From Pelomyxa schiedti (Eukaryota; Protista; Evosea), in the NCBI GenBank assembly GCA_020536535.1, contig JAHLWZ010000171.1, forward strand, positions 156,288-220,287: a DNA stretch of 64,000 bases. The letters are read 5' to 3'. The position numbers and the translations under genes were made by a program. Below are positions 1 through 64,000 of the stretch, one piece after another. The notes beneath the pieces were generated by a model that saw only the letters and a list, made by a program, of their open reading frames with translations, was not told where the DNA came from and searched no databases. Position 1 is the first letter of the stretch; each line of letters starts with the position of its first letter.

Positions 1-3000
1 GGAGAAGGGGAACGCGAGCTCCACAGAGTGGATGAAGTCGCAGGAGAAGACCTTCACGTTCGCATTTTTCTCCCCCTCCCTTATGCTCCCATAATTCTCT
101 CCCGCCCGCCCTCTCTCTCTCGTATCCGTATCAGCCTTTGTGTCTTCTGTGCCAGTTTTGTCCTTCTCCCATAAGGTTGTTGTTGCTAATGATGACGGGC
201 AGGAAGTGGGTTAATTCTCACCTCGTGAAGGACAAGGGCCCACTAGTGGTTTCAGTGAATGAAGCTTTTACCTCAGGAATCAATCTTATAAGAGTACGAT
301 ACTCAGAGTTTCGATTCATTTGGCTAACCACTTCACTATTTTCTTTTTTGAACACCAAAGTTGATTCATATTCTTTTTGGGTGTCCCCTTCCAAAATACA
401 ACCCGTCTCCCAAGTTTACTGCACAGTCATTGGATAACATCAGTAAAGCACTTGTACTTGTGGAAAATCTGGGAATCAAGTCAACATTGAAACCAATACG
501 TACTCCTCTTCCCAAACATCCTCCACCTTAGTTTCTTGTCCAATACTCTGAATCTCAGATCTTGTCGAGCAAAATGCTGTTTTTATTCTTGGTCTCATGT
601 GGCAAGTTGTACAAGCTTACAACATGAAACGCATGAAAGAAGGAAGAACACTAAACCACAAAATCATCCCATATTCTGACCACTGTAACTACGGTACTAC
701 AAACAGAGTGTTACAAGATGAGTTAATGTTTTTAGCATTGAAAGGACCTGGGGCATGGAATCCTGTTCCCAAGTCTCCTCAACAACAATGGACTTCCTTG
801 AAAAGTATCATTTCCTCTGAAAAATTTACCCCCAGCGTTTCTTCAACAACACACACTCCTCCTGGATCCCCGGCACAATCTCCAACTTCAGAAAAAATGC
901 ACACACCATTAACACAAGACCCCCCAAAACCGGTACAAGACCCTGTAAAAATAACCCAAGATTCCGTCAAGGCAACCCAAGAGCCCACAAAAGCTCCCCC
1001 CAAAGTAATACTCCCAGAATCAAACACACCTAGTACAGCAGATTCAAAAACTTCGAGTAAAAATCCTGTACACACCCAAGAAACAACAGCTAAACTTCCA
1101 ACAGCTCCAACCACTCCAACACCCAAAGTCAGGCCAATGCAGATGCAGATTGCATCTATTGTGTCAACGTTGAAGCTATCCCCGAGTGCAGTGCCATATA
1201 AGGCTCTCAACAACAAAGAAACAACAAAAACAACCCCACAACACACTCCACCATTACCAGGAACATCCAATCCGCTTCCTTCTGAAAAACTTGCTCCTTT
1301 TACCATACCAAAACCTACCAAGGCGCCACCAGTCCCAACACCTGCAACCTCCATTTCACCTGTAAAAAGCTCTACTCCTAACATAGCTCCTCCTAGCTCA
1401 GCGTCTACAACAACCCCATTGGAAACACCCCCTCTCCAAGAGTCCATGCCACCCATTGCCTCACCACCCCTCACTTCACCATCACCACCATCATTACTGA
1501 CCGACGTGGCGCCCAACCCTTCAAAAATAGAAAATTCCACCACACCTTCACTGCCTGTGAATATAGCGTCACCCCCTTTATGCTCACCCACGACATATTC
1601 TAGTTCCTCTCAAGTGGAGGTTATCTCTCCCATAAAGGAAGAAGTTATCCCACAGTCCTCTTCTACAAGTTCAATCCCAAATGCACAACCAACCTCTCAA
1701 GCAAATGTACAACCGCAAACACCAGTATTACCTGAACCAATTGCTACACCCACTCCCGAACCAATTGTAACTTCAGCGCCAGAACCAATTGCAACGCCTA
1801 CTCCCAAGCCAATTGCAACTCCAGCACCCGAACCTCTCATACCAATTCCCCAACCAATTCAACTGCAGGTGTCCCCGCCAGTTCCAGAAGCTCAAACACC
1901 TTCTCCCCCACTGACAACTCCACCACAACCACCCACGCAAACAAAGCTTACCCCACCTATTGAAACAATACCACAGCCAGACTCCCAAAGTCTTTTCCCC
2001 CAGCAAACCTCTCAGCCAGCTGAAGCTTCAGTTCCACAATGTATACAAGCATCAAGTCCCCCAATACTTACCACATCTCCTACCAATTCAACATCAACGG
2101 CACCATTGAAGAGTCATGCATCCCATGTCACAACACCTCCAGATGCAAAGGCAAACAATTCAGCTTGCCCACTTTGCCCACCATCAAACATTGTGGCTCC
2201 TGAAAAACGAGGCAATTCTACCCATTTTTCTTTTTTTTTAAAAAAAACCCAGAGCTAAGCACCAAGGAACTGCTCATGGATTTTTGCCAAAAATGTACCA
2301 AGCCTTACTCTGTATTTATCAAGGATTTCACATCCAGGTTTGTTCATACTACCAGCTTAGAATTCTTCATTTCCTCCCTAAAACAGTTTTGCTGATGGAG
2401 TCGCATTTTTGTGTTTGGTGGGAAAATATATTCCAGACAAGGTAAACATTGAAGCAAGCAAAAAGGTACGACCTTCAATTCCGTAACTGCCATCAACACT
2501 CCCAAAGAGTCTTTCAAAAGACAATCTCGAAGTAGCTTTTTCACTTGCAGAAACAGAACTTGGTAAGAGCAAACTATAATTTGTACCACAAGAAAGTAAT
2601 TGTTGTCAGGAATCCCACGCCTGCTTGATGTTGAAGGTAATAAACGAACTTTTCTAATTGAGCTTATTAATGTGCCTCAGACTTCATTGGGCAACTTCCT
2701 CATGAGCTTTCCGGTGGGTAATTTGTGGGAGTCAAATCAACATTCCAGTCATCTAACTTCTCTCCAGTTATGACCTACATCTCTGAATTTTTGCATTGCG
2801 TTCCTTTGGTAATGCCCTTTGTTAATTCTTCCTTTCAATTAACCAACATTACCAGAACTCTGAACCTGAAAGCATTTCCACAGAGGTGGGCACCACAATC
2901 ACCCCTGAAGAAACTTCAATGAACAGCCCCATGCCTAAGCTCTTGCATGGCAGTCAACTACCAGCAGTGAGACCTAAATCGCCACCACCCACAACATCAC

Positions 3001-3898
3001 CCTATCGCGGCCGGCCCCTGTCCCCCCCAGCAAGTCAAGCACAGACAGCTTTGACACCGTTGTCTCACTCTCACTCTCATTGTAGACCCCACTCAGTGCA
3101 TCTTGAGACAGGCACAACACCAAAGCACGCACGATCGACTTCACTTTCTGATGCTATTGGAAAACCGGATTCTTCAGTAACTGAAGTAGAGAAGCCAGTT
3201 GCAACAACACCACCTGTGCCAGCTATTTCCCCAGTTTCCCCAGAACCCTCGGAATGCAAACCTGTCACCCCTATTCAAAATCAACCTGAAGTGATTCCAC
3301 CTAACATTTCTGCTGCACCAGTATCGGCCAGCGTAACAACCCCAACCCCAACAACATCCGGAACTCCACAAATTCCCCCGGAGGCATGCAATTCGCTCGA
3401 CTGATAATCTGACTTTAAATAACCTTGCATAGGTCCAAAGAGAGCTCGAATCACTACGCCGTAAGGCTTTACGCCTTGAGACCCGCAATACCAAACTGGA
3501 GGATCTTCTTGTCCAATGTGAACTAGCCCATAGATACACTGTGTCTGTTCTTACTACAAAATTGACCGACGCACAAAAAACTATTACGGACAACAAGGTT
3601 TTGCCTCCTGGTGCTTCAGGTTACCCACTAAATTTTTTAATCTTCAGAGGGAACATATGAACACAGTCTGCCAACTTCATGACAAAATTTCCAACTTAGT
3701 AAGTGACCAATCAAAGGAAGTGCGGCACCTGACAGAGCAAATAACCGCGCACGGGAGGTCTCTTCAGAAACTACGGGTAAGAACTCACCAAAATACAAAC
3801 ATGTGGCTAAACATGTCTTCTAATAGGCTGAAAGTGAGCAAAAAAAGCAGAAGTACAAAAAGAAAATCAAGGCGCTCAAAAACAACTCACGGCACTGA
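1..3898 (+). CDS. Multi-exon actin-binding protein, 5' end outside window: CH1 - ~530 aa Pro/Thr/Ser-rich insert - CH2 - Pro-rich region - C-terminal coiled coil
   Basis: Spliced exons give CH1 motifs WMKSQEKTF..KWVNSHL, SLDNISKALVLVENLGI, DLVEQNAVFILGLMWQVVQAY. After 2212 they give CH2 motifs ELSTKELLMDFCQKCTKPY, SFADGVAFLCLV, DNLEVAFSLAETELGIPRLLDVED, VMTYISEF. Coiled-coil exons lie at 3433-3898. Confidence 0.85.
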
Positions 3899-4049
3899 AT
3901 AACACATGAAATGAACTCTTGTATGTTAAAGCCCCAATGAGAAGAAAACAACTTGCGGCGGAAAAAGTTCTTTTCGTAGTTCCCTTTAGAAATAGTTCTC
4001 ACTGTTTTTCGTGTTCGTTTCGTTTCAAAGGCATTGAAAATAAAAAAAA

Positions 4050-5388
4050 ATGTCATTGGGGAGGGAGACAGCAGCGGTTCAAGTTGCCTTTTACGAGGCG
4101 TTCCAAGAGGAAGAAGAAATGTTGAGGAAGTATCTGCCTGCTTCTGTGAGTGCTGTGTTCACAAAGAAAACCATACAGGTTTGTTTTTTGGAGGGTGCTT
4201 GGTAGATGAATGAACCCAGCCATAAAACTTTGTTTTTGTCTTTTTTTTTTTCCCTGCTTCATTTTCCTTTTACCCTCCTCATTCATTTGATAAAGGAATC
4301 AGGAGATGTGGTGCCACCAGCAAGGATTGTGAGTGTGAGGACACAGTCCGTGATTCCAGAGGCTTGGGCACCATTGATGGACTGTCTGGTATCTCGCAGT
4401 ACTGGTTATGACCACGTTTTGAGGTTGGCTTTTCAATCACCAAAAGAACTTCTACTTTTTTCACCCTGGGAAATAGGTATAGGAATGCCACTGCTACAGC
4501 ACTCGGGGATAGGAAACTTGTATGCGGTTACCTACCTCTTTATTGCGCCAGAGCTGTGGCCGAACACGCGGCACTATTGTGGATGTCTTTGTTTAGGAAG
4601 CTCCCAAAACAAATCAGGTAGGTGTTGCTTGATTTTCTATTCTCAACCAACATCCTTTACAAAAACAGACAGTTCCAAATTTTCGAAAGAGATGGAATAA
4701 CTGGCTTTGAGTGTGAAAGGAAAACCCTTGTTGTTGTTGGAGTTGGCAATATTGGGTCACAGGCAAGCAACAGACACAATATCTTCGCCCCGAAATCTCA
4801 TTTCTGCAACAGGTTGTTGTGATTGGCAGAGGCCTCGGAATGAACGTGATTGGCGTGGATATAGTTCACAAGTTTGACTGGGTGACCTACTGCGACGACG
4901 TCGATTCCGCCCTTTCGCAAGCGGATGTCATTGTGTGCGCCATGAACCTCACGCGGGCCAATGCCGGCTACTTCAGCGAACAGCGCCTCAGAAAGTGCAA
5001 GAAGGGGGTTGTGTTTGTCAATGTCAGCCGAGGGGAGCTCAGCCCCGTAGAGCCGCTTCTGGTTCTGACCAAGGATCATCACATTGGGGGCGTGGGCCTC
5101 GATGTTTACGAGGACGAGCAATTCCTAGCCACCTCACTACGCCGTTCCGCTGCCGCTTCGGCTTCGGCTTCTACGTCCTCGTCTGTGACAATCACGGGGG
5201 GTACTGAGGCTCAGAACCAAAGAGTGCAACATGTAATGGAACTGCTTAGACAGGACAACGTTTTGTGTACACCACACAATGCATTCAACTGTGAGGAGTC
5301 TGTCGTGAGGAAGTCAGAGCAGAGTGCTCAGTCTATTGTGCACTTCTTGCAAACTGGCAAAGTTTTGTGGGAAGTTCCCTTGGAATAA
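4050..5388 (+). CDS. D-isomer-specific 2-hydroxyacid dehydrogenase (D-lactate dehydrogenase-like), multi-exon
   Basis: VAFYEAFQEEEE, SRSTGYDH, YCARAVAEHA, Rossmann GVGNIG, VNVSRG, GLDVYEDE and TPHNAFN (catalytic Arg/Glu/His) are all present. One GC-AG intron at 4763-4812. Confidence 0.9.
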
Positions 5389-5464
5389 AGGGGAAAAATC
5401 AAAAGTAACGCCATGAAAATGGAAATGAAAATTAAAATCCCAAGTGATGATGCATGTATTGGCG

Positions 5465-7393
5465 TTAAGACTTGCCACCGGTTTTAGCTTTGGGTTTGTC
5501 CAAGGATGCTGTGTTGGCCTTAAAGAAGATAATGTCACCATCAAGTACTTCATAGTTTTTGCCTTGTTGACGGTATTTTCCTGCTGCTTTAGCGGCTTCT
5601 TCTGAACCAAGTTCCTAACATAATGTCAGTCTTTGGTATCTTGTTTTTAAAATGTAACCTTGAAGTCCTCATAGGTCATCACCTCAGCGCAAATGAAACC
5701 GCGCTCAAAATCTGTGTGAATTGTACCAGCTGCTTGGGGAGCCTTTGTTCCTTTCTGGACGAAGGGTCAAATAAAGAACAGAAAAGCCTTGGGAGAGTGT
5801 ACCCTGATAGTCCAGCATTTCACTTCATCAGCACCACAGGTGAAAAAGTGGATGAGATCCAGAGCAGCATACCCCTTTTGGGATTATTAACACAACAGAA
5901 TAAAATCCGCGGGGGAATATTACCGTCCTCACAATTTTTGAAAGTGTTGCAGGTACTTGAATCTTCAAGTCCTGCAGTGTAGTGGCCTGTTGATTTAGTT
6001 AGGGTGTGGGCATAGGAATGTAATCCATCAGTACCGCAGCTCGCGCTTTGTCCACATTTTCTTCAAGTTCCTAAAGGAAAGTTACTCCCAAGTGGGGGAA
6101 AAGGCAATGCCCAAGAGGAGTACAAACCATGGCAGCAATAGCGCCACAGAAAGGAATAATGGGCTCTCTGTATGGATCGGAATAGCCATCGATCCACTGC
6201 TTGATTTTGAGAAGCCTGTGCATAGTGAGATTACAGTTGTATCGTGTGTGATACCATCTATTCTTTTTTGCCAAGAAGTCGGTGGCGCCCATGTTGATCA
6301 GATAAACTACTGGCTTGGCTGTGAGCAGAAACAGTGTATTGAGGGTTTCAACCTACAATGTGATGAGATGAGAAATAGGGAGTTTAGTTTTGTTGTGTAC
6401 CTCATGTGCCTTCCAGTCACCAAATCTAACTGGGCGCTTTTTCACTGACACCCATTCATCGAATTTCTTGAGGTCATCCTGAACGAGCTCGGATCGGAAG
6501 AAAGAATAAAAAAACCACATACCAGCTCCATCAATATTTGTTTGTCTCTGCGTGCACGGAGTTGCTTGGTGGTAGCCTCAATGCGTGCTTTAATAGTTTC
6601 TTCATCCTAAAACTAGTTATGTCTCATGGAAATTTGCCAACCAGTACCTTGAGTAAGAGTTCCTCAGCAATGATCTCCAGGTCTCTGACAGGGTCAACAG
6701 TACCCTCGACGTGGGTTACATCAGGATCCTCAAAAATACCTACAAACAATAAGGTGAAGTGAAGAAGTAATTGCGCACATACGGACAATCTGGAAAATTC
6801 CGTCAACAGCACGAATATGAGACAAAAAGGCATTTCCAAGACCTTCACCATGCGAAGCACCCTTGACAAGTCCAGCAATATCGGTGATCTGATTGCGCAT
6901 TCAGTGAAGCGTAGAGGGTTGTTAGACTGCTTTACTTGGAGGAATGCTGAGACTTCACTGCGGGGATGGAAGTGCTGGCACAGAAAATCAAACCTTTCGT
7001 CAGGAACAGTGACTCTGGGAAGAAAAAGAATTGGGTCAGCACTCAAATGAAACAGTGAAAGAAGTGAACCTGGCTTCATTTGGGTCAATGGTACAGAATG
7101 GATAATTTGCGGCAGGGACTTGGCACTGAGAGAGCATATTGAAAAGAGTAGACTTTCCAACATTTGGGAGACCAACAATACCAATACGAAGGTTTTTATC
7201 GACTTTGCCTGTACAACTGAATAAGAGCGAGGAAAACCCACTAAAACACTAGGAAAAAAAAAAAAAAAAAAAATTCATGGTGGAGGGAAAAAACCCAACC
7301 GAGGATTGGTCTCGCAGGTGGTTCTGTTGTTGGTTTCCGAGCAGCTGATGCTGTGCTCGTAGTCGCAGGCTTTGCCGGTGTCGTGGCCGCCAT
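5465..7393 (-). CDS. OLA1: Obg-like ATPase OLA1/YchF, multi-exon
   Basis: [82 protein letters not shown]. Confidence 0.95.
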
Positions 7394-7660
7394 CTCAGAT
7401 GAACGATTTCTTTTGATTTTCAAATCTGTCCCCGAAAACGGTGTTTTCGGATGCCGGCGTCCTCAGCTTACTTTGCTATCACAACCAATCGCGCCTGGGC
7501 TCACAGGCGAACATGCTTAACACCGAAGTACCTTTGGTATTTGGAAAAATATTCGTTGTTGGCAAATGTTTTTTTTTTTTTTTGGTGTCGACTTTGTTTC
7601 CCACAAACTCTCACCAAGAATGTGTGGTGTATGTACAAAGTGGGGAGGATGTGTCAATGA

Positions 7661-9700
7661 CTATGAGAAATACACCTTCTGGTAGTTGGTAACAGCCTGC
7701 CGGCACACTCCGCATTGCTTGGTGTTCGACTGAACCTGCTTGGTGCAGGGTGCACAGAATGTATGACCACATGGAATTGCTGCAAATTCGGGAGGGCGCT
7801 GGAGGCAGATTGGACATCCATCTTTCATAGACAGTTCGGGGTCTGGTCTCTGCAGGGCCTGTTTTGGCAGATTAGAAGAGACAAAAAAACCTGAGGAGGG
7901 CACATTTTGCAGTTCCAAGAGTTCCTTGTGCACTTGCGCCATTTCTAGGCGCTTGTGAGAGTCAAAGACTCTACAGCGCCGTATAAGGCGTACCAAGGCA
8001 CTCCAGACTACCTCAGGCCAGACACACCGCTTGTCAAGTAAAGCCGTAATGTCAGTTTTAGAGCCTGACAACATTGTCTCTTTGAGTACACTTGGCGTGG
8101 GGATATCTGGGGCTGTCCTTCCTGTAAGTAGCTCAGTTGCTAAAATCTGTGAATTTGGTTTAGTGTCTTCACTATTGTGCAAAGGAAAGCTTACCCCAAG
8201 GGCATAAACGTCACTCTTGGGAGTAGGTGTTCCGCTAATTATAGTCCTATTAATGCTGAGCATGTAAGCATAAATAACGGTGGAAGGGTACTCTGGGTCT
8301 CCGTATTGCCTTGGGGTAACAGACCAATAGGTCTTAGTGCAAGAAGCTTTTAACTTTTCTAGAAAGTAGTCTGAGAGTAGGACCGTGTCACTGGCGGAGA
8401 ATAGTACGTTTGTTGGCTACATGGAATAAGTGATGTACTAGCAGGTCTAGAAAAAAAACCTTGATATTACCATGTGGAGAAGAGAATCTTGTGTGAAGTA
8501 CGAGTGCGGCTTCAGCTAAAAAATTATTTTAAAAAAATGAGACAGAGGAACAGCATTGATGAACATACCTATGCCTACAAGAGCTTTTATTCGTTCTAGC
8601 ACTTGAAATTCAGGACAGACCATCTTTTCACACAAGTTGCCATGCGGAGCAAACTCGGTAGCAACAACTATGTCTTTCTTAGCCGTTACTCCTACTTCGA
8701 CGATATTGGTAAGATGAGGGTCTTTTTCTGCTTTCAGATTCTGGTATACTTGTCAACTTCTCAAATAATTAACAGGGAGTAGTTTACATTTAGTTGAACT
8801 ATGCAATCTTCAGCATAAGTCATCCTGTCTCCTCCAAAGACCTTGAGTGCTAAGGGACCGTCCTTTGTGCGGATTCTTAGTACTGGCCCAAAGAAGACAG
8901 ACCCAATTACAGCCTCGAAAGACACATCCGATCTTGGAAGACTGAGAAAAAAATCTATAGGGTAAAATGCACAAACCTCGAACTTAAAGAGTCGCGCAGT
9001 GCTGTAATAAAAGCCTGGTCCCTACTGGAAACGGCGCCAGGAACAAGGAGGGACTGTGGTGCAGTGTTGGTCACAGTAGCAGGGATCGCAGCTGTGTAGC
9101 CTGTGCCTGAGGGGACAGTGGTTTGCGGCAAGGTTGGACTTGCTAGAACTGGAGCTCGGGAAAGACTCTGGTCAGCGAAGCCTTGGATTTCCCTTAGTGG
9201 CAGTACTCTGTTTTCCATGTTGGGGGCATGTACTTCGCGGTCCGGTATCGACTGCAGATTAGCAACAAAAGACCTCGGCGAGAGGCCAGCAGTAGCTACA
9301 ACCATAAACGCAGGGTTCGAGGGAGTTTCTACGATGGGAGGTGTGCCCGTCCGCGGGGGCAGGACCACCATCGGGGAGCCGTACGGGCTTGCTGTTGCCG
9401 AGGCAGTAGAAACAGGGGCAGTGCGGGAAAAAGTAGAAGTAGTGGGCGTAGTATTAAGCGTCGGCTCTTGTGGCACATCTGCTCGATAATGCTGCCATCC
9501 TCGGGTGCTGGCGCTGGATTCTTGATAAAGCCGGGTGAATTGCGACATCGACGTGTTTAACAGATCTTGGTTACTCGACGGTGCTGCTGTTGTGGGGTTG
9601 GCTGTTGTTGCTCGGCAGTAGTGCACGGAAATGAGTCTATGTAGGGCATTAGTTTATTATTGAGTAGATCCATCTTACCTTAAACAGGTTGCTGTCGGGG
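7661..9700 (-). CDS. Ser/Thr/Pro-rich N-terminus + degenerate IRAK/Pelle-like kinase + C-terminal C3HC4 RING; 5' end uncertain
   Basis: Kinase-like segments VVATEFAPHGNL, YGDPEY, KSDVYALGV..ELLTG. RING CPICLQRPPEFAAIPCGHTFCAPC..CGVCR at the C-terminus. Confidence 0.75.
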
Positions 9701-9933
9701 AGTTTTTTGAAAAAATGATATTTTTTGTCCCCGCCGGTTAAGCGTTGTTGGCCTTCGGCCGTGGAACTCGTAGAAATTTGGTTTATTGACAGCTCAGAAG
9801 AATAGGGCAATAGAAAACAGAAAAAAAAACGGAAAAAGCAATTGCCATCAGTTGCAATAGTCTTTTAGAAACAAACGAGTTTGAAAAAACTCTAAACAGG
9901 AAGAGAGGAGGTGCTAGGGTGACAGTTGGTGTA

Positions 9934-11876
9934 TCAGTGCCTGTGCTTCTTTGGTGATGGGCCCCTGGCCTTGTGCTTGGTATCAGACTCACTCTCACTG
10001 CTGGATTTTTTGTGCTTGTGGTGGTGATGGTGATGGTGGTGTTTGTGCCTGTGTTTGTCTGAGCTTGAGTCAGAGCGGGATTCCTCTTCACTGCTGGATT
10101 CTTTGTGTCTGTGCTTCTTATTGCTGCTGGGTTTACTGTGGCTTGTGGATTCCTTGCTGCTGGGAGATTTGGCCGCAGATTCCCCGGCCGGTGCCTTGCT
10201 GCTTGGAGGGGGTTCTTCTTCACCTTTCATGGATTCCTTGCTGCCACCTGTAGTGGTGGATTCGGGTTTGGGTGATTTGTCAGAAACTTTGGGTGTAGCT
10301 GCTTCTGGCTTGCTCTCCGCGGGTGCGTCATTTTTGTTTGTTGTGGGTTCAACTGATTTTTTGGCTGGTTCTTCATCACCTACTACTGGAGCCTTGCCTT
10401 TCTTTGTTGTGTCTTTACCTTTGTCACTTTCACTGCCACTGGATGACCTCTTACGCTTCCGATCCTTGTGTCCTTTTGATGAGGAAGACTCTGGCTCGGG
10501 CTCGATGACATAAGTTGTGTCTCCTTTCAGGAATTTTACTATACGCTTTATAACATCTGTCTTGTTGCAGCCAGTGGTCCTCAACCTGTTATCCTTGCAC
10601 CACTGTCGGAGTTCCCCTTCAGAAAAAGTTATAACAGCACGAATTCAAGGGGAAAAAAAAACCTATGTAGTAACTCTGCTCAAGTTCCTCCTTCGTAATG
10701 CCTTTTTCAATGGGGGGTTTTGGATCATTGGAATCGTCTTCTACAACCCTCTTTTTCTTTCCTTTCGCAGGCTAAAGTTCGATTATTGGTTGCACCAGTG
10801 GAAAGGGTAAGCCTACCACTCCAGTGACAACAGCGTCAACTAATTGTTGCTTTGTGAAGAGCTTGCAGTCACCAAGCCCAAGTGCCTCATATGCTTCAAT
10901 AAGCATCCCCATGGTACACTAAACAGCCATGTGTGGAAGGAGGGATTAAAAAGCACTAACCTGAGATAAAAAGAAGGACATCCCCTTTAACAGCAGGTCA
11001 TTTGCCACTTTTTTTGCCATTTTCCCTTCATCACGCTTGCAGCTAGTCAAATAAGGAACAAAACGATCGGTGAGGTTCCAAGAGAGAAGTAGATTACTCT
11101 GAAATGTCTAAATAGAGGTTATCAGCAATTATCCTCAGCTGGGGTAGTTCAAGTCCATCCAACCAGGGCTGAAAAGTACTGTTATAATAGGTCATTTGGA
11201 AGTAACAAGAGTACTAACTTCAACACCAATTTCCTCCATTTTGGCAATAAGGCACTTGACATAAGCTGCTTTGGATGTATACTTCCTATCATCCTCAAAC
11301 ACAACAATTTTAATGAGGGCGTCTTTATTCAAGCCAGTTGATGCATATTTTGCTGCCATTTTATAAACTTGTGCCTCCTTCAAACACCAGTTAAGTTACT
11401 ATTTATTTGACCTCTAAAGTCCCACTTAAAAAGACCTAATTCATGTGTTTTAGGTAGCGCAACCAAACTTTAAAGTTTATATATATAAAAAAGAAATGCA
11501 AAAGAAAACACAAACAAACCAGCAGTGCGTCAACGAGCTTCTCCTTGCGCAATTTGCGTCGGCCGCGCAGCCGATGAGGCCACAAGGCCTCATTTGCCAG
11601 AATAGTGTCGGGATTCACGTTGTGCAGCGAAAGCAGCCTCTTTTTGAGCGAGCTGCCAATCGCGCCCAGAAACACCTGCAGCCTCTCGGCACCAGATACA
11701 CTTTCAGCAGCACCACGCGACGGCGACGGAGGCGTGGCGGCGCTGCTCGACTTGGAAGACGCAGACGACGACGCTGCGGATTTGGTGCTGCTAGATGTGG
11801 TTGTGGTGGACGAGGTGGATTCTTTGGAAGATGAGCGGTCCGGTGACGTCCCTTTGGTCTTGCTGGATGAAGACAT
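9934..11876 (-). CDS. SAP-domain nuclear protein with a Lys/Ser-rich, poly-His tail
   Basis: ELRQWCKDNRLRTTGCNKTDVIKRIVKFL fits the SAP motif. Further SAP-like helices LRKEKLVDALL and TKQQLVDAVV. Basic tail KHRHKHHHHHHHKHKK. Confidence 0.65.
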
Positions 11877-12792
11877 GTCCTAGCAGGTTCTCTTAATTTT
11901 TTTTTTTTTTTGAGTTTTTCGTTTGGTTTGTTAAGATTTGGATCGGCGGCCGAGTGTATGTGTCTTAGAGGCTACTCCGAGGGCGTTGTGGTTATGCAGT
12001 AACTGGTGGCTCAGGAGAATCCCCTAAGCCATGCCTATGACATATCCACTTCCAGGAAATCACATGCTTGGCCTCCTCGGACAATCAGAGGTCCCTCTGC
12101 AAGACGTATGCTCCTCCCTATCCGCACGATGGTGGAGAAGCATGTACAACTTGGAGGTTGGTTGCATTTACCGAAGTGTGAGGGGTGTGCCGCGTGGTAC
12201 TCTTCAAGTCGACTTCAGAGATCCTCCGAGGCTCTAATTCTGGCGCTGCATTTTTCGTTGATCGGTGGAGAAATAGATACATCTGGCTGAATAGAATAAT
12301 CAACAGACCGGAACGCTGTCATTTTCCTTATCGTCGCTCAGGATCGGCGGTCTGGTGTTTTTTTTATTTCGCCATCTTCTGTGCCCCCTATGGTGCACAA
12401 CTGCTGCACGTAACCCAAACTGCAGTTTTATCTTTGCCTATTTTGGAAACTGTACAAACCTGTAATAGCGGTTTTCGCCCGAGTGAGCTGGATCCCGCGG
12501 AAAAAACCGAAATTTCTTGGTCCACTAACGCACGACGATTTCAAGTACCGTGGTACTTCTCCTCGAAAAAGCAGTGGGGTAACGAACGCAGTGAGCTGTC
12601 ATCTCCATCAATCACTTCATATTCTCCTTTCACTTAAACACAAGTCTCCATCAGGTTTTTGCAATCGTCACAGGTTCTCTACCACTCTTTTTTTTTCCCC
12701 TGTCTTTCTTTTTTATTCCGGTATTTATTTGCCAGCTATACAGGCCACTGTTACTTAATAGAACTACCCTACCACTCTTCTGCCAATTTACC

Positions 12793-14575
12793 ATGTCGGA
12801 TTATCTGGGTATGATGCTGAAACTCACAGAGATGGAACGCCACCAGTCCGTCCTGGACTTCGCCACTCTGCAAAGCCAACCCCTGTCTCAGTGGGAGCAG
12901 GAACAACATAACAATCCAAATCCAAGCCCAAGCCAAAGCCCAATTCCACCCCTGGTCAGGAACTGTCCAACACCATCACTGGATAGCGATAATTCACTGG
13001 GTACTCATATTTTCAATGGGGCTACGCGCGGGGTTCCTACTGGCTTGCCTGTCTCTTCCTGCTCTCCTGAGTATACTCAGGCGTGTACGGCACTGCGCTC
13101 TTTGACACCTTGCAGTAAGCCAATAGTTGTGAGAGACTTAGCGCCAGGTGTTAGCAGCGGAATCGGCAAGGAAAGGGAAATGTACAATGGCAATAAAGCT
13201 CAAGCTAATTATAACCTTTCGTGCACTCCGCCGCCACGTGTGGATCAGCCTGTTAATCCAAGAGAATATTTGAGTGATTCAACTCCGACCACCTCCTCTG
13301 TTTCTGTACCGGTTCGTCCGGGTCAAAGTGGAGATGATGACAACGAAGGGGAGTCTCTTCATGAGCTGGACTCACAAGATACCAAGAAAGGGGAGTCCCA
13401 AGAAACTCCCCTTTCTTGTATTAGTGGACTGGACACCGCGGACGACGACAACAGTAGTTACAGTCCAATTCGGGTTACATTGCCTTCAACGAAACTTTAC
13501 TTCGGAAAACCACTCAAGGTAATAAGGGCTCCTTAGTCTTGCACTAACATTAGTAACAGTTAAGCATATGTGTGGTTAGATCCTGGCGTCTAGCAGTAGG
13601 CATCCCTCAGCGTCAAATTTTTACAGCCGGTTTGAATATGACCTGTATTAGTGCCCTCTCTGCTGAATCGTTTGTCCCTTCTGGTAAACACCAACTTGTA
13701 TTTTTTTTTTCTTTACCCACATTAGAAGTACATTGCTTCAAATGCAGAAAATATACTGGACGACAGGGAAAAGTGTTTAAAGTATGCTAGCTTCTCTTAC
13801 TTTGTACTCTACCCTTAAATATTAGGTGTGGGTGGACAACTACTTCCCTGAGGGCTTGGAGGACTCACCTATAGAAAAGTACTGCTTTGTGATCCAGTCT
13901 TTGTGTAGCTCGTCACGGTTTGTCCCTACTTCAATCAAAGGGTTGAATCTCGCGTTAACCACTCTTTGCAGTGATCACCTTGGAGGAGCTGTACGTTTCT
14001 CAATAAACCTTGGAAATCTGACAGCCGCAAGCCGGCCACTACATCTAAGAGCACGCATCAAAAAGCCTCTGAATCCATCAGGACCAAAGGTGCCCAGTTC
14101 CAAAACCCAAAAGGAGATGCAAAAACGTATTCAACACTTGTCCCCATTTTTAATCTAATTCCGCTCCTGGCAGCTGTGGATGAGAATAGTGCACTCGTGC
14201 CCAGTATCCCATGGCACATTCCAACCAAGTGGACAACAACAGTACCAGGTACATTGATATTCACACAGTAGCATGAACCTCTCACCATAATTTCACCAAC
14301 CAGTCACTGTCCGCATCTTGACAATCAAGCTGCCTAGTGATGTTGTAGCAAATGCGGTTGTTCAGCACCGCTCCTTCCGTATGCCTGGAGCTCACTTTCA
14401 AAGTGCACAAATGGTAGAGGCAAAGGCCCCATCAAATGGAATATGGGCCATAGTCACTCTGTTTGAAAACTTGGAAGCTGCCGAACTGTCAAACAACGCA
14501 TGGTCCACTGCAATGAGGCACATAATCGATGCTGGGTTTATACAACTTCATACACTGTTTCGTAGCTGGGAGTGA
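12793..14575 (+). CDS. Hypothetical protein: acidic/Pro-rich N-terminus + Cys/His-containing globular domain (possible p53/CudA-like DNA-binding fold) + C-terminal domain
   Basis: Long first exon, then short GT-AG-bounded exons giving KLYFGKPLKLSICV, EVHCFKC and LCSSSRDHLGGAVRFSI..SRPLHLRARIKK. The family call is a by-eye alignment only. Confidence 0.6.
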
Positions 14576-14790
14576 AAGACCCTCACCGAGCATGTTGCTA
14601 CTACTGTCTTATCTGTGGATACATAATCTGTTTTTGCTCTATCCCATCCAACATTTAACTTTGCTTGGGTGTGATTAGAGAGGAAGGGAAGGGGAAAGAA
14701 ACAAAACAATCGTATTTATTTTTATTTCTTTTTTTCTCCGTTTTTTTTTTTCGTCTCCTCAACAGGCGGAAAAACAATACGAAACGAAAA

Positions 14791-15687
14791 ATGTCTACGG
14801 CGTACGGCACACCAGCCAAATACAACCCTGATGCCCCACGGGTGGACCTGAGTCTCCCTTGGCGTGACGTTCTGCCCAATGTTGGTCCCGTAATCTTGTG
14901 TGCGTTGGATAACAGTCCTAAACCGTACCCAACGTTGGAATAACTCTTTTCGAACATAGGCCGTATGGAATCACAACACATTCCTGTAGTGAGAGATATC
15001 CTCAATTTCGAAATCGAGCAAGGTTGTCTAGTTACTTAGCTTCCAGTCTCCAGCACTGCGAATTCTCTAACTTTTTTTATAACCATGTTATTTTTCTAGG
15101 CAATTCTTACCCGCAAGAAAATCCTCTTTCTACTGAGGAATTCTGTAACTATTTTTTAAGGTGCGTGCATGTGAAGCACGAGACTCTGATGTTTATTTCT
15201 AAACTTCGAAATTGAAGCCATGAAGCATTTGTGCTTTGTCACGATGTGATGCAAAGAGATGTCATAGGAGCATTTTATGTAAAGCCGAACTTCCCAGGCC
15301 GCGCATCCCACGTGTGCAATGGAGGATTTCTGGTTGCAGTGAGTCAACGCAACAAAGGAGTAGGCAAATATCTAGCTGCTTCCTTTTTGAGAATAGCAAA
15401 GCTTTTAGGATACCGCGCGTACGTATTCCCCATTCACTTCACCCCTACTGTCATTTGCCAACTGCATTCAACACTGAGCAGGAGTTTCTTTAACCTGGTT
15501 TTTGGGAACAACCCTGCATCATTAAGATTGTGGAGAAGTTCTGGGTTTACCGAAACTGGCGTAGTTCCAAACTGTAAGAACTTATCCATTTTCCAAACCC
15601 GAAACAACTTATTCCTCCAAAGGTTTGAGACTAAAGGACGGCACCTACACTACTGCGCACCAATTCTACCACGATTTGAGTAATTGA
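14791..15687 (+). CDS. GNAT acetyltransferase, Mpr1 (azetidine-2-carboxylate acetyltransferase)/Spt10-like
   Basis: SYPQE, GAFYVKPNFPGRASHVCNGGFLV, RNKGVGKYL, FNLVFGNNPASLRLW..GF match the Mpr1-type GNAT signature. Confidence 0.85.
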
Positions 15688-15743
15688 TTTAGTTTTGCAA
15701 GAAAAACTGGGGCAATAAATAATGACTTTTGGCTCTTTTTGGT

Positions 15744-17043
15744 TTAGTCCCAGGCGTGACCAGCACAGTTCAATACCAGATCAGAGCACTTGTGCTTGTA
15801 CAAACGGACCAAAGCGGCACGGGCAGGGGTGAAGTACTGCCTTGGGTCAAAGTGGTCTGGGTGTAAGGCCATATACTCCCTGATTGCAGCTGTCATTGCC
15901 AAGCGGCCGTCTGTGTGTGGAGTTGGGTCAAGGTGTGATTGGTGTGGGATTTGGCTAACCAGAATCAATGTTGACCTTGCACACAGCGGACCTCACAGCT
16001 TCCCTTATTTGCTCCTCGGGGATACCAATTGCATCATCAAGGTGTCCACCGTACTTGTTGATTGTAGCCACGTGCTCCTGTGGGACTGAGCTAGACCCAT
16101 GCATGACAATGGGGAACCCAGGGATACGTCTTTCAATCTCGTGAAGAATATCCAACCTGATCTAGTACGGGTGAGGAAAGGAGAAGAGGCAAGGTAAAAG
16201 CTTACTCTGGGTGATGTTCCAGGCTTGAACTTATAAGCACCATGGGAAGTACCAATGGAAATTGCCAAACAGTCAACACCAGTCTTTCGAACAAAGTCTT
16301 CCACTTCATCAGGGCGCGTGAAGTGAGCACTTTCGTGGGAGACCTCATCTTCAACACCTGACAGAACTCCAAGTTCACCTTCAACCTAAGGACAGAGTTA
16401 CGGCCTCCCAAAAAAATAAATGCCCTACCGTGACGTCGCGAGCATGAGCATACTCAACAACACGGCGTGTAACTTCGACGTTCTTGTCATAAGGCAATGC
16501 TGATCCATCAAACATAACATTGGAGAATCTGATGAATTGTGTTTAGAATCACGGGCATAATAAGCGGAAACCCTACCCTGAATCAATGCAAGATACGCAA
16601 GTCTCGTAACTATCGCCGTGATCCAAGTTCAATACAATAGGAATACCTTTATCGTGTGAGTGCTTTTGTTAGAAGGAAATGTTATCAATACCCTTGTCAT
16701 CGTGTGCAAGTTCCTTGGAGTACTCAACGGCACCTTGTGCCAAAAACCTCAAAAGAGTTTGGTTGGCATACTGTATGGGGGGGAAAGGCGTAAGTTAGTT
16801 GAAAGTACAAAGTACACAACGCGTAAAGAGGAAAATTACCGCTCTAGCTCCCTTGGAGACTTGGAGAATAACAGGCGACCTCGTTTCAACACAAGCTTGG
16901 ATAATGGCCTGCATTTGCTCGAGGTTGTTGAAGTTGAAGCCGGGAACAGCAAACCCGCCGGTAACAGCACGGGCGAAGATGTCACGCGTGTTGACTAGGC
17001 CCAGTGACTTGTACGAGATTTTAGGTGTCGCGGTGGCTGCCAT
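15744..17043 (-). CDS. fba: Fructose-1,6-bisphosphate aldolase, class II (bacterial type)
   Basis: [62 protein letters not shown]. Confidence 0.95.
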
Positions 17044-17225
17044 GTTGGATCTTATCTTTGGTTGTTTATTATTTTTTTATGATTTTTTTCTGTCTTTTAA
17101 GTGATCGGGGCTTCTAATTTACGAGTTTGACGAAGGAACACTCAAATAAAAATTATCCATGAAACGCTCCAGAAGTTATTTTTATCTTGGTTTGATGTGT
17201 GGGTCTCGTTTGACACATTGTCAGG

Positions 17226-18485
17226 TCAGTACTTTGTTCTGTAGATGTCAACCTCAATGGATGTGCCTGAGAACCCAAGCTGTTTCTCCAACTGCAAAAG
17301 TTGCTGCAGGAATCCAGTGTTTGGGTGCACAACGGGCCTTGCAGTTGCTACAATTGCAAGTGCGTCACTGGCGTTGCAGTGCCGCAGTTGCATGAGGCAT
17401 GCAATCGCAATTGTGGGAGACCTGCTCACGCCGGCAGCACAATGTATCAACACCCTGCTTTTTGGATTGGATTGTGCAGTTTTGACAAAGTCAAAGGCTG
17501 GCTGGAAGAATGGATGAATTTGGGCTGTGCAGTGGTCTTCTACGGATATTGACATGTGAGTGATGCCATTTGTGCTGATCATATCTTGGATTGGTTGGTC
17601 TAATGGGCACACACTTATCACATGGCTGAACTTGAGTCCGGAAAAAATGTGAGGGGTTGTTAGGGATGCCATTGGTCCTAGATATAGAAAATCTGGCATG
17701 GGATTAGTGACTATATTTATTACCATATTAAAATATATTATTATTTATTATTATAATATAGGAGCTGAATTATTCACCTTTTACGATCATGCAAGGAAAT
17801 GCTTCAACATCTGGAGTGCCTGGTGGGTTTGGTATCATAGAGAAGAACTTGGCTGGAGCCGTGGGACTCCCAGAGCAACAGAGCAGACTGTATTCTGCTG
17901 AAAATTGCTGGAATCCACCAACCAGCATTGAGAGTGTGACTTCCGGAAGCGGATCACCGCCAAGTTGTGAGCTGGACTCCTGACGTCGGCAAATTATGGG
18001 AATAAGGCTCTGCAGATGCGGGCATGTGCGGACCATGTCAAGTGCACAAGTGCTCCCAGAGTCAATAAGAAGAACATTTGTTCTTTGTCTCCAGGCCAAA
18101 CGTTGTTGCCTTGGAAATTGTTAATTGCAATTGTGCAAATCTTTGCGAAATTAATCTGATTTAATTCAGGCACAACAGACACCATTACAAAGGCGAACCC
18201 ACTCATTCATTTATTTACGGTGGGAAGTAAGAGACTGGCAGAAAGGAAATAGGTCCAGATGTCTTGAAGCCTGAGCAATCAGGCACGTTAAAAGAGTGCA
18301 CGATATGACAGCTGTCAAACTCTGCATTTGGCACACCTCATTACAAAAGGAAAAAAACCAAAAAAAAAAAACTGGGTGCCACCTGCTCTAGACCTTACAT
18401 CGAGAACCAGAAGCTGACCACACAGCAAAGAGTTGTACACGTCGTCACACACTCGTTCAGCAATAACGCCCGTAACGGCAGCCAT
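17226..18485 (-). CDS. MAP-kinase-phosphatase-like protein: rhodanese/CH2 domain + dual-specificity phosphatase
   Basis: N-terminal LLVLDVR (rhodanese) and DSP catalytic loop VLIHCAAGVSRSPTIAIACLM. Confidence 0.88.
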
Positions 18486-18553
18486 TCTCTCGGAAATCTC
18501 TAATCAACAGAAGCAAACTAAAAAACCAAAACAAGGACACTGAGTCACTCACG
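18486..18553. promoter_or_regulatory. Putative 68-bp bidirectional promoter
   Basis: Divergent ATGs at 18485 (-) and 18554 (+) are separated by an A-rich spacer. Confidence 0.5.
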
Positions 18554-19200
18554 ATGTTGTGGACTGTGATGGTTGCATTGGGGTGCACGGAGGCCGTAAT
18601 GGTGACTGCAATTTTGGCGCCTCTGCCGATCAAATTCCGGGCGTGGTGCGTGAACTCATTCGCTAGGGTTTGCAACCAGAAGTACATCAAGTACGTACGT
18701 GTGGCCAAGCTTTGCTTGTGAATTCTAATTAAAAGACATAATTTTGTTTTTGCTGCAACTAACACAATAAACATCACCACAATTACTTGACAAACAGATG
18801 GGCTCTGGCTACTATTGGTGTGGTTGTGTTCCTGTCATTCATTGAGTCTATTCGTAAAGCGCAGCAAGTGTACACTGAACTGCACTCAAGTCACGAAAAA
18901 GCCCATATGGCCACTGTAACTTATAATCTGTGAGTATCTCGCTTTTTCCCTCCATTTAGTTTATTTTTTGACCGTTCAATTAGGTTGTTTATGTCACAGA
19001 GAAACGAGGTTGTTTTTACCCCCTTTTTACTAGTTTCCTCAAAATCCAATAGTACATCAGTGGAGCGACATTGTTTTTGTTCTACGTTCTGTGGCGGCTG
19101 AGCTATTTCTGCTCCACAATAGAAAAAAACTACAACACCAAAAAACAATAAACCACAGAACTCCATCATCGACAAAACATAAGTTACAGAACATGTGACC
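18554..19200 (+). CDS. BAP29/BAP31-family ER membrane protein; 3' end approximate
   Basis: MLWTVMVALGCTEAVMVTAILAPLP, TM2 LATIGVVVFLSFIESIRK, LFMSQRN..YISGATLFL (family motif FRAQRNxYISG). Confidence 0.75.
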
Positions 19201-19315
19201 TAGGGAGAGTCTCCCCCCCCTCGAGGGTGCTCAGGGATCTACTACTTAATGGCAAATAAGAAATTTCGCTTTTTTTTAATTTTTTTTTTTTTCTTTTCAG
19301 TCATACACTAAGAAA

Positions 19316-20300
19316 ATGCTAGTCTTCGTGAAGGGAGTGTCGGGGGAGACGATGACATTTCAGGTCAGCCCCATGCAGACCGTGTCGTCGTTCAAGTGCA
19401 TGCTAGAGTACAAATTGGGTCGGCAACAGCCCCCACATCTTTCGACTAGAGTCACTCTGACTTTTTTTTTTTTTTTATTACTCCACCAGGCACGTTGTTG
19501 GGAAATGAGAGACTTCTGTTTGGTGGTAAGCAACTTGTGGACGAAGCTACGTTGGCTGACTATGATGTGAGAAATGAGTCCACTATACATTTGACCCTCT
19601 CTCTACTTGGTGGACTGGTACTTTGTTTATTTTTTTTGTATTTATTTTTCCTGGTTTTTTTTTTAATGGTCGTTAGTTGCCTTCATCCCTGTTAAGAACA
19701 GCCGTGGGGCATCAAATGGTGATTCCCTCTCTCCTTCAAGCACTTGGTTTTACATTTTTACATATATATTATCTTCCAGCTTGTTGAACTTAAAAATGGT
19801 GAAACTTACAATGGACAACTTGTGAGCTGTGATGCATGGATGAATATCATACTGCGTAAAGTTACTTGCACATCCAGAGATTGTGAAAAGTTCTGGAGAA
19901 TCACGCATTGCTACATCAAAGGCACCACAGTAAAATATCTGAACTTAGAAGAAGAGGTTCTGGAGAAAGTTGAAGCACCAGGTAAAAGACACATCACACA
20001 ACCGCGCCCAACAACACAAAAAGCCCCAAATATCCTACATACCTCCCTCCCTCCCTACCTACCTACCCACAATCGACACCAAATAACTTTACCACAGCAG
20101 CTCCAGCCACACCCGAGGAAATGACCGAAGCCGCGCCGCCCCCAACCACCGGCGGCCGCGGAGGAGGCAGAGGCCGAGGCAGAGGCAAAAGCGGACCCCC
20201 AGGGGGCATGGGCCCAGGGGGCCGCGGGGGAGGCGGCTCGGGGGGTGCTGGTGCTGGGCCAGGTGGAAGGGGAAGGGGCCGCCAACGCCGCAACACTTGA
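19316..20300 (+). CDS. LSM4: Ubiquitin/FUBI-like domain (76 aa, ending LLGG) fused to LSm4 with an RGG tail
   Basis: Exons 19316-19418, 19490-19617, 19677-19718, 19780-~19981 and ~20107-20300 splice in frame: [10 protein letters not shown]...LFGGKQL...[12 protein letters not shown]|[38 protein letters not shown]...[12 protein letters not shown]. Confidence 0.9.
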
Positions 20301-20570
20301 AGCTTGGAGCGACGCCCTTGTGTCCTTTGCGTGGCTTTCCTTGCAAACAAACAAATAACCAACCAACCAAACAAACGAACACCATACAACCAAACACACG
20401 AACCAAGAAAACAGACCACCAACAAGAATAAGGCACACCACACACTAAAAAGAAGTAAAGAAAACAGAACTGTTGGAACTGTTTTTTTTTTTAACTTGCT
20501 ACCCTTATGGCTTATTCACCCACACTGTCCCTCCAATCTATTTGAATTAAGTTAGATACAAAAGTTGATT

Positions 20571-22734
20571 TTATGGTATTTGTAAAATACCAGTCAAGTC
20601 ATTGTTGATGTTATCTGTAACGTGGAGTGGTGCAGGAGTACATGCACATAGGTCAACTGGCTTAACTGGTACGCTTACTTTTTTGTGTTGAATCTTTTTT
20701 ACAGCCTTGGATAGAGAAAAAGACCCAAATCGAGGTTTTTCCGCATTGGATGTGCCACACATTGCTTGATAGCGTGCTTGCAGTGCTATTCGTATCATTT
20801 CATGGAAGCTTTCCTCAATGTTTATTCTCAGGCAAGCACTGGACTACATTCTGTTTAGGACAAGATGGAAAAAGATGAATACCTCAAAGAAAGGACATCG
20901 CATTTCCTTGGCTAATGCTTTACCCTCTTCTGTGGAGACTTTCCTTTCTGCTACGAGGTCACATTTTCCTCCAATTAAAATTTTTGGGTAATCTATTGTG
21001 TCTTTCAATCTGATGATCTGATCGTGAAACCGTGGCACTTCACAAAACGAATCCCGGGAAGTGGTGGCGTACCTTATAGCAAATAAATAAGTCATGGGCA
21101 AAGGTGCGCCAAACCCTAGAGAAAAAACTTCATAGCTTTTCATGTATCTTTGTAAAGGGGAGAATAGAGGAAATGAAATTGAATAAAACAAAGCCAAGAG
21201 AGTTACTGTTCTCTCATAGCGGAGTACCTTGGATTGGTTAAGGGACAAGAAAATATGGATAGAATTACTCTTCTTGCCCAGCTATTTGTTTCATGAGATA
21301 CGAAAATTTAATGAGGAAGTTCAACCTGTATCAAGAATGTCACACATTACAGTTATGCCATCGACAGTGACCTGCTTCCTATAGGACTACAAATGTTATC
21401 TTTTTTCACAAATTAGTGGCGGATACGTCTTCAATAGTGGGGTCATATTCAGTAATAAAGTGACTCTGCACTAAACCATAAGTGACAATAAAACCCATGG
21501 TAACAAAGTGCAGACCTGAACAAACTGAATTATGGTGGCTGATTTCGTTCCAATTCCACCACCACCAACACAAGCTATCTTTATATCGTCTCTGATACAA
21601 AATTTGAAAGGAGGCACCTGAAAAACAGCAGAAAGTTTCTGCAGAGCAGTTTCGCCAACTACATTATCCCGAATGTTGAGTGAAGCTGGCCTGTGACCTT
21701 CTGATATCGTCGCCAATGTGAGGCAACCAGGCTCTGAAATGTTACACTTTCCAAGGGACAGAACCATTAGAGGTGGTCTCCTACATAGGGCTTGGCTCAA
21801 GTAGGACATGCTGGAATCACCAATTGGATTTTTATCAAGAATAAGCTCTTGTAGGGCAACGTTGGAAATCAAACCACTAGAAAGAATTTGTATGCATTTC
21901 TCATCCAGACCGCACCGGGGCAGCGCTAGAACTCGAAGAGAAGTACTCACTGAGATATGTGGTGCCATCTCAGCCATTGCCCGTGCTGATATTTCAGTCC
22001 TGGACTCAAACTCTTCAAGGTGCTGTAAGTGTGTAGAAAGTGCCTCTGCTTCCTCAACTTTCATAGCAGCTTTCGGAAGACGGTCAGGCGGTTGGACCAC
22101 AAGTACACCAAGCAAATGGCCACACATTGATGATATCCCAGACTTGAAATTGGCATCGCCAGTTGTCACAGACACATTGCGGAGGACTGACAAGTGGCAG
22201 CCAAATGGCGACCTGCCAATCTTGCATTGGTTACAGTGGCCACAATGGCGCTCACCACTCTGGTGGTGCCTATCACCCGCTGCGCAGAGTTCCCCAACGT
22301 GCCTGCAGAGCAAGCTCATAGATACAGGACCAAACGCGTGGCAGCTCCAGTAATATCTAGGTTCGTAAGAGATTGTCCGCAGGTTCCCGAGTAGCCCCCG
22401 AAGTTGGACATATCCGGGTGCCCCATGAATCCCCAAAAGCATAGACAATGAAGGGACGCTGCCAAGATCAACATGTCAAACTAAACTACTGGGGGGAAAA
22501 AGACGAAACAAAAAGGGGGGGGGTGGAGGTCCTCAACTGTACGGAACCTGCGTGGTCCAAGACTAGGTGGTACGAGGGGCCCCCGTTGGTGTTGTCAACG
22601 TGTGCTGCCACGTTGTCGAACAGATCAGATGCAGCTCGCACCAAATCAGTGTTGCATGGGTCGTCCTCCGTCAATGACTGGCCGCACCTCGCTGCCTCCA
22701 GAAGGCGGTCGCTGTGGCCAGGTCCAAAGTACAT
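20571..22734 (-). CDS. Ribonuclease-inhibitor-type LRR protein fused to a Ras-family GTPase domain; 5' exons uncertain
   Basis: LRRs LRVLALPRCGL, LQELILDKNPIGD, LMVLSLGKCNIS run in one ORF into KIACVGGGGIGTKS. Later exons give YDPTIEDSYRKQ, ILDTAGQEEY, LIGGKCDL, FFE. Confidence 0.85.
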
Positions 22735-22981
22735 TTTTTTTTCGCCCACGAAACGATCTGTTTATGGGAAGAGACTCTGTGGGTGATAGACTTAGGTGGA
22801 GTCGAAGTGTTCGTGGAGCGAACCCAGGGGGAGCCTCTGGAATGGTTTAATAGAGGATGAGAGTGTAGTAGTTCAGAACGCCGCAGTTTGTTCCTTATCT
22901 GGTGACTCTCCTGGACTTGCTTCAGGTTAAATTCGTTTAGTGGTGACAGTCCCCAACGAACAACAGAAAAAAAAACCAAGG

Positions 22982-23757
22982 ATGCAGCAGGTGACGGATG
23001 CATTGAATTCGGTGAAGACCATGTTGGGGGCGGAGGAGCCAAAGCCCAAAACGTTTTGGGAGGAGTTATCGAGTAAATTTCAGTTGTCTTGGTTCGCAGT
23101 TAAAACTCTGTCCTTTTTTTTTTCCTCCCTCCTTGTCGTGCCTTCATTTAACGGTTTTTTGGATCAGAGAATAGGTCTGTTCATAGTTTTCATGCTGATA
23201 GGCCTTTTCTTTTGTGGCTTGGTTTGCACCACTTCTCTGTATTCTAACTGATTGCACCTAGTCAACGTTATTCCTCTTGAGCCCCACATCCTTCGCCAAG
23301 TTCTACACCTTTGGTAGTATTTTCATAATTGCCAGGTACATTCATAACTTCAATTCTGTTTTCTGAGTAGTGGCAGCACGTTCTTCCTTGTTGGACCAGC
23401 AAGACAAGTTTCTAGCATTTTTTCTGACAAAAGCCGGGCTATTTCGGCTGGAATATATATTAGCACCATTATTTTAACTTTGTACAGTGCTCTTTATGTA
23501 CGTTCCCACCAATTCCATGAGTTTTTTGTTTGACACGCCACTTCTAGCTTCACTGGATATCTCTCACAACACTAGCGGTCATGGTGCAATTTGCTGCTGC
23601 ATTATGGTACCTCTCTTTAGTGCATAACACCAACATCTCTCACAAAGTCTTAGGTACGGGGCCTCTTACATTCCATATGCCCAAAATTGCCTCGTCTCCA
23701 CAGCTCGTACTATTCTTCCAATATGAGGCCCACTTCCGTACCTTGTTTCAACTATAA
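22982..23757 (+). CDS. SFT2: SFT2/Got1-family vesicle transport protein
   Basis: LSW..RIGLFIVFMLIGL, LSPTSFAKFYTFGSI, TFFLVGPARQ, WYGASYIPY; four hydrophobic segments. Confidence 0.88.
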
Positions 23758-24009
23758 ACCAAACCACATTCCTTTTACTATGGCGCGGGAACCTTTCATG
23801 AAAGGTACTTAGTCATACAAGAAACAGGGCAACGACCACCGGGTTGTTGTATCTTCACTATGAGCAAAGACAAAGGTGAGGCGACTCTGCCATTTCAGCA
23901 GCAGTAGCCTTTGGTAACAAGAAAAACTCTTGTCACCAAATTCGGTGGACTTTTTCCTCAGACCTCGTATTCTCCGATCGAACAGTTCAATCGATATTTT
24001 AATTTTGAG

Positions 24010-25603
24010 ATGGGCATTACCTTCACCAAGGCACCTGCGTTGTCGCGCGACAAAGTTGTCCCGTGCCTGGCACGATCCGGCATTTTATTTGACACATGCC
24101 TCAGATCGCAGCCCACGCCACACGATGTAACAAATTCTGACGGACCAAGACCCGTACGTGCGGCGACTACTCACACTGCCACTACAGCGGTTACAGTTAC
24201 GGCTAAGGGAGGAGATGGGCGTACTAGGAGTGCAGATCTGGTAGATCCGTTGGCAAGGTTGCCCCCGAATCTGTTGGCTGCGCACCTTGGTGCAAGGGAT
24301 ATTATTTTGCTGCAGCGCGTGTGTCGTGGCTGGAAGTTGGCGTTGACGTCCGAGTCAGTTTGGGAGCCACTGTTGTCGAAACTGGTGTGTAGTGCTTGAA
24401 TAAAGACTTGGGGACTGATCCACGCCCATTTCCGGTTGCAATTGTCCGCTTCAACTTGTTTTACTTCAGATACCTGTGCACCTTGACTTGAGGAGTAGGA
24501 TCACGGCCAAGTTGGTGAGTGAAGGGGTTGCTGCAAGGTCATATTCCGTATTTGTTGCCCTTCTGCAAAAATTTACTATTGCAGGCACCGTTGAAGACTT
24601 TTTGACGGTACCATCCTTTTCTTCCGTTTTTTTCTCCTAAAATATTAAAGTGGGGTTCATTTACAGAAGAAGAGAGTGCACTTCTGCTTTACAAGGTCAT
24701 GGCACTTGATCGCACTGAGCTTATGAAAGTACTGTATCAAAAGCTAGAGATACTGCCTTTATTCCTCTCGCACCTGGACTTGCGGTAGGAGGATATTTCA
24801 GAAATTCCACTAATTTTCTTGTGATTCTAGAGGACTCACTATTATCGAGGCACAACAGGCACTCTACAACATTGTAAAACCACTTCATTATTTTGACGCA
24901 GCAGAACTTCTGTCATTCTTGGCCCAAGAGTATGTACACCAAAATGAAGTGGATCCTGGCCAGTGTCGATCCCTTTTGGATTCAGCAGGTTAGGCACCTG
25001 AATCCAAGTACAAACTAATGCTAGAAAAATTTACACCCTTTAGATCTTCCTTCAGCTCGTATTGGAGAGTTAATTTTTGAAAGCCTTAATTCTGATCGGA
25101 CCGAACTGGCATCCTACTTGCTAAAGAGAAATCCAAAAGAACGCTGCGAAGCTTACAGTCACGCATTTTGTTTTAAGGGCTTGAATTTTGTTGCTGGTAT
25201 TGGTGCCTTTTTGGCACCAGTACAAATACCTGAGGAATCACAGGTTTCTTATCCTCCTGGCAGTGCAGTATAACAATACCTCAAGCAAATTGATCGCTTA
25301 TTGTCAGAATTTGCTGTGCGCTTTTGGGAGGCGAATCCTGAATTATTTGAGAATTCTGACTCTGCCTACATGCTGGCTTTTTCTGCGGTAATGCTCGTAG
25401 TGGACATGAAGACGCAGACACCAGCCAGAAGAATGACCCGGCCTCAGTTCACCAAAAACGTTGCTGGTTGTAACAACACCAAGGACTTCTCCGAGAGTCT
25501 TCTCCTTTCTGTCTGGAATGCTTGCGAGCTCACTGCGGAGGCTCAGAAGGCAGCCCGCGTTCTTCAAAAGCGCTCGCTTTGGGGTTCCAAAGGTTCACCG
25601 TGA
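24010..25603 (+). CDS. F-box + Sec7 domain protein (FBXO8-like), N-terminal Met-Gly
   Basis: F-box LARLPPNLL..LQRVCRGWK. Sec7 AFLAPVQIPEESQQIDRLLSEFAVRF (glutamate finger retained once a 42-nt intron is removed) and SDSAYMLAFSAVML. Confidence 0.8.
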
Positions 25604-25726
25604 CATCTGATGACAATCGCCCAAACCCAGCTCAGCTCCATCAAACAAGCCGTAGACTCTTCTTTGTTTTGAGGTTTTTTCGTGCCATTCTCTTTTAAAC
25701 TCTCTTCAACGAACATAACAAAAAAA

Positions 25727-27305
25727 ATGGCAGCGAAAATACTGGTTGTCAACGACGACGGGATTGATGCCCCGGGGTTACAAGTTCTGCTTGAGGTCCT
25801 CTCACGGCACCGTCCCCACTACTCGTGCATGGTATACCTCTCATTCTTTTAGCCAGTGAAGCCAACAACCAATTTTTTTTTTTCCTCCCAACCGACTCGT
25901 TTGTTTTCTTTGCACGACACACGTTGTGCGGCCTTTATCGAATGTCAAAAATGACAAACGACAGGTAGCAGCACCCAAAAACAACCAGTCCGCCGTAAGC
26001 CACCGCATCATGCTGCGCGGCGACGTCCGCGTGTCGCGGCACACGATGCCCCGCACGCCCGGCGTGCCCGCCGTCCGCGTCGACGCGTGCCCCGCCGACT
26101 GCGTCCGCGTCGGCCTGCATGTCTTCTTCGGCCACAGCGCCAAGCCCCCGCGCCCTTCGTCGACGCCGGTGCCGTCCTCGTCGCCTCCTCCGCCTTCGGT
26201 TTCTCCCGGGCCAAATTCAAATGCAATTGCAAGTTCCACGTCGACTTCTGAATGCAACTGCGGCGGCAATGTAAGTAGGAGTGGCAGTAATGGTGACATT
26301 ACACAACTGTTGTATCCGAAGCCAAAGTCTATGGCTGATAGACCTGTCATTGGGAGGGAGGTTCATGTGTCGAACTGTGCCACGTCGGGGAGCACCCCTT
26401 TGATTCCGACTCCAAGCTCTCCCATTGTGACCCACTTTGGCAGGGACTGTGACCATGATTGTGGTGGGGATGGCAGAGGACTGATAATGCCTCCAAACAC
26501 ACCCACTTTCGCCCACACGATGATGTTCTCTTCTTCCACTCCGCCACCCAATGAAGAGCTCTCCCTCCTCCCTCTGCAACAGTACATGCAAAATAACTGG
26601 CCGGCTGAGGGACTGCCGGATTTGATCATATCTGGTGTAAACCATGGGAGCAATGATGGCTTGAATGCAGTATACTCTGGAACTGTCGCGGCAGCCCTGG
26701 AGGGAGCCTTGCAAGGAATCCCAAGCTTGGCCGTATCCATTGATTTACCGACTTATGATGTAGGTGGACATCTATGTAACTCTCATAAAAACTTATCCTT
26801 CCTTTTACACTTGGGCAGAAACCAGTGTTGGAGTCTGAAATTCCCTTCGCCGAGGCTGTAGAGTATATTTTACCACTTATCGACCTGTGCATAAGAGAGC
26901 GGATGCCACGATTGCATATTTTGGCCGTAAATCTTCCTTACATTGAGACCGGGAAGCCCTACACACCGAAAGGCTTCCTCCTCACGCAACAGACCCACAC
27001 CACCCTGAACCCCATCTTCAAAGAAGGTTCTCCCAATTCCCATGAAGTTACGCGCAACTCACAACCTTCATTTCGGGCGTGCAGGGCAACAACTTCCAGA
27101 GCAAGTCGGAGAAGAAGTGGCCCTGACCATCGACAAGAGCCAGTTCAACATCATATCCGTGCCGTCCCAGAGTGACACGGCTGCCATACTCAATTCGTGG
27201 GTTTCTGTTTGCCCCCTGCGCGCCGACTACGGGGCCCTATGCATAACCTCTACCTCTGCCCCATCCTGGCCCACCCTGCAGACCTGGCCAATCTTCTCCC
27301 CCTGA
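25727..27305 (+). CDS. surE: SurE-family 5'/3'-nucleotidase with a large low-complexity insertion
   Basis: [65 protein letters not shown]. Confidence 0.9.
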
Positions 27306-27499
27306 ACTTGTCTCTCCCCCTTTGTTGTTCAAAAAAAAAAACCCATTTCGCGGATTCCCATCATGTTGTGGCCACCAGGTTGTCGGCTTAAGCGTTGCTT
27401 GGCAATAAGAGGACACGGAAACGATTGTGGGTGCCGGGGAGGCCGGGGATGGGAAGGAGGATGAATGTGAGAATGTGGGCGGCTGTGATTTCTATTATG

Positions 27500-28070
27500 A
27501 CGGAGGGAAGCGAGAGGCAACAGCCTGTTTGTGTGCATCAAATACCATTTGTGTGGCACTTGAGCGCAAATCTGTCGCTTGGTGTAGTGTACTTATAGGT
27601 GCTATTACTTGTTTACAGTAAGGTATGTGATGTGTGAGACAAGCACTTTGTATCAAGATAGCTCTGTTCGGTTATGTGGAAATGACACTGCGTCTTTTGT
27701 TGAATGTGGATCCACTATATAGAGATATATATATCTAGTGATACTCATTCATTTTTAAAGTATTGATAGCACATACCCTAGAAGGGTTCTTCCTTGCGAG
27801 GCCGATTCCACTGAGAAGATTAATCTTTTGTACAACCATAGGCAATCCCCTTCTACGGCAATAGAACTTACAGAGGCTTTGTGCAAGAGGAATCTGCAAC
27901 ACGTAAGTGGGAGAGCCTAAACCTAAGGAAAACCTCTATACAACCTGGAAGAGAGCGAGGAAACGGACTGACAAGTATGTCACAGAGGCAGTGAGGCTGA
28001 GGCCCAAGAAGCTCAGGGCCACACCACAAAGGTACCAACCAAGAAGGGAAAAAGGAATAGGATTCTAAGA
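27500..28070 (-). CDS. Possible small multi-exon membrane protein; no start codon identified
   Basis: An AG/GT-bounded exon reads NPIPFSLLGWYLCGVALSFLGLSLTASVTYLSVRFLALFQ and is followed by further splice-like segments. Confidence 0.25.
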
Positions 28071-28177
28071 GCGGAATCTTGTTATACAAATACAGACAAT
28101 CTCTTTTTCGTCCAATTTCTCCTTCAACGAAACACAGAAAACAAACAACAAAAAAGCCCCAACACAAACAGCACGGG

Positions 28178-30058
28178 ATGGAATTGTTCAGTGTTGTGAT
28201 TGAGGACAGGGAGAGACTGAGGACTACGTTGCCTTGTGACACAAATAGGCTGCCAATACGCATTGTCCTCCTAAATTCGGACTCTGGTGTGTTTGGCCTC
28301 TAGATGCACGCGATGAGCGATTTTCGTTGTGCTATATTTCTGTTTCTTCGTGTTACTTTGTTTGTTATGATTATTAGTTGTTGCTTATTTAGAGTATTTT
28401 TTCTTCTGGTCAAGTGCAAACTAAATATCTTATAAAATGAAGGAGAGACTATTGCATACTGCAATTTGTTGAAGGTTGTGGGAAGTGATGGTATTGAGAG
28501 TGCGGGGCTGAGATCAGTTGTTACCACCAAAGAATTTCGTGGGAAGGTTGGCCACTAACATTTCTTAAGGCTTAATATACAAATGTCTCTTTCTTATTGC
28601 CTTTAGGGTTGGGGAAGAAAACTTCTCAGAGTAGCTGAAGGCGCTGCTACTTCATTGGCCTTTCCTTGCATTTATGTATCTGTGATGAACCAAGATGAGA
28701 CTAACGCAATGGGGTTTTACCGGCACATGGGATATGAACCGGCTCAGCCCTATACCGCTCAGCAAGCAGCCACAGATCCCTCTATGACATCGCCTTCAAC
28801 TATGGTCTTCTTCAGCAAGAAGCTAGTACTATGTACTACTGGGCCTTCTGCGTCAACAGGCGGGCATAGAGATAGCTCCGACGTTTGGGTTGATGCCAAC
28901 TGGCTGTCTACAGTTACCGGGCAGAGAGTACAATCAGCATCCATCGAAGGAATGACAGCAACCGGCGGATTATCAGGGCAATTACGTAGGATTAGGTGCC
29001 AGCTACAATGCGATACTACATCACCTACCACTCCAGCAACTCCATCTCCAGCAAGTGAGAGTACTGTGGTTCTCAAAACGCAACCGCGGGAGGCACTGCA
29101 ACAAAGCAAAGGACTTGGGCAACCCAGAGAGGCCTTATTCTACATACATATGAGAGCGGAACTAAGTTGCTGCCTACCGCATGTCTATTACTCCTTCGGA
29201 GATATGTCCACTGGCGAAAAGTTTGTACTTATGGAGGACCTGGCCAAAAAGCCGTGGGTACAGCTAGGCCAGCTTTATGGTCCCGGGTCCCCTCTGAACT
29301 GGGGAAAGGACCTCAGTGCAGTCAACGCACGAGCTGTTGCAAGTGGGGAGACTGAAGCTACTCTCACAGAAAAGAGCTTCCGGATTGCTGCATGGATGCA
29401 TGGTACCTATTGGATGAGGACTGAGCTTCTTGGTGTGGAATGGCTCAGAGGTACAGACTGGCTTACGGGAAAGAACAGGGAGTCATGGGAGTTCTCCATG
29501 CAGATGTGTATCAGCGGATGGAAAAAGGCCAAGGAAACTCTGGTTGGGGTGAACTGGGACCCACTTCTTGTTGCCTGTATGGATTCCAGCTGTGCTAAAG
29601 CATCCTGGGAGAAATACAGAGAGCGAGTGACATCACCCAACAGCCCATGGACTCTCACCCATGGAGACTTCCACCCAGGCAACATGATGTGGAGAGAGGG
29701 TGGTGAAATGCTGCTTCTCGACTGGGAAGTTGTTGGTGTGGGAAATGGTCCTCAGGACCTCAGCCAGTTTGTCATTTCCCACGTGGCACCTCAGTCAAGG
29801 AGGGCCATTGAGCACTCCGCAGTTGAGAAGTATTACACCCTGCTTCTGTCAGTTGCAGGCAACAAGGCCAGTGGGTACACATTTGAGCAGTGCTGGAATG
29901 ACTATGTAGCTGGAGGCCCTGCTCGTTGGGTGTGGCTTCTGGCCCTGCTGTGTGGTATGTGCCCTGTTCCTATGGTGCAGTACTTCCAGGATCAATTGGC
30001 TGCATTCTTAACTGATCACCACATTACACCAGAAACCATGGAAATGCCGAGAGTTTAG
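28178..30058 (+). CDS. GNAT acetyltransferase fused to an APH/choline-kinase/EcKinase-like phosphotransferase; start approximate
   Basis: GNAT motif A LRSVVTTKEFRGK-GLGKKLL and NAMGFYRHMGY. Kinase VLKT, FVLMEDL, LTHGDFHPGNMM and LLDWE follow in the same ORF (28655-30058). Confidence 0.85.
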
Positions 30059-30362
30059 AAACCTCTGAGAGATGAAGGAAAGAAGAGTTTCTTTTTCCTC
30101 TCAGTTCCTTTGATGCCCTGTCCACAAAGATCTTTCCCATGAGTGGTTGTAGTGTAGGGAACCAGCCAGGAGTGGTGAAGAACCAGGAGTATGCATGTGA
30201 CATTTCAGGGAGAAGTGTGAAGAGTGGGGTGGAGGGTACCCTCAAAGTGAGAACACTAAGTTTTTTCCTTAACCCTCTTGAACTGGTAACCCCTCCCTTG
30301 TTGTTTGGACCATTCTGGGGCCCCAACGGTCAGCCCCAATAAAAAATTTATCCGGGACAAGC

Positions 30363-32092
30363 TCAAAGAAGTTGTTCAGTGAACGTTGTTGGTGGAACCT
30401 CAGCAGTTTCAGTCGAGATGGTTGCTTGTTGTGCGAGGACGGGCTCAGCAATTTCTGGTGGCATGGCTGGGGCTCCCTGCTCCACGCGGCTGAATACTTC
30501 TTTCCATTGGCAGGCTATCTAGATACAAACACGAGATTGGTTAGCACATGGGTATTTGATTTTTGAGGGTGGAGAGACTGGTTGATATATATATATGTGG
30601 AAAGAAAACGTGGGGATACCTTGTCGTGGACATCGGCGTAGAGTTGGGAGAATCCGTGCAGTAGGTGCTGAACCTCCTCTATGCGGCAACTGTGCATGTG
30701 TTCCAGGTCTTTTTTGCTGATTGTGGAGAACTCTTCCAGTGCGGTTTTGGTAGATGCCACATTTTGTTCAGCCTTGAGAATTGGTGAGGTTTTTTGTTTT
30801 GATATTATTGAGGCTTTGTACTGTTGCTTTGTCTTGCGGAGTGTGCTTGCCTTTCTCGACTTTCTCCAGTTTGGCTGTTGTATCCCGATATGCAGAAAGT
30901 ACTAGGTCACGTCTATCTAGTAATTCCTACAAGAAAGGTGATGTTTGAGGAATAAAAAAACCGAAAATATCACTTTTGTGGCTAGAAGTTCTCTCCACCA
31001 ATCCTTTAGTGCATCCTCAAAATGCACGGACAGTTGGCTTATCTGGGGAAACTGAGGGAATAAAAGAATTCAAAAGGAAATTACCATTTCCTGTAAAAGC
31101 TGGGAAATAGCCACAAACGTTGCTTGAACTAAATCATAATTCCCACTCATTTGCTTGTCTGTTTCCGCCAAGTGTTGTGAGAGTTGCTTCAATGTTGTGG
31201 CATAGTCGGCATAGCCAGAGGCCATTTCTTACAAACTTTAGATTGCACAAATATACAAGATACCTTTCCACTTGGACAACATGTTTCCAATAGTGGTAAT
31301 GACTGACTTGATTTGTACCTCAAGCTCGATAGCATATTGCCTCTTGTGCTCAAAGAAAGGATCCTGTGATGTGACATGTAAATTTTTTGTGTAGGATGAA
31401 AATCAACTTTACAGGGTCGGGTTGCCGTTTTGATATCATACTAGTAAGAACTGCTGCTGTGTTGCTTCCAAAGACCTTGAAAGTAGAAGAAACTGCCTGT
31501 AGAGTTGGCTTCTGCTTTTTGGCTGTTTCGAGATCCTAAATAGATTGTAAGAGATATACCACCATGTATTTTTCTCACAGTCTGAGTGGCATTGAGGAAC
31601 AGAATAAATTTGGGGTTTGAGACAAGAACAGGATGTGAAGCAACACGAATCAAAAAGCGCTCTAGCTCCCTCTCTCGATATTCCACAAGAGGTGCATTCA
31701 CGCTAACACGTGCTGAAGAGGGAATAAATGAAGAGGTAAAAAAGTGATTGATGTACCAATTAAAACTTTTTCGGGCAAAGGAGGAATTAAAGCAGCAGGA
31801 TGAGCCTGAATGAGTGAGTCATGTAGCCACACAAAGTCATTGAATCTCCGACTGATTGTAATCTCTGTTCCTGTTTTTTTGTCCTTGATGGGATGGGAAA
31901 TTGATTTAACTCAAATTCCGGGAAAACCTTCACATCAATGGAGTACATAACAGTAGACCCCACATTAGAGTGCCCAGAAAAATGTATGCGGTAGTCTGGT
32001 GGTTCTTCCACTTCCATTGACAACTTAAAATTTTAGGTAAGTTAAGCTATCATCCTGGTAGGAAGGAAAATCATAATAAAGCAATAGTAGTA

Positions 32093-32125
<33 letters not shown>

Positions 32126-32515
32126 GAAGCAAACAAACAAACAGTCAGAGAAAGTTAACTGACACCGTTAGAAAGAAACAATGAAACGCACGAATTTGAT
32201 GTGTTCTACGATCATTGACGTAACTGCAGCTGCAGATGAAGATGACGAAGATGCACTCGCTGAGGCTGAGGTTGCTTCTGAGGGTGCAACTGCAGGGGAA
32301 GTCTCGAAGGACGTGGGTTCGGTAGTGACTGCAATTGTGGGAGCAGTTGACGCCGACGTCGACTGGTCTGCAGTCTCCCCGTCCTGAGGAAGCAACCAAA
32401 GAAAGGGCAATAAGAGTTATTCTTGCGTGTTTTCAGAAACGAAACAAAACTGAAACGACAGTGACAAAGAGACGGGGAAAAACCACACAAGAATCGCCGA
32501 ACTCGACTCGAACAT
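30363..32515 (-). CDS. Sorting nexin (PX + BAR/Vps5-like); start approximate
   Basis: PX segments SNVGSTVMYSIDVK and LVEYRERELERFLIRVASHPVL, then helical BAR-like exons ending IACQWKEVF. Confidence 0.8.
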
Positions 32516-32801
32516 GCTTGTTGTTTCGAAAGTTTGATGGTGTTCCTTGTCCAAACGACAGAAAGGATCTGAGATAGAGGGTTCGATGAGTGGAGAGGAA
32601 CAAGTGTCCCCAGAGGTGAATATTCGCAATGCAATTAACCAGTGATCATGTGTCTGTGTCCCACCCTCTGAGATCTCTAAAGCACCGGTGCACGAGAATT
32701 TCCCTTTTTCATGAAAAAGCCGAAAACCAAACATAACACAACAAAAACCAAGAACCAAAAAAAAGAAAAAATACGCGAGAAGGCACGAAACACAGCACGC
32801 C

Positions 32802-35274
32802 ATGTCTGACGACAAAAAAGAACGACGTCACTCCCACGTGAGTTTTTTGGTTTTTTTTTTTACCTTCTTGCTACTGCCTTCAAATTCAAAAACCCTCTTA
32901 GACATAGCAACAACAACAATAACTAATAGAATAACATTAATGTAAACAGCGACATCACCACGATGGGGAAGAACGCAAGTCACGGCACTCGCATCGCAGT
33001 AAAGATGAAACCAAAGACGAGACAGAAACACCATCCACACCCGCGACTGCTACTACTCCGCCTCCCTCAAGCAGCGTTGCCGTCGAACAGACCGTAGCCG
33101 CTGCTGCCGCCCCTGCTACGCCGGAGGAAGACCCGGCGGCGAAGAAGGCGCGAGAGGAGGAGGAGCGGCTCAAGGCGGCGGCGGAAGTGGCTAGGAAGAA
33201 TGCGGAGGAGGCGCGGCGCAAGGCTGAGGAGGAAAAGCGCAGGCAGGACGCGGAAAGAGAGGCCCAGAGGCTGGCTGAGGAGGAGTGCGTTATTTCTTTC
33301 ATTTAGTAATGGAGTGGCTGTTCGGTTTTATATCTAATATATATTACGCGAGTTTTTTTCATTATGATATGTAGTATATCTTGAAAATTGGACTTGCCCA
33401 CACATTCCTTATATCTTCATACTAGAGAGGAGAGAGAAGCCCTTGCTGCTCTGGAGGCTGAGTGTGTTCCCCGTCTTATTGTCATTGTAGCCCTTACGTT
33501 TTTTGAAGGGACGACTCTTCTGCCAAGGTGGAAGCTGCAAAGAAAGCTGAAGCGGAAGAAAAGCGCAAGGCTGAAGAAGCCAAGAGAAAGGCAGAGGCAG
33601 CTAAAAGGTTGGAGGATCAAAAGCGCCGAGTGGAAGAAGAAAAACGAAAGGAAGAACAACGAAAAGCGGATGAATTACGACGAAAGGAAGAAGTCAAGAG
33701 AAAGGCAGATGAAGATGCAGCAAGAAAGAGGGATGACGCAAAAAGAAAGATTGAAGAAGATGCAGCCGCCAAAAAAAAAGTTGATGAAGAGGCTGAAGCT
33801 GCCCAAAAAAAACTTACTGAGGATGCGGAAGCCAAGAGGAAAGCTGATGAAGCCGCAGCTGAAGCCAAACGAAAGACTGACGAAGAGGCAGCGGAAGCCA
33901 AGAGAAAAGCTGATGAAGCTACTCTTGCTGCCAAACAAAAGGCTGACGAAGAAGCTGCCAAACTTGCAGCGGAAGCTACTGCACCAAAAGCAACACCTGC
34001 TGAAATAGATATTAAGACTGAGGAACCAACGACAACTGATGTGGTTGCACAGAAACCAGAGGACAAGACTGGTACACAACTTTCACTTCAGGCACCATTA
34101 ACCTGGCCTAGAACCGGAAGATGAGGAAGAAGGTGAGGCAATGGCTGCTATCCTCGAGATGAAGCGAAAAGCTGAAGAAAAAAAGCGAAGGGAAGAAGAA
34201 GAAAGACAGAAGGCCGAGCAAGCAAGACTGTAAGATAACAACCATTCTATTGGTTTTAATCTTGTTGCAGAGAACGTGAGCGGAAGAAAAAAGAGCAAGA
34301 GGAAGCTGAGAGAAAGCTCATAGAAGAGAGACAAAAACAAAGAGCAGCTAAATTAGCTGAGGAAGAAGCCCGAAAAACCCAAAGAGCAGAAGAAGAGTAT
34401 GTTCTGAATGTTGGAGTGAACGTAAATAACCATAACCATGTGCAGAAAGCGCAAAGCAGAAGAGCGAGAAAAGAAAAAACGTGAGAAAGAAGAACTTGCA
34501 GCACAGCGTGCCCGTGAGGAAGCAGAAGAAGCAAAAGCGGAAGAGGAACGGAAGAAAGCAGCCCGAGCTGCTAAACTTGCAGCACAACAGGCAACATCTG
34601 AGCAGTCATTGGAAGCCGAACTGGAAGAAGCACACGCTGCAAAGCGGGCAAGTTTCTTCCCTTTCAATTCAAGTTCTTACCTCTGCCCCAGCGAGGTGCA
34701 ACTAAAGAGCAGATTCATGATGTTTTTGAAATATTCTCTTATGATGGTGTCATGCCAAAGGAACACGTACAAAAAGCTCTTCTTTCTCTTGGTATGGATC
34801 TCGCTGTATCACTCTTTTCTAAGCTTTTTTTTTTTTTTTCAGGCAAATATCCTTCTGCCAGTGATGTTGATCAATTAACCCGGGGGTGCTCAAGAATAGA
34901 CCTTGAGAAATTTACTTCCTTCCTAGATGCTAAAATCTTCAAAGTAATCATCCTCCCTTTTTTTCCCCCCTCACATTTTCTCAGCTTCCAAAAGTGATTG
35001 AAACCACATGTTCTGATTTCTTCATTGGATTGGATGAAGAAGTCACCAAAACAGTGAGTGCAACCACACTCAAGGAAATTTTAACTATGTATGGCGACAA
35101 AATTCCTGCAGAGGAGGTATCTTTGTCCTTTCTCTTTCCTTTCACTTTTTCAATTCCAATTCACAACCCCAGGTGGATGCTGCCCTTGCATCGTTCACAA
35201 CAGCTGGTAAAGTGGATTATCCCAGAATGCTCAAGGCATTCATGAATGATTTCCCTCTCTCGGGCTTATCCTGA
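32802..35274 (+). CDS. Long Glu/Arg/Lys/Ala-rich (SAH-like) protein with a C-terminal myosin-light-chain/calmodulin-like EF-hand domain
   Basis: EEEKRKEEQRKADE-type repeats over ~400 aa, then KEQIHDVFEIFSYDGVMPKEHVQKALLSLGKYP...LKEILTMYGDKIPAEEVDAAL..GKVDY. Confidence 0.8.
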
Positions 35275-35484
35275 GGCAGAGTACATTGTATAACACACAG
35301 ACACTAGGAAAAAACATAAGTGTAGTATCAACGTTCCTGCTTTTTGCTTCCTTGTTGTTGTTGTTCGAGCTTTGATGAGAATCCTAATAATCAAATCTGT
35401 TCGTGTGCTTCCACAGCCAAAAAGGACGCCGAAAAAAAAAAAAGGAAACAAAATCACGTGGGCGAGTGGTACGGCAGGCAACTG

Positions 35485-38400
35485 ATGTCATCGGCGTCAC
35501 ACAAGTGGGCGTCGAAGAAACTGACCAAACCAGCACACTGTTCATACTGCAAACAGTTCAACTGGTTTCATTTCCATTTCCATTTCTATTCCCATTCAAC
35601 CCAGAAGCCACACAAACGTTGGTTTCTAATGCCATTAAAAAATAATTCTTATCAAACCCAAAAAAAAAAAAAGGGAACGAACCCACCACCTTTGTCGAGT
35701 GTGTGGTAGAAGTTGTCATGAAAAATGTGCACTCTTAATGGATGCACAAAAAATTCCTTGTTCCCCTGAGGTAGGCTCTATTTTTTCCTATTTGACTCCT
35801 TTTTCTCCTAAAAAAAACCAAAAAAAAAAGAGTAACGAGGATACACCAGCACAACTCACTCGCACAGCTTCACTAGACTCCATACCCCCTGTGAGACCTC
35901 GGACACAAACCACTTCTTCATCACTCACAACTTCTCAATCTATTATCATTCCCCAAAGTAAAGCACCTCCTATTCGCCCAGTTTCTACTATGATAGCATC
36001 CTCACTACCTTCATCTGCCCCAGATAATTCCAGTAGACCTACTTCAACTTATGCAGCAATAACACCAATCACTGAAAATAATTCTTCAACATCTATTCCC
36101 CCTTCATCGAATTCAACAGCACCTTCAACACCAAGTACCATGTCTACACCTGCAACATCACCAACAGCCCAATCTAGTGATACTGGAATTCCCGTAGCTG
36201 AAGGAATTTTTTCCGCTTTACCAGTTCGTGCAGCTTCATTTCAGAGTGGAAGGGTGAGAATTACTACAATCGTTCCCAATGCAGAATTCGCACACCCATT
36301 TGCCCAACGCCCTCGGGTGTGTGCATGGATAATGACAGGTGGAACAGGGCTCACCCGTATTCCAACCGAACAACTAGTAATTACACCATCAGGTTAGACA
36401 CTTTTCCCCTGCTAAACAAGACTCATTTCATTGCAATAGGCTTCAAAATTACAACAGTTACATCAAATTGCGCAGTTAACTGGATTGCCTATCTTACCCC
36501 TGCCACAAATCCTTTTCTCAGTGATACTATAAAGTTTGTTTTTGCCACGCCAGGTTTGACACCTGTCTTGATTCAGAAAGTAGAAAAATGTGTTGAGGTA
36601 ACCTCTCGATTTCAATGCCAATAAACTTAATGGCGTAGGTCAGCACAGTTAATGGAGCTGCTTCTGACGGACAAACCCTCCTCCATGCTGCAGCATATTC
36701 AGGCCACCTTGACTTGGTGAATTGGCTACTGAAGAAACCCGGCATCAATGTTGATGTCCAGGTATTTTATTCCTAATTCCGCAGTATGATGGATAACGGC
36801 AAATAGGATGAAAGGGGATGGACCCCATTGATGTATGTTCAGGTTATCCAATTATTTACATCCCACCTTACTTTATATGAAAACTTCAAGGTGTGCAGTC
36901 CATCCTGGTCACTTTGCTGTTGCATTCCGTCTTCTATCGCAAGGGGCTAGTGTAAGTATTGTAAACAATCGAAAGCATACAGCATTGCATCTTCTCGCAA
37001 GAAGTTATGCACAAGAAAAAAATAGTGAGGAGGTAAAAGCAGTAGTCAAATGTACTTCTCTAAACTATGAAGGTTGTTCGAATTCTCATTGGCTCCGGAA
37101 ACGATCTGAACCGAACCAGTGAAACAGGCGAAACTGCATTGATGATCGCCTGCAGTGGTGCATACAACCATCAATTCGTAACCATGTTGTTGGAAGCCTC
37201 TGCTGATCCTAGTTGGTTTGAAAATTACTGTTATTGTATTGATCATCGGAAGATATTCCCGATATGCATGGTGCTACACCGCTATATAAGGCAACCATGT
37301 CAAACACTGTTGGGCTGGCTGAGATTTTGCTGAAGTATATTTTTCTTTCGTTTTCCATTTTTGACGTTCCCTCAATGGCCAGATATGGTGCCGACCCCAA
37401 TAAAGGCCCTGAAGGCGATACACCGTTTGACAGAGCTCGTGCCAGTGGGAATACTGTTTTTATCGATATGTTTGAAAGAGCTGCTGTCGTACGAAAAGAT
37501 CTTGGCAGGGTTGAACTCTTCCACTTTCCCTCTCACTGACTCGGGCACAGATGACAATCAGAGGCAAACTATTCTCTGGTTGGATGAAAAATACTTCCGA
37601 CTTGGGAACTGCCATCCAAATGGTAAGCAGCAATAGCAATTTTGCCGCAGCTGGAGCAGGTCTTCCACCAGTTCTTGAGGACTTTAGTTCCACTTTGGAG
37701 AAGAGTGAGTGTCGAGAATTACGCAGCATGGTGGAAGCTTTTACCAAAGCATTTTCAAAAAATAAGTATACAAGAGAGGAGGAAGCAGACGCGGTGAAAC
37801 AATTCTTCAATGATATGGAGGTTGAGAATTACACCCACTTTTCACTTATATAAGCAGGGAGCCATGAAAGATCATCCTCTTTGGGCTAATCTCCAGGTAT
37901 AGCTGGTAACCTCCAACTGGAGTCTCATTATTCATTTTATGCAGCCTGCACAATTCGATGTTGCACAGGAAGGGATGAGAAGCTTGATATTCACCAAGAT
38001 GTACAACCAATTGTTCAATAAAAAAGAAATGGCTACAAAAGATGCGGCACTGTGCAAGCACATCTCAGCCTTGAGTTCCCTTGTAACTCCACAAAATATG
38101 CATCTACGTGAGGATTTAGATTTTGATCTAATAAGTTCTGCTGAGAGAGAGCTTCAGGTTTCTTTAATAATTCAATTAAAATACAATACCAACATTTGTT
38201 AGGCTATGGATAATGTTATTACCCCTGAGGAAAAGCTAATTTGTATTTTGAACTGCTGTAAAATACTTGTTGCTGTACTACAAGCTTTTGGTTCAGCTGC
38301 TGGTGCAGATGACTTCTTGCCTCTCTTCATGTAAGCTCCCTGGGGCAATTTATTCACTGTCATAGCTCAAAAACTCGTATCAACACAGATTTGCTGTAAT

Positions 38401-38791
38401 GGAAGCCAATTTACCACATTTGTACTCGAACCTCGACTTCATAGAGTACTTCAAAGACGAGAAGAGAAAGAACACTGAAGGAATTTGCTTTTTCACCCAC
38501 TTGTGCTGCGCGGCAGCCTACATCGAGACCGATGTAACGGAGGAGTACCTTATCGCCAACGGTGCTTCCGCCTCCGCTTCAGCTTCCTCAACGGCAAGTT
38601 CACACACAAACACAAACACAGGCACTACGAACTCAACAGCTTCAGTAGATAGTGTTCCACCCACAACTACAACCACAACTTCTGACACACTACCACCAAC
38701 AACAGCAGCACCATCACCACCACTTTCTGCACCGCCACAACAGCAAGTCCCTATCCCAGACTTCATCATTCAAACTGCTGCTAATTTGTAG
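35485..38791 (+). CDS. C1 domain + Ser/Thr-rich linker + beta-sandwich-like module + ankyrin repeats + VPS9 (Rab5-family GEF)
   Basis: C1 HKW..PAHCSYC..CRVC..CHEKC. Ankyrins GQTLLHAAAY, KHTALHL, GETALMIAC. VPS9 TPEEKLICIL..GADDFLPL..ANLPHLYSNLDFIEYF. Confidence 0.85.
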
Positions 38792-38820
38792 CTGTTTGGG
38801 TGAGTTTTGTTATGTTGTTT

Positions 38821-40656
38821 TTATTGGAGTGTTTCAGTCCAACAATATAAGTCATAAGGGGGAAAAAAGCATAACATTAAATTTTTTTTGTTCTTTGTCT
38901 TTTTTTTGTTTAACACAAGAAATTGGGGTTTGGAAAAGTGACCAGCAGCCAATAAAACCAGAAGAGCAGCGAACAAGAACGAGGGGGTTGACAATTGGCT
39001 GCCTCTGCTCAGACTGATGCTGGTTGGTTCAGAAGACTCTTCCTCGGAAGATTCCTCTTCAGACTCTGATTCAGATTCTGATTCTGATTCGGACTCGGAC
39101 TCGGACTCGGACTCGGACTCGGACTCGCTCTCAGACTCCGACTCGGACTGTGACCTCGATGTGGACCGTGAGGTAGAGCGGGACGTGGAGGTTGATTCGG
39201 AATCTGAGGTGGATCTGGAAGTTGAGGTGGATCTGGAAGTTGAAGTGGATCTGGAGTTCGAGGTTGACGTGGAGCGTGAAACAGAAGTGGAAGTGGAGAG
39301 GGATTCGGATTCCGAAGTGGATTCAGAAGCAGAAGAGGAGATTGACTTGGAAGTGGAGGCGGAGGCGGAGGCGGAGGCGGAGCTCGAAGCAGACGACGAC
39401 AGTGACACCGAGGCCGACTCAGAAGACGAGGACGACAAGGACTCGGAGGACGAGGAGTGGGACGACGAGGATTCTGAGGACGAAGACAGCGACACCGACT
39501 GCGATGACGAAGAGGACAGCGATTCCGAGGAGGAGGAGAAGGAGCCGGACAGCGAAGACGACGACAGAGACACCGACCAGGACTCGGACGAAGAAGACTG
39601 CGGGATGATGATCTCGATCACCTGCAGGGACGACGAGTCCGTGTACTGGGTCGTCGGCTGCGAGTACAGCGCGCTGCTGGTGTCGTTGACCATCGCGTTC
39701 ACGGTGGCCACGAGCGCGTCGGTGCTGTTGTACACGGTCTCGTTGAGCCCCACCTTGTAGTCGACCTTGACGATCTGGGATGGGCCCCCTCTGGGGCGCG
39801 GCGAGGGCGCGGGAGCCGGGCCCGTGCACGCGCTGTCGTCGATGGTCATGTTGACTACGCTTACGAGGTCGGGCGAGATACCAAGTGCAGCTGCTATATC
39901 TGCCTCGAAGGAGGAAGAGTAGTCGGAAGGCAGTGGGTCACACCCTGTGTGGGGACAGTGTCAGTTAAGTTTCAATGGTGATGGCTGGTGGTGGTGGTGG
40001 GGGGGAGGAGGGGTGCGCTGTGACATGGGATATAGAAGAAAAAGGCCTGTACCTGGAAGTACATCCATGGAGAACACCACAGTAGGAACACAAGAGAAGC
40101 CGTCTCCGCCGCATACGGCGCACGTGTCGAAGACCAGCCCGGAATACGGGACGCCGTCGCACCCGGCGCAGATGTTGGCGCCCCCGCAGACGCCGCACGG
40201 GTCGTACTTGTAGCCGGACCAGTACACGCCGTCGCAGCCAAGGCATTGATTCAGCCCGCCGCACACGCCGCAGGCGTCGTACACCTGGCCGCCCCACGCC
40301 TTCCCAGTGCAGTCCGCGCAGACGTCGGAGCCCCCGCACACGCCGCAGGCGTCGTACTTCTTGCCGGACCACGGTGTGCCGTCGCAGCCGATGCAGTCGT
40401 TGGTGCCGTTGCACGTGCCGCAGATGTCGTACACCTTGCCGCCCCACGCCGTCCCGGTGCAGTCCACGCAGACGTCGGAGCCCCCGCACACGCCGCAGTC
40501 GTCGTACGCGACCCCTGACCACGGTGTGCCGTCGCACCCGACGCACTCGTTGGTGCCGGCCCACTCGCCGCACGTGTCGTACTGGGCGTAAGACCCCGCC
40601 ACGAGGACAACGAGAACAAGCACTGAGGCCGTAAAGTTAGTCCGCCACGGTAACAT
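38821..40656 (-). CDS. Cell-surface protein: signal peptide, seven 25-aa Cys-rich DxCGVCGG repeats, SEA-like module, Ser/Glu/Thr stalk, hydrophobic C-terminal anchor (GPI or TM)
   Basis: VLVLVVLVAGSYA signal; GCDG..WSG..YDxCGVCGG units; poly-Ser/SE/ST stalk; FLFAALLVLLAAG. Confidence 0.8.
39055..39150. repeat. Coding hexamer microsatellite (GACTCG)n/(GATTCT)n encoding an SE repeat
   Basis: Directly visible tandem hexamers. Confidence 0.9.
40100..40580 (-). repeat. Coding tandem repeat: 75-nt units arranged as a 150-nt AB-AB duplication
   Basis: gcagacgtcggagcccccgcacacgccgcag recurs 150 nt apart (~40318 and ~40468). Confidence 0.85.
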
Positions 40657-40800
40657 TTTTTTTTCCAAATTAACGGTAGCCGTTTTCTTCCTTGTCGTTC
40701 TGAAAAACTGATAATTCCGTTCGCTTGATGTCATCCGAAAAAAAATCAAGAGAATATGTTCTAACCAAAAAAAGGGAGTGGGGGAATCTCTCACTGTGTG

Positions 40801-43405
40801 TCAAACGGCGTATCCGTACATATTCTCGTACTGATCAGAGGGGCACGGCACATCCAAAGAATGGTAGTGCACTCCGGTTGATTTGTTGTAGCACCTGTAG
40901 AGTGATCGCAGCGCCACTCCGCCGCGCCACGTTTGCACGTAGCCAAGAAGGCCTTCTTGTGTGGTTCCCTCACAGTTGGAGTCGGTGCTGAAGAAGTGCT
41001 TATCGGAAGAAGTCATGCACCGGTATATTGCGGCTTGACGGGAGGGGGTTGTTAGTACGGGTATGGTGGGAAAGGACAAAAAGAAAAAAAGGCAGTACTG
41101 TGGTCAGAGGCATTATCAGAGAACATGATAAATGAAGCAGTTTGTCCTGTGGCGTTGGTTAATTTGATAGGAGTAGTGTTTGGATATAATGGTCTGCCAC
41201 TGTACCTTGATTTGCAGAACTGTCTACACAGAAAACAGAACTACCACTGAAGTGATTGCACACCTGGTGTTCAATTTGCGGAGAATCACGAGCTAAATTG
41301 ACGTACTTCAGCCCATCCTTCAGATACAAGTATATTCTTCTCATATTCCGATGCTGTCAGTAAATAGTCAGATTGTGAGTAATGCAAGCTCCAAATATTT
41401 GAGAAGCCTTCCGCGGTATTACAACATTCTTCTGAACTACCACTACAAGTGTGTGACCCCTTATTAAAGAGATAGTCAGCAACAAAAGAGCCTTTTGGCA
41501 AAATGATTCGACACAAAGAGAAGCGTCTTCATACGGATTTAAATACGCGAATGCAGGAAGCCATGAGATTGTAATATGTATAGCCATACTCCAGAGATGG
41601 TTCAATGTCCCTACCCCAATGAGACCCGTATGTGTCAACCCACAGATCACGATTAGGATCAGAGTACAACCCCATACTGAATCCTATTTTGCTTAGTGGG
41701 ACTAAATTATGGTTTTGCCTCAACCATTTGAGACACTTGGCCAATACGGATTGGATTGAGGCTGTGCTATGAATTCATTCCAGCTACTGAGAAATACGTA
41801 ATCTGGTTGATCCTGAAACACAGTCTGCAAAGAGATAAGCGAAATCTCAAAATGGAAATTCAAGGCTACTTGAAACTGTTTCTTAAGAGTTAATCCATTC
41901 AATTTCCCTGCACCACACCCTGGAAGACTTGCATATGACACCTGAAATGAAGGGGCAGCACTAACTTCACTTCCTTGTGATTGTTATGTTATTATCGATT
42001 AAAGAGTAGTGTCAAACCAATTGGAGAGTTTGTTGTTTCAGGTTGATTACATGATTCTCCAACAATACTAATCTTACTTAATACAAGAATTTAAAATAGT
42101 GAGAACCTCGTAACATCAACCATTCCATTGGATTGACATGGAGTAAAGAATCCCCAATCACCCTTTGTTTTAGAGTTTGGACCAGGTACAATTTATAGAA
42201 GAGCCTACTTTCGAGTATTGAGTCTGAGCAAAAAGTGCCCACATCATTACTGTACTAATGTCATTTGATTGAATTTCCGCGAGAATCTGGGAATCGGGTA
42301 GTCTTCCAGAATCTGGAGGATCCACAATGAACATGACCTTACTACATTGAGATGCAAGACTTCGAGGGAATTCCTTTAAATTCACAGAAGGTGGATTTCA
42401 TACTTTCTTATTTGTTCTTGGATCTCTCATTACCAAGTCGGAATAGCTTTCATTATTGTAGATATTTAAATAGTACTCATAAACATTGGCACCCTATGAC
42501 AAAATTTCAACTGGTGAAACAAAAAAAGGAGCAATAACCGTTGGAATGCAAGGCCAAATTGCTATGGAAGGGGTCTGAATGCCTTGAAGTCTAAGTTTAT
42601 ACCATTCCTCAAACAAAACTTCTGTGGGTCTCACCTACGAAAATCATTTTCAAAGACTAAAGACCTTAGTTGTTACTTGTATAACGTCAGCTTCAGTTGT
42701 CATCACAGGAAGATTCGAGGAATCTACCACAATATAATCAACACCCGCGTCCACAAGCCACTGCGCTTGTTGTGTGAGTGTCCCCGTGATATTGGAGCAG
42801 TCAGGAATGTAGCCTGTTTCAGATGGCCTATGCCTACATAGCAAGAAGAAATTGGGATCACTGAAACAAAAGGTGAGATCACCTCATACCGATATATACA
42901 ATAAAATCCCAGTTCTGGTGTTACATGATAGAAGAAAGAATCAGCAGTAGCCCTCAGTCCATACTTATCCAAAATGTCTGACATCAAGTATTCCCCATTA
43001 CTGCGAATAACTACTCCATTAGGAACTCAAGTAGCAAAAAAAAAGAAAATCTAACCTCGTTCCACACTCAACTTTCAATACACAATTTTGAAGCAATTCC
43101 AAGACCAACAGTCAAACCAAACAAAAATAAAAAGAAAAAAAGGAGGGGGCAGGAAAGAATTTGTTGTTTGAATTAGTCCAACAAGAGTAGTCAAAGAAAA
43201 GATACAAAGAGCCGCGGGAAAGAAGAAGAAGAATACAAACCTGGGTTCCTCCCATGGCCTCGACCTGCGACATCGCGTACGACGCGTACCCATGCCACGG
43301 CTCATACAGCACACCAACTTGGTACACCGACGCAGACCACGCCGCGCTCACCAGCACCAACACCAACACCAGCACCAGCACCGAGACCGACGCCGACGTC
43401 TGCAT
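40801..43405 (-). CDS. Secreted glycoside-hydrolase-like protein (GH71/99-like barrel) with C-terminal DUF5648-like repeats
   Basis: Signal VLVLVLVLVLVSAAWS; VGVLYEPWH, GFYCIY, QWLVDAGVDYIVVDSSN, WNEFIAQ; C-terminal IYRC..HFFSTDSNCEG..EGLLGY and LYRCY..HYHS. Confidence 0.6.
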
Positions 43406-43563
43406 ACAACTGGCACAACCAACGGACGGCGATCTCTATTTTCCGGAAAGCCAATGGTTCTGTGGATCGGACAAAAAGGGGAAAAACAAAAAAATTGGCT
43501 ATCTATTCATTCAACCCGCTAGGGTGTGTGGTGAATGTGAGTGAGTGGAAGCGAAACGCGTTT

Positions 43564-46500
43564 TCAGAGCGACCCGAGTATGCCTTCTAGAGTGGTAGCA
43601 ATTTCATCGAAGCCTATGAGTGGGCGTTAGTGGAAGGGAGTGGGAGGTCTTTGCGGGATGTGTACTTGGTCTGTCTGTTGGTTGTTGGGCCCAGCAAGCC
43701 TCAATCAATGCGGAAATGGGCTTGAGGACCGTGTTTGGTATAGGCAATCGCTTTTGTTGTGTACAAGCGTTAATGATTTGGTTTGATAAGAAAGAAAGGC
43801 AAACCTTCCCTGCGGTTACAAATTCAACAATTCCTTTTTGGATGGGTTAGAATCCAACTGTAGTTTTGGATGAGCATACTCCAAGCACTCGAAAAGTCGC
43901 CTGATGTGTAAGGCTCTGCCAGTGTTTTAATTTCAAAGAAAAAAGAAGAAAAGGTGAATTGCCTTGCTCACAAAACAGTGAATACATCAGTAATGCAAAA
44001 CTAATGGCTCAGTAAGTGGAATGACTAACTGCTAAAGCAAATACCTATATACATCAGTAGAACCGCTATATGAATTGTCGGTTAAAATCTCAGGGCTCAT
44101 ATACGCTGGGGTACTAAACATTGTGGGAACTTATTACTTTTAAGTTAAAGGGCAGAACCCTATAGCAGTTGTCATTTTGGCAGCTTCTTTGGCATTTTGT
44201 ACATCACGAGTAGTTCCAAAGTCACTTAGTTTTGCGCAAACAGGACAGGATGGATCAAGTGATGAAACCAGCACGTTATCGGGCTTCAGGTCTCTATTTG
44301 TCGTGAGACAATTTTCAATTCACTTGTTGTAACTAACCTGTGTATAACACCACTCTTGTGAAGGAATGCCATTCCCTTTGCACAGTCAAGTAGAAGTTTT
44401 ACTTTAATTTTGTTATTTAGTCTATGAGCTTTAACAGCACTATTGAGACTCCCTATTGGCATGAACTCCTATAATGGGCAATGGTAAGAGCAATTAGTAG
44501 GAGATAAATCTCGACCGTCACAATGGCTTTCTTATTCTTGATGTACACAGCTCCCACAAAGTGAATAATCTTTTTAAGGTCAAACTCAAAGTAAGAAACA
44601 TAATATATACTTGGGGACAGTGAAATGACTCCATCAATTTCACTTCATGAATGAATTCTGCTTGAACCTCAGACGAGTCTGCATTTTTAAGGACCTGGAA
44701 CAAAATGAGGAAAGAAAATTAACATCCACGCACCTTAACAGCGACCTCCTGGCCTCTCCACTGTGCCCTGTAGACAGTGCCAAAAGACCCTTAACGCTGA
44801 TAAATGATAATAAATTACAAAGTGCAAGTCACACCTTCACCTAAGATAAAATTAGTGATGGTTTGAATGAACAAAAAAATGTCTATGAACCAATTGGGGG
44901 GGTGAACAAAGAAACTTCTTCAGGATCTAGTTTTGTAGAAAGTTTACTCTCTAGTCGAACAGGTATAAAGGTATGTGATAGTGGGCCATCCGCGAAATGA
45001 CGACCTGTGTGGTAGGAAGTAGGTATGTTGGAGTCACAGCCCCAAAATACCTGTACACATAGCTACAGTAATATTCCCTGACAATTTACAAGTGCATAAC
45101 ACAGCTACTGTTACATTTACAGTTATTTCTGTTCCCTAAATACTGTAAATCTATGAAAGCTGAAAGCAACGAAATAACACACATGGCTGAGGGTGAATTC
45201 GTTGGGATTAAACGTCATTCTCAACCTTCCTGATAATTTTGGAGGGAAGAGCTTGAATGAGAGGGCTTTTTTTGATGTGTTGCGGAAGGTGATTTCTTCT
45301 CCCACTTCACTATCAACGTCTGCCAAGTGACCCTTCAATCCGAATGTAACCTCCTCTGGAACAATCTTCTTTAGATCAGAAACAAGAATTGTCTAATAAG
45401 AGAAGGAACTTGTATGGAAGAATCTGCTAGGTCGAAATACCTGTGCACTGATTGAGTTGAAATCGCGATAACAGGATACATACTCTGAAGAGGATGCATC
45501 AAAACTCTCCTCATTGTCTTCAAATCCAACAAGCTGTGTCATTATAATTTCAGATTCATGGTTTCTCCTATAGACTGAAAGAGACAAAGGTAATGACAGG
45601 TGGAAATGTACTTAGATCTGAAACAAATCGCAAGAGCGATAAAGGCCCCCGCAATGCACAGAAGGCCAACTCCTCCAAAAGTGCATCCTACAATCAGATT
45701 GACATTTGACTTTCCTGGTGACGATTCCTTGTAGGTAAGTTCGACGCTACCCAGACTGTTTTGCCCATCAACTTGAACTATCAATGCTACTGGATGTGTT
45801 CCAGGAGGGGCATGACACGATACAGTGTGGTGTGGATCTTGGAGTTTCACATCCGTGCATTCAAGATCTCCAACAAAAATGATGATCAGAGATGCATTAA
45901 ACCCGAAGTTATCGCCTGGTTTCATTAGTGGACACCAGAAAAGATTATGTAAACCTTTTATAGTAGTCGTTCCACCTGTTTTAGGTACAGAGGAAACTGA
46001 TGAAACAGTCGGAACTGAGAGTTGCATGAGATAGAGTCTGGTACATTTGAAACCTACCCAAATAGGAGAATGCACCAACAGCAGTAATGTTCTGTGAATT
46101 AGTTCCAGCTGGAACCCACACAGATACATTCTTTTTTCCACCAGAACCAGGTCTGGGAGTGCATGTAATGAGAGAATCTGAGAGAGTAACAGATGCATTA
46201 TCACAGGGTATTCCATCAATTTCGACCATAATTGGGGTACCAACAGCCCCAAAATTTGATCCACTAAGTGTAGTTTGCTGGAGTCCTGATGTACTTACAG
46301 GTGTCGCGCTAACAACAACTGGGGCTAAAGAGGTTTTGGAGTGGGAAAGGAAGTGAGGTTTTTTCGTTGTAGTACATTTTATCCATACCATCATAAGAGA
46401 AATAAAACACAGAAGATATTTGGAAAGCCACAGTTACCCTGATGTCATGATTCCTGCCAACTCCTCTTGGGAGTGAAACGAATATAGCTGTTTGGTTAAA

Positions 46501-49500
46501 CCAGGTTGCCGAGGCAGTATAATTAACAGTATTCTCATTTACCCGTGACCAGATAGTGTACCAGAACCCACCAGGACCAAAGTTTGCTCCCTCCAAGATG
46601 TTAGGTAATACTGGTGGCCATGTGTAATACATACAGTCAAGAGTGTTGTGCACCCAGATGTTGCGCACATACCCACTGAGGATATAGTGGGGCCTGTTAA
46701 AAAGACTTAGGCAGAAAGGATTTTGAAGAGGCTTCCCTACGTTGATAAGAGAAGACCGAAGCATAACCCACTTGAGGGGATTTTTCTGGAATCTGAACCT
46801 GAACAACATTGTCTGCTCCAGCTCCCGCAGGGGGATAACAAGACAACTGTTTGTGAGGAACCAGAAGAGAAATATTTGTACACTCCGCCCCAGAAATAGT
46901 AACATCAATGGCTGTGACATCAGGCCCGAAGTTGTACCCTGTTATTACCGTGGGAATGGAGCCGTCGGTGGGACTTGAAGTCGCTGATATCACCAGTGGC
47001 ACTAACATAAAGAATTAAAAAAACAAACAAAAATAAAGGAGTGTTTACAATTGTAGGAAAAGAAAGCAGACGCATTTTGAGATCCATCACTATTAGCCGG
47101 AACGACTACAACAAGAGACTTCTGGGAGCCATAGCCAGCAGGTGGGTAACACGTGATTTGAGAGTGAGGTGATACGACGCGAGCTTTGTTGCAGGATTGT
47201 CCGCCAATATAAACAGCTATATTTGTGCCAAGGGGACCAAAGCCTGTGCCTGAAATAGTAGTGACGTTTTCCCCTGTGGTGTCTGTGGGGGTGGACCAAA
47301 ATATAACGGGACCTAGAATGTTTTATGAGAAGTTTCAAAAAGGGAAACTGCGTACTAAGGTACGTAAAAACAAACTGAGTGACGGATTGGTTCTTGGAGG
47401 TACTAGGAGTAATAACTTGTACTGCATAAGGCCTGCCTCCCACACCTTCGGGGGGAAAGCAAGATATCTGTTCATGGGGCACTGTGATAGTGGCGCCAGT
47501 GCATGCACTACCATTGATCAAAACCTGCAGTTAATAAGAAGGGAGTGAGGAGTATTTCTTAGCGCACCTCTACACGCAGATACGATGGTCCAAAATTCTT
47601 GCCAAAAATTGTGGTTTTAGAGAAGCCATCTGTGCTGGTGGGTGTGGCACTCCAGATTTCAGGTTCTTTTGTTATATAAGTAAAACTGAATTATTGTAAT
47701 TAAAAAGTAGAGTACCATTATATGAAAAGCTATCGTTAGTGCCTTGCTGTGTTGCCATTGGATTATCTGGGGAGACAAATACTTGAATTACAATATGAGA
47801 ACCAGCCCCACTTGGGGCGAGGCAGCATATTTGCCGATGCGGGACTGTAATAAAGGGGAAGCGACATATATCCCCTCCAATGGAAACATATAATGAAGTG
47901 TTAACCGGCCCAAAATTCATGCCAGAGATGTAAGTGAGATTCCCTTGAGTATCCACTCTTGTGGCATACAGTATTTTCGGGGCTTTTAGATCCGTTAATG
48001 CTTTCCATTCATTTCTGAGAAGTGAGAACATACCGTTGTAAGAAAATAATTCAGTAGAGGCAACTTGGGCAAAAGGAGATGCAGGATCAATCGTTACAGT
48101 AAGGGATAGATTTTTCCCAATGCCAGGGGGGGGAGTACATGTAATTTGTCTGTGGTTGATAGTGACTTTGGCGTCTGAGCATTGTGTAAGGTGAAGATCA
48201 AGCTGCCGTATTGTGACATTCACTGGTGTATTGACATCACCAAAATTCGTTCCGTCTATTTCTATGGGGCCTTGAGGATCTGTGTCGCTCGGTGTCACGT
48301 ATATAATTGAGGGGGCTGGGCACTGTTAGTAAGGTGGCTTTCAAATAAAACAAACCTTGATAAGAGAATATTGCCTTGGTGACGTTTTGCCCTGCTACGC
48401 TTACAGCCATTAATAGATGTGCACCTGTACCAGGCGGTGGGTAGCAAGTGATTTGAGTATGTGGCACAGTAACGGTGGCATTCTTGCAAGTGTGCATCGA
48501 AGAGACACGACTTCCAATGCTAACAATAACCGGGGTGCCGGCTGGGCCAAAGTTGGTGCCCAAAATTGTGGTTGGGATGGAGCCATCAGTACTTGCAGAG
48601 GTAGTGTTATACAAAATAGGACCTAAGAAATTTCTTTCGTAGGAGGCACACAGTGACTGTAAGTGTACCTTGAAATGAGAAGATTGCCGCAGTTGTCATC
48701 TGTTCGCCCACTCTCACCGTGATGTTTTTCCCAATGCCAGAACCAGAAGGTGCCACACATGTAATTTGAAAATGGGGAATGGATATAGTTGGGTAATAAC
48801 ACAACTGTCCAGCAATCTCCACAGTTATATTTGTACCTGGAGCTCCAAAATTTAACCCCACTATTTTTGTTGTACTACTGACTTTCTCACCCTCCGTACT
48901 TGTTGGGGTGGCATTAACAATACTTGGAGCTGAAAAGAAAAGGTCATTTAGAAAGCAATCAGGACATGGATGATTAGTAAAAAGCACTAGTAGCTAACCT
49001 TGATAATTGAAAAATACTATTTGTGAAAGTTGATTTTTCACCTGAACTTGCAGGGAGTGGTTTTTATCTATATGGCGTGTTATGACTTGGTAGGAAGGTT
49101 TAGTACATACTAATGCCTGGGGGTATTGCTATTGTAAGTGAGGTTTGAGATTTCCAGTTAGCAGATAACGGGTTGGCATCATCAATATAGTATAGAATAG
49201 AATTGGAATTATCTGGGCCAAAGTTCCTTCCCTGAATAGGGGTCTGTACAAGTAACAAAAGGACTTAACGTTACAGTTATGAGTGCTGACGCCACCCCAC
49301 AGGTGGGTACATCAGAAAACAGGTCTAGAATTGGCGCTAAAATGAAAATTAGGAACAGTTGGCTTGTCAAGAAGCGTACGGTTATAGCTGAAGACCTGCG
49401 CTCGCGCGCTTAGTTCCGTTCCTTCTACTCCTGCACGTGGACCAACTGAAACGTCGATCCATACATTTGTACCAACGCCAGCAGGAGGAATGCAAGAGAT

Positions 49501-52500
49501 AACTTGGTGTGGAATCACAACAGTCACATTGGAACAAGATGATCCTCCTATTTGAACGGAAATTGAAGAATCATTCAGGCCAAAATTGGTTCCTGTAATA
49601 TTTATCCTGCTAGTCCCATCAGTAGTAGTACAATCAGTGTTTGCAGATGTGGCATTATAAACCAAAGGTTCTTTATACGCTTAGTGGATCTACACATTTA
49701 ATTGATAACATACTGTCATAGTTGAACAAGAGAACAGTAATAGATTGCATATGTGTATCATTGGAATACGGTACAAGAATGGTAACAGGAACATTTGCAC
49801 CAGAGCCAGCAGGGACATCACATATTATCTGAAAATGTTCCACAAAAAGGCTTGCCCCACTACATGATTCCTCACCAACAAGGACCCCAATAGGAGTTGC
49901 AGAGGGACCAAAATTGGTGCCAAAGAAAGTTGCTAGTCCTCCTGCTGTAGATGCACTTGCAGAATAATAGACTGTGGGGGCTGGAAACAAAATTAGAAAG
50001 CAAATATTTTCAAAAATTAGAACATACGTTCATATGAAAAGATGTCAGCAGAAGCATAGCTGGCATTCGAGCTTATATCCTCTACTTCAAGCCAGACCTC
50101 CATGGCAAGATTACCACCAGCCCCAAAGGGAGGAAAGCATATAATCTCTGTGTGACTAATAACTTGGGGATCTGTGCATAAGAAACCGCCAATCTTCACA
50201 GTAACAGTGGTTTGTTTGCTTGGTCCAAAATTATTCCCTTGGATGGATGTCAAGGAATGCTTATATGTAGCTACAGGTGTGGCACTTATCAATTGTGGCT
50301 CTGTAGTATACAATGTCAGTGCGTAGTTTATTGTTGGGTAATACCATTGTAAGAAAACGCTTTAGTATCTGGACTTGACAGAGCACGGCAGCCAGGGCAC
50401 ACCAGTGGAGGAGAGACTTTAATGGTCAAAGAAATTCCAACTCCAGCTCCTTCAGGTGGATAACACGCAACCAGGTTGTGGTCTTCAAGGAGCCGCGGAG
50501 TACTGCATTCACTTTGACCAATGGTAATGCTAATCAGTGAAGCATCATTACCAAAATTGTAACCAGATATTACTGTCTCATTCAATCCTGTCGTGCTTGC
50601 TTTACTCGCTGATGTCACGGCAGGAGCTGAAGAAATCTTACAAATCAAAAAATGGGGTAAATAGGTACCTTGATAAGAAAAGTTTGCTGGCTGTGACTCT
50701 TGAAGACCGTTTTCGATGACACTAACAATAGTGGCAATACTGGCACCTGTTCCAGCAGGCATCTTGCACCTGATCTCAGTATGAGGCACAGTGACTGATG
50801 CATTTCCACAGATTCCCGTTTTGGAGGATACATTGATAAGAGTTCCAATAGGGCCAAAGTTGAAACCAGTAATAGTGACATCGCAGCCTGTAGTATTGCA
50901 ACTACTTATGCTAGAAATTATTGGGGCTAGGAAAGGATCTTAGGGCAAGTGGAAACTAAAAAGAAATACCCTTGTATGAGAAGAACATCTCTGAAGTAGA
51001 GAGATTTTCTACTATAACTGTGATATTGAGATTATTTCCAGCTCCTGGTGGGGCAATGCACTGGATCATTGTATGTTCTTGCAAAACAGTAGCATTCGTG
51101 CACTCGTCATCCATGTTTATTATTACCTTCACAACACTACCATAGAAGCCAAATCCAGATCCGGTAATGTTAATATACTCTCCACCAGATGTTGAAGCCT
51201 TTGTGCACTCTGTTATCTTAATAGCTGTGGTAAACTAAGAAGCAAAAAAAAAAAAACTTGTAGTGCAGTTTACCATTGAAACTAAAGACATTAAAACTTC
51301 CTATTGTGCAATAGGTTGAGTTGGGTGCACAGATAGATACATTCACTGTTTTGTTGGATCCAGTGCCCAGAGGTGTTGGGAGAGTACACATTATTGCTGT
51401 ATGTGGAGATGTGACATGAGCATTGGAGCAGGGTTTTCCATCGATATTTGCAGTTACATATGTCCCAATAGGTCCAAAATTACGCCCAAAAATCGTGGCG
51501 TTTTCTTGATAGTTGTACCCTGAGGTGATTACAGGTGCTGGGGAAAAAAGTTAATTATGGAATCATATGAAGTCAAGGAACTACATCTGTAGGAGAAATA
51601 GAAAGCTTCAGAAATTTGAGAATGTGAACCTCCCCCAGGAGCTTGGATGATGAGTTCTCGGTGAGTGCCAGCTCCTTCTGGGGCAAAGCATAGTATCTTA
51701 GAGTTGGCAACAGTAACACGTGGGTTTTGGCAAGTTTTGCCATCCACAGTAACAACCAGAGTGGTATCAGTAGGCCCAAAATTATTACCAGTTATGGTGA
51801 TATTGGCACCACATGTCATAGGTTTAGTTACCTGTGAAACAATGGGTCCTGAGTTGAGTAAGAGAAAGACAGGTAGGACATAAGGCAACTGTTATATGTG
51901 AAGACGGAAGATGTCACAGCCTGTGACTTAGATCCACTTGCTGGTACCAACACAGTGAGGAGATTGTTTTTGCCAACCCCAGGAGGTGGGAAGCATTGAA
52001 TTTGCACATGATCGATGGTCACATTTGCATTATAACAAGAGGTGTTCCCCACAAAAACAGCTACAGGAGTGCCCAAAGGACCAAAATTTTTACCCCAGAT
52101 TGTTGCCATTGTTAAACCAGTTGTATCCGATCCATTACCAGCAATAACAGAGGGTGCTGTGCAAGTTGTTGGGATGATTATTCGAACATAGGAAGAACAT
52201 GCCTTCGTAAGAAAAAATTGGGGCAGTCACATTAACAGTTGAGGAAACCAGAACGGGGAGTCCTTTTCCAACCCCCACAGCAGGGTAGCATGTCAAAGAA
52301 GTTTGGTTGGCATTTGAAGATACATTTTCGCATTGTTTTCCATTTATCCAGACAGTTGGAGAAAGACCAAGCCGCAGTCCTGCAATGATTGTTGGAGTGT
52401 GTCCGTCTGTTGGAACGGAAGAGGCACTGTATAGCACAGGCCCTGTCAATGTGGAGGTTAAACGAAGCATTCTTACGAAAAATACCATCAAATTTAAGGC

Positions 52501-54985
52501 AACTAGAACAGTATGCAGTCCCAGGTGAGCCACTTCCAAATGGAAAGAGGGAAAGGGAGACCGCTGAAGCATTTCCTCCCAAAAGAGTACACTGAATCTG
52601 TTGGTGAGGGACAGTGATTCGTGCTTGAGAACAGGAGGCGCTGCCAATTCGTACAGAAACATTCGCAACAGAGTCAGCAGAACCAAAGTTATCGCCATTT
52701 AGTATAATATTGTAGTAACTCCCGTTGAATGATGCCGCAGCATTGGTAATTGAAGGAGCTGGACAAAAAAATTAGCAAATATTTTCCAGAATCTGATTGT
52801 ACCGGTGTAAGAGAAGACAGATTTTAGTACTGTTTGTTGTGATACTGTAACAGACACAGGCAAGCTATTTCCTACTCCTACAGGTGGGAGGCATGAAATA
52901 GTCACGTGCTGCGTTACAATGGCAAGATCTGTGCATGATTTTCCATTTATTGTAACTGCTATGCCACCTGCGGTAATCCCAAAATTGGTGCCTGAAATGA
53001 ATGTCTTTGAGGACCGATCTGTGTGGGTTGGGGAGGCACTTGAAATGGTTGGTGCTAAAAGCGAGTTAGAAAAGCAAATGGGTGATAGAATCGCCTCACG
53101 TAAGTAAGAAAAAACAGATTTAGATCCAACAAGTGATGAACAGTTCACTTCTACAGTGGTATTCTGGCCTGTACCCACTGGTGATGTGCACTGTATTTGT
53201 GTATGTGCAGATGCAATCACGCAACTGCTGCATACAGTGCCTCCTATTTTGACCTTTATCTTTGGGGACAGGTTCCCAAAATTGCTCCCAGTTATTGTAG
53301 TTGTGCCGCCGGTAGTATTAGTGGAGGTTGCACTGTTAACAACTGGTGCTTTATGGGTGTAAGTCCAACGAATAGAACATTAGGTGATCACCTCGGTAAG
53401 TAAAAGTACTTGTAGCACTCTGTCCATTAATTCGAACAACAACAGGGTTGTTTTTCCCTGTACCAGCGGTAGGAACACATGAAATTGTTGTGTGGTTGAC
53501 AGTTAGCCCATTGCATTGAACGCCTGATATGTTGACTGCCACAAAAGAAGAATTTGGTCCAAAATTGGTCCCAACAATAAATGTTCTTTCTGCCCCATTA
53601 GTATTTGCAGGTGATACAGAAGTAATTGTAGGAGCTAAAACGCAGTTAACATATCAATAAGTTGGTGACAGACAAACCAGAGTAGGAGAATGAACTTTGC
53701 ACAGTTTGTGCGCCAACAGTAACTTTAAGAACCAGATTGGCACCAGTACCAACAGGAGGTTTACATGTTATTTTAGTGTGTGATGAAACATAAACCCCAG
53801 TGCACGACCGATTACTAATTTTTACTGTTGCAGCTGTGCCATTAGGTCCAAAGTTTGTCCCTTGAATAGTAACTAATGTGGAGCCATCAGTATTTGCAGT
53901 GCTTACAGAAGTAATAGTTGGTGCTGAAATCCACATAGTTAGGGCAACACAAAAGAAAAAAAAGGAGTTACCTGCATATTTAAACACCGCTGCAGAACCA
54001 CACTGTGAGCCAACACAGACTGTTGCGTTAAGGGACTGGCCCACCCCAGGAGAAACACGGCAAGTTACGCCAGTGTGTGCGGTAGAGACTGAAGCCGAAG
54101 AACATGTGGCACCACGAATATAAGCTTGTGCAACTGTGGCAAGAGGGCCAAAGTTGTATCCATAAATTGTAATGTCCCCACCAACTGTTGATGCTTGTGT
54201 TGACGACAGTACAACAGGTGCTGGTTGGGTGTTTGATAGGTTCAAAAAAAGTTAGTTTAATTCATCAGCCGAGTTTTTTTGTTATAGACTTATAATACGC
54301 GCAAAGTGAAAGGCTGCATACGATTATAGGAGAATATTTGATCATGGGCAGTGCCCAGTACGGTAGTAATTTGAATGAGGAGATTTTTGCCGACTCCTGG
54401 CCATGGTTGGATCTTCACTTTGGTGTCATCGTCGAACTTGGTCATAGGCGTCAGAACGCCCTCAATAAGAATGGTCATCACGTTCGTCATGCACGTGCCC
54501 ATGATGGTCGAGATTCCAGTCCCCGAAGTATTTACAGGAGTACACGACGTGATTGTGGGAGGGTTGGCGCCTAAAAAAAAAAGGTGGTCAATTGGGCCTT
54601 AGTTTAATAGTCCGGGGTGTGTGCCAGTGTTTGTTTGTCATTGTCAAACAAACACTGGCACGTTAAAGGGTTTTTTTTAACCGTGCATGCCAATGCTTAT
54701 AAAAAAAAAAAAAAAAGGAAAAACGAAGGTCTTTGGTCGTGTTGCTTAATTTACTCTTTTATGGCGTTTAGTCTTCTCACCTGGGCATGAGCATCGAGAC
54801 AGGGGAGCCAACGAGAGACACACAAGCAACGTTGCTATCGTGGAAACGCAACAACACCCCGCTACGTCGGGCAACCAACTTGGACGCCTGTGCCACGGCA
54901 TGGCGTCGTGAGGCAGTCTTTTGTTTTGAGCTGTTGTTGGAATAACCCTTGTTGCCCTCCACCGCGTTTTTCTCGTATTTGACAT
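43564..54985 (-). CDS. Giant receptor kinase (~3000 aa): signal peptide, ~28 IPT/TIG repeats, TM, Ig/MSP-like juxtamembrane module, TKL kinase of Entamoeba-TMK type
   Basis: Repeats AP.I.S....T.G..T.I.G.NFG..C..H..I.C..P.G.G..FSY. TM VGCTFGGVGLLCIAGAFIALAICF. STKLDPEEV, VAVK, IHRDLKPDNVL, DFG and GTPAYMSPE are intact. Confidence 0.92.
54621..54661. repeat. Perfect 17-bp inverted repeat with a 7-nt loop in intron 1 of the receptor kinase
   Basis: gtgccagtgtttgtttg-tcattgt-caaacaaacactggcac. Confidence 0.9.
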
Positions 54986-55220
54986 TTTCGAAGGCTGGGA
55001 GTTACTGGGTTTGAAAGAAGATCAACCTAATTGTTTTCGTGGGTATGGATGTTGAATTCGCTCTGCGACTTCCGTTGATGTTTGATGGCTTTGGTCACGA
55101 TCTCACCTCGAATCGGATTCCCTTGAACCAGTCTTTTCTGCGGCTCCGACTGATTCATACTTACGCACTGTTGATTCGACAGAGCCAGTCCCTTAGGAGA
55201 TTGGCCAGACGAACGCGTAA

Positions 55221-56450
55221 ATGCTCCCCCCCTCTCGTTCGTGCACTCTGCCCTCGCCCTCCCTGGAGAGTTGCATCCCGGCACTAGTGAGTGTCTTTGG
55301 ATTCCTACGGGACCCGCGAGACCTCTGCCGCTGCTCGCGCGTCAGCCGCCCCTGGCGCGACGCGGCGTGGTGCGACGCCCTGTGGAGTCGCCTCCTTCTC
55401 GGGCCCGACGGCGGCGGCCCCGTTGCCTGCCGCTGCCGCCGCGCCCGCCCGCAGCCACCAACCAGCCGACGACGACGACGGGAGTGCCCGCAGGAGGTGC
55501 AGCACCACCAACCTCGGGACCAAAGTGGCGCCTCTTCTTGTTGTTGTTGCTGCTGTCGTTGCTGCTGCTGCTGCACGGCTGATATGTGGGGCGTGCCGCA
55601 CTGGAGGGCACTGTTCGTTGTCAGGTCAGGTCGCTTTGAGGCGCGTGGTGGTGTGGATGTGATGTCGACGCGTCGAATGCGAATGTGCCTGTGCCTCCCT
55701 CTGACTTGACACTTCACGTTCAGGTGGTTGGACGCAAATTCACCCCCTCAAGGGGACGATGTGCACCACAGCGGTGATAAGAAGAAGTCGTGGAAAATGG
55801 CTCTGCCTGGGAGGAGGTTTTGTGATATACATATATTTTTCTGTCTCTGTATATATGCGTATATATACGGTTATTTTCTTCTTTTCATCTCTCAGTCTTA
55901 CCTGCAATCAAAGCCGTTTCGTTGTTTCCAACTTATGTTTAGGTGCATGCTGTGCACTTATCCTATAAAGCCGCACACCTGGGTCACGTACAATTTGGTG
56001 ACACTGCACCCAGCTTCTACCAACACAACGCTGAATCGCCAGTCTTTCCAGTGGCGATCTCACAGCAGCCCGTTCTTGGAAGACAAGCTGAATTTGCCGA
56101 TGCATTTGGCTTGCTGTATGCAACAACCTAGCTTAATGTCTCCCTGCTTTTGCGGAATTCTAGGCACTCCTAACTGTTGATACAGATTTTAGATTGAAAA
56201 ACCTCTCTGTAAAGGAGGTCCAAATAGGAGGATTTCTGAATTCACTTCCTTTAGAGCATAAGTACGCAGCCCTATGGTGGCTGACTTGTGGGATGCCCGG
56301 TCAGGATGTGCCTCTGGTAAACAACTACTATTACCTTCAAATGGAGCTGATTATTCCCTAGTGTATTGGATTGTCACAACTGTGGAGGTTCTGAAAAAAA
56401 TGTTTGTAATAGTTATGGCTTTGGCTAAAATGAAAAGGAAATACCTTTTC
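55221..56450 (+). CDS. F-box protein with a low-complexity insert; 3' end uncertain
   Basis: LVSVFGFLRDPRDLCRCSRVSRPWRDAAWCDALW F-box motif, then W..WRALF. Confidence 0.7.
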
Positions 56451-56671
56451 CTGACTACTTGGCAACGATACGAAAGATTGTCAGATGAATCTTGCCTTTT
56501 TGGCACATTGCATCACTTCCCGGATTCGATTCGTCGCCTTCGGGTCCAGATCCCGTCAAACAAAAAAAAATACAAATAAAACAAAAACAACGGGGGCAGG
56601 CACGCACGTGTTGCGAGCGGATCTTCTGATCTATGTTTCGACACTCGGGAACTGCAAACGGGTCGTCTAAT

Positions 56672-57965
56672 ATGAACGAGCTGTACAACAAAGTGACGGT
56701 CGAGTGTGACGACGAGGCAGCGGCGAAGCAGCTGCGGCCACGCACTCAGTCGATGCTGCGAATACTAGTGCCGTGGAATGTGATGGACAAAAACGAGTTG
56801 GTGCTTCAGGGCTGGATGGTGAAGGAAGGTGCTGTGCATAAAACGTGGAAACGAAGGTAATAACTTTGATATATATCGTACCGTAATGTACAGGTGGGCT
56901 TAGGCTTTATTTACTTCTCGCTTTTGTCTTCTGCTTATTGTATTCCCACACTTATAACGACTAGGTGGTTTCGAAACTCCTTCTTGGATTTGTTCCACTT
57001 GAAGTATTTTTCGGATTCCTCGTGCACAGAGAAATCGTTTAAGGTGTGTTCACTGTGTAGCAGATGAGTGTTGGGTTAACTTGCTGTTAGGGTGTGATAG
57101 ACCTAACTACAGTGACATCCTGGCATGCGTCTACAGGAAAATTGCCTGGTGATAAGCTGATGACGGGAATCATTTTCCGTACCGAAGACCGTGTATGGAG
57201 ACTTGTGGCTGAAGGGGCCACTGCTTCAGACTACTGGACAAGGGGGTATTCCACATACTCTTGCCTCTTTCACCGTGCTACTACTTTCTCAGGTTAAAGC
57301 ACCTTATGGCTAAGCTGGCTGAAACAACTGCTAGTGATCTTGCAGATGCGGTACCATTCAACAACCCCCAATCATCATCTCCCAAAGTGGATACTACTGC
57401 CTTGGAATCCCATACCCAAACAGTTCAGCCTGCCACTGACAACAGTCTTCACCCAGAAGTTCGACATGAGACAGGCAATTCAACAACAACTTCTGACAAC
57501 ACAACAGCCGCTGAAGCAGTCAACTCAGCTCACCACACAGCTCATCACTCACACCACAAACACAAACATGACCACTCTAAGCACAACAATGCCAAGAGGC
57601 ACCACAAGAAGTCTCAAAACAGTGCCGAGCATTCACATCTACCAGCAGAGCAGGTGATTCAAGATCCAAACGCTGCAATTACCACACCTGCTCCCGCTCC
57701 TCCAACGACCTTGTCCACTACTTCTGAATCAGCAGGTGCCTCCTCTGGCACCACACTATCTTCTTCCTCTGATGACTCTGACTCCTCAAATGGCGCCGAT
57801 CCCCTTGCTCCTGACGATGTGGCACCGGAACCACCAGATAACTCCGAGGAAGAGGGCGACCCTGTTGAAATCAAGGAAGAATGGCTTGAGGTACCTGAGC
57901 CCCCCAGTGATGAAGACAATGTACTTGGGAAGCACAACAAGACTGGTGACTCGCAAAACTCGTGA
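56672..57965 (+). CDS. PH-domain protein with a disordered His-rich/acidic C-terminus
   Basis: LQGWMVKEGAVHKTWKRRWF, LKYF, GVIDL, RVWRLVAE..DYW. Confidence 0.85.
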
Positions 57966-58091
57966 GAAGCCACGCTTTTCTCCCTACCTAAACCAAAAAC
58001 CTAAACGCCTCACAAAACACCAAGCCTAACAAGCTTTTTGGTGCTGCTGTAACAACATAACATTATTTGGTTCCCCTTTTTGGGAAAATTC

Positions 58092-60373
58092 TTAGCTCTC
58101 CTTATGATGTTGAGGAACAAGTTCTAATAGCAACCACTTGTGGTCAGATGCCGTGTAGTCATGGTTTCCCATAAGTTTGCCTATTGGGCTGAGGTGGGAC
58201 AAGAGGACCCAGTCTAGTTTGCCCTGAAAGTAACCCCAGTAGTTGTGGAGAGTAACGTCGTTGTAGACATCAAAGTGTTCTGTGAATCCTGGGTTCCAGG
58301 CTTCACGGCACACATCGGCCGGGAATCCCCAGTACACAAGGTTCTGGTCTGCGATTATGCTTATTTGAATGAAATGGTGAAGTAATAAGTACTTGGCCCT
58401 TGGGTCACTTTCAAAACGTTTTGATCCAACCTGAGAGAATCACAAGGTCAAACAAAAAAAAAATAATAGGAAAAGTAGGGCACACACCATTGGGCCTCAG
58501 TTTTGCCAATGGACCACCACCTCATCTGTGTGGAGTTAGTGGTAAACTCAGAGCATCAACAACCTTATCACGGCAGTACTTAGGAGACAGTCTGGCAAGA
58601 GTGTGTCCCTTGAATAAAAGGTTACGGGAGAAGAGGTGGATGAGACAAACCATTGTGTTAAAGTCTCCACCGATGATTTGCATTGGGTATTCTTTAAGGC
58701 TTTGGCGGGCAAGCTTAAATAAATCAGATAGTTGTGCAATTCTTGCCATCAGACCACAAAAAACCTGCATAGTAGATATCAGTATGAGATAGCAGAAAAA
58801 AATCTCACTTCAAAGTGCACACAGTAGCAGAGAACATCTTGGATATGTTAGAATGAAGGAAAGACTGCAGCAGGAACCTCCGACGGGCGTTACAGCAACA
58901 GCACTCAGTATGTATCGTTTTCCACGCCTTGGTTCATTGTACAAGGCACCTTCTGTATCCCAATTTACAGGCTGGCATGTGTGTGGTACAACACGCACAT
59001 CTCGAAGATCGTAGCGGCTATGAGTTGGTGAACACCTGGGCCTGTACAAGAAGGAATAAACCTCAGTATTGCATTTCCATGTACGCCACCCCCTTGGGTC
59101 GCTTTTGATCTGAGTGGAGAGCGAAGTTCGTCAAACTCACAAACAAAAAGGTAGTTCATATGAAGGGCAGATGCAATCTCCTTTCCCACATCTGCTGAAT
59201 TGGATCTTTCACAATCTTGTTTTATTTGGATTTGTTATTGCATGTAGTTCCATTGGTAGTAAGCACAACCTTTGTCTACTTCCTGCCAACAAATCAAAAA
59301 AAAAAAAAAACTAACTACAAACTAACACTTGCACATGGTACCTGAAGAAAAATTATATCAGCATTGAGCATTGACAGCTGCTCTATGATCCCGGGGAGTT
59401 TGTAGCCTCTTTCAATATTCCATTGGACAACTCTGATTCCGCCTATACTTCCTATTCCACTAGGCTGTCCGTGTATTCTAAAGTCTGCAGTGGTGATACT
59501 GCCCGGTTCCTGATAGACGTTGCATGTGGCAGTAGGGCTTGAAGTCAGAGAAACCAAAGCTGGGATCGGATGTGCCACAGACTTCCTGGATTCAAACGAG
59601 CATTCCAGCTGAATCACAACACCAGGCTCAGACCCATTATCACTTGCCATATTCGGCAGCTTCAACCTGGCCAAAGTGTCCTTGTCCCCAGAATTGGAAG
59701 AAGAAGAAGAAGAAGAACAGGAAGAAGCAGAGGAATCATATTCTAACTCCAATCCAGACTCGTCCACAGCGGCGAAAACTACCGCGACCCTCACGGTTAT
59801 GAACGGGGCGTCAGGCCCAACCACGCACCCACAGCGGAACCTCATGGAAACAGCAGGGGCGCCGCGCAGCCTCTCGTGCAGAAACAGCAGCCAGTGCGAC
59901 AGCACCGCCGCCACGTCCGCGCCCGAGAGCAGCGAGCCCGGGCCAGAGCCACAGCCCGTGTCCGCCTCAGACCCCGCCAGGCCCAGCCTCCTCAGCGCCT
60001 CCCTGCAACCCTCCCCAGCCGACTCGGCGGACACAACCTTGCTCAGCACCACCGCGGGCGCCTCCTCCTCCGCCTCCGCCTCTGCCTCGGCTGCTGCTGA
60101 AGGGGACAGGCGGCAGCAGAGGTAACGGCACTCGGTGTGGGGGGGCGGCCCGTGGCATGCCAGGATCACTCCGCGCTGTGCCTCCTCTGTCGCTGTGCCG
60201 ACCCACGACCACGAGCACGACGACGACGAGGAGGGCGGGGCGCTGCCGGGGGGCGCCGCGGGGGGCCAGCACGCGGCGAGGCCCCAACCACGGCGGCTGC
60301 GCGCAACAACAAAGGGGACCGCGACGCCCACCTGCCGCGGCCGCACGAAAACGACAACCTCCGAGGATTCCAT
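58092..60373 (-). CDS. Endonuclease/exonuclease/phosphatase (EEP) family protein with an uncharacterised N-terminal domain
   Basis: RVVQWNIERG, DIIFLQE, GVHGNAIL, IIGGDFNT, GKLDWVL and SDH catalytic motifs. Confidence 0.85.
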
Positions 60374-60597
60374 CACCAGACTTTGATCAATTTCGAAGAA
60401 GTGATGGTTGGGGGTCTCAGGAGTTGAAACGAAACAACGTTGTGAGCCATACCAAAAAAAAAACAATTCGTACTCCCCAGACCCGAGGTCTTCCTGAAAG
60501 AAGAACGATCGCCACAACACTGTGCTCTCTCAGTGAACTGAAAAAGAGGGTAGACACTTGGAGCGTGGGAGGTGGGAGTTTTGAGACACACTTAAAA

Positions 60598-62094
60598 ATG
60601 GCTGCTACTACGAAAGAAGGCGAGTGCAGCGGGGGTGCATTTGCTTGCGGGGCGGAGAGCGCCGAGTTCTGGTCGCTGAGCGAAGCCGTCGCCATCACGG
60701 CGTGGCCCCCGGCCCTCGCGTCCCTGTCCTTCCGCACCTCCGTAGTCCCGCTGTCTCGCGCCGACTGCGATGCGGTCCTCTCCGCCTCCTCCTCCTCCTC
60801 TTCGTCGACCTCCACGGTGCCCAGTGCCCGCGGTCGTGGTCGCGGAAGCGTACGTGCACGTGGGCGTGGTGGTCGCGCCTCTGCTCCCTCTTCTCTGGCT
60901 TCTGCTTCTGAGCCTACTTTGGCTTCGAAAGGAAGGGGACACCCAACCCCACAGAGCGCCTCGACGACCAACGCGTATGCGTCCTCGTTTGCCAGTAATC
61001 ACTCAATTATGGGCTGGCCAGGAGAGAGGCGTGCCTTGCGATGGAAGCAAGGCTGGATGAGTCCATCCGTGGGTTTGGAGAGACTGGTGCTTTTGTGAAA
61101 TTGGACTCCCGGTCCCCAAAAGGTATTTGTTATTTTTTTATATTTGTAGAGCTGTGTAAAGTGTAATTATTTTCTCTCGTTTAACAGATTCTGTACTTCT
61201 GTCTGTTCCTTCTGAAGGAAGAGAGCGTATCTTTCAGTGCTTGGATTCCATGAACTTCTCCACAACTGACACTGAGTCACAGCGAGAAAATAAAGATGTT
61301 TGTAATATTCTTGATATTCACTCCCCTCTCAGCACAACTCACCTTGGTGTAAGTTTATTGCTTTCTTGAAAGCCGCATCGAGCCTTATGATGGTGAACAC
61401 TGGGCGCCAAGCCATGCTGAGATTATTTGGAGAGTCTTCCAGAGTTGAAGCTGACCTAAAGAAGTAGAAGATGCATAGACGTTGTCAAGGAGATTCATAT
61501 TTACTTTTAAGAGCCTTGGAATTCAGCTCAAATTCTGCGTATCCGGTTTCAGTTATTGTACGGGAATTTGTCAAGATTGAACCACACCAAGAATTCCGTG
61601 TATTCATTTCGAACAGAAAGCTCACTGCTGTAAGTCAGGTTTGTTCTTTGCTTAAGTTGAAGTAGTTAGATAACATTCAACAGTACTTTCACTTTTGTCT
61701 GTTTGAGCACTTTTCTCCAGACCTTGAGGAAAGAATCAAGCAATTCTTTGAGAGTAGTCTGAAAGAAAATCTTCCCGCCGCATCATGCATTGCTGATATA
61801 GTTGGTAAGCAATCCCGCACTTTTTTCCTTGAGTATACATTTTCAAACAATGTGACCCTGTTCTAAAACAAAAATCCAGTCACAGAAACTTCAGTAATGC
61901 TGATTGAGCTCAATCCATTCCACAGAACCACCGACTCGTGCCTGTTTGACTGGGCAAACGATGCAGACTTCAACCTGCTCACCAATGGGCCCTTCCAGCT
62001 TCGCATCAGAACCACACCCCACCTTCACAAACTAAGTGCTCCCACACCCTGGCAGAAGCTTATAAATTTGTGGCACGAGGCTCATGAGATTTAA
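60598..62094 (+). CDS. CDC123-like (R2K clade) ATP-grasp protein
   Basis: FVKLDSRSPKD, VIVREF, EFRVFI..KLTAVSQY, CIADIV, LIELNPF..TDSCLFDW. Confidence 0.82.
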
Positions 62095-63210
62095 ATTTAT
62101 GGTACTCTTTGCCAGTTGTTGCATGTAAAGAAAAATACAAAGACTCTCACTTTATGCCTCCACCTCATTCCCATTCATTCCCATTGATGATAGTTACTGT
62201 GATCCTGGATTCTGAGCCACTCTCAGACTTGTTATGACAAGAAAGGGGCCTGGCTTCTGCCATGGACTGGGAAAGCCAAGGCAGGATGTGGGAGTACATT
62301 CTTGGCTCCCTATCCTTACCACTCAAACAGTTGTGGCTGCTATTTGTTTGCTCTTCACTGAGGCATTCCCTTGTTTCTGTTACAAAATCTTGCCATCACT
62401 GTGCCATTCTCTCTGAAAAGCACACAGTGTGTGTCAATGAGGCAGGACTGGTGGTGCTACACAAGTTTGGTCGAATCAAACATCAATGGAATTGTTCTCC
62501 TAAAAAGAAAGTTGGTGAAATGCCGTGCTGCCACAGCGTACGAACCTCCTTTTTGTACGCCCATTACAAATTCTTCACGTGAAGAATTGTTGGAAACTGC
62601 ATGGCACCCACAACCTTGTCACACTCCAAATGGTCTGATGATCCCCTTGGGAAGACGTAGCACACCCAAAAGGTCCCACTTCCCAAAATAGCACCCACAC
62701 ATGCTGGCACACTCTCCCATGCCACATGGCCATCCTCATCCACCTTGGCACTGCCTCCAATGTGTTCTAAGTTGCCAGCACCGTTTCTCACGCACCCAAC
62801 ACGGCTCCCACCACATCATAGGAATGCCAGTACCTCCACCACACCTCCTACTCCTTCTGCCAGCACCACCAAAACCACACCACCAGCCCCTCCCCTTTGC
62901 CGCGTCTCTTCCGGCCGCTTTTGTTCCCCTGCCGCCGCCGCCTGTCCTTCCTTTGCCTTTGGTTTTGCTGCCTTTCGCTTCCGTTCCCTGTTCCCCACTC
63001 CGTTTCGACCCTTCTACGCTTGCTTTCTCCCTTGTGCCCCTTTCGCCTCACCCCGGACGCCCTGCCTGCGTCCTATCCTTTCCGTTACCCCGCTCCCCGC
63101 TGCCGCTGTTCCTCTGGCTTCCCCTTCCTTTTCGTTCCCGCCGCCCGCCGCCACTTTCGTCCGGCTTCTGCCCTTGTCGCGCGACTTTTGCCCCTACTTT
63201 GCTGGCCTGC

Positions 63211-63310
63211 NNNNNNNNNNNNNNNNNNNNNNNNNNNNNNNNNNNNNNNNNNNNNNNNNNNNNNNNNNNNNNNNNNNNNNNNNNNNNNNNNNNNNNNNNN
63301 NNNNNNNNNN
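63211..63310. other. Assembly gap (100 N)
   Basis: Run of exactly 100 N, typical of a scaffolding placeholder. Confidence 0.99.

Positions 63311-64000
<690 letters not shown>

What the first reader, a model, noticed from the sequence alone, without database searches (positions are those of the whole stretch)
19316..20300. Ubiquitin/FUBI-like domain fused to LSm4: a candidate new ubiquitin-fusion precursor
Seen: splicing gives a domain of exactly 76 aa that aligns with ubiquitin without gaps ([36 protein letters not shown]). It continues in frame into a complete LSm4 ([26 protein letters not shown].., RGG tail). LSm4 has no Met of its own: CTG sits at that position, followed by a phase-0 intron. 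Known: cleavable ubiquitin-fold fusions include eL40, eS31, FUBI-eS30 (LLGG/MLGG ends) and the splicing factor Sde2; I know of none for an LSm protein. Inference: a deubiquitinase would cleave after GG and release LSm4 with N-terminal Leu, a type-2 N-degron residue. The domain could act as a folding chaperone or a gate for U6 snRNP/P-body LSm ring assembly, and might also yield a free conjugatable modifier.
Basis: partly seen in the sequence, partly recalled or inferred. Interest (0 to 1): 0.88.

Follow-up and report, generated by a model that had tools for sequence, protein, structure and literature searches.

The report
Ubiquitin-like domain fused to LSm4
In the anaerobic amoeba Pelomyxa schiedti the RNA-processing protein LSm4 is encoded as the tail of a 76-residue ubiquitin-like domain ending in Gly-Gly. 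Mastigamoeba balamuthi has the same arrangement, so this is probably a new example of the known "ubiquitin-fusion precursor" type of gene, although cleavage has not been shown.

Summary
Five GT-AG exons (19316-20300, + strand) give a 225-aa protein. It consists of a 76-aa ubiquitin-like domain ending LLGG, then Leu (CTG where LSm4 normally has ATG), then a complete LSm4 with an RGG tail.

- **Public annotation.** The model is identical to the GenBank protein "Ribonucleoprotein LSM domain [Pelomyxa schiedti]". Pfam finds ubiquitin (2e-15) and LSM (1e-15).
- **Conservation.** Mastigamoeba balamuthi encodes the same architecture, with a 76-aa Ubl ending VLGG joined directly to MLPLSLL.
- **Ubl divergence.** The two Ubls are only 38% identical to each other and 41-43% to ubiquitin, yet both keep the length, the core and Gly75-Gly76.
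- **Structure.** AlphaFold gives two confident, independent domains joined by a flexible LLGG tail.
- **Best reading.** This is a lineage-specific (Archamoebae) cleavable Ubl-LSm4 precursor, analogous to Ub-eL40, Ub-eS31, FUBI-eS30 and Sde2. Cleavage is inferred, not shown.

The Ubl is ubiquitin-derived and is not FUBI. The N-terminal Leu degron is Pelomyxa-specific, because Mastigamoeba keeps Met.

A Mastigella transcript ORF shows LSm4 without the Ubl, which is ambiguous. I found no paper describing the fusion. It is a new member of a known kind, of moderate interest.

The parts
19152..19315 (+). Short upstream region between the stop of the Bap31-like gene (19151) and the ATG. It holds a C-run, a long T-tract and a CAG at 19298-19300, plus an in-frame TAA at 19277-19279.
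   Evidence: The promoter or 5'UTR role is inferred only.
19316..19418 (+). Exon 1: start codon and Ubl residues 1-34, plus the first base of Gly35.
   Evidence: Pfam ubiquitin.
19419..19489 (+). Intron 1 (71 nt, GT-AG, phase 1). If retained, a stop follows at codon 85.
19490..19617 (+). Exon 2: Ubl residues 35-76 ending LSLLGG (Gly-Gly codons 19609-19614), plus Leu77 (CTG 19615-19617) at the position of the LSm4 initiator Met.
19618..19676 (+). Intron 2 (59 nt, GT-AG, phase 0, 66% T) between the Ubl and LSm4 parts. Its ATG at 19666 is out of frame. If retained, it adds about 26 hydrophobic residues after GG and then a stop.
19677..19718 (+). Exon 3: LSm4 N-terminal helix, [14 protein letters not shown].
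19719..19779 (+). Intron 3 (61 nt, GT-AG, phase 0).
19780..19981 (+). Exon 4: Sm fold of LSm4 ([12 protein letters not shown] ... EAP).
19982..20097 (+). Intron 4 (116 nt, GT-AG, phase 1).
20098..20300 (+). Exon 5: Pro/Ala linker and disordered RGG-rich tail, with stop TGA at 20298-20300.

Best explanation
One gene of Pelomyxa schiedti encodes a precursor. A divergent, ubiquitin-derived 76-residue beta-grasp domain is translated first and runs without any linker into LSm4. LSm4 is the subunit of the LSm2-8 (U6 snRNA) and LSm1-7 (mRNA decay) rings.

Shown: the fused frame; LSm4's dependence on the Ubl start codon; conservation of the architecture and of the Gly-Gly junction in Mastigamoeba balamuthi; and two independently folding domains joined by a flexible tail.

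Inferred: a deubiquitinase cuts after Gly76, as for Ub-eL40, Ub-eS31, FUBI-eS30 and Sde2. This would release LSm4 with its canonical un-extended N-terminus (Leu-Leu-Pro in Pelomyxa, Met-Leu-Pro in Mastigamoeba) and a free Ubl. The Ubl would most likely act in cis, as a transient co-translational helper or a dosage or assembly-timing device for a subunit with an aggregation-prone RGG tail. It is less likely to act as a widely used modifier, because its surface is poorly conserved.
For: - The gene model and its identity to the deposited protein.
- No in-frame ATG for LSm4, with CTG at the Met position.
- Retention of intron 2 would add hydrophobic junk rather than a stop right after GG.
- Pfam finds ubiquitin and LSM, and the Ubl aligns to ubiquitin without gaps.
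- M. balamuthi P0189 has a 76-aa Ubl ending VLGG followed directly by MLPLSLL.
- The two Ubls are 29/76 identical to each other and 33/76 and 31/76 to ubiquitin. Both keep G75, G76, F4, K6, R42 and K48, and only P. schiedti keeps L71 and L73 (Mastigamoeba has G71 and V73). The LSm parts are 50/74 identical.
- In the AF2 model, pLDDT is above 90 for residues 1-71 and about 87-94 for the LSm fold. It is below 50 at residues 74-76, and pTM is 0.44, so no fixed packing between the domains is predicted.
- Foldseek matches LSm4 and ubiquitin at TM about 0.9.
- Most LSm4 orthologues aligned here start exactly at MLPLSLL, which suggests the free N-terminus is the functional state.
- The diglycine requirement for FUBI-eS30 processing comes from PMC8354635.
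Against: - There is no protein-level or transcript-level evidence in hand. I could not inspect RNA-seq reads across the 19617/19677 junction, and no Logan cDNA contig carries the exact protein.
- Tail residues Arg72 and Arg74, which USPs contact in ubiquitin (PMC10611586), are Ser and Leu in Pelomyxa. Cleavage by a generic DUB is therefore not guaranteed.
- The closest LSm4-only relative, a Mastigella eilhardi transcript ORF (P0190), begins MAVRVGMVPSSLL and has no Ubl. The fusion may have been lost there, or the function may be dispensable.
- The M. balamuthi DNA could not be examined.
Confidence: 0.6

Rival explanations
1. The Ubl is never removed. It is an integral N-terminal UBL domain of LSm4, as in Rad23, parkin or BAG-type UBL-domain proteins. 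It would recruit partners such as the proteasome or ubiquitin-binding proteins, or tune P-body or U6 snRNP assembly.
For: The fusion is conserved in two genera. Hydrophobic residues persist at positions 44 and 70 (L/A and T/L). Cleavage has not been shown.
Against: Integral UBL domains usually lack a terminal Gly-Gly at position 75-76 and are joined by linkers (established knowledge). Here GG is kept in both lineages although 62% of the other positions differ. The junction falls exactly at LSm4 residue 1 with no linker. The tail is predicted to be flexible and exposed. Most LSm4 orthologues aligned here have no N-terminal extension.
Confidence: 0.2
2. After cleavage, the released Ubl is itself a conjugatable modifier and the LSm4 gene is merely its carrier. 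This is compatible with the best explanation but shifts the main function to the Ubl.
For: The GG terminus, K48 and K6 are kept in both species. The beta-grasp fold is intact.
Against: Conjugated modifiers co-evolve with their E1/E2 enzymes and are typically well conserved. This domain is only 38% identical between two archamoebae. Arg72, the ubiquitin E1 determinant (established knowledge), is Ser in Pelomyxa, and residues 8, 44, 68 and 70 vary. No dedicated enzymes are known.
Confidence: 0.1
3. The fusion is an artefact of gene prediction. On this view there are two adjacent genes in a compact genome (a small Ubl gene and LSm4), or LSm4 is mainly made from an internal promoter with non-AUG or Met91 initiation.
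For: Intergenic spacers in this contig are as short as 57 bp, close to the 59 bp of intron 2. The annotation came from Augustus, PASA and EVM, and I could not see gene-specific transcript support. The Mastigella ORF has no Ubl.
Against: There is no stop codon after GG. LSm4 has no in-frame ATG before residue 91, and CTG sits at the Met position. Intron 2 has GT-AG ends and a 66% T tract, and introns 1 and 3 are also T-rich. An independent annotation of another genus gives the same in-frame junction.
Confidence: 0.07

Closest known systems
Ubiquitin-ribosomal protein precursors (Ub-eL40, Ub-eS31/S27a)
   Same: An N-terminal 76-aa beta-grasp unit ends in Gly-Gly and is joined with no linker to residue 1 of a small RNA-binding subunit of a large RNP. 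It would be cleaved by DUBs, with ubiquitin acting as a transient in-cis helper (established knowledge; references cited in PMC6332867 and PMC8354635).
   Different: Here the N-terminal unit is not ubiquitin proper (41-43% identity). The partner is an Sm-like ring subunit, not a ribosomal protein. The distribution is Archamoebae only as far as seen.
FUBI-eS30 (FAU)
   Same: A divergent Ubl (FUBI is 36% identical to ubiquitin) with a terminal diglycine is fused to an RNP subunit. [quoted passage not shown]
   Different: FUBI is 74 aa, is fused to eS30 and is restricted to Holozoa. The Pelomyxa domain is 76 aa, aligns to ubiquitin without gaps and is fused to LSm4. It is an analogue, not an orthologue.
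Sde2 (ubiquitin-fold-activated splicing factor)
   Same: Sde2 is a spliceosome-associated protein made with an N-terminal Ubl and processed at a GG motif by DUBs. Its released C-terminal part starts with a destabilising residue (Lys) and is an Arg/N-end-rule substrate (PMC6486553, PMC9508853, PMC13572447). Pelomyxa LSm4 would start with Leu, also destabilising.
   Different: The Ubl and the partner are unrelated to those of Sde2. In Mastigamoeba the residue after GG is Met, so the degron is not conserved.
Lineage-specific ubiquitin fusions of protists (Ub-actin, Ub-P1/P2, Ub-NiSOD, Ub-HMG box in Bigelowiella and Guillardia)
   Same: These are patchy, lineage-restricted N-terminal ubiquitin fusions to varied partners that automated annotation tends to overlook (PMC6332867).
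   Different: No LSm or Sm partner is listed there. Those fusions generally carry near-canonical ubiquitin, whereas this one has diverged strongly.

Membership tests
Ubiquitin family beta-grasp domain (Pfam PF00240) | Sequence match above the curated threshold | tested here: met
   56.5 bits against a cut-off of 25.4, residues 3-73. Gapless 1-76 alignment to ubiquitin.
Ubiquitin family beta-grasp domain (Pfam PF00240) | Beta-grasp fold | tested here: met
   The AF2 model has pLDDT above 90 over residues 1-71 with the b-b-a-b-b order. Foldseek matches ubiquitin chains at TM about 0.9.
Ubiquitin proper | Near-invariant sequence across eukaryotes, including L8, I44, V70, R72 and R74 and the seven lysines | tested here: not met
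   33/76 identical. V8, L44, T70, S72 and L74 replace the canonical residues. K11, K29 and K63 are lost.
FUBI (FAU Ubl) | A 74-aa Ubl fused to ribosomal protein eS30, found in Holozoa | tested here: not met
   The domain is 76 aa, the partner is LSm4 and the organism is an amoebozoan.
LSm4 (U6 snRNA-associated Sm-like protein 4) | Best matches are LSm4 rather than other Sm/LSm paralogues, aligned from residue 1 | tested here: met
   Human LSm4 scores 117.6 bits (E 1.5e-33), aligned 1-80 to 1-80. SmD3 and LSm2 score 44 bits or less. All database neighbours are LSm4.
LSm4 (U6 snRNA-associated Sm-like protein 4) | Sm fold (N-terminal helix plus a five-stranded bent sheet) and a C-terminal RGG-rich tail | tested here: met
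   Helix 80-85 and strands 90-147 have pLDDT of about 87-94. The tail is disordered and RGG-rich.
LSm4 (U6 snRNA-associated Sm-like protein 4) | Incorporation into LSm2-8 and LSm1-7 rings | not testable with these tools
   This needs biochemistry.
Cleavable N-terminal Ub/Ubl fusion precursors | The Ubl ends in Gly-Gly and joins the partner's first residue directly, and the next residue is not Pro | tested here: met
   LLGG followed by L in Pelomyxa and VLGG followed by M in Mastigamoeba.
Cleavable N-terminal Ub/Ubl fusion precursors | The junction is conserved across species while the Ubl surface drifts | tested here: met
   Two genera share the junction, with the Ubls 38% identical and G75-G76 invariant. 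A third taxon, Mastigella, is ambiguous.
Cleavable N-terminal Ub/Ubl fusion precursors | Endoproteolytic cleavage after GG by a deubiquitinase, with the mature partner lacking the Ubl | not testable with these tools
   There are no proteomic or biochemical data. Only the flexible, exposed tail is predicted.
Cleavable N-terminal Ub/Ubl fusion precursors | A single mRNA spans both parts | tested here: inconclusive
   The frame logic and the annotation support it. The annotation pipeline used transcript data, but I could not inspect reads across the junction.

The most novel reading that the evidence does not exclude
Ubl removal is an assembly checkpoint for the LSm rings. Cleavage would expose a destabilising N-terminus (Leu in Pelomyxa, Met-Leu in Mastigamoeba) that is shielded only once LSm4 is built into LSm2-8 or LSm1-7. 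Orphan LSm4 would then be destroyed by the Arg/N-degron pathway. The released Ubl might additionally be a lineage-specific conjugatable modifier. This would be a natural ubiquitin-fusion N-degron device that controls the stoichiometry of an Sm-type ring.
Probability: 0.1. Interest if true: 0.7.

Novelty: new member of a known kind. Interest (0 to 1): 0.42.

Why it matters
Ubiquitin-fusion precursors are best understood for ribosomal proteins. Only a few non-ribosomal cases are known, such as Sde2 and the algal Ub-actin and Ub-NiSOD fusions. An LSm4 fusion kept in two archamoebal genera would extend the idea of a "Ubl as a removable in-cis helper" to the Sm/LSm ring family. It offers a natural system for asking why certain RNP subunits benefit from such a helper. 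It also gives a rare genomic character for Archamoebae phylogeny. It is a curiosity in non-model organisms and does not resolve an open question.

Tried and rejected
1. **Representative search.** The single search of representatives with the full fusion was swamped by polyubiquitins. All 150 listed hits scored above 179 bits. It shows only that no close full-length orthologue outranks them. Hits whose match seemed to extend past residue 77 (P0061, P0113, P0133, P0140) are polyubiquitin artefacts.
2. **Metagenome scan.** The scan with the two Ubls returned 64 Ubl loci. tblastn found no LSm4 coding sequence in any of them.
3. **DNA look-ups.** Look-ups for the Mastigamoeba and Mastigella proteins failed. 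Their intron structure and the sequence upstream of the Mastigella ORF could not be checked.
4. **Mixed alignment.** An alignment of LSm4 with ubiquitin units misplaced the second half of ubiquitin. I discarded it for folding and used A4 instead.
5. **Tree against NEDD8 and FUBI.** I did not build one, because no tool supplied those sequences and I did not type them from memory.
6. **Single or double origin.** The Ubl sequences alone do not settle this. The two share 6 derived residues among the 35 sites where both differ from ubiquitin, and each is slightly closer to ubiquitin than to the other. A single origin is favoured only by the shared partner.
7. **A second LSm4 in P. schiedti.** None appeared. 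The listings are truncated and depend on a word index, so absence is not proven.
8. **Entamoeba.** It could not be assessed.

Full report
**What is in the sequence.** I read 18800-20900 and assembled the exons. Five + strand exons join into a 678-nt reading frame: 19316-19418, 19490-19617, 19677-19718, 19780-19981 and 20098-20300.
- All four introns start GT and end AG, are 59-116 nt long and are G-poor. Introns 1-3 are T-rich, and intron 4 is A/C-rich.
- The 225-aa product starts with a 76-residue domain (MLVFVKG ... LSLLGG).
- It continues with Leu77, encoded by CTG at 19615-19617, the last codon of exon 2.
- It then runs across the phase-0 intron 2 into [14 protein letters not shown] / [12 protein letters not shown] ..., and ends in an RGG-rich tail.
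- The ATG at 19316 is the first start after an in-frame TAA at 19277-19279.
- The only ATG in intron 2 (19666) is out of frame. The first in-frame Met of the LSm4 part is residue 91, beyond the N-terminal helix.
- If intron 2 were retained, the Ubl frame would run on for about 26 hydrophobic residues before a stop. It would not terminate after GG.

**Where it comes from and what is annotated.** A word-indexed protein search with exon 4 returned an identical 225-aa entry, P0001.
- P0001 is the NCBI protein "Ribonucleoprotein LSM domain [Pelomyxa schiedti]", with precomputed Pfam ubiquitin and LSM domains.
- The gene lies on contig JAHLWZ010000171.1 of GCA_020536535.1. The deposited model spans exactly the same range (window coordinate = L001 coordinate + 13315).
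- Its neighbours are a Bap31-like gene ending 164 bp upstream and a Ras/Roc GTPase gene on the other strand.
- Spacers in this contig are 57-284 bp, so the genome is compact.
- The genome paper states that models were made with Augustus and improved with PASA and EVM using single-cell transcriptomes (PMC8887013). I could not see transcript support for this gene specifically.

**Domain identities.**
- Pfam gives ubiquitin at 56.5 bits (residues 3-73) and LSM at 57.2 bits (residues 82-145). Both are far above the curated cut-offs.
- Against solved structures, the N-terminal 76 residues align to ubiquitin 1-76 without a gap.
- The C-terminal part aligns from its first residue to residue 1 of human LSm4 (E 1.5e-33). 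Other Sm/LSm paralogues score far lower, so this is an LSm4 orthologue.
- An AlphaFold2 model built on an 18-sequence alignment gives pLDDT above 90 for Ubl residues 1-71 and about 87-94 for the Sm fold.
- In the same model pLDDT is below 50 for residues 74-76, the RGG tail is disordered and pTM is 0.44. That describes two independent domains on a flexible LLGG tether.
- Foldseek matches LSm4 chains and ubiquitin chains at target-normalised TM of about 0.9.

**Comparative evidence.** Searching with residues 1-150 found one other two-domain protein, P0189 (240 aa). An exact look-up assigns it to Mastigamoeba balamuthi (EukProt EP00727, gene m51a1_g4375).
- P0189 has a 76-residue Ubl (MQIFVKT ... 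GRVLGG) followed immediately by MLPLSLLKTA.
- The junction is therefore the same, but the LSm4 initiator Met is retained.
- The two Ubls share 29/76 residues. They share 33/76 and 31/76 with ubiquitin, while the LSm cores share 50/74.
- Both lineages keep M1, F4, V5, K6, G10, R42, L43, F45, G47, K48, D58, Y59 and G75-G76.
- Positions 8, 44, 68, 70 and 72 drift. Position 74 is changed to Leu in both lineages.
- Position 71 stays Leu only in Pelomyxa (Gly in Mastigamoeba), and position 73 is Leu in Pelomyxa and Val in Mastigamoeba.
- This pattern fits selection for the fold and for the diglycine end, with relaxed selection on ubiquitin's recognition surfaces.
- A profile search (83-263 aa; 4163 LSm4-like hits) listed only these two proteins with both domains among its best 120.
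- The closest LSm4-only relative is a Mastigella eilhardi Trinity ORF (P0190, labelled complete) that begins MAVRVGMVPSSLL.
- By established archamoebal phylogeny, Mastigella is nearer to Pelomyxa than Mastigamoeba is. This could mean secondary loss, an unspliced or alternative transcript, or independent fusions. I could not obtain its nucleotide sequence.
- A metagenome scan seeded with the two Ubls gave 64 Ubl loci, none with LSm4 nearby.

**Most likely mechanism.** The anatomy is that of the classical ubiquitin-fusion precursors: a 76-residue Ubl, a terminal Gly-Gly, no linker, and a partner that starts at its own residue 1.
- In Ub-eL40, Ub-eS31 and FUBI-eS30, deubiquitinases cut after the diglycine. 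Mutating the diglycine blocks the processing of FUBI-eS30 (PMC8354635).
- Most LSm4 orthologues aligned here begin exactly at MLPLSLL, so removal of the Ubl would restore the canonical N-terminus.
- I therefore rate [quoted passage not shown] as the best explanation, at about 0.6.
- Shown: the fused frame, LSm4's dependence on the Ubl start codon, conservation of the junction, and the exposed tail. Inferred: cleavage, the enzyme, and the benefit to the cell.
- A caveat is that ubiquitin's Arg72 and Arg74, which USPs contact (PMC10611586), are Ser and Leu in Pelomyxa. A specialised or tolerant DUB may be required, as USP36 and USP16 are for FUBI.

- The domain is not FUBI-like in the sense of family membership. 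FUBI is 74 aa, fused to eS30 and holozoan. This domain has the length and register of ubiquitin, and the Mastigamoeba copy still starts MQIFVKT.
- The N-terminal Leu, a type-2 destabilising residue, is specific to Pelomyxa, because Mastigamoeba would release Met-Leu-Pro. The ATG-to-CTG change is better read as a consequence of the fusion, once the internal start codon became dispensable, than as its purpose. A role in degrading orphan subunits remains possible. It has a precedent in Lys-SDE2Ct (PMC6486553).
- A role as a free modifier is not excluded but is disfavoured by the low conservation of the Ubl.

**Rivals.**
- An uncleaved integral UBL domain (about 0.2) is disfavoured by the conserved GG, the absence of a linker and the flexible tail.
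- A prediction artefact or an independent LSm4 transcript (about 0.07) is disfavoured by three points: no stop follows GG, LSm4 has no in-frame ATG, and an independent annotation of another genus gives the same in-frame junction.

**Novelty.**
- Full-text searches for LSm4 with ubiquitin-like fusion terms, for ubiquitin fusion proteins with Sm-like, and for Mastigamoeba with LSm4 found nothing relevant.
- The survey of protist ubiquitin fusions lists actin, an F-actin capping protein, P1/P2, NiSOD, HMG-box, RING-finger, membrane proteins and an NBR1-like protein, among other partners. It lists no Sm or LSm partner, and it notes that such fusions are under-reported (PMC6332867).
- The protein is already in public databases with both Pfam domains, named only as LSm.
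- I classify it as a new member of a known kind, of moderate interest.

**Limits.**
- No transcript or protein data were available.
- The single exhaustive representative search was wasted on polyubiquitins.
- Entamoeba and other Archamoebae could not be assessed.
- A second LSM4 gene in P. schiedti was not seen but is not strictly excluded.
- The Ubl sequences alone do not resolve a single against a double origin of the fusion.

Noticed in passing
window 19262-19300: A long T-tract ends in CAG 15 nt before the start codon and looks like a 3' splice site, so there may be a 5'UTR intron. Alternatively it is a T-rich promoter or leader element. An in-frame TAA lies inside it at 19277-19279.
   Followed up: partly
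window 18554-19151 (+): The Bap31-like gene (130 aa in the deposited annotation) ends only 164 bp upstream of the Ubl-LSm4 start. Spacers in this contig are 57-284 bp, showing a very compact gene arrangement.
   Followed up: partly
window 24010-26300 (+) (L001 10695-12985, runs on beyond the locus): The deposited annotation gives a 1402-aa product with Sec7, SurE, acetyltransferase and APH/EcKL-kinase Pfam hits. This is either an unusual multidomain protein or several genes merged into one model.
   Followed up: no
window 39961-40794 (-) and 38821-39849 (-): Tandem 75/150-bp repeats (40153-40582) lie in an ORF for a probably secreted Cys-rich protein with repeated D-x-CGVCGG motifs. Next to it is a very Ser-rich, mucin-like 342-aa ORF containing (TCGGAC)n repeats.
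   Followed up: partly
L053-L058 (e.g. L056:3900-4320): Metagenome contigs encode a Ubl ending LRGG followed directly by MPPRKIRCSFKDCK ..., a Cys/His-rich, zinc-finger-like tail. This is another Ubl fusion with a diglycine junction, unrelated to LSm4.
   Followed up: no
P0190 (Mastigella eilhardi EP01105 transcript ORF): The LSm4 ORF carries six extra residues, MAVRVG, before the canonical Met. They faintly recall the start (MxVxV) and end (RV.G) of the Ubl. They could be a relic of a lost Ubl, a translated leader or chance.
   Followed up: partly
window 19316-20300: GC3 differs among the three parts of the gene: 0.61 in the Ubl, 0.41 in the LSm core and 0.57 in the tail. Exon 5 is only 5% T. 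The composition is heterogeneous within one gene.
   Followed up: no
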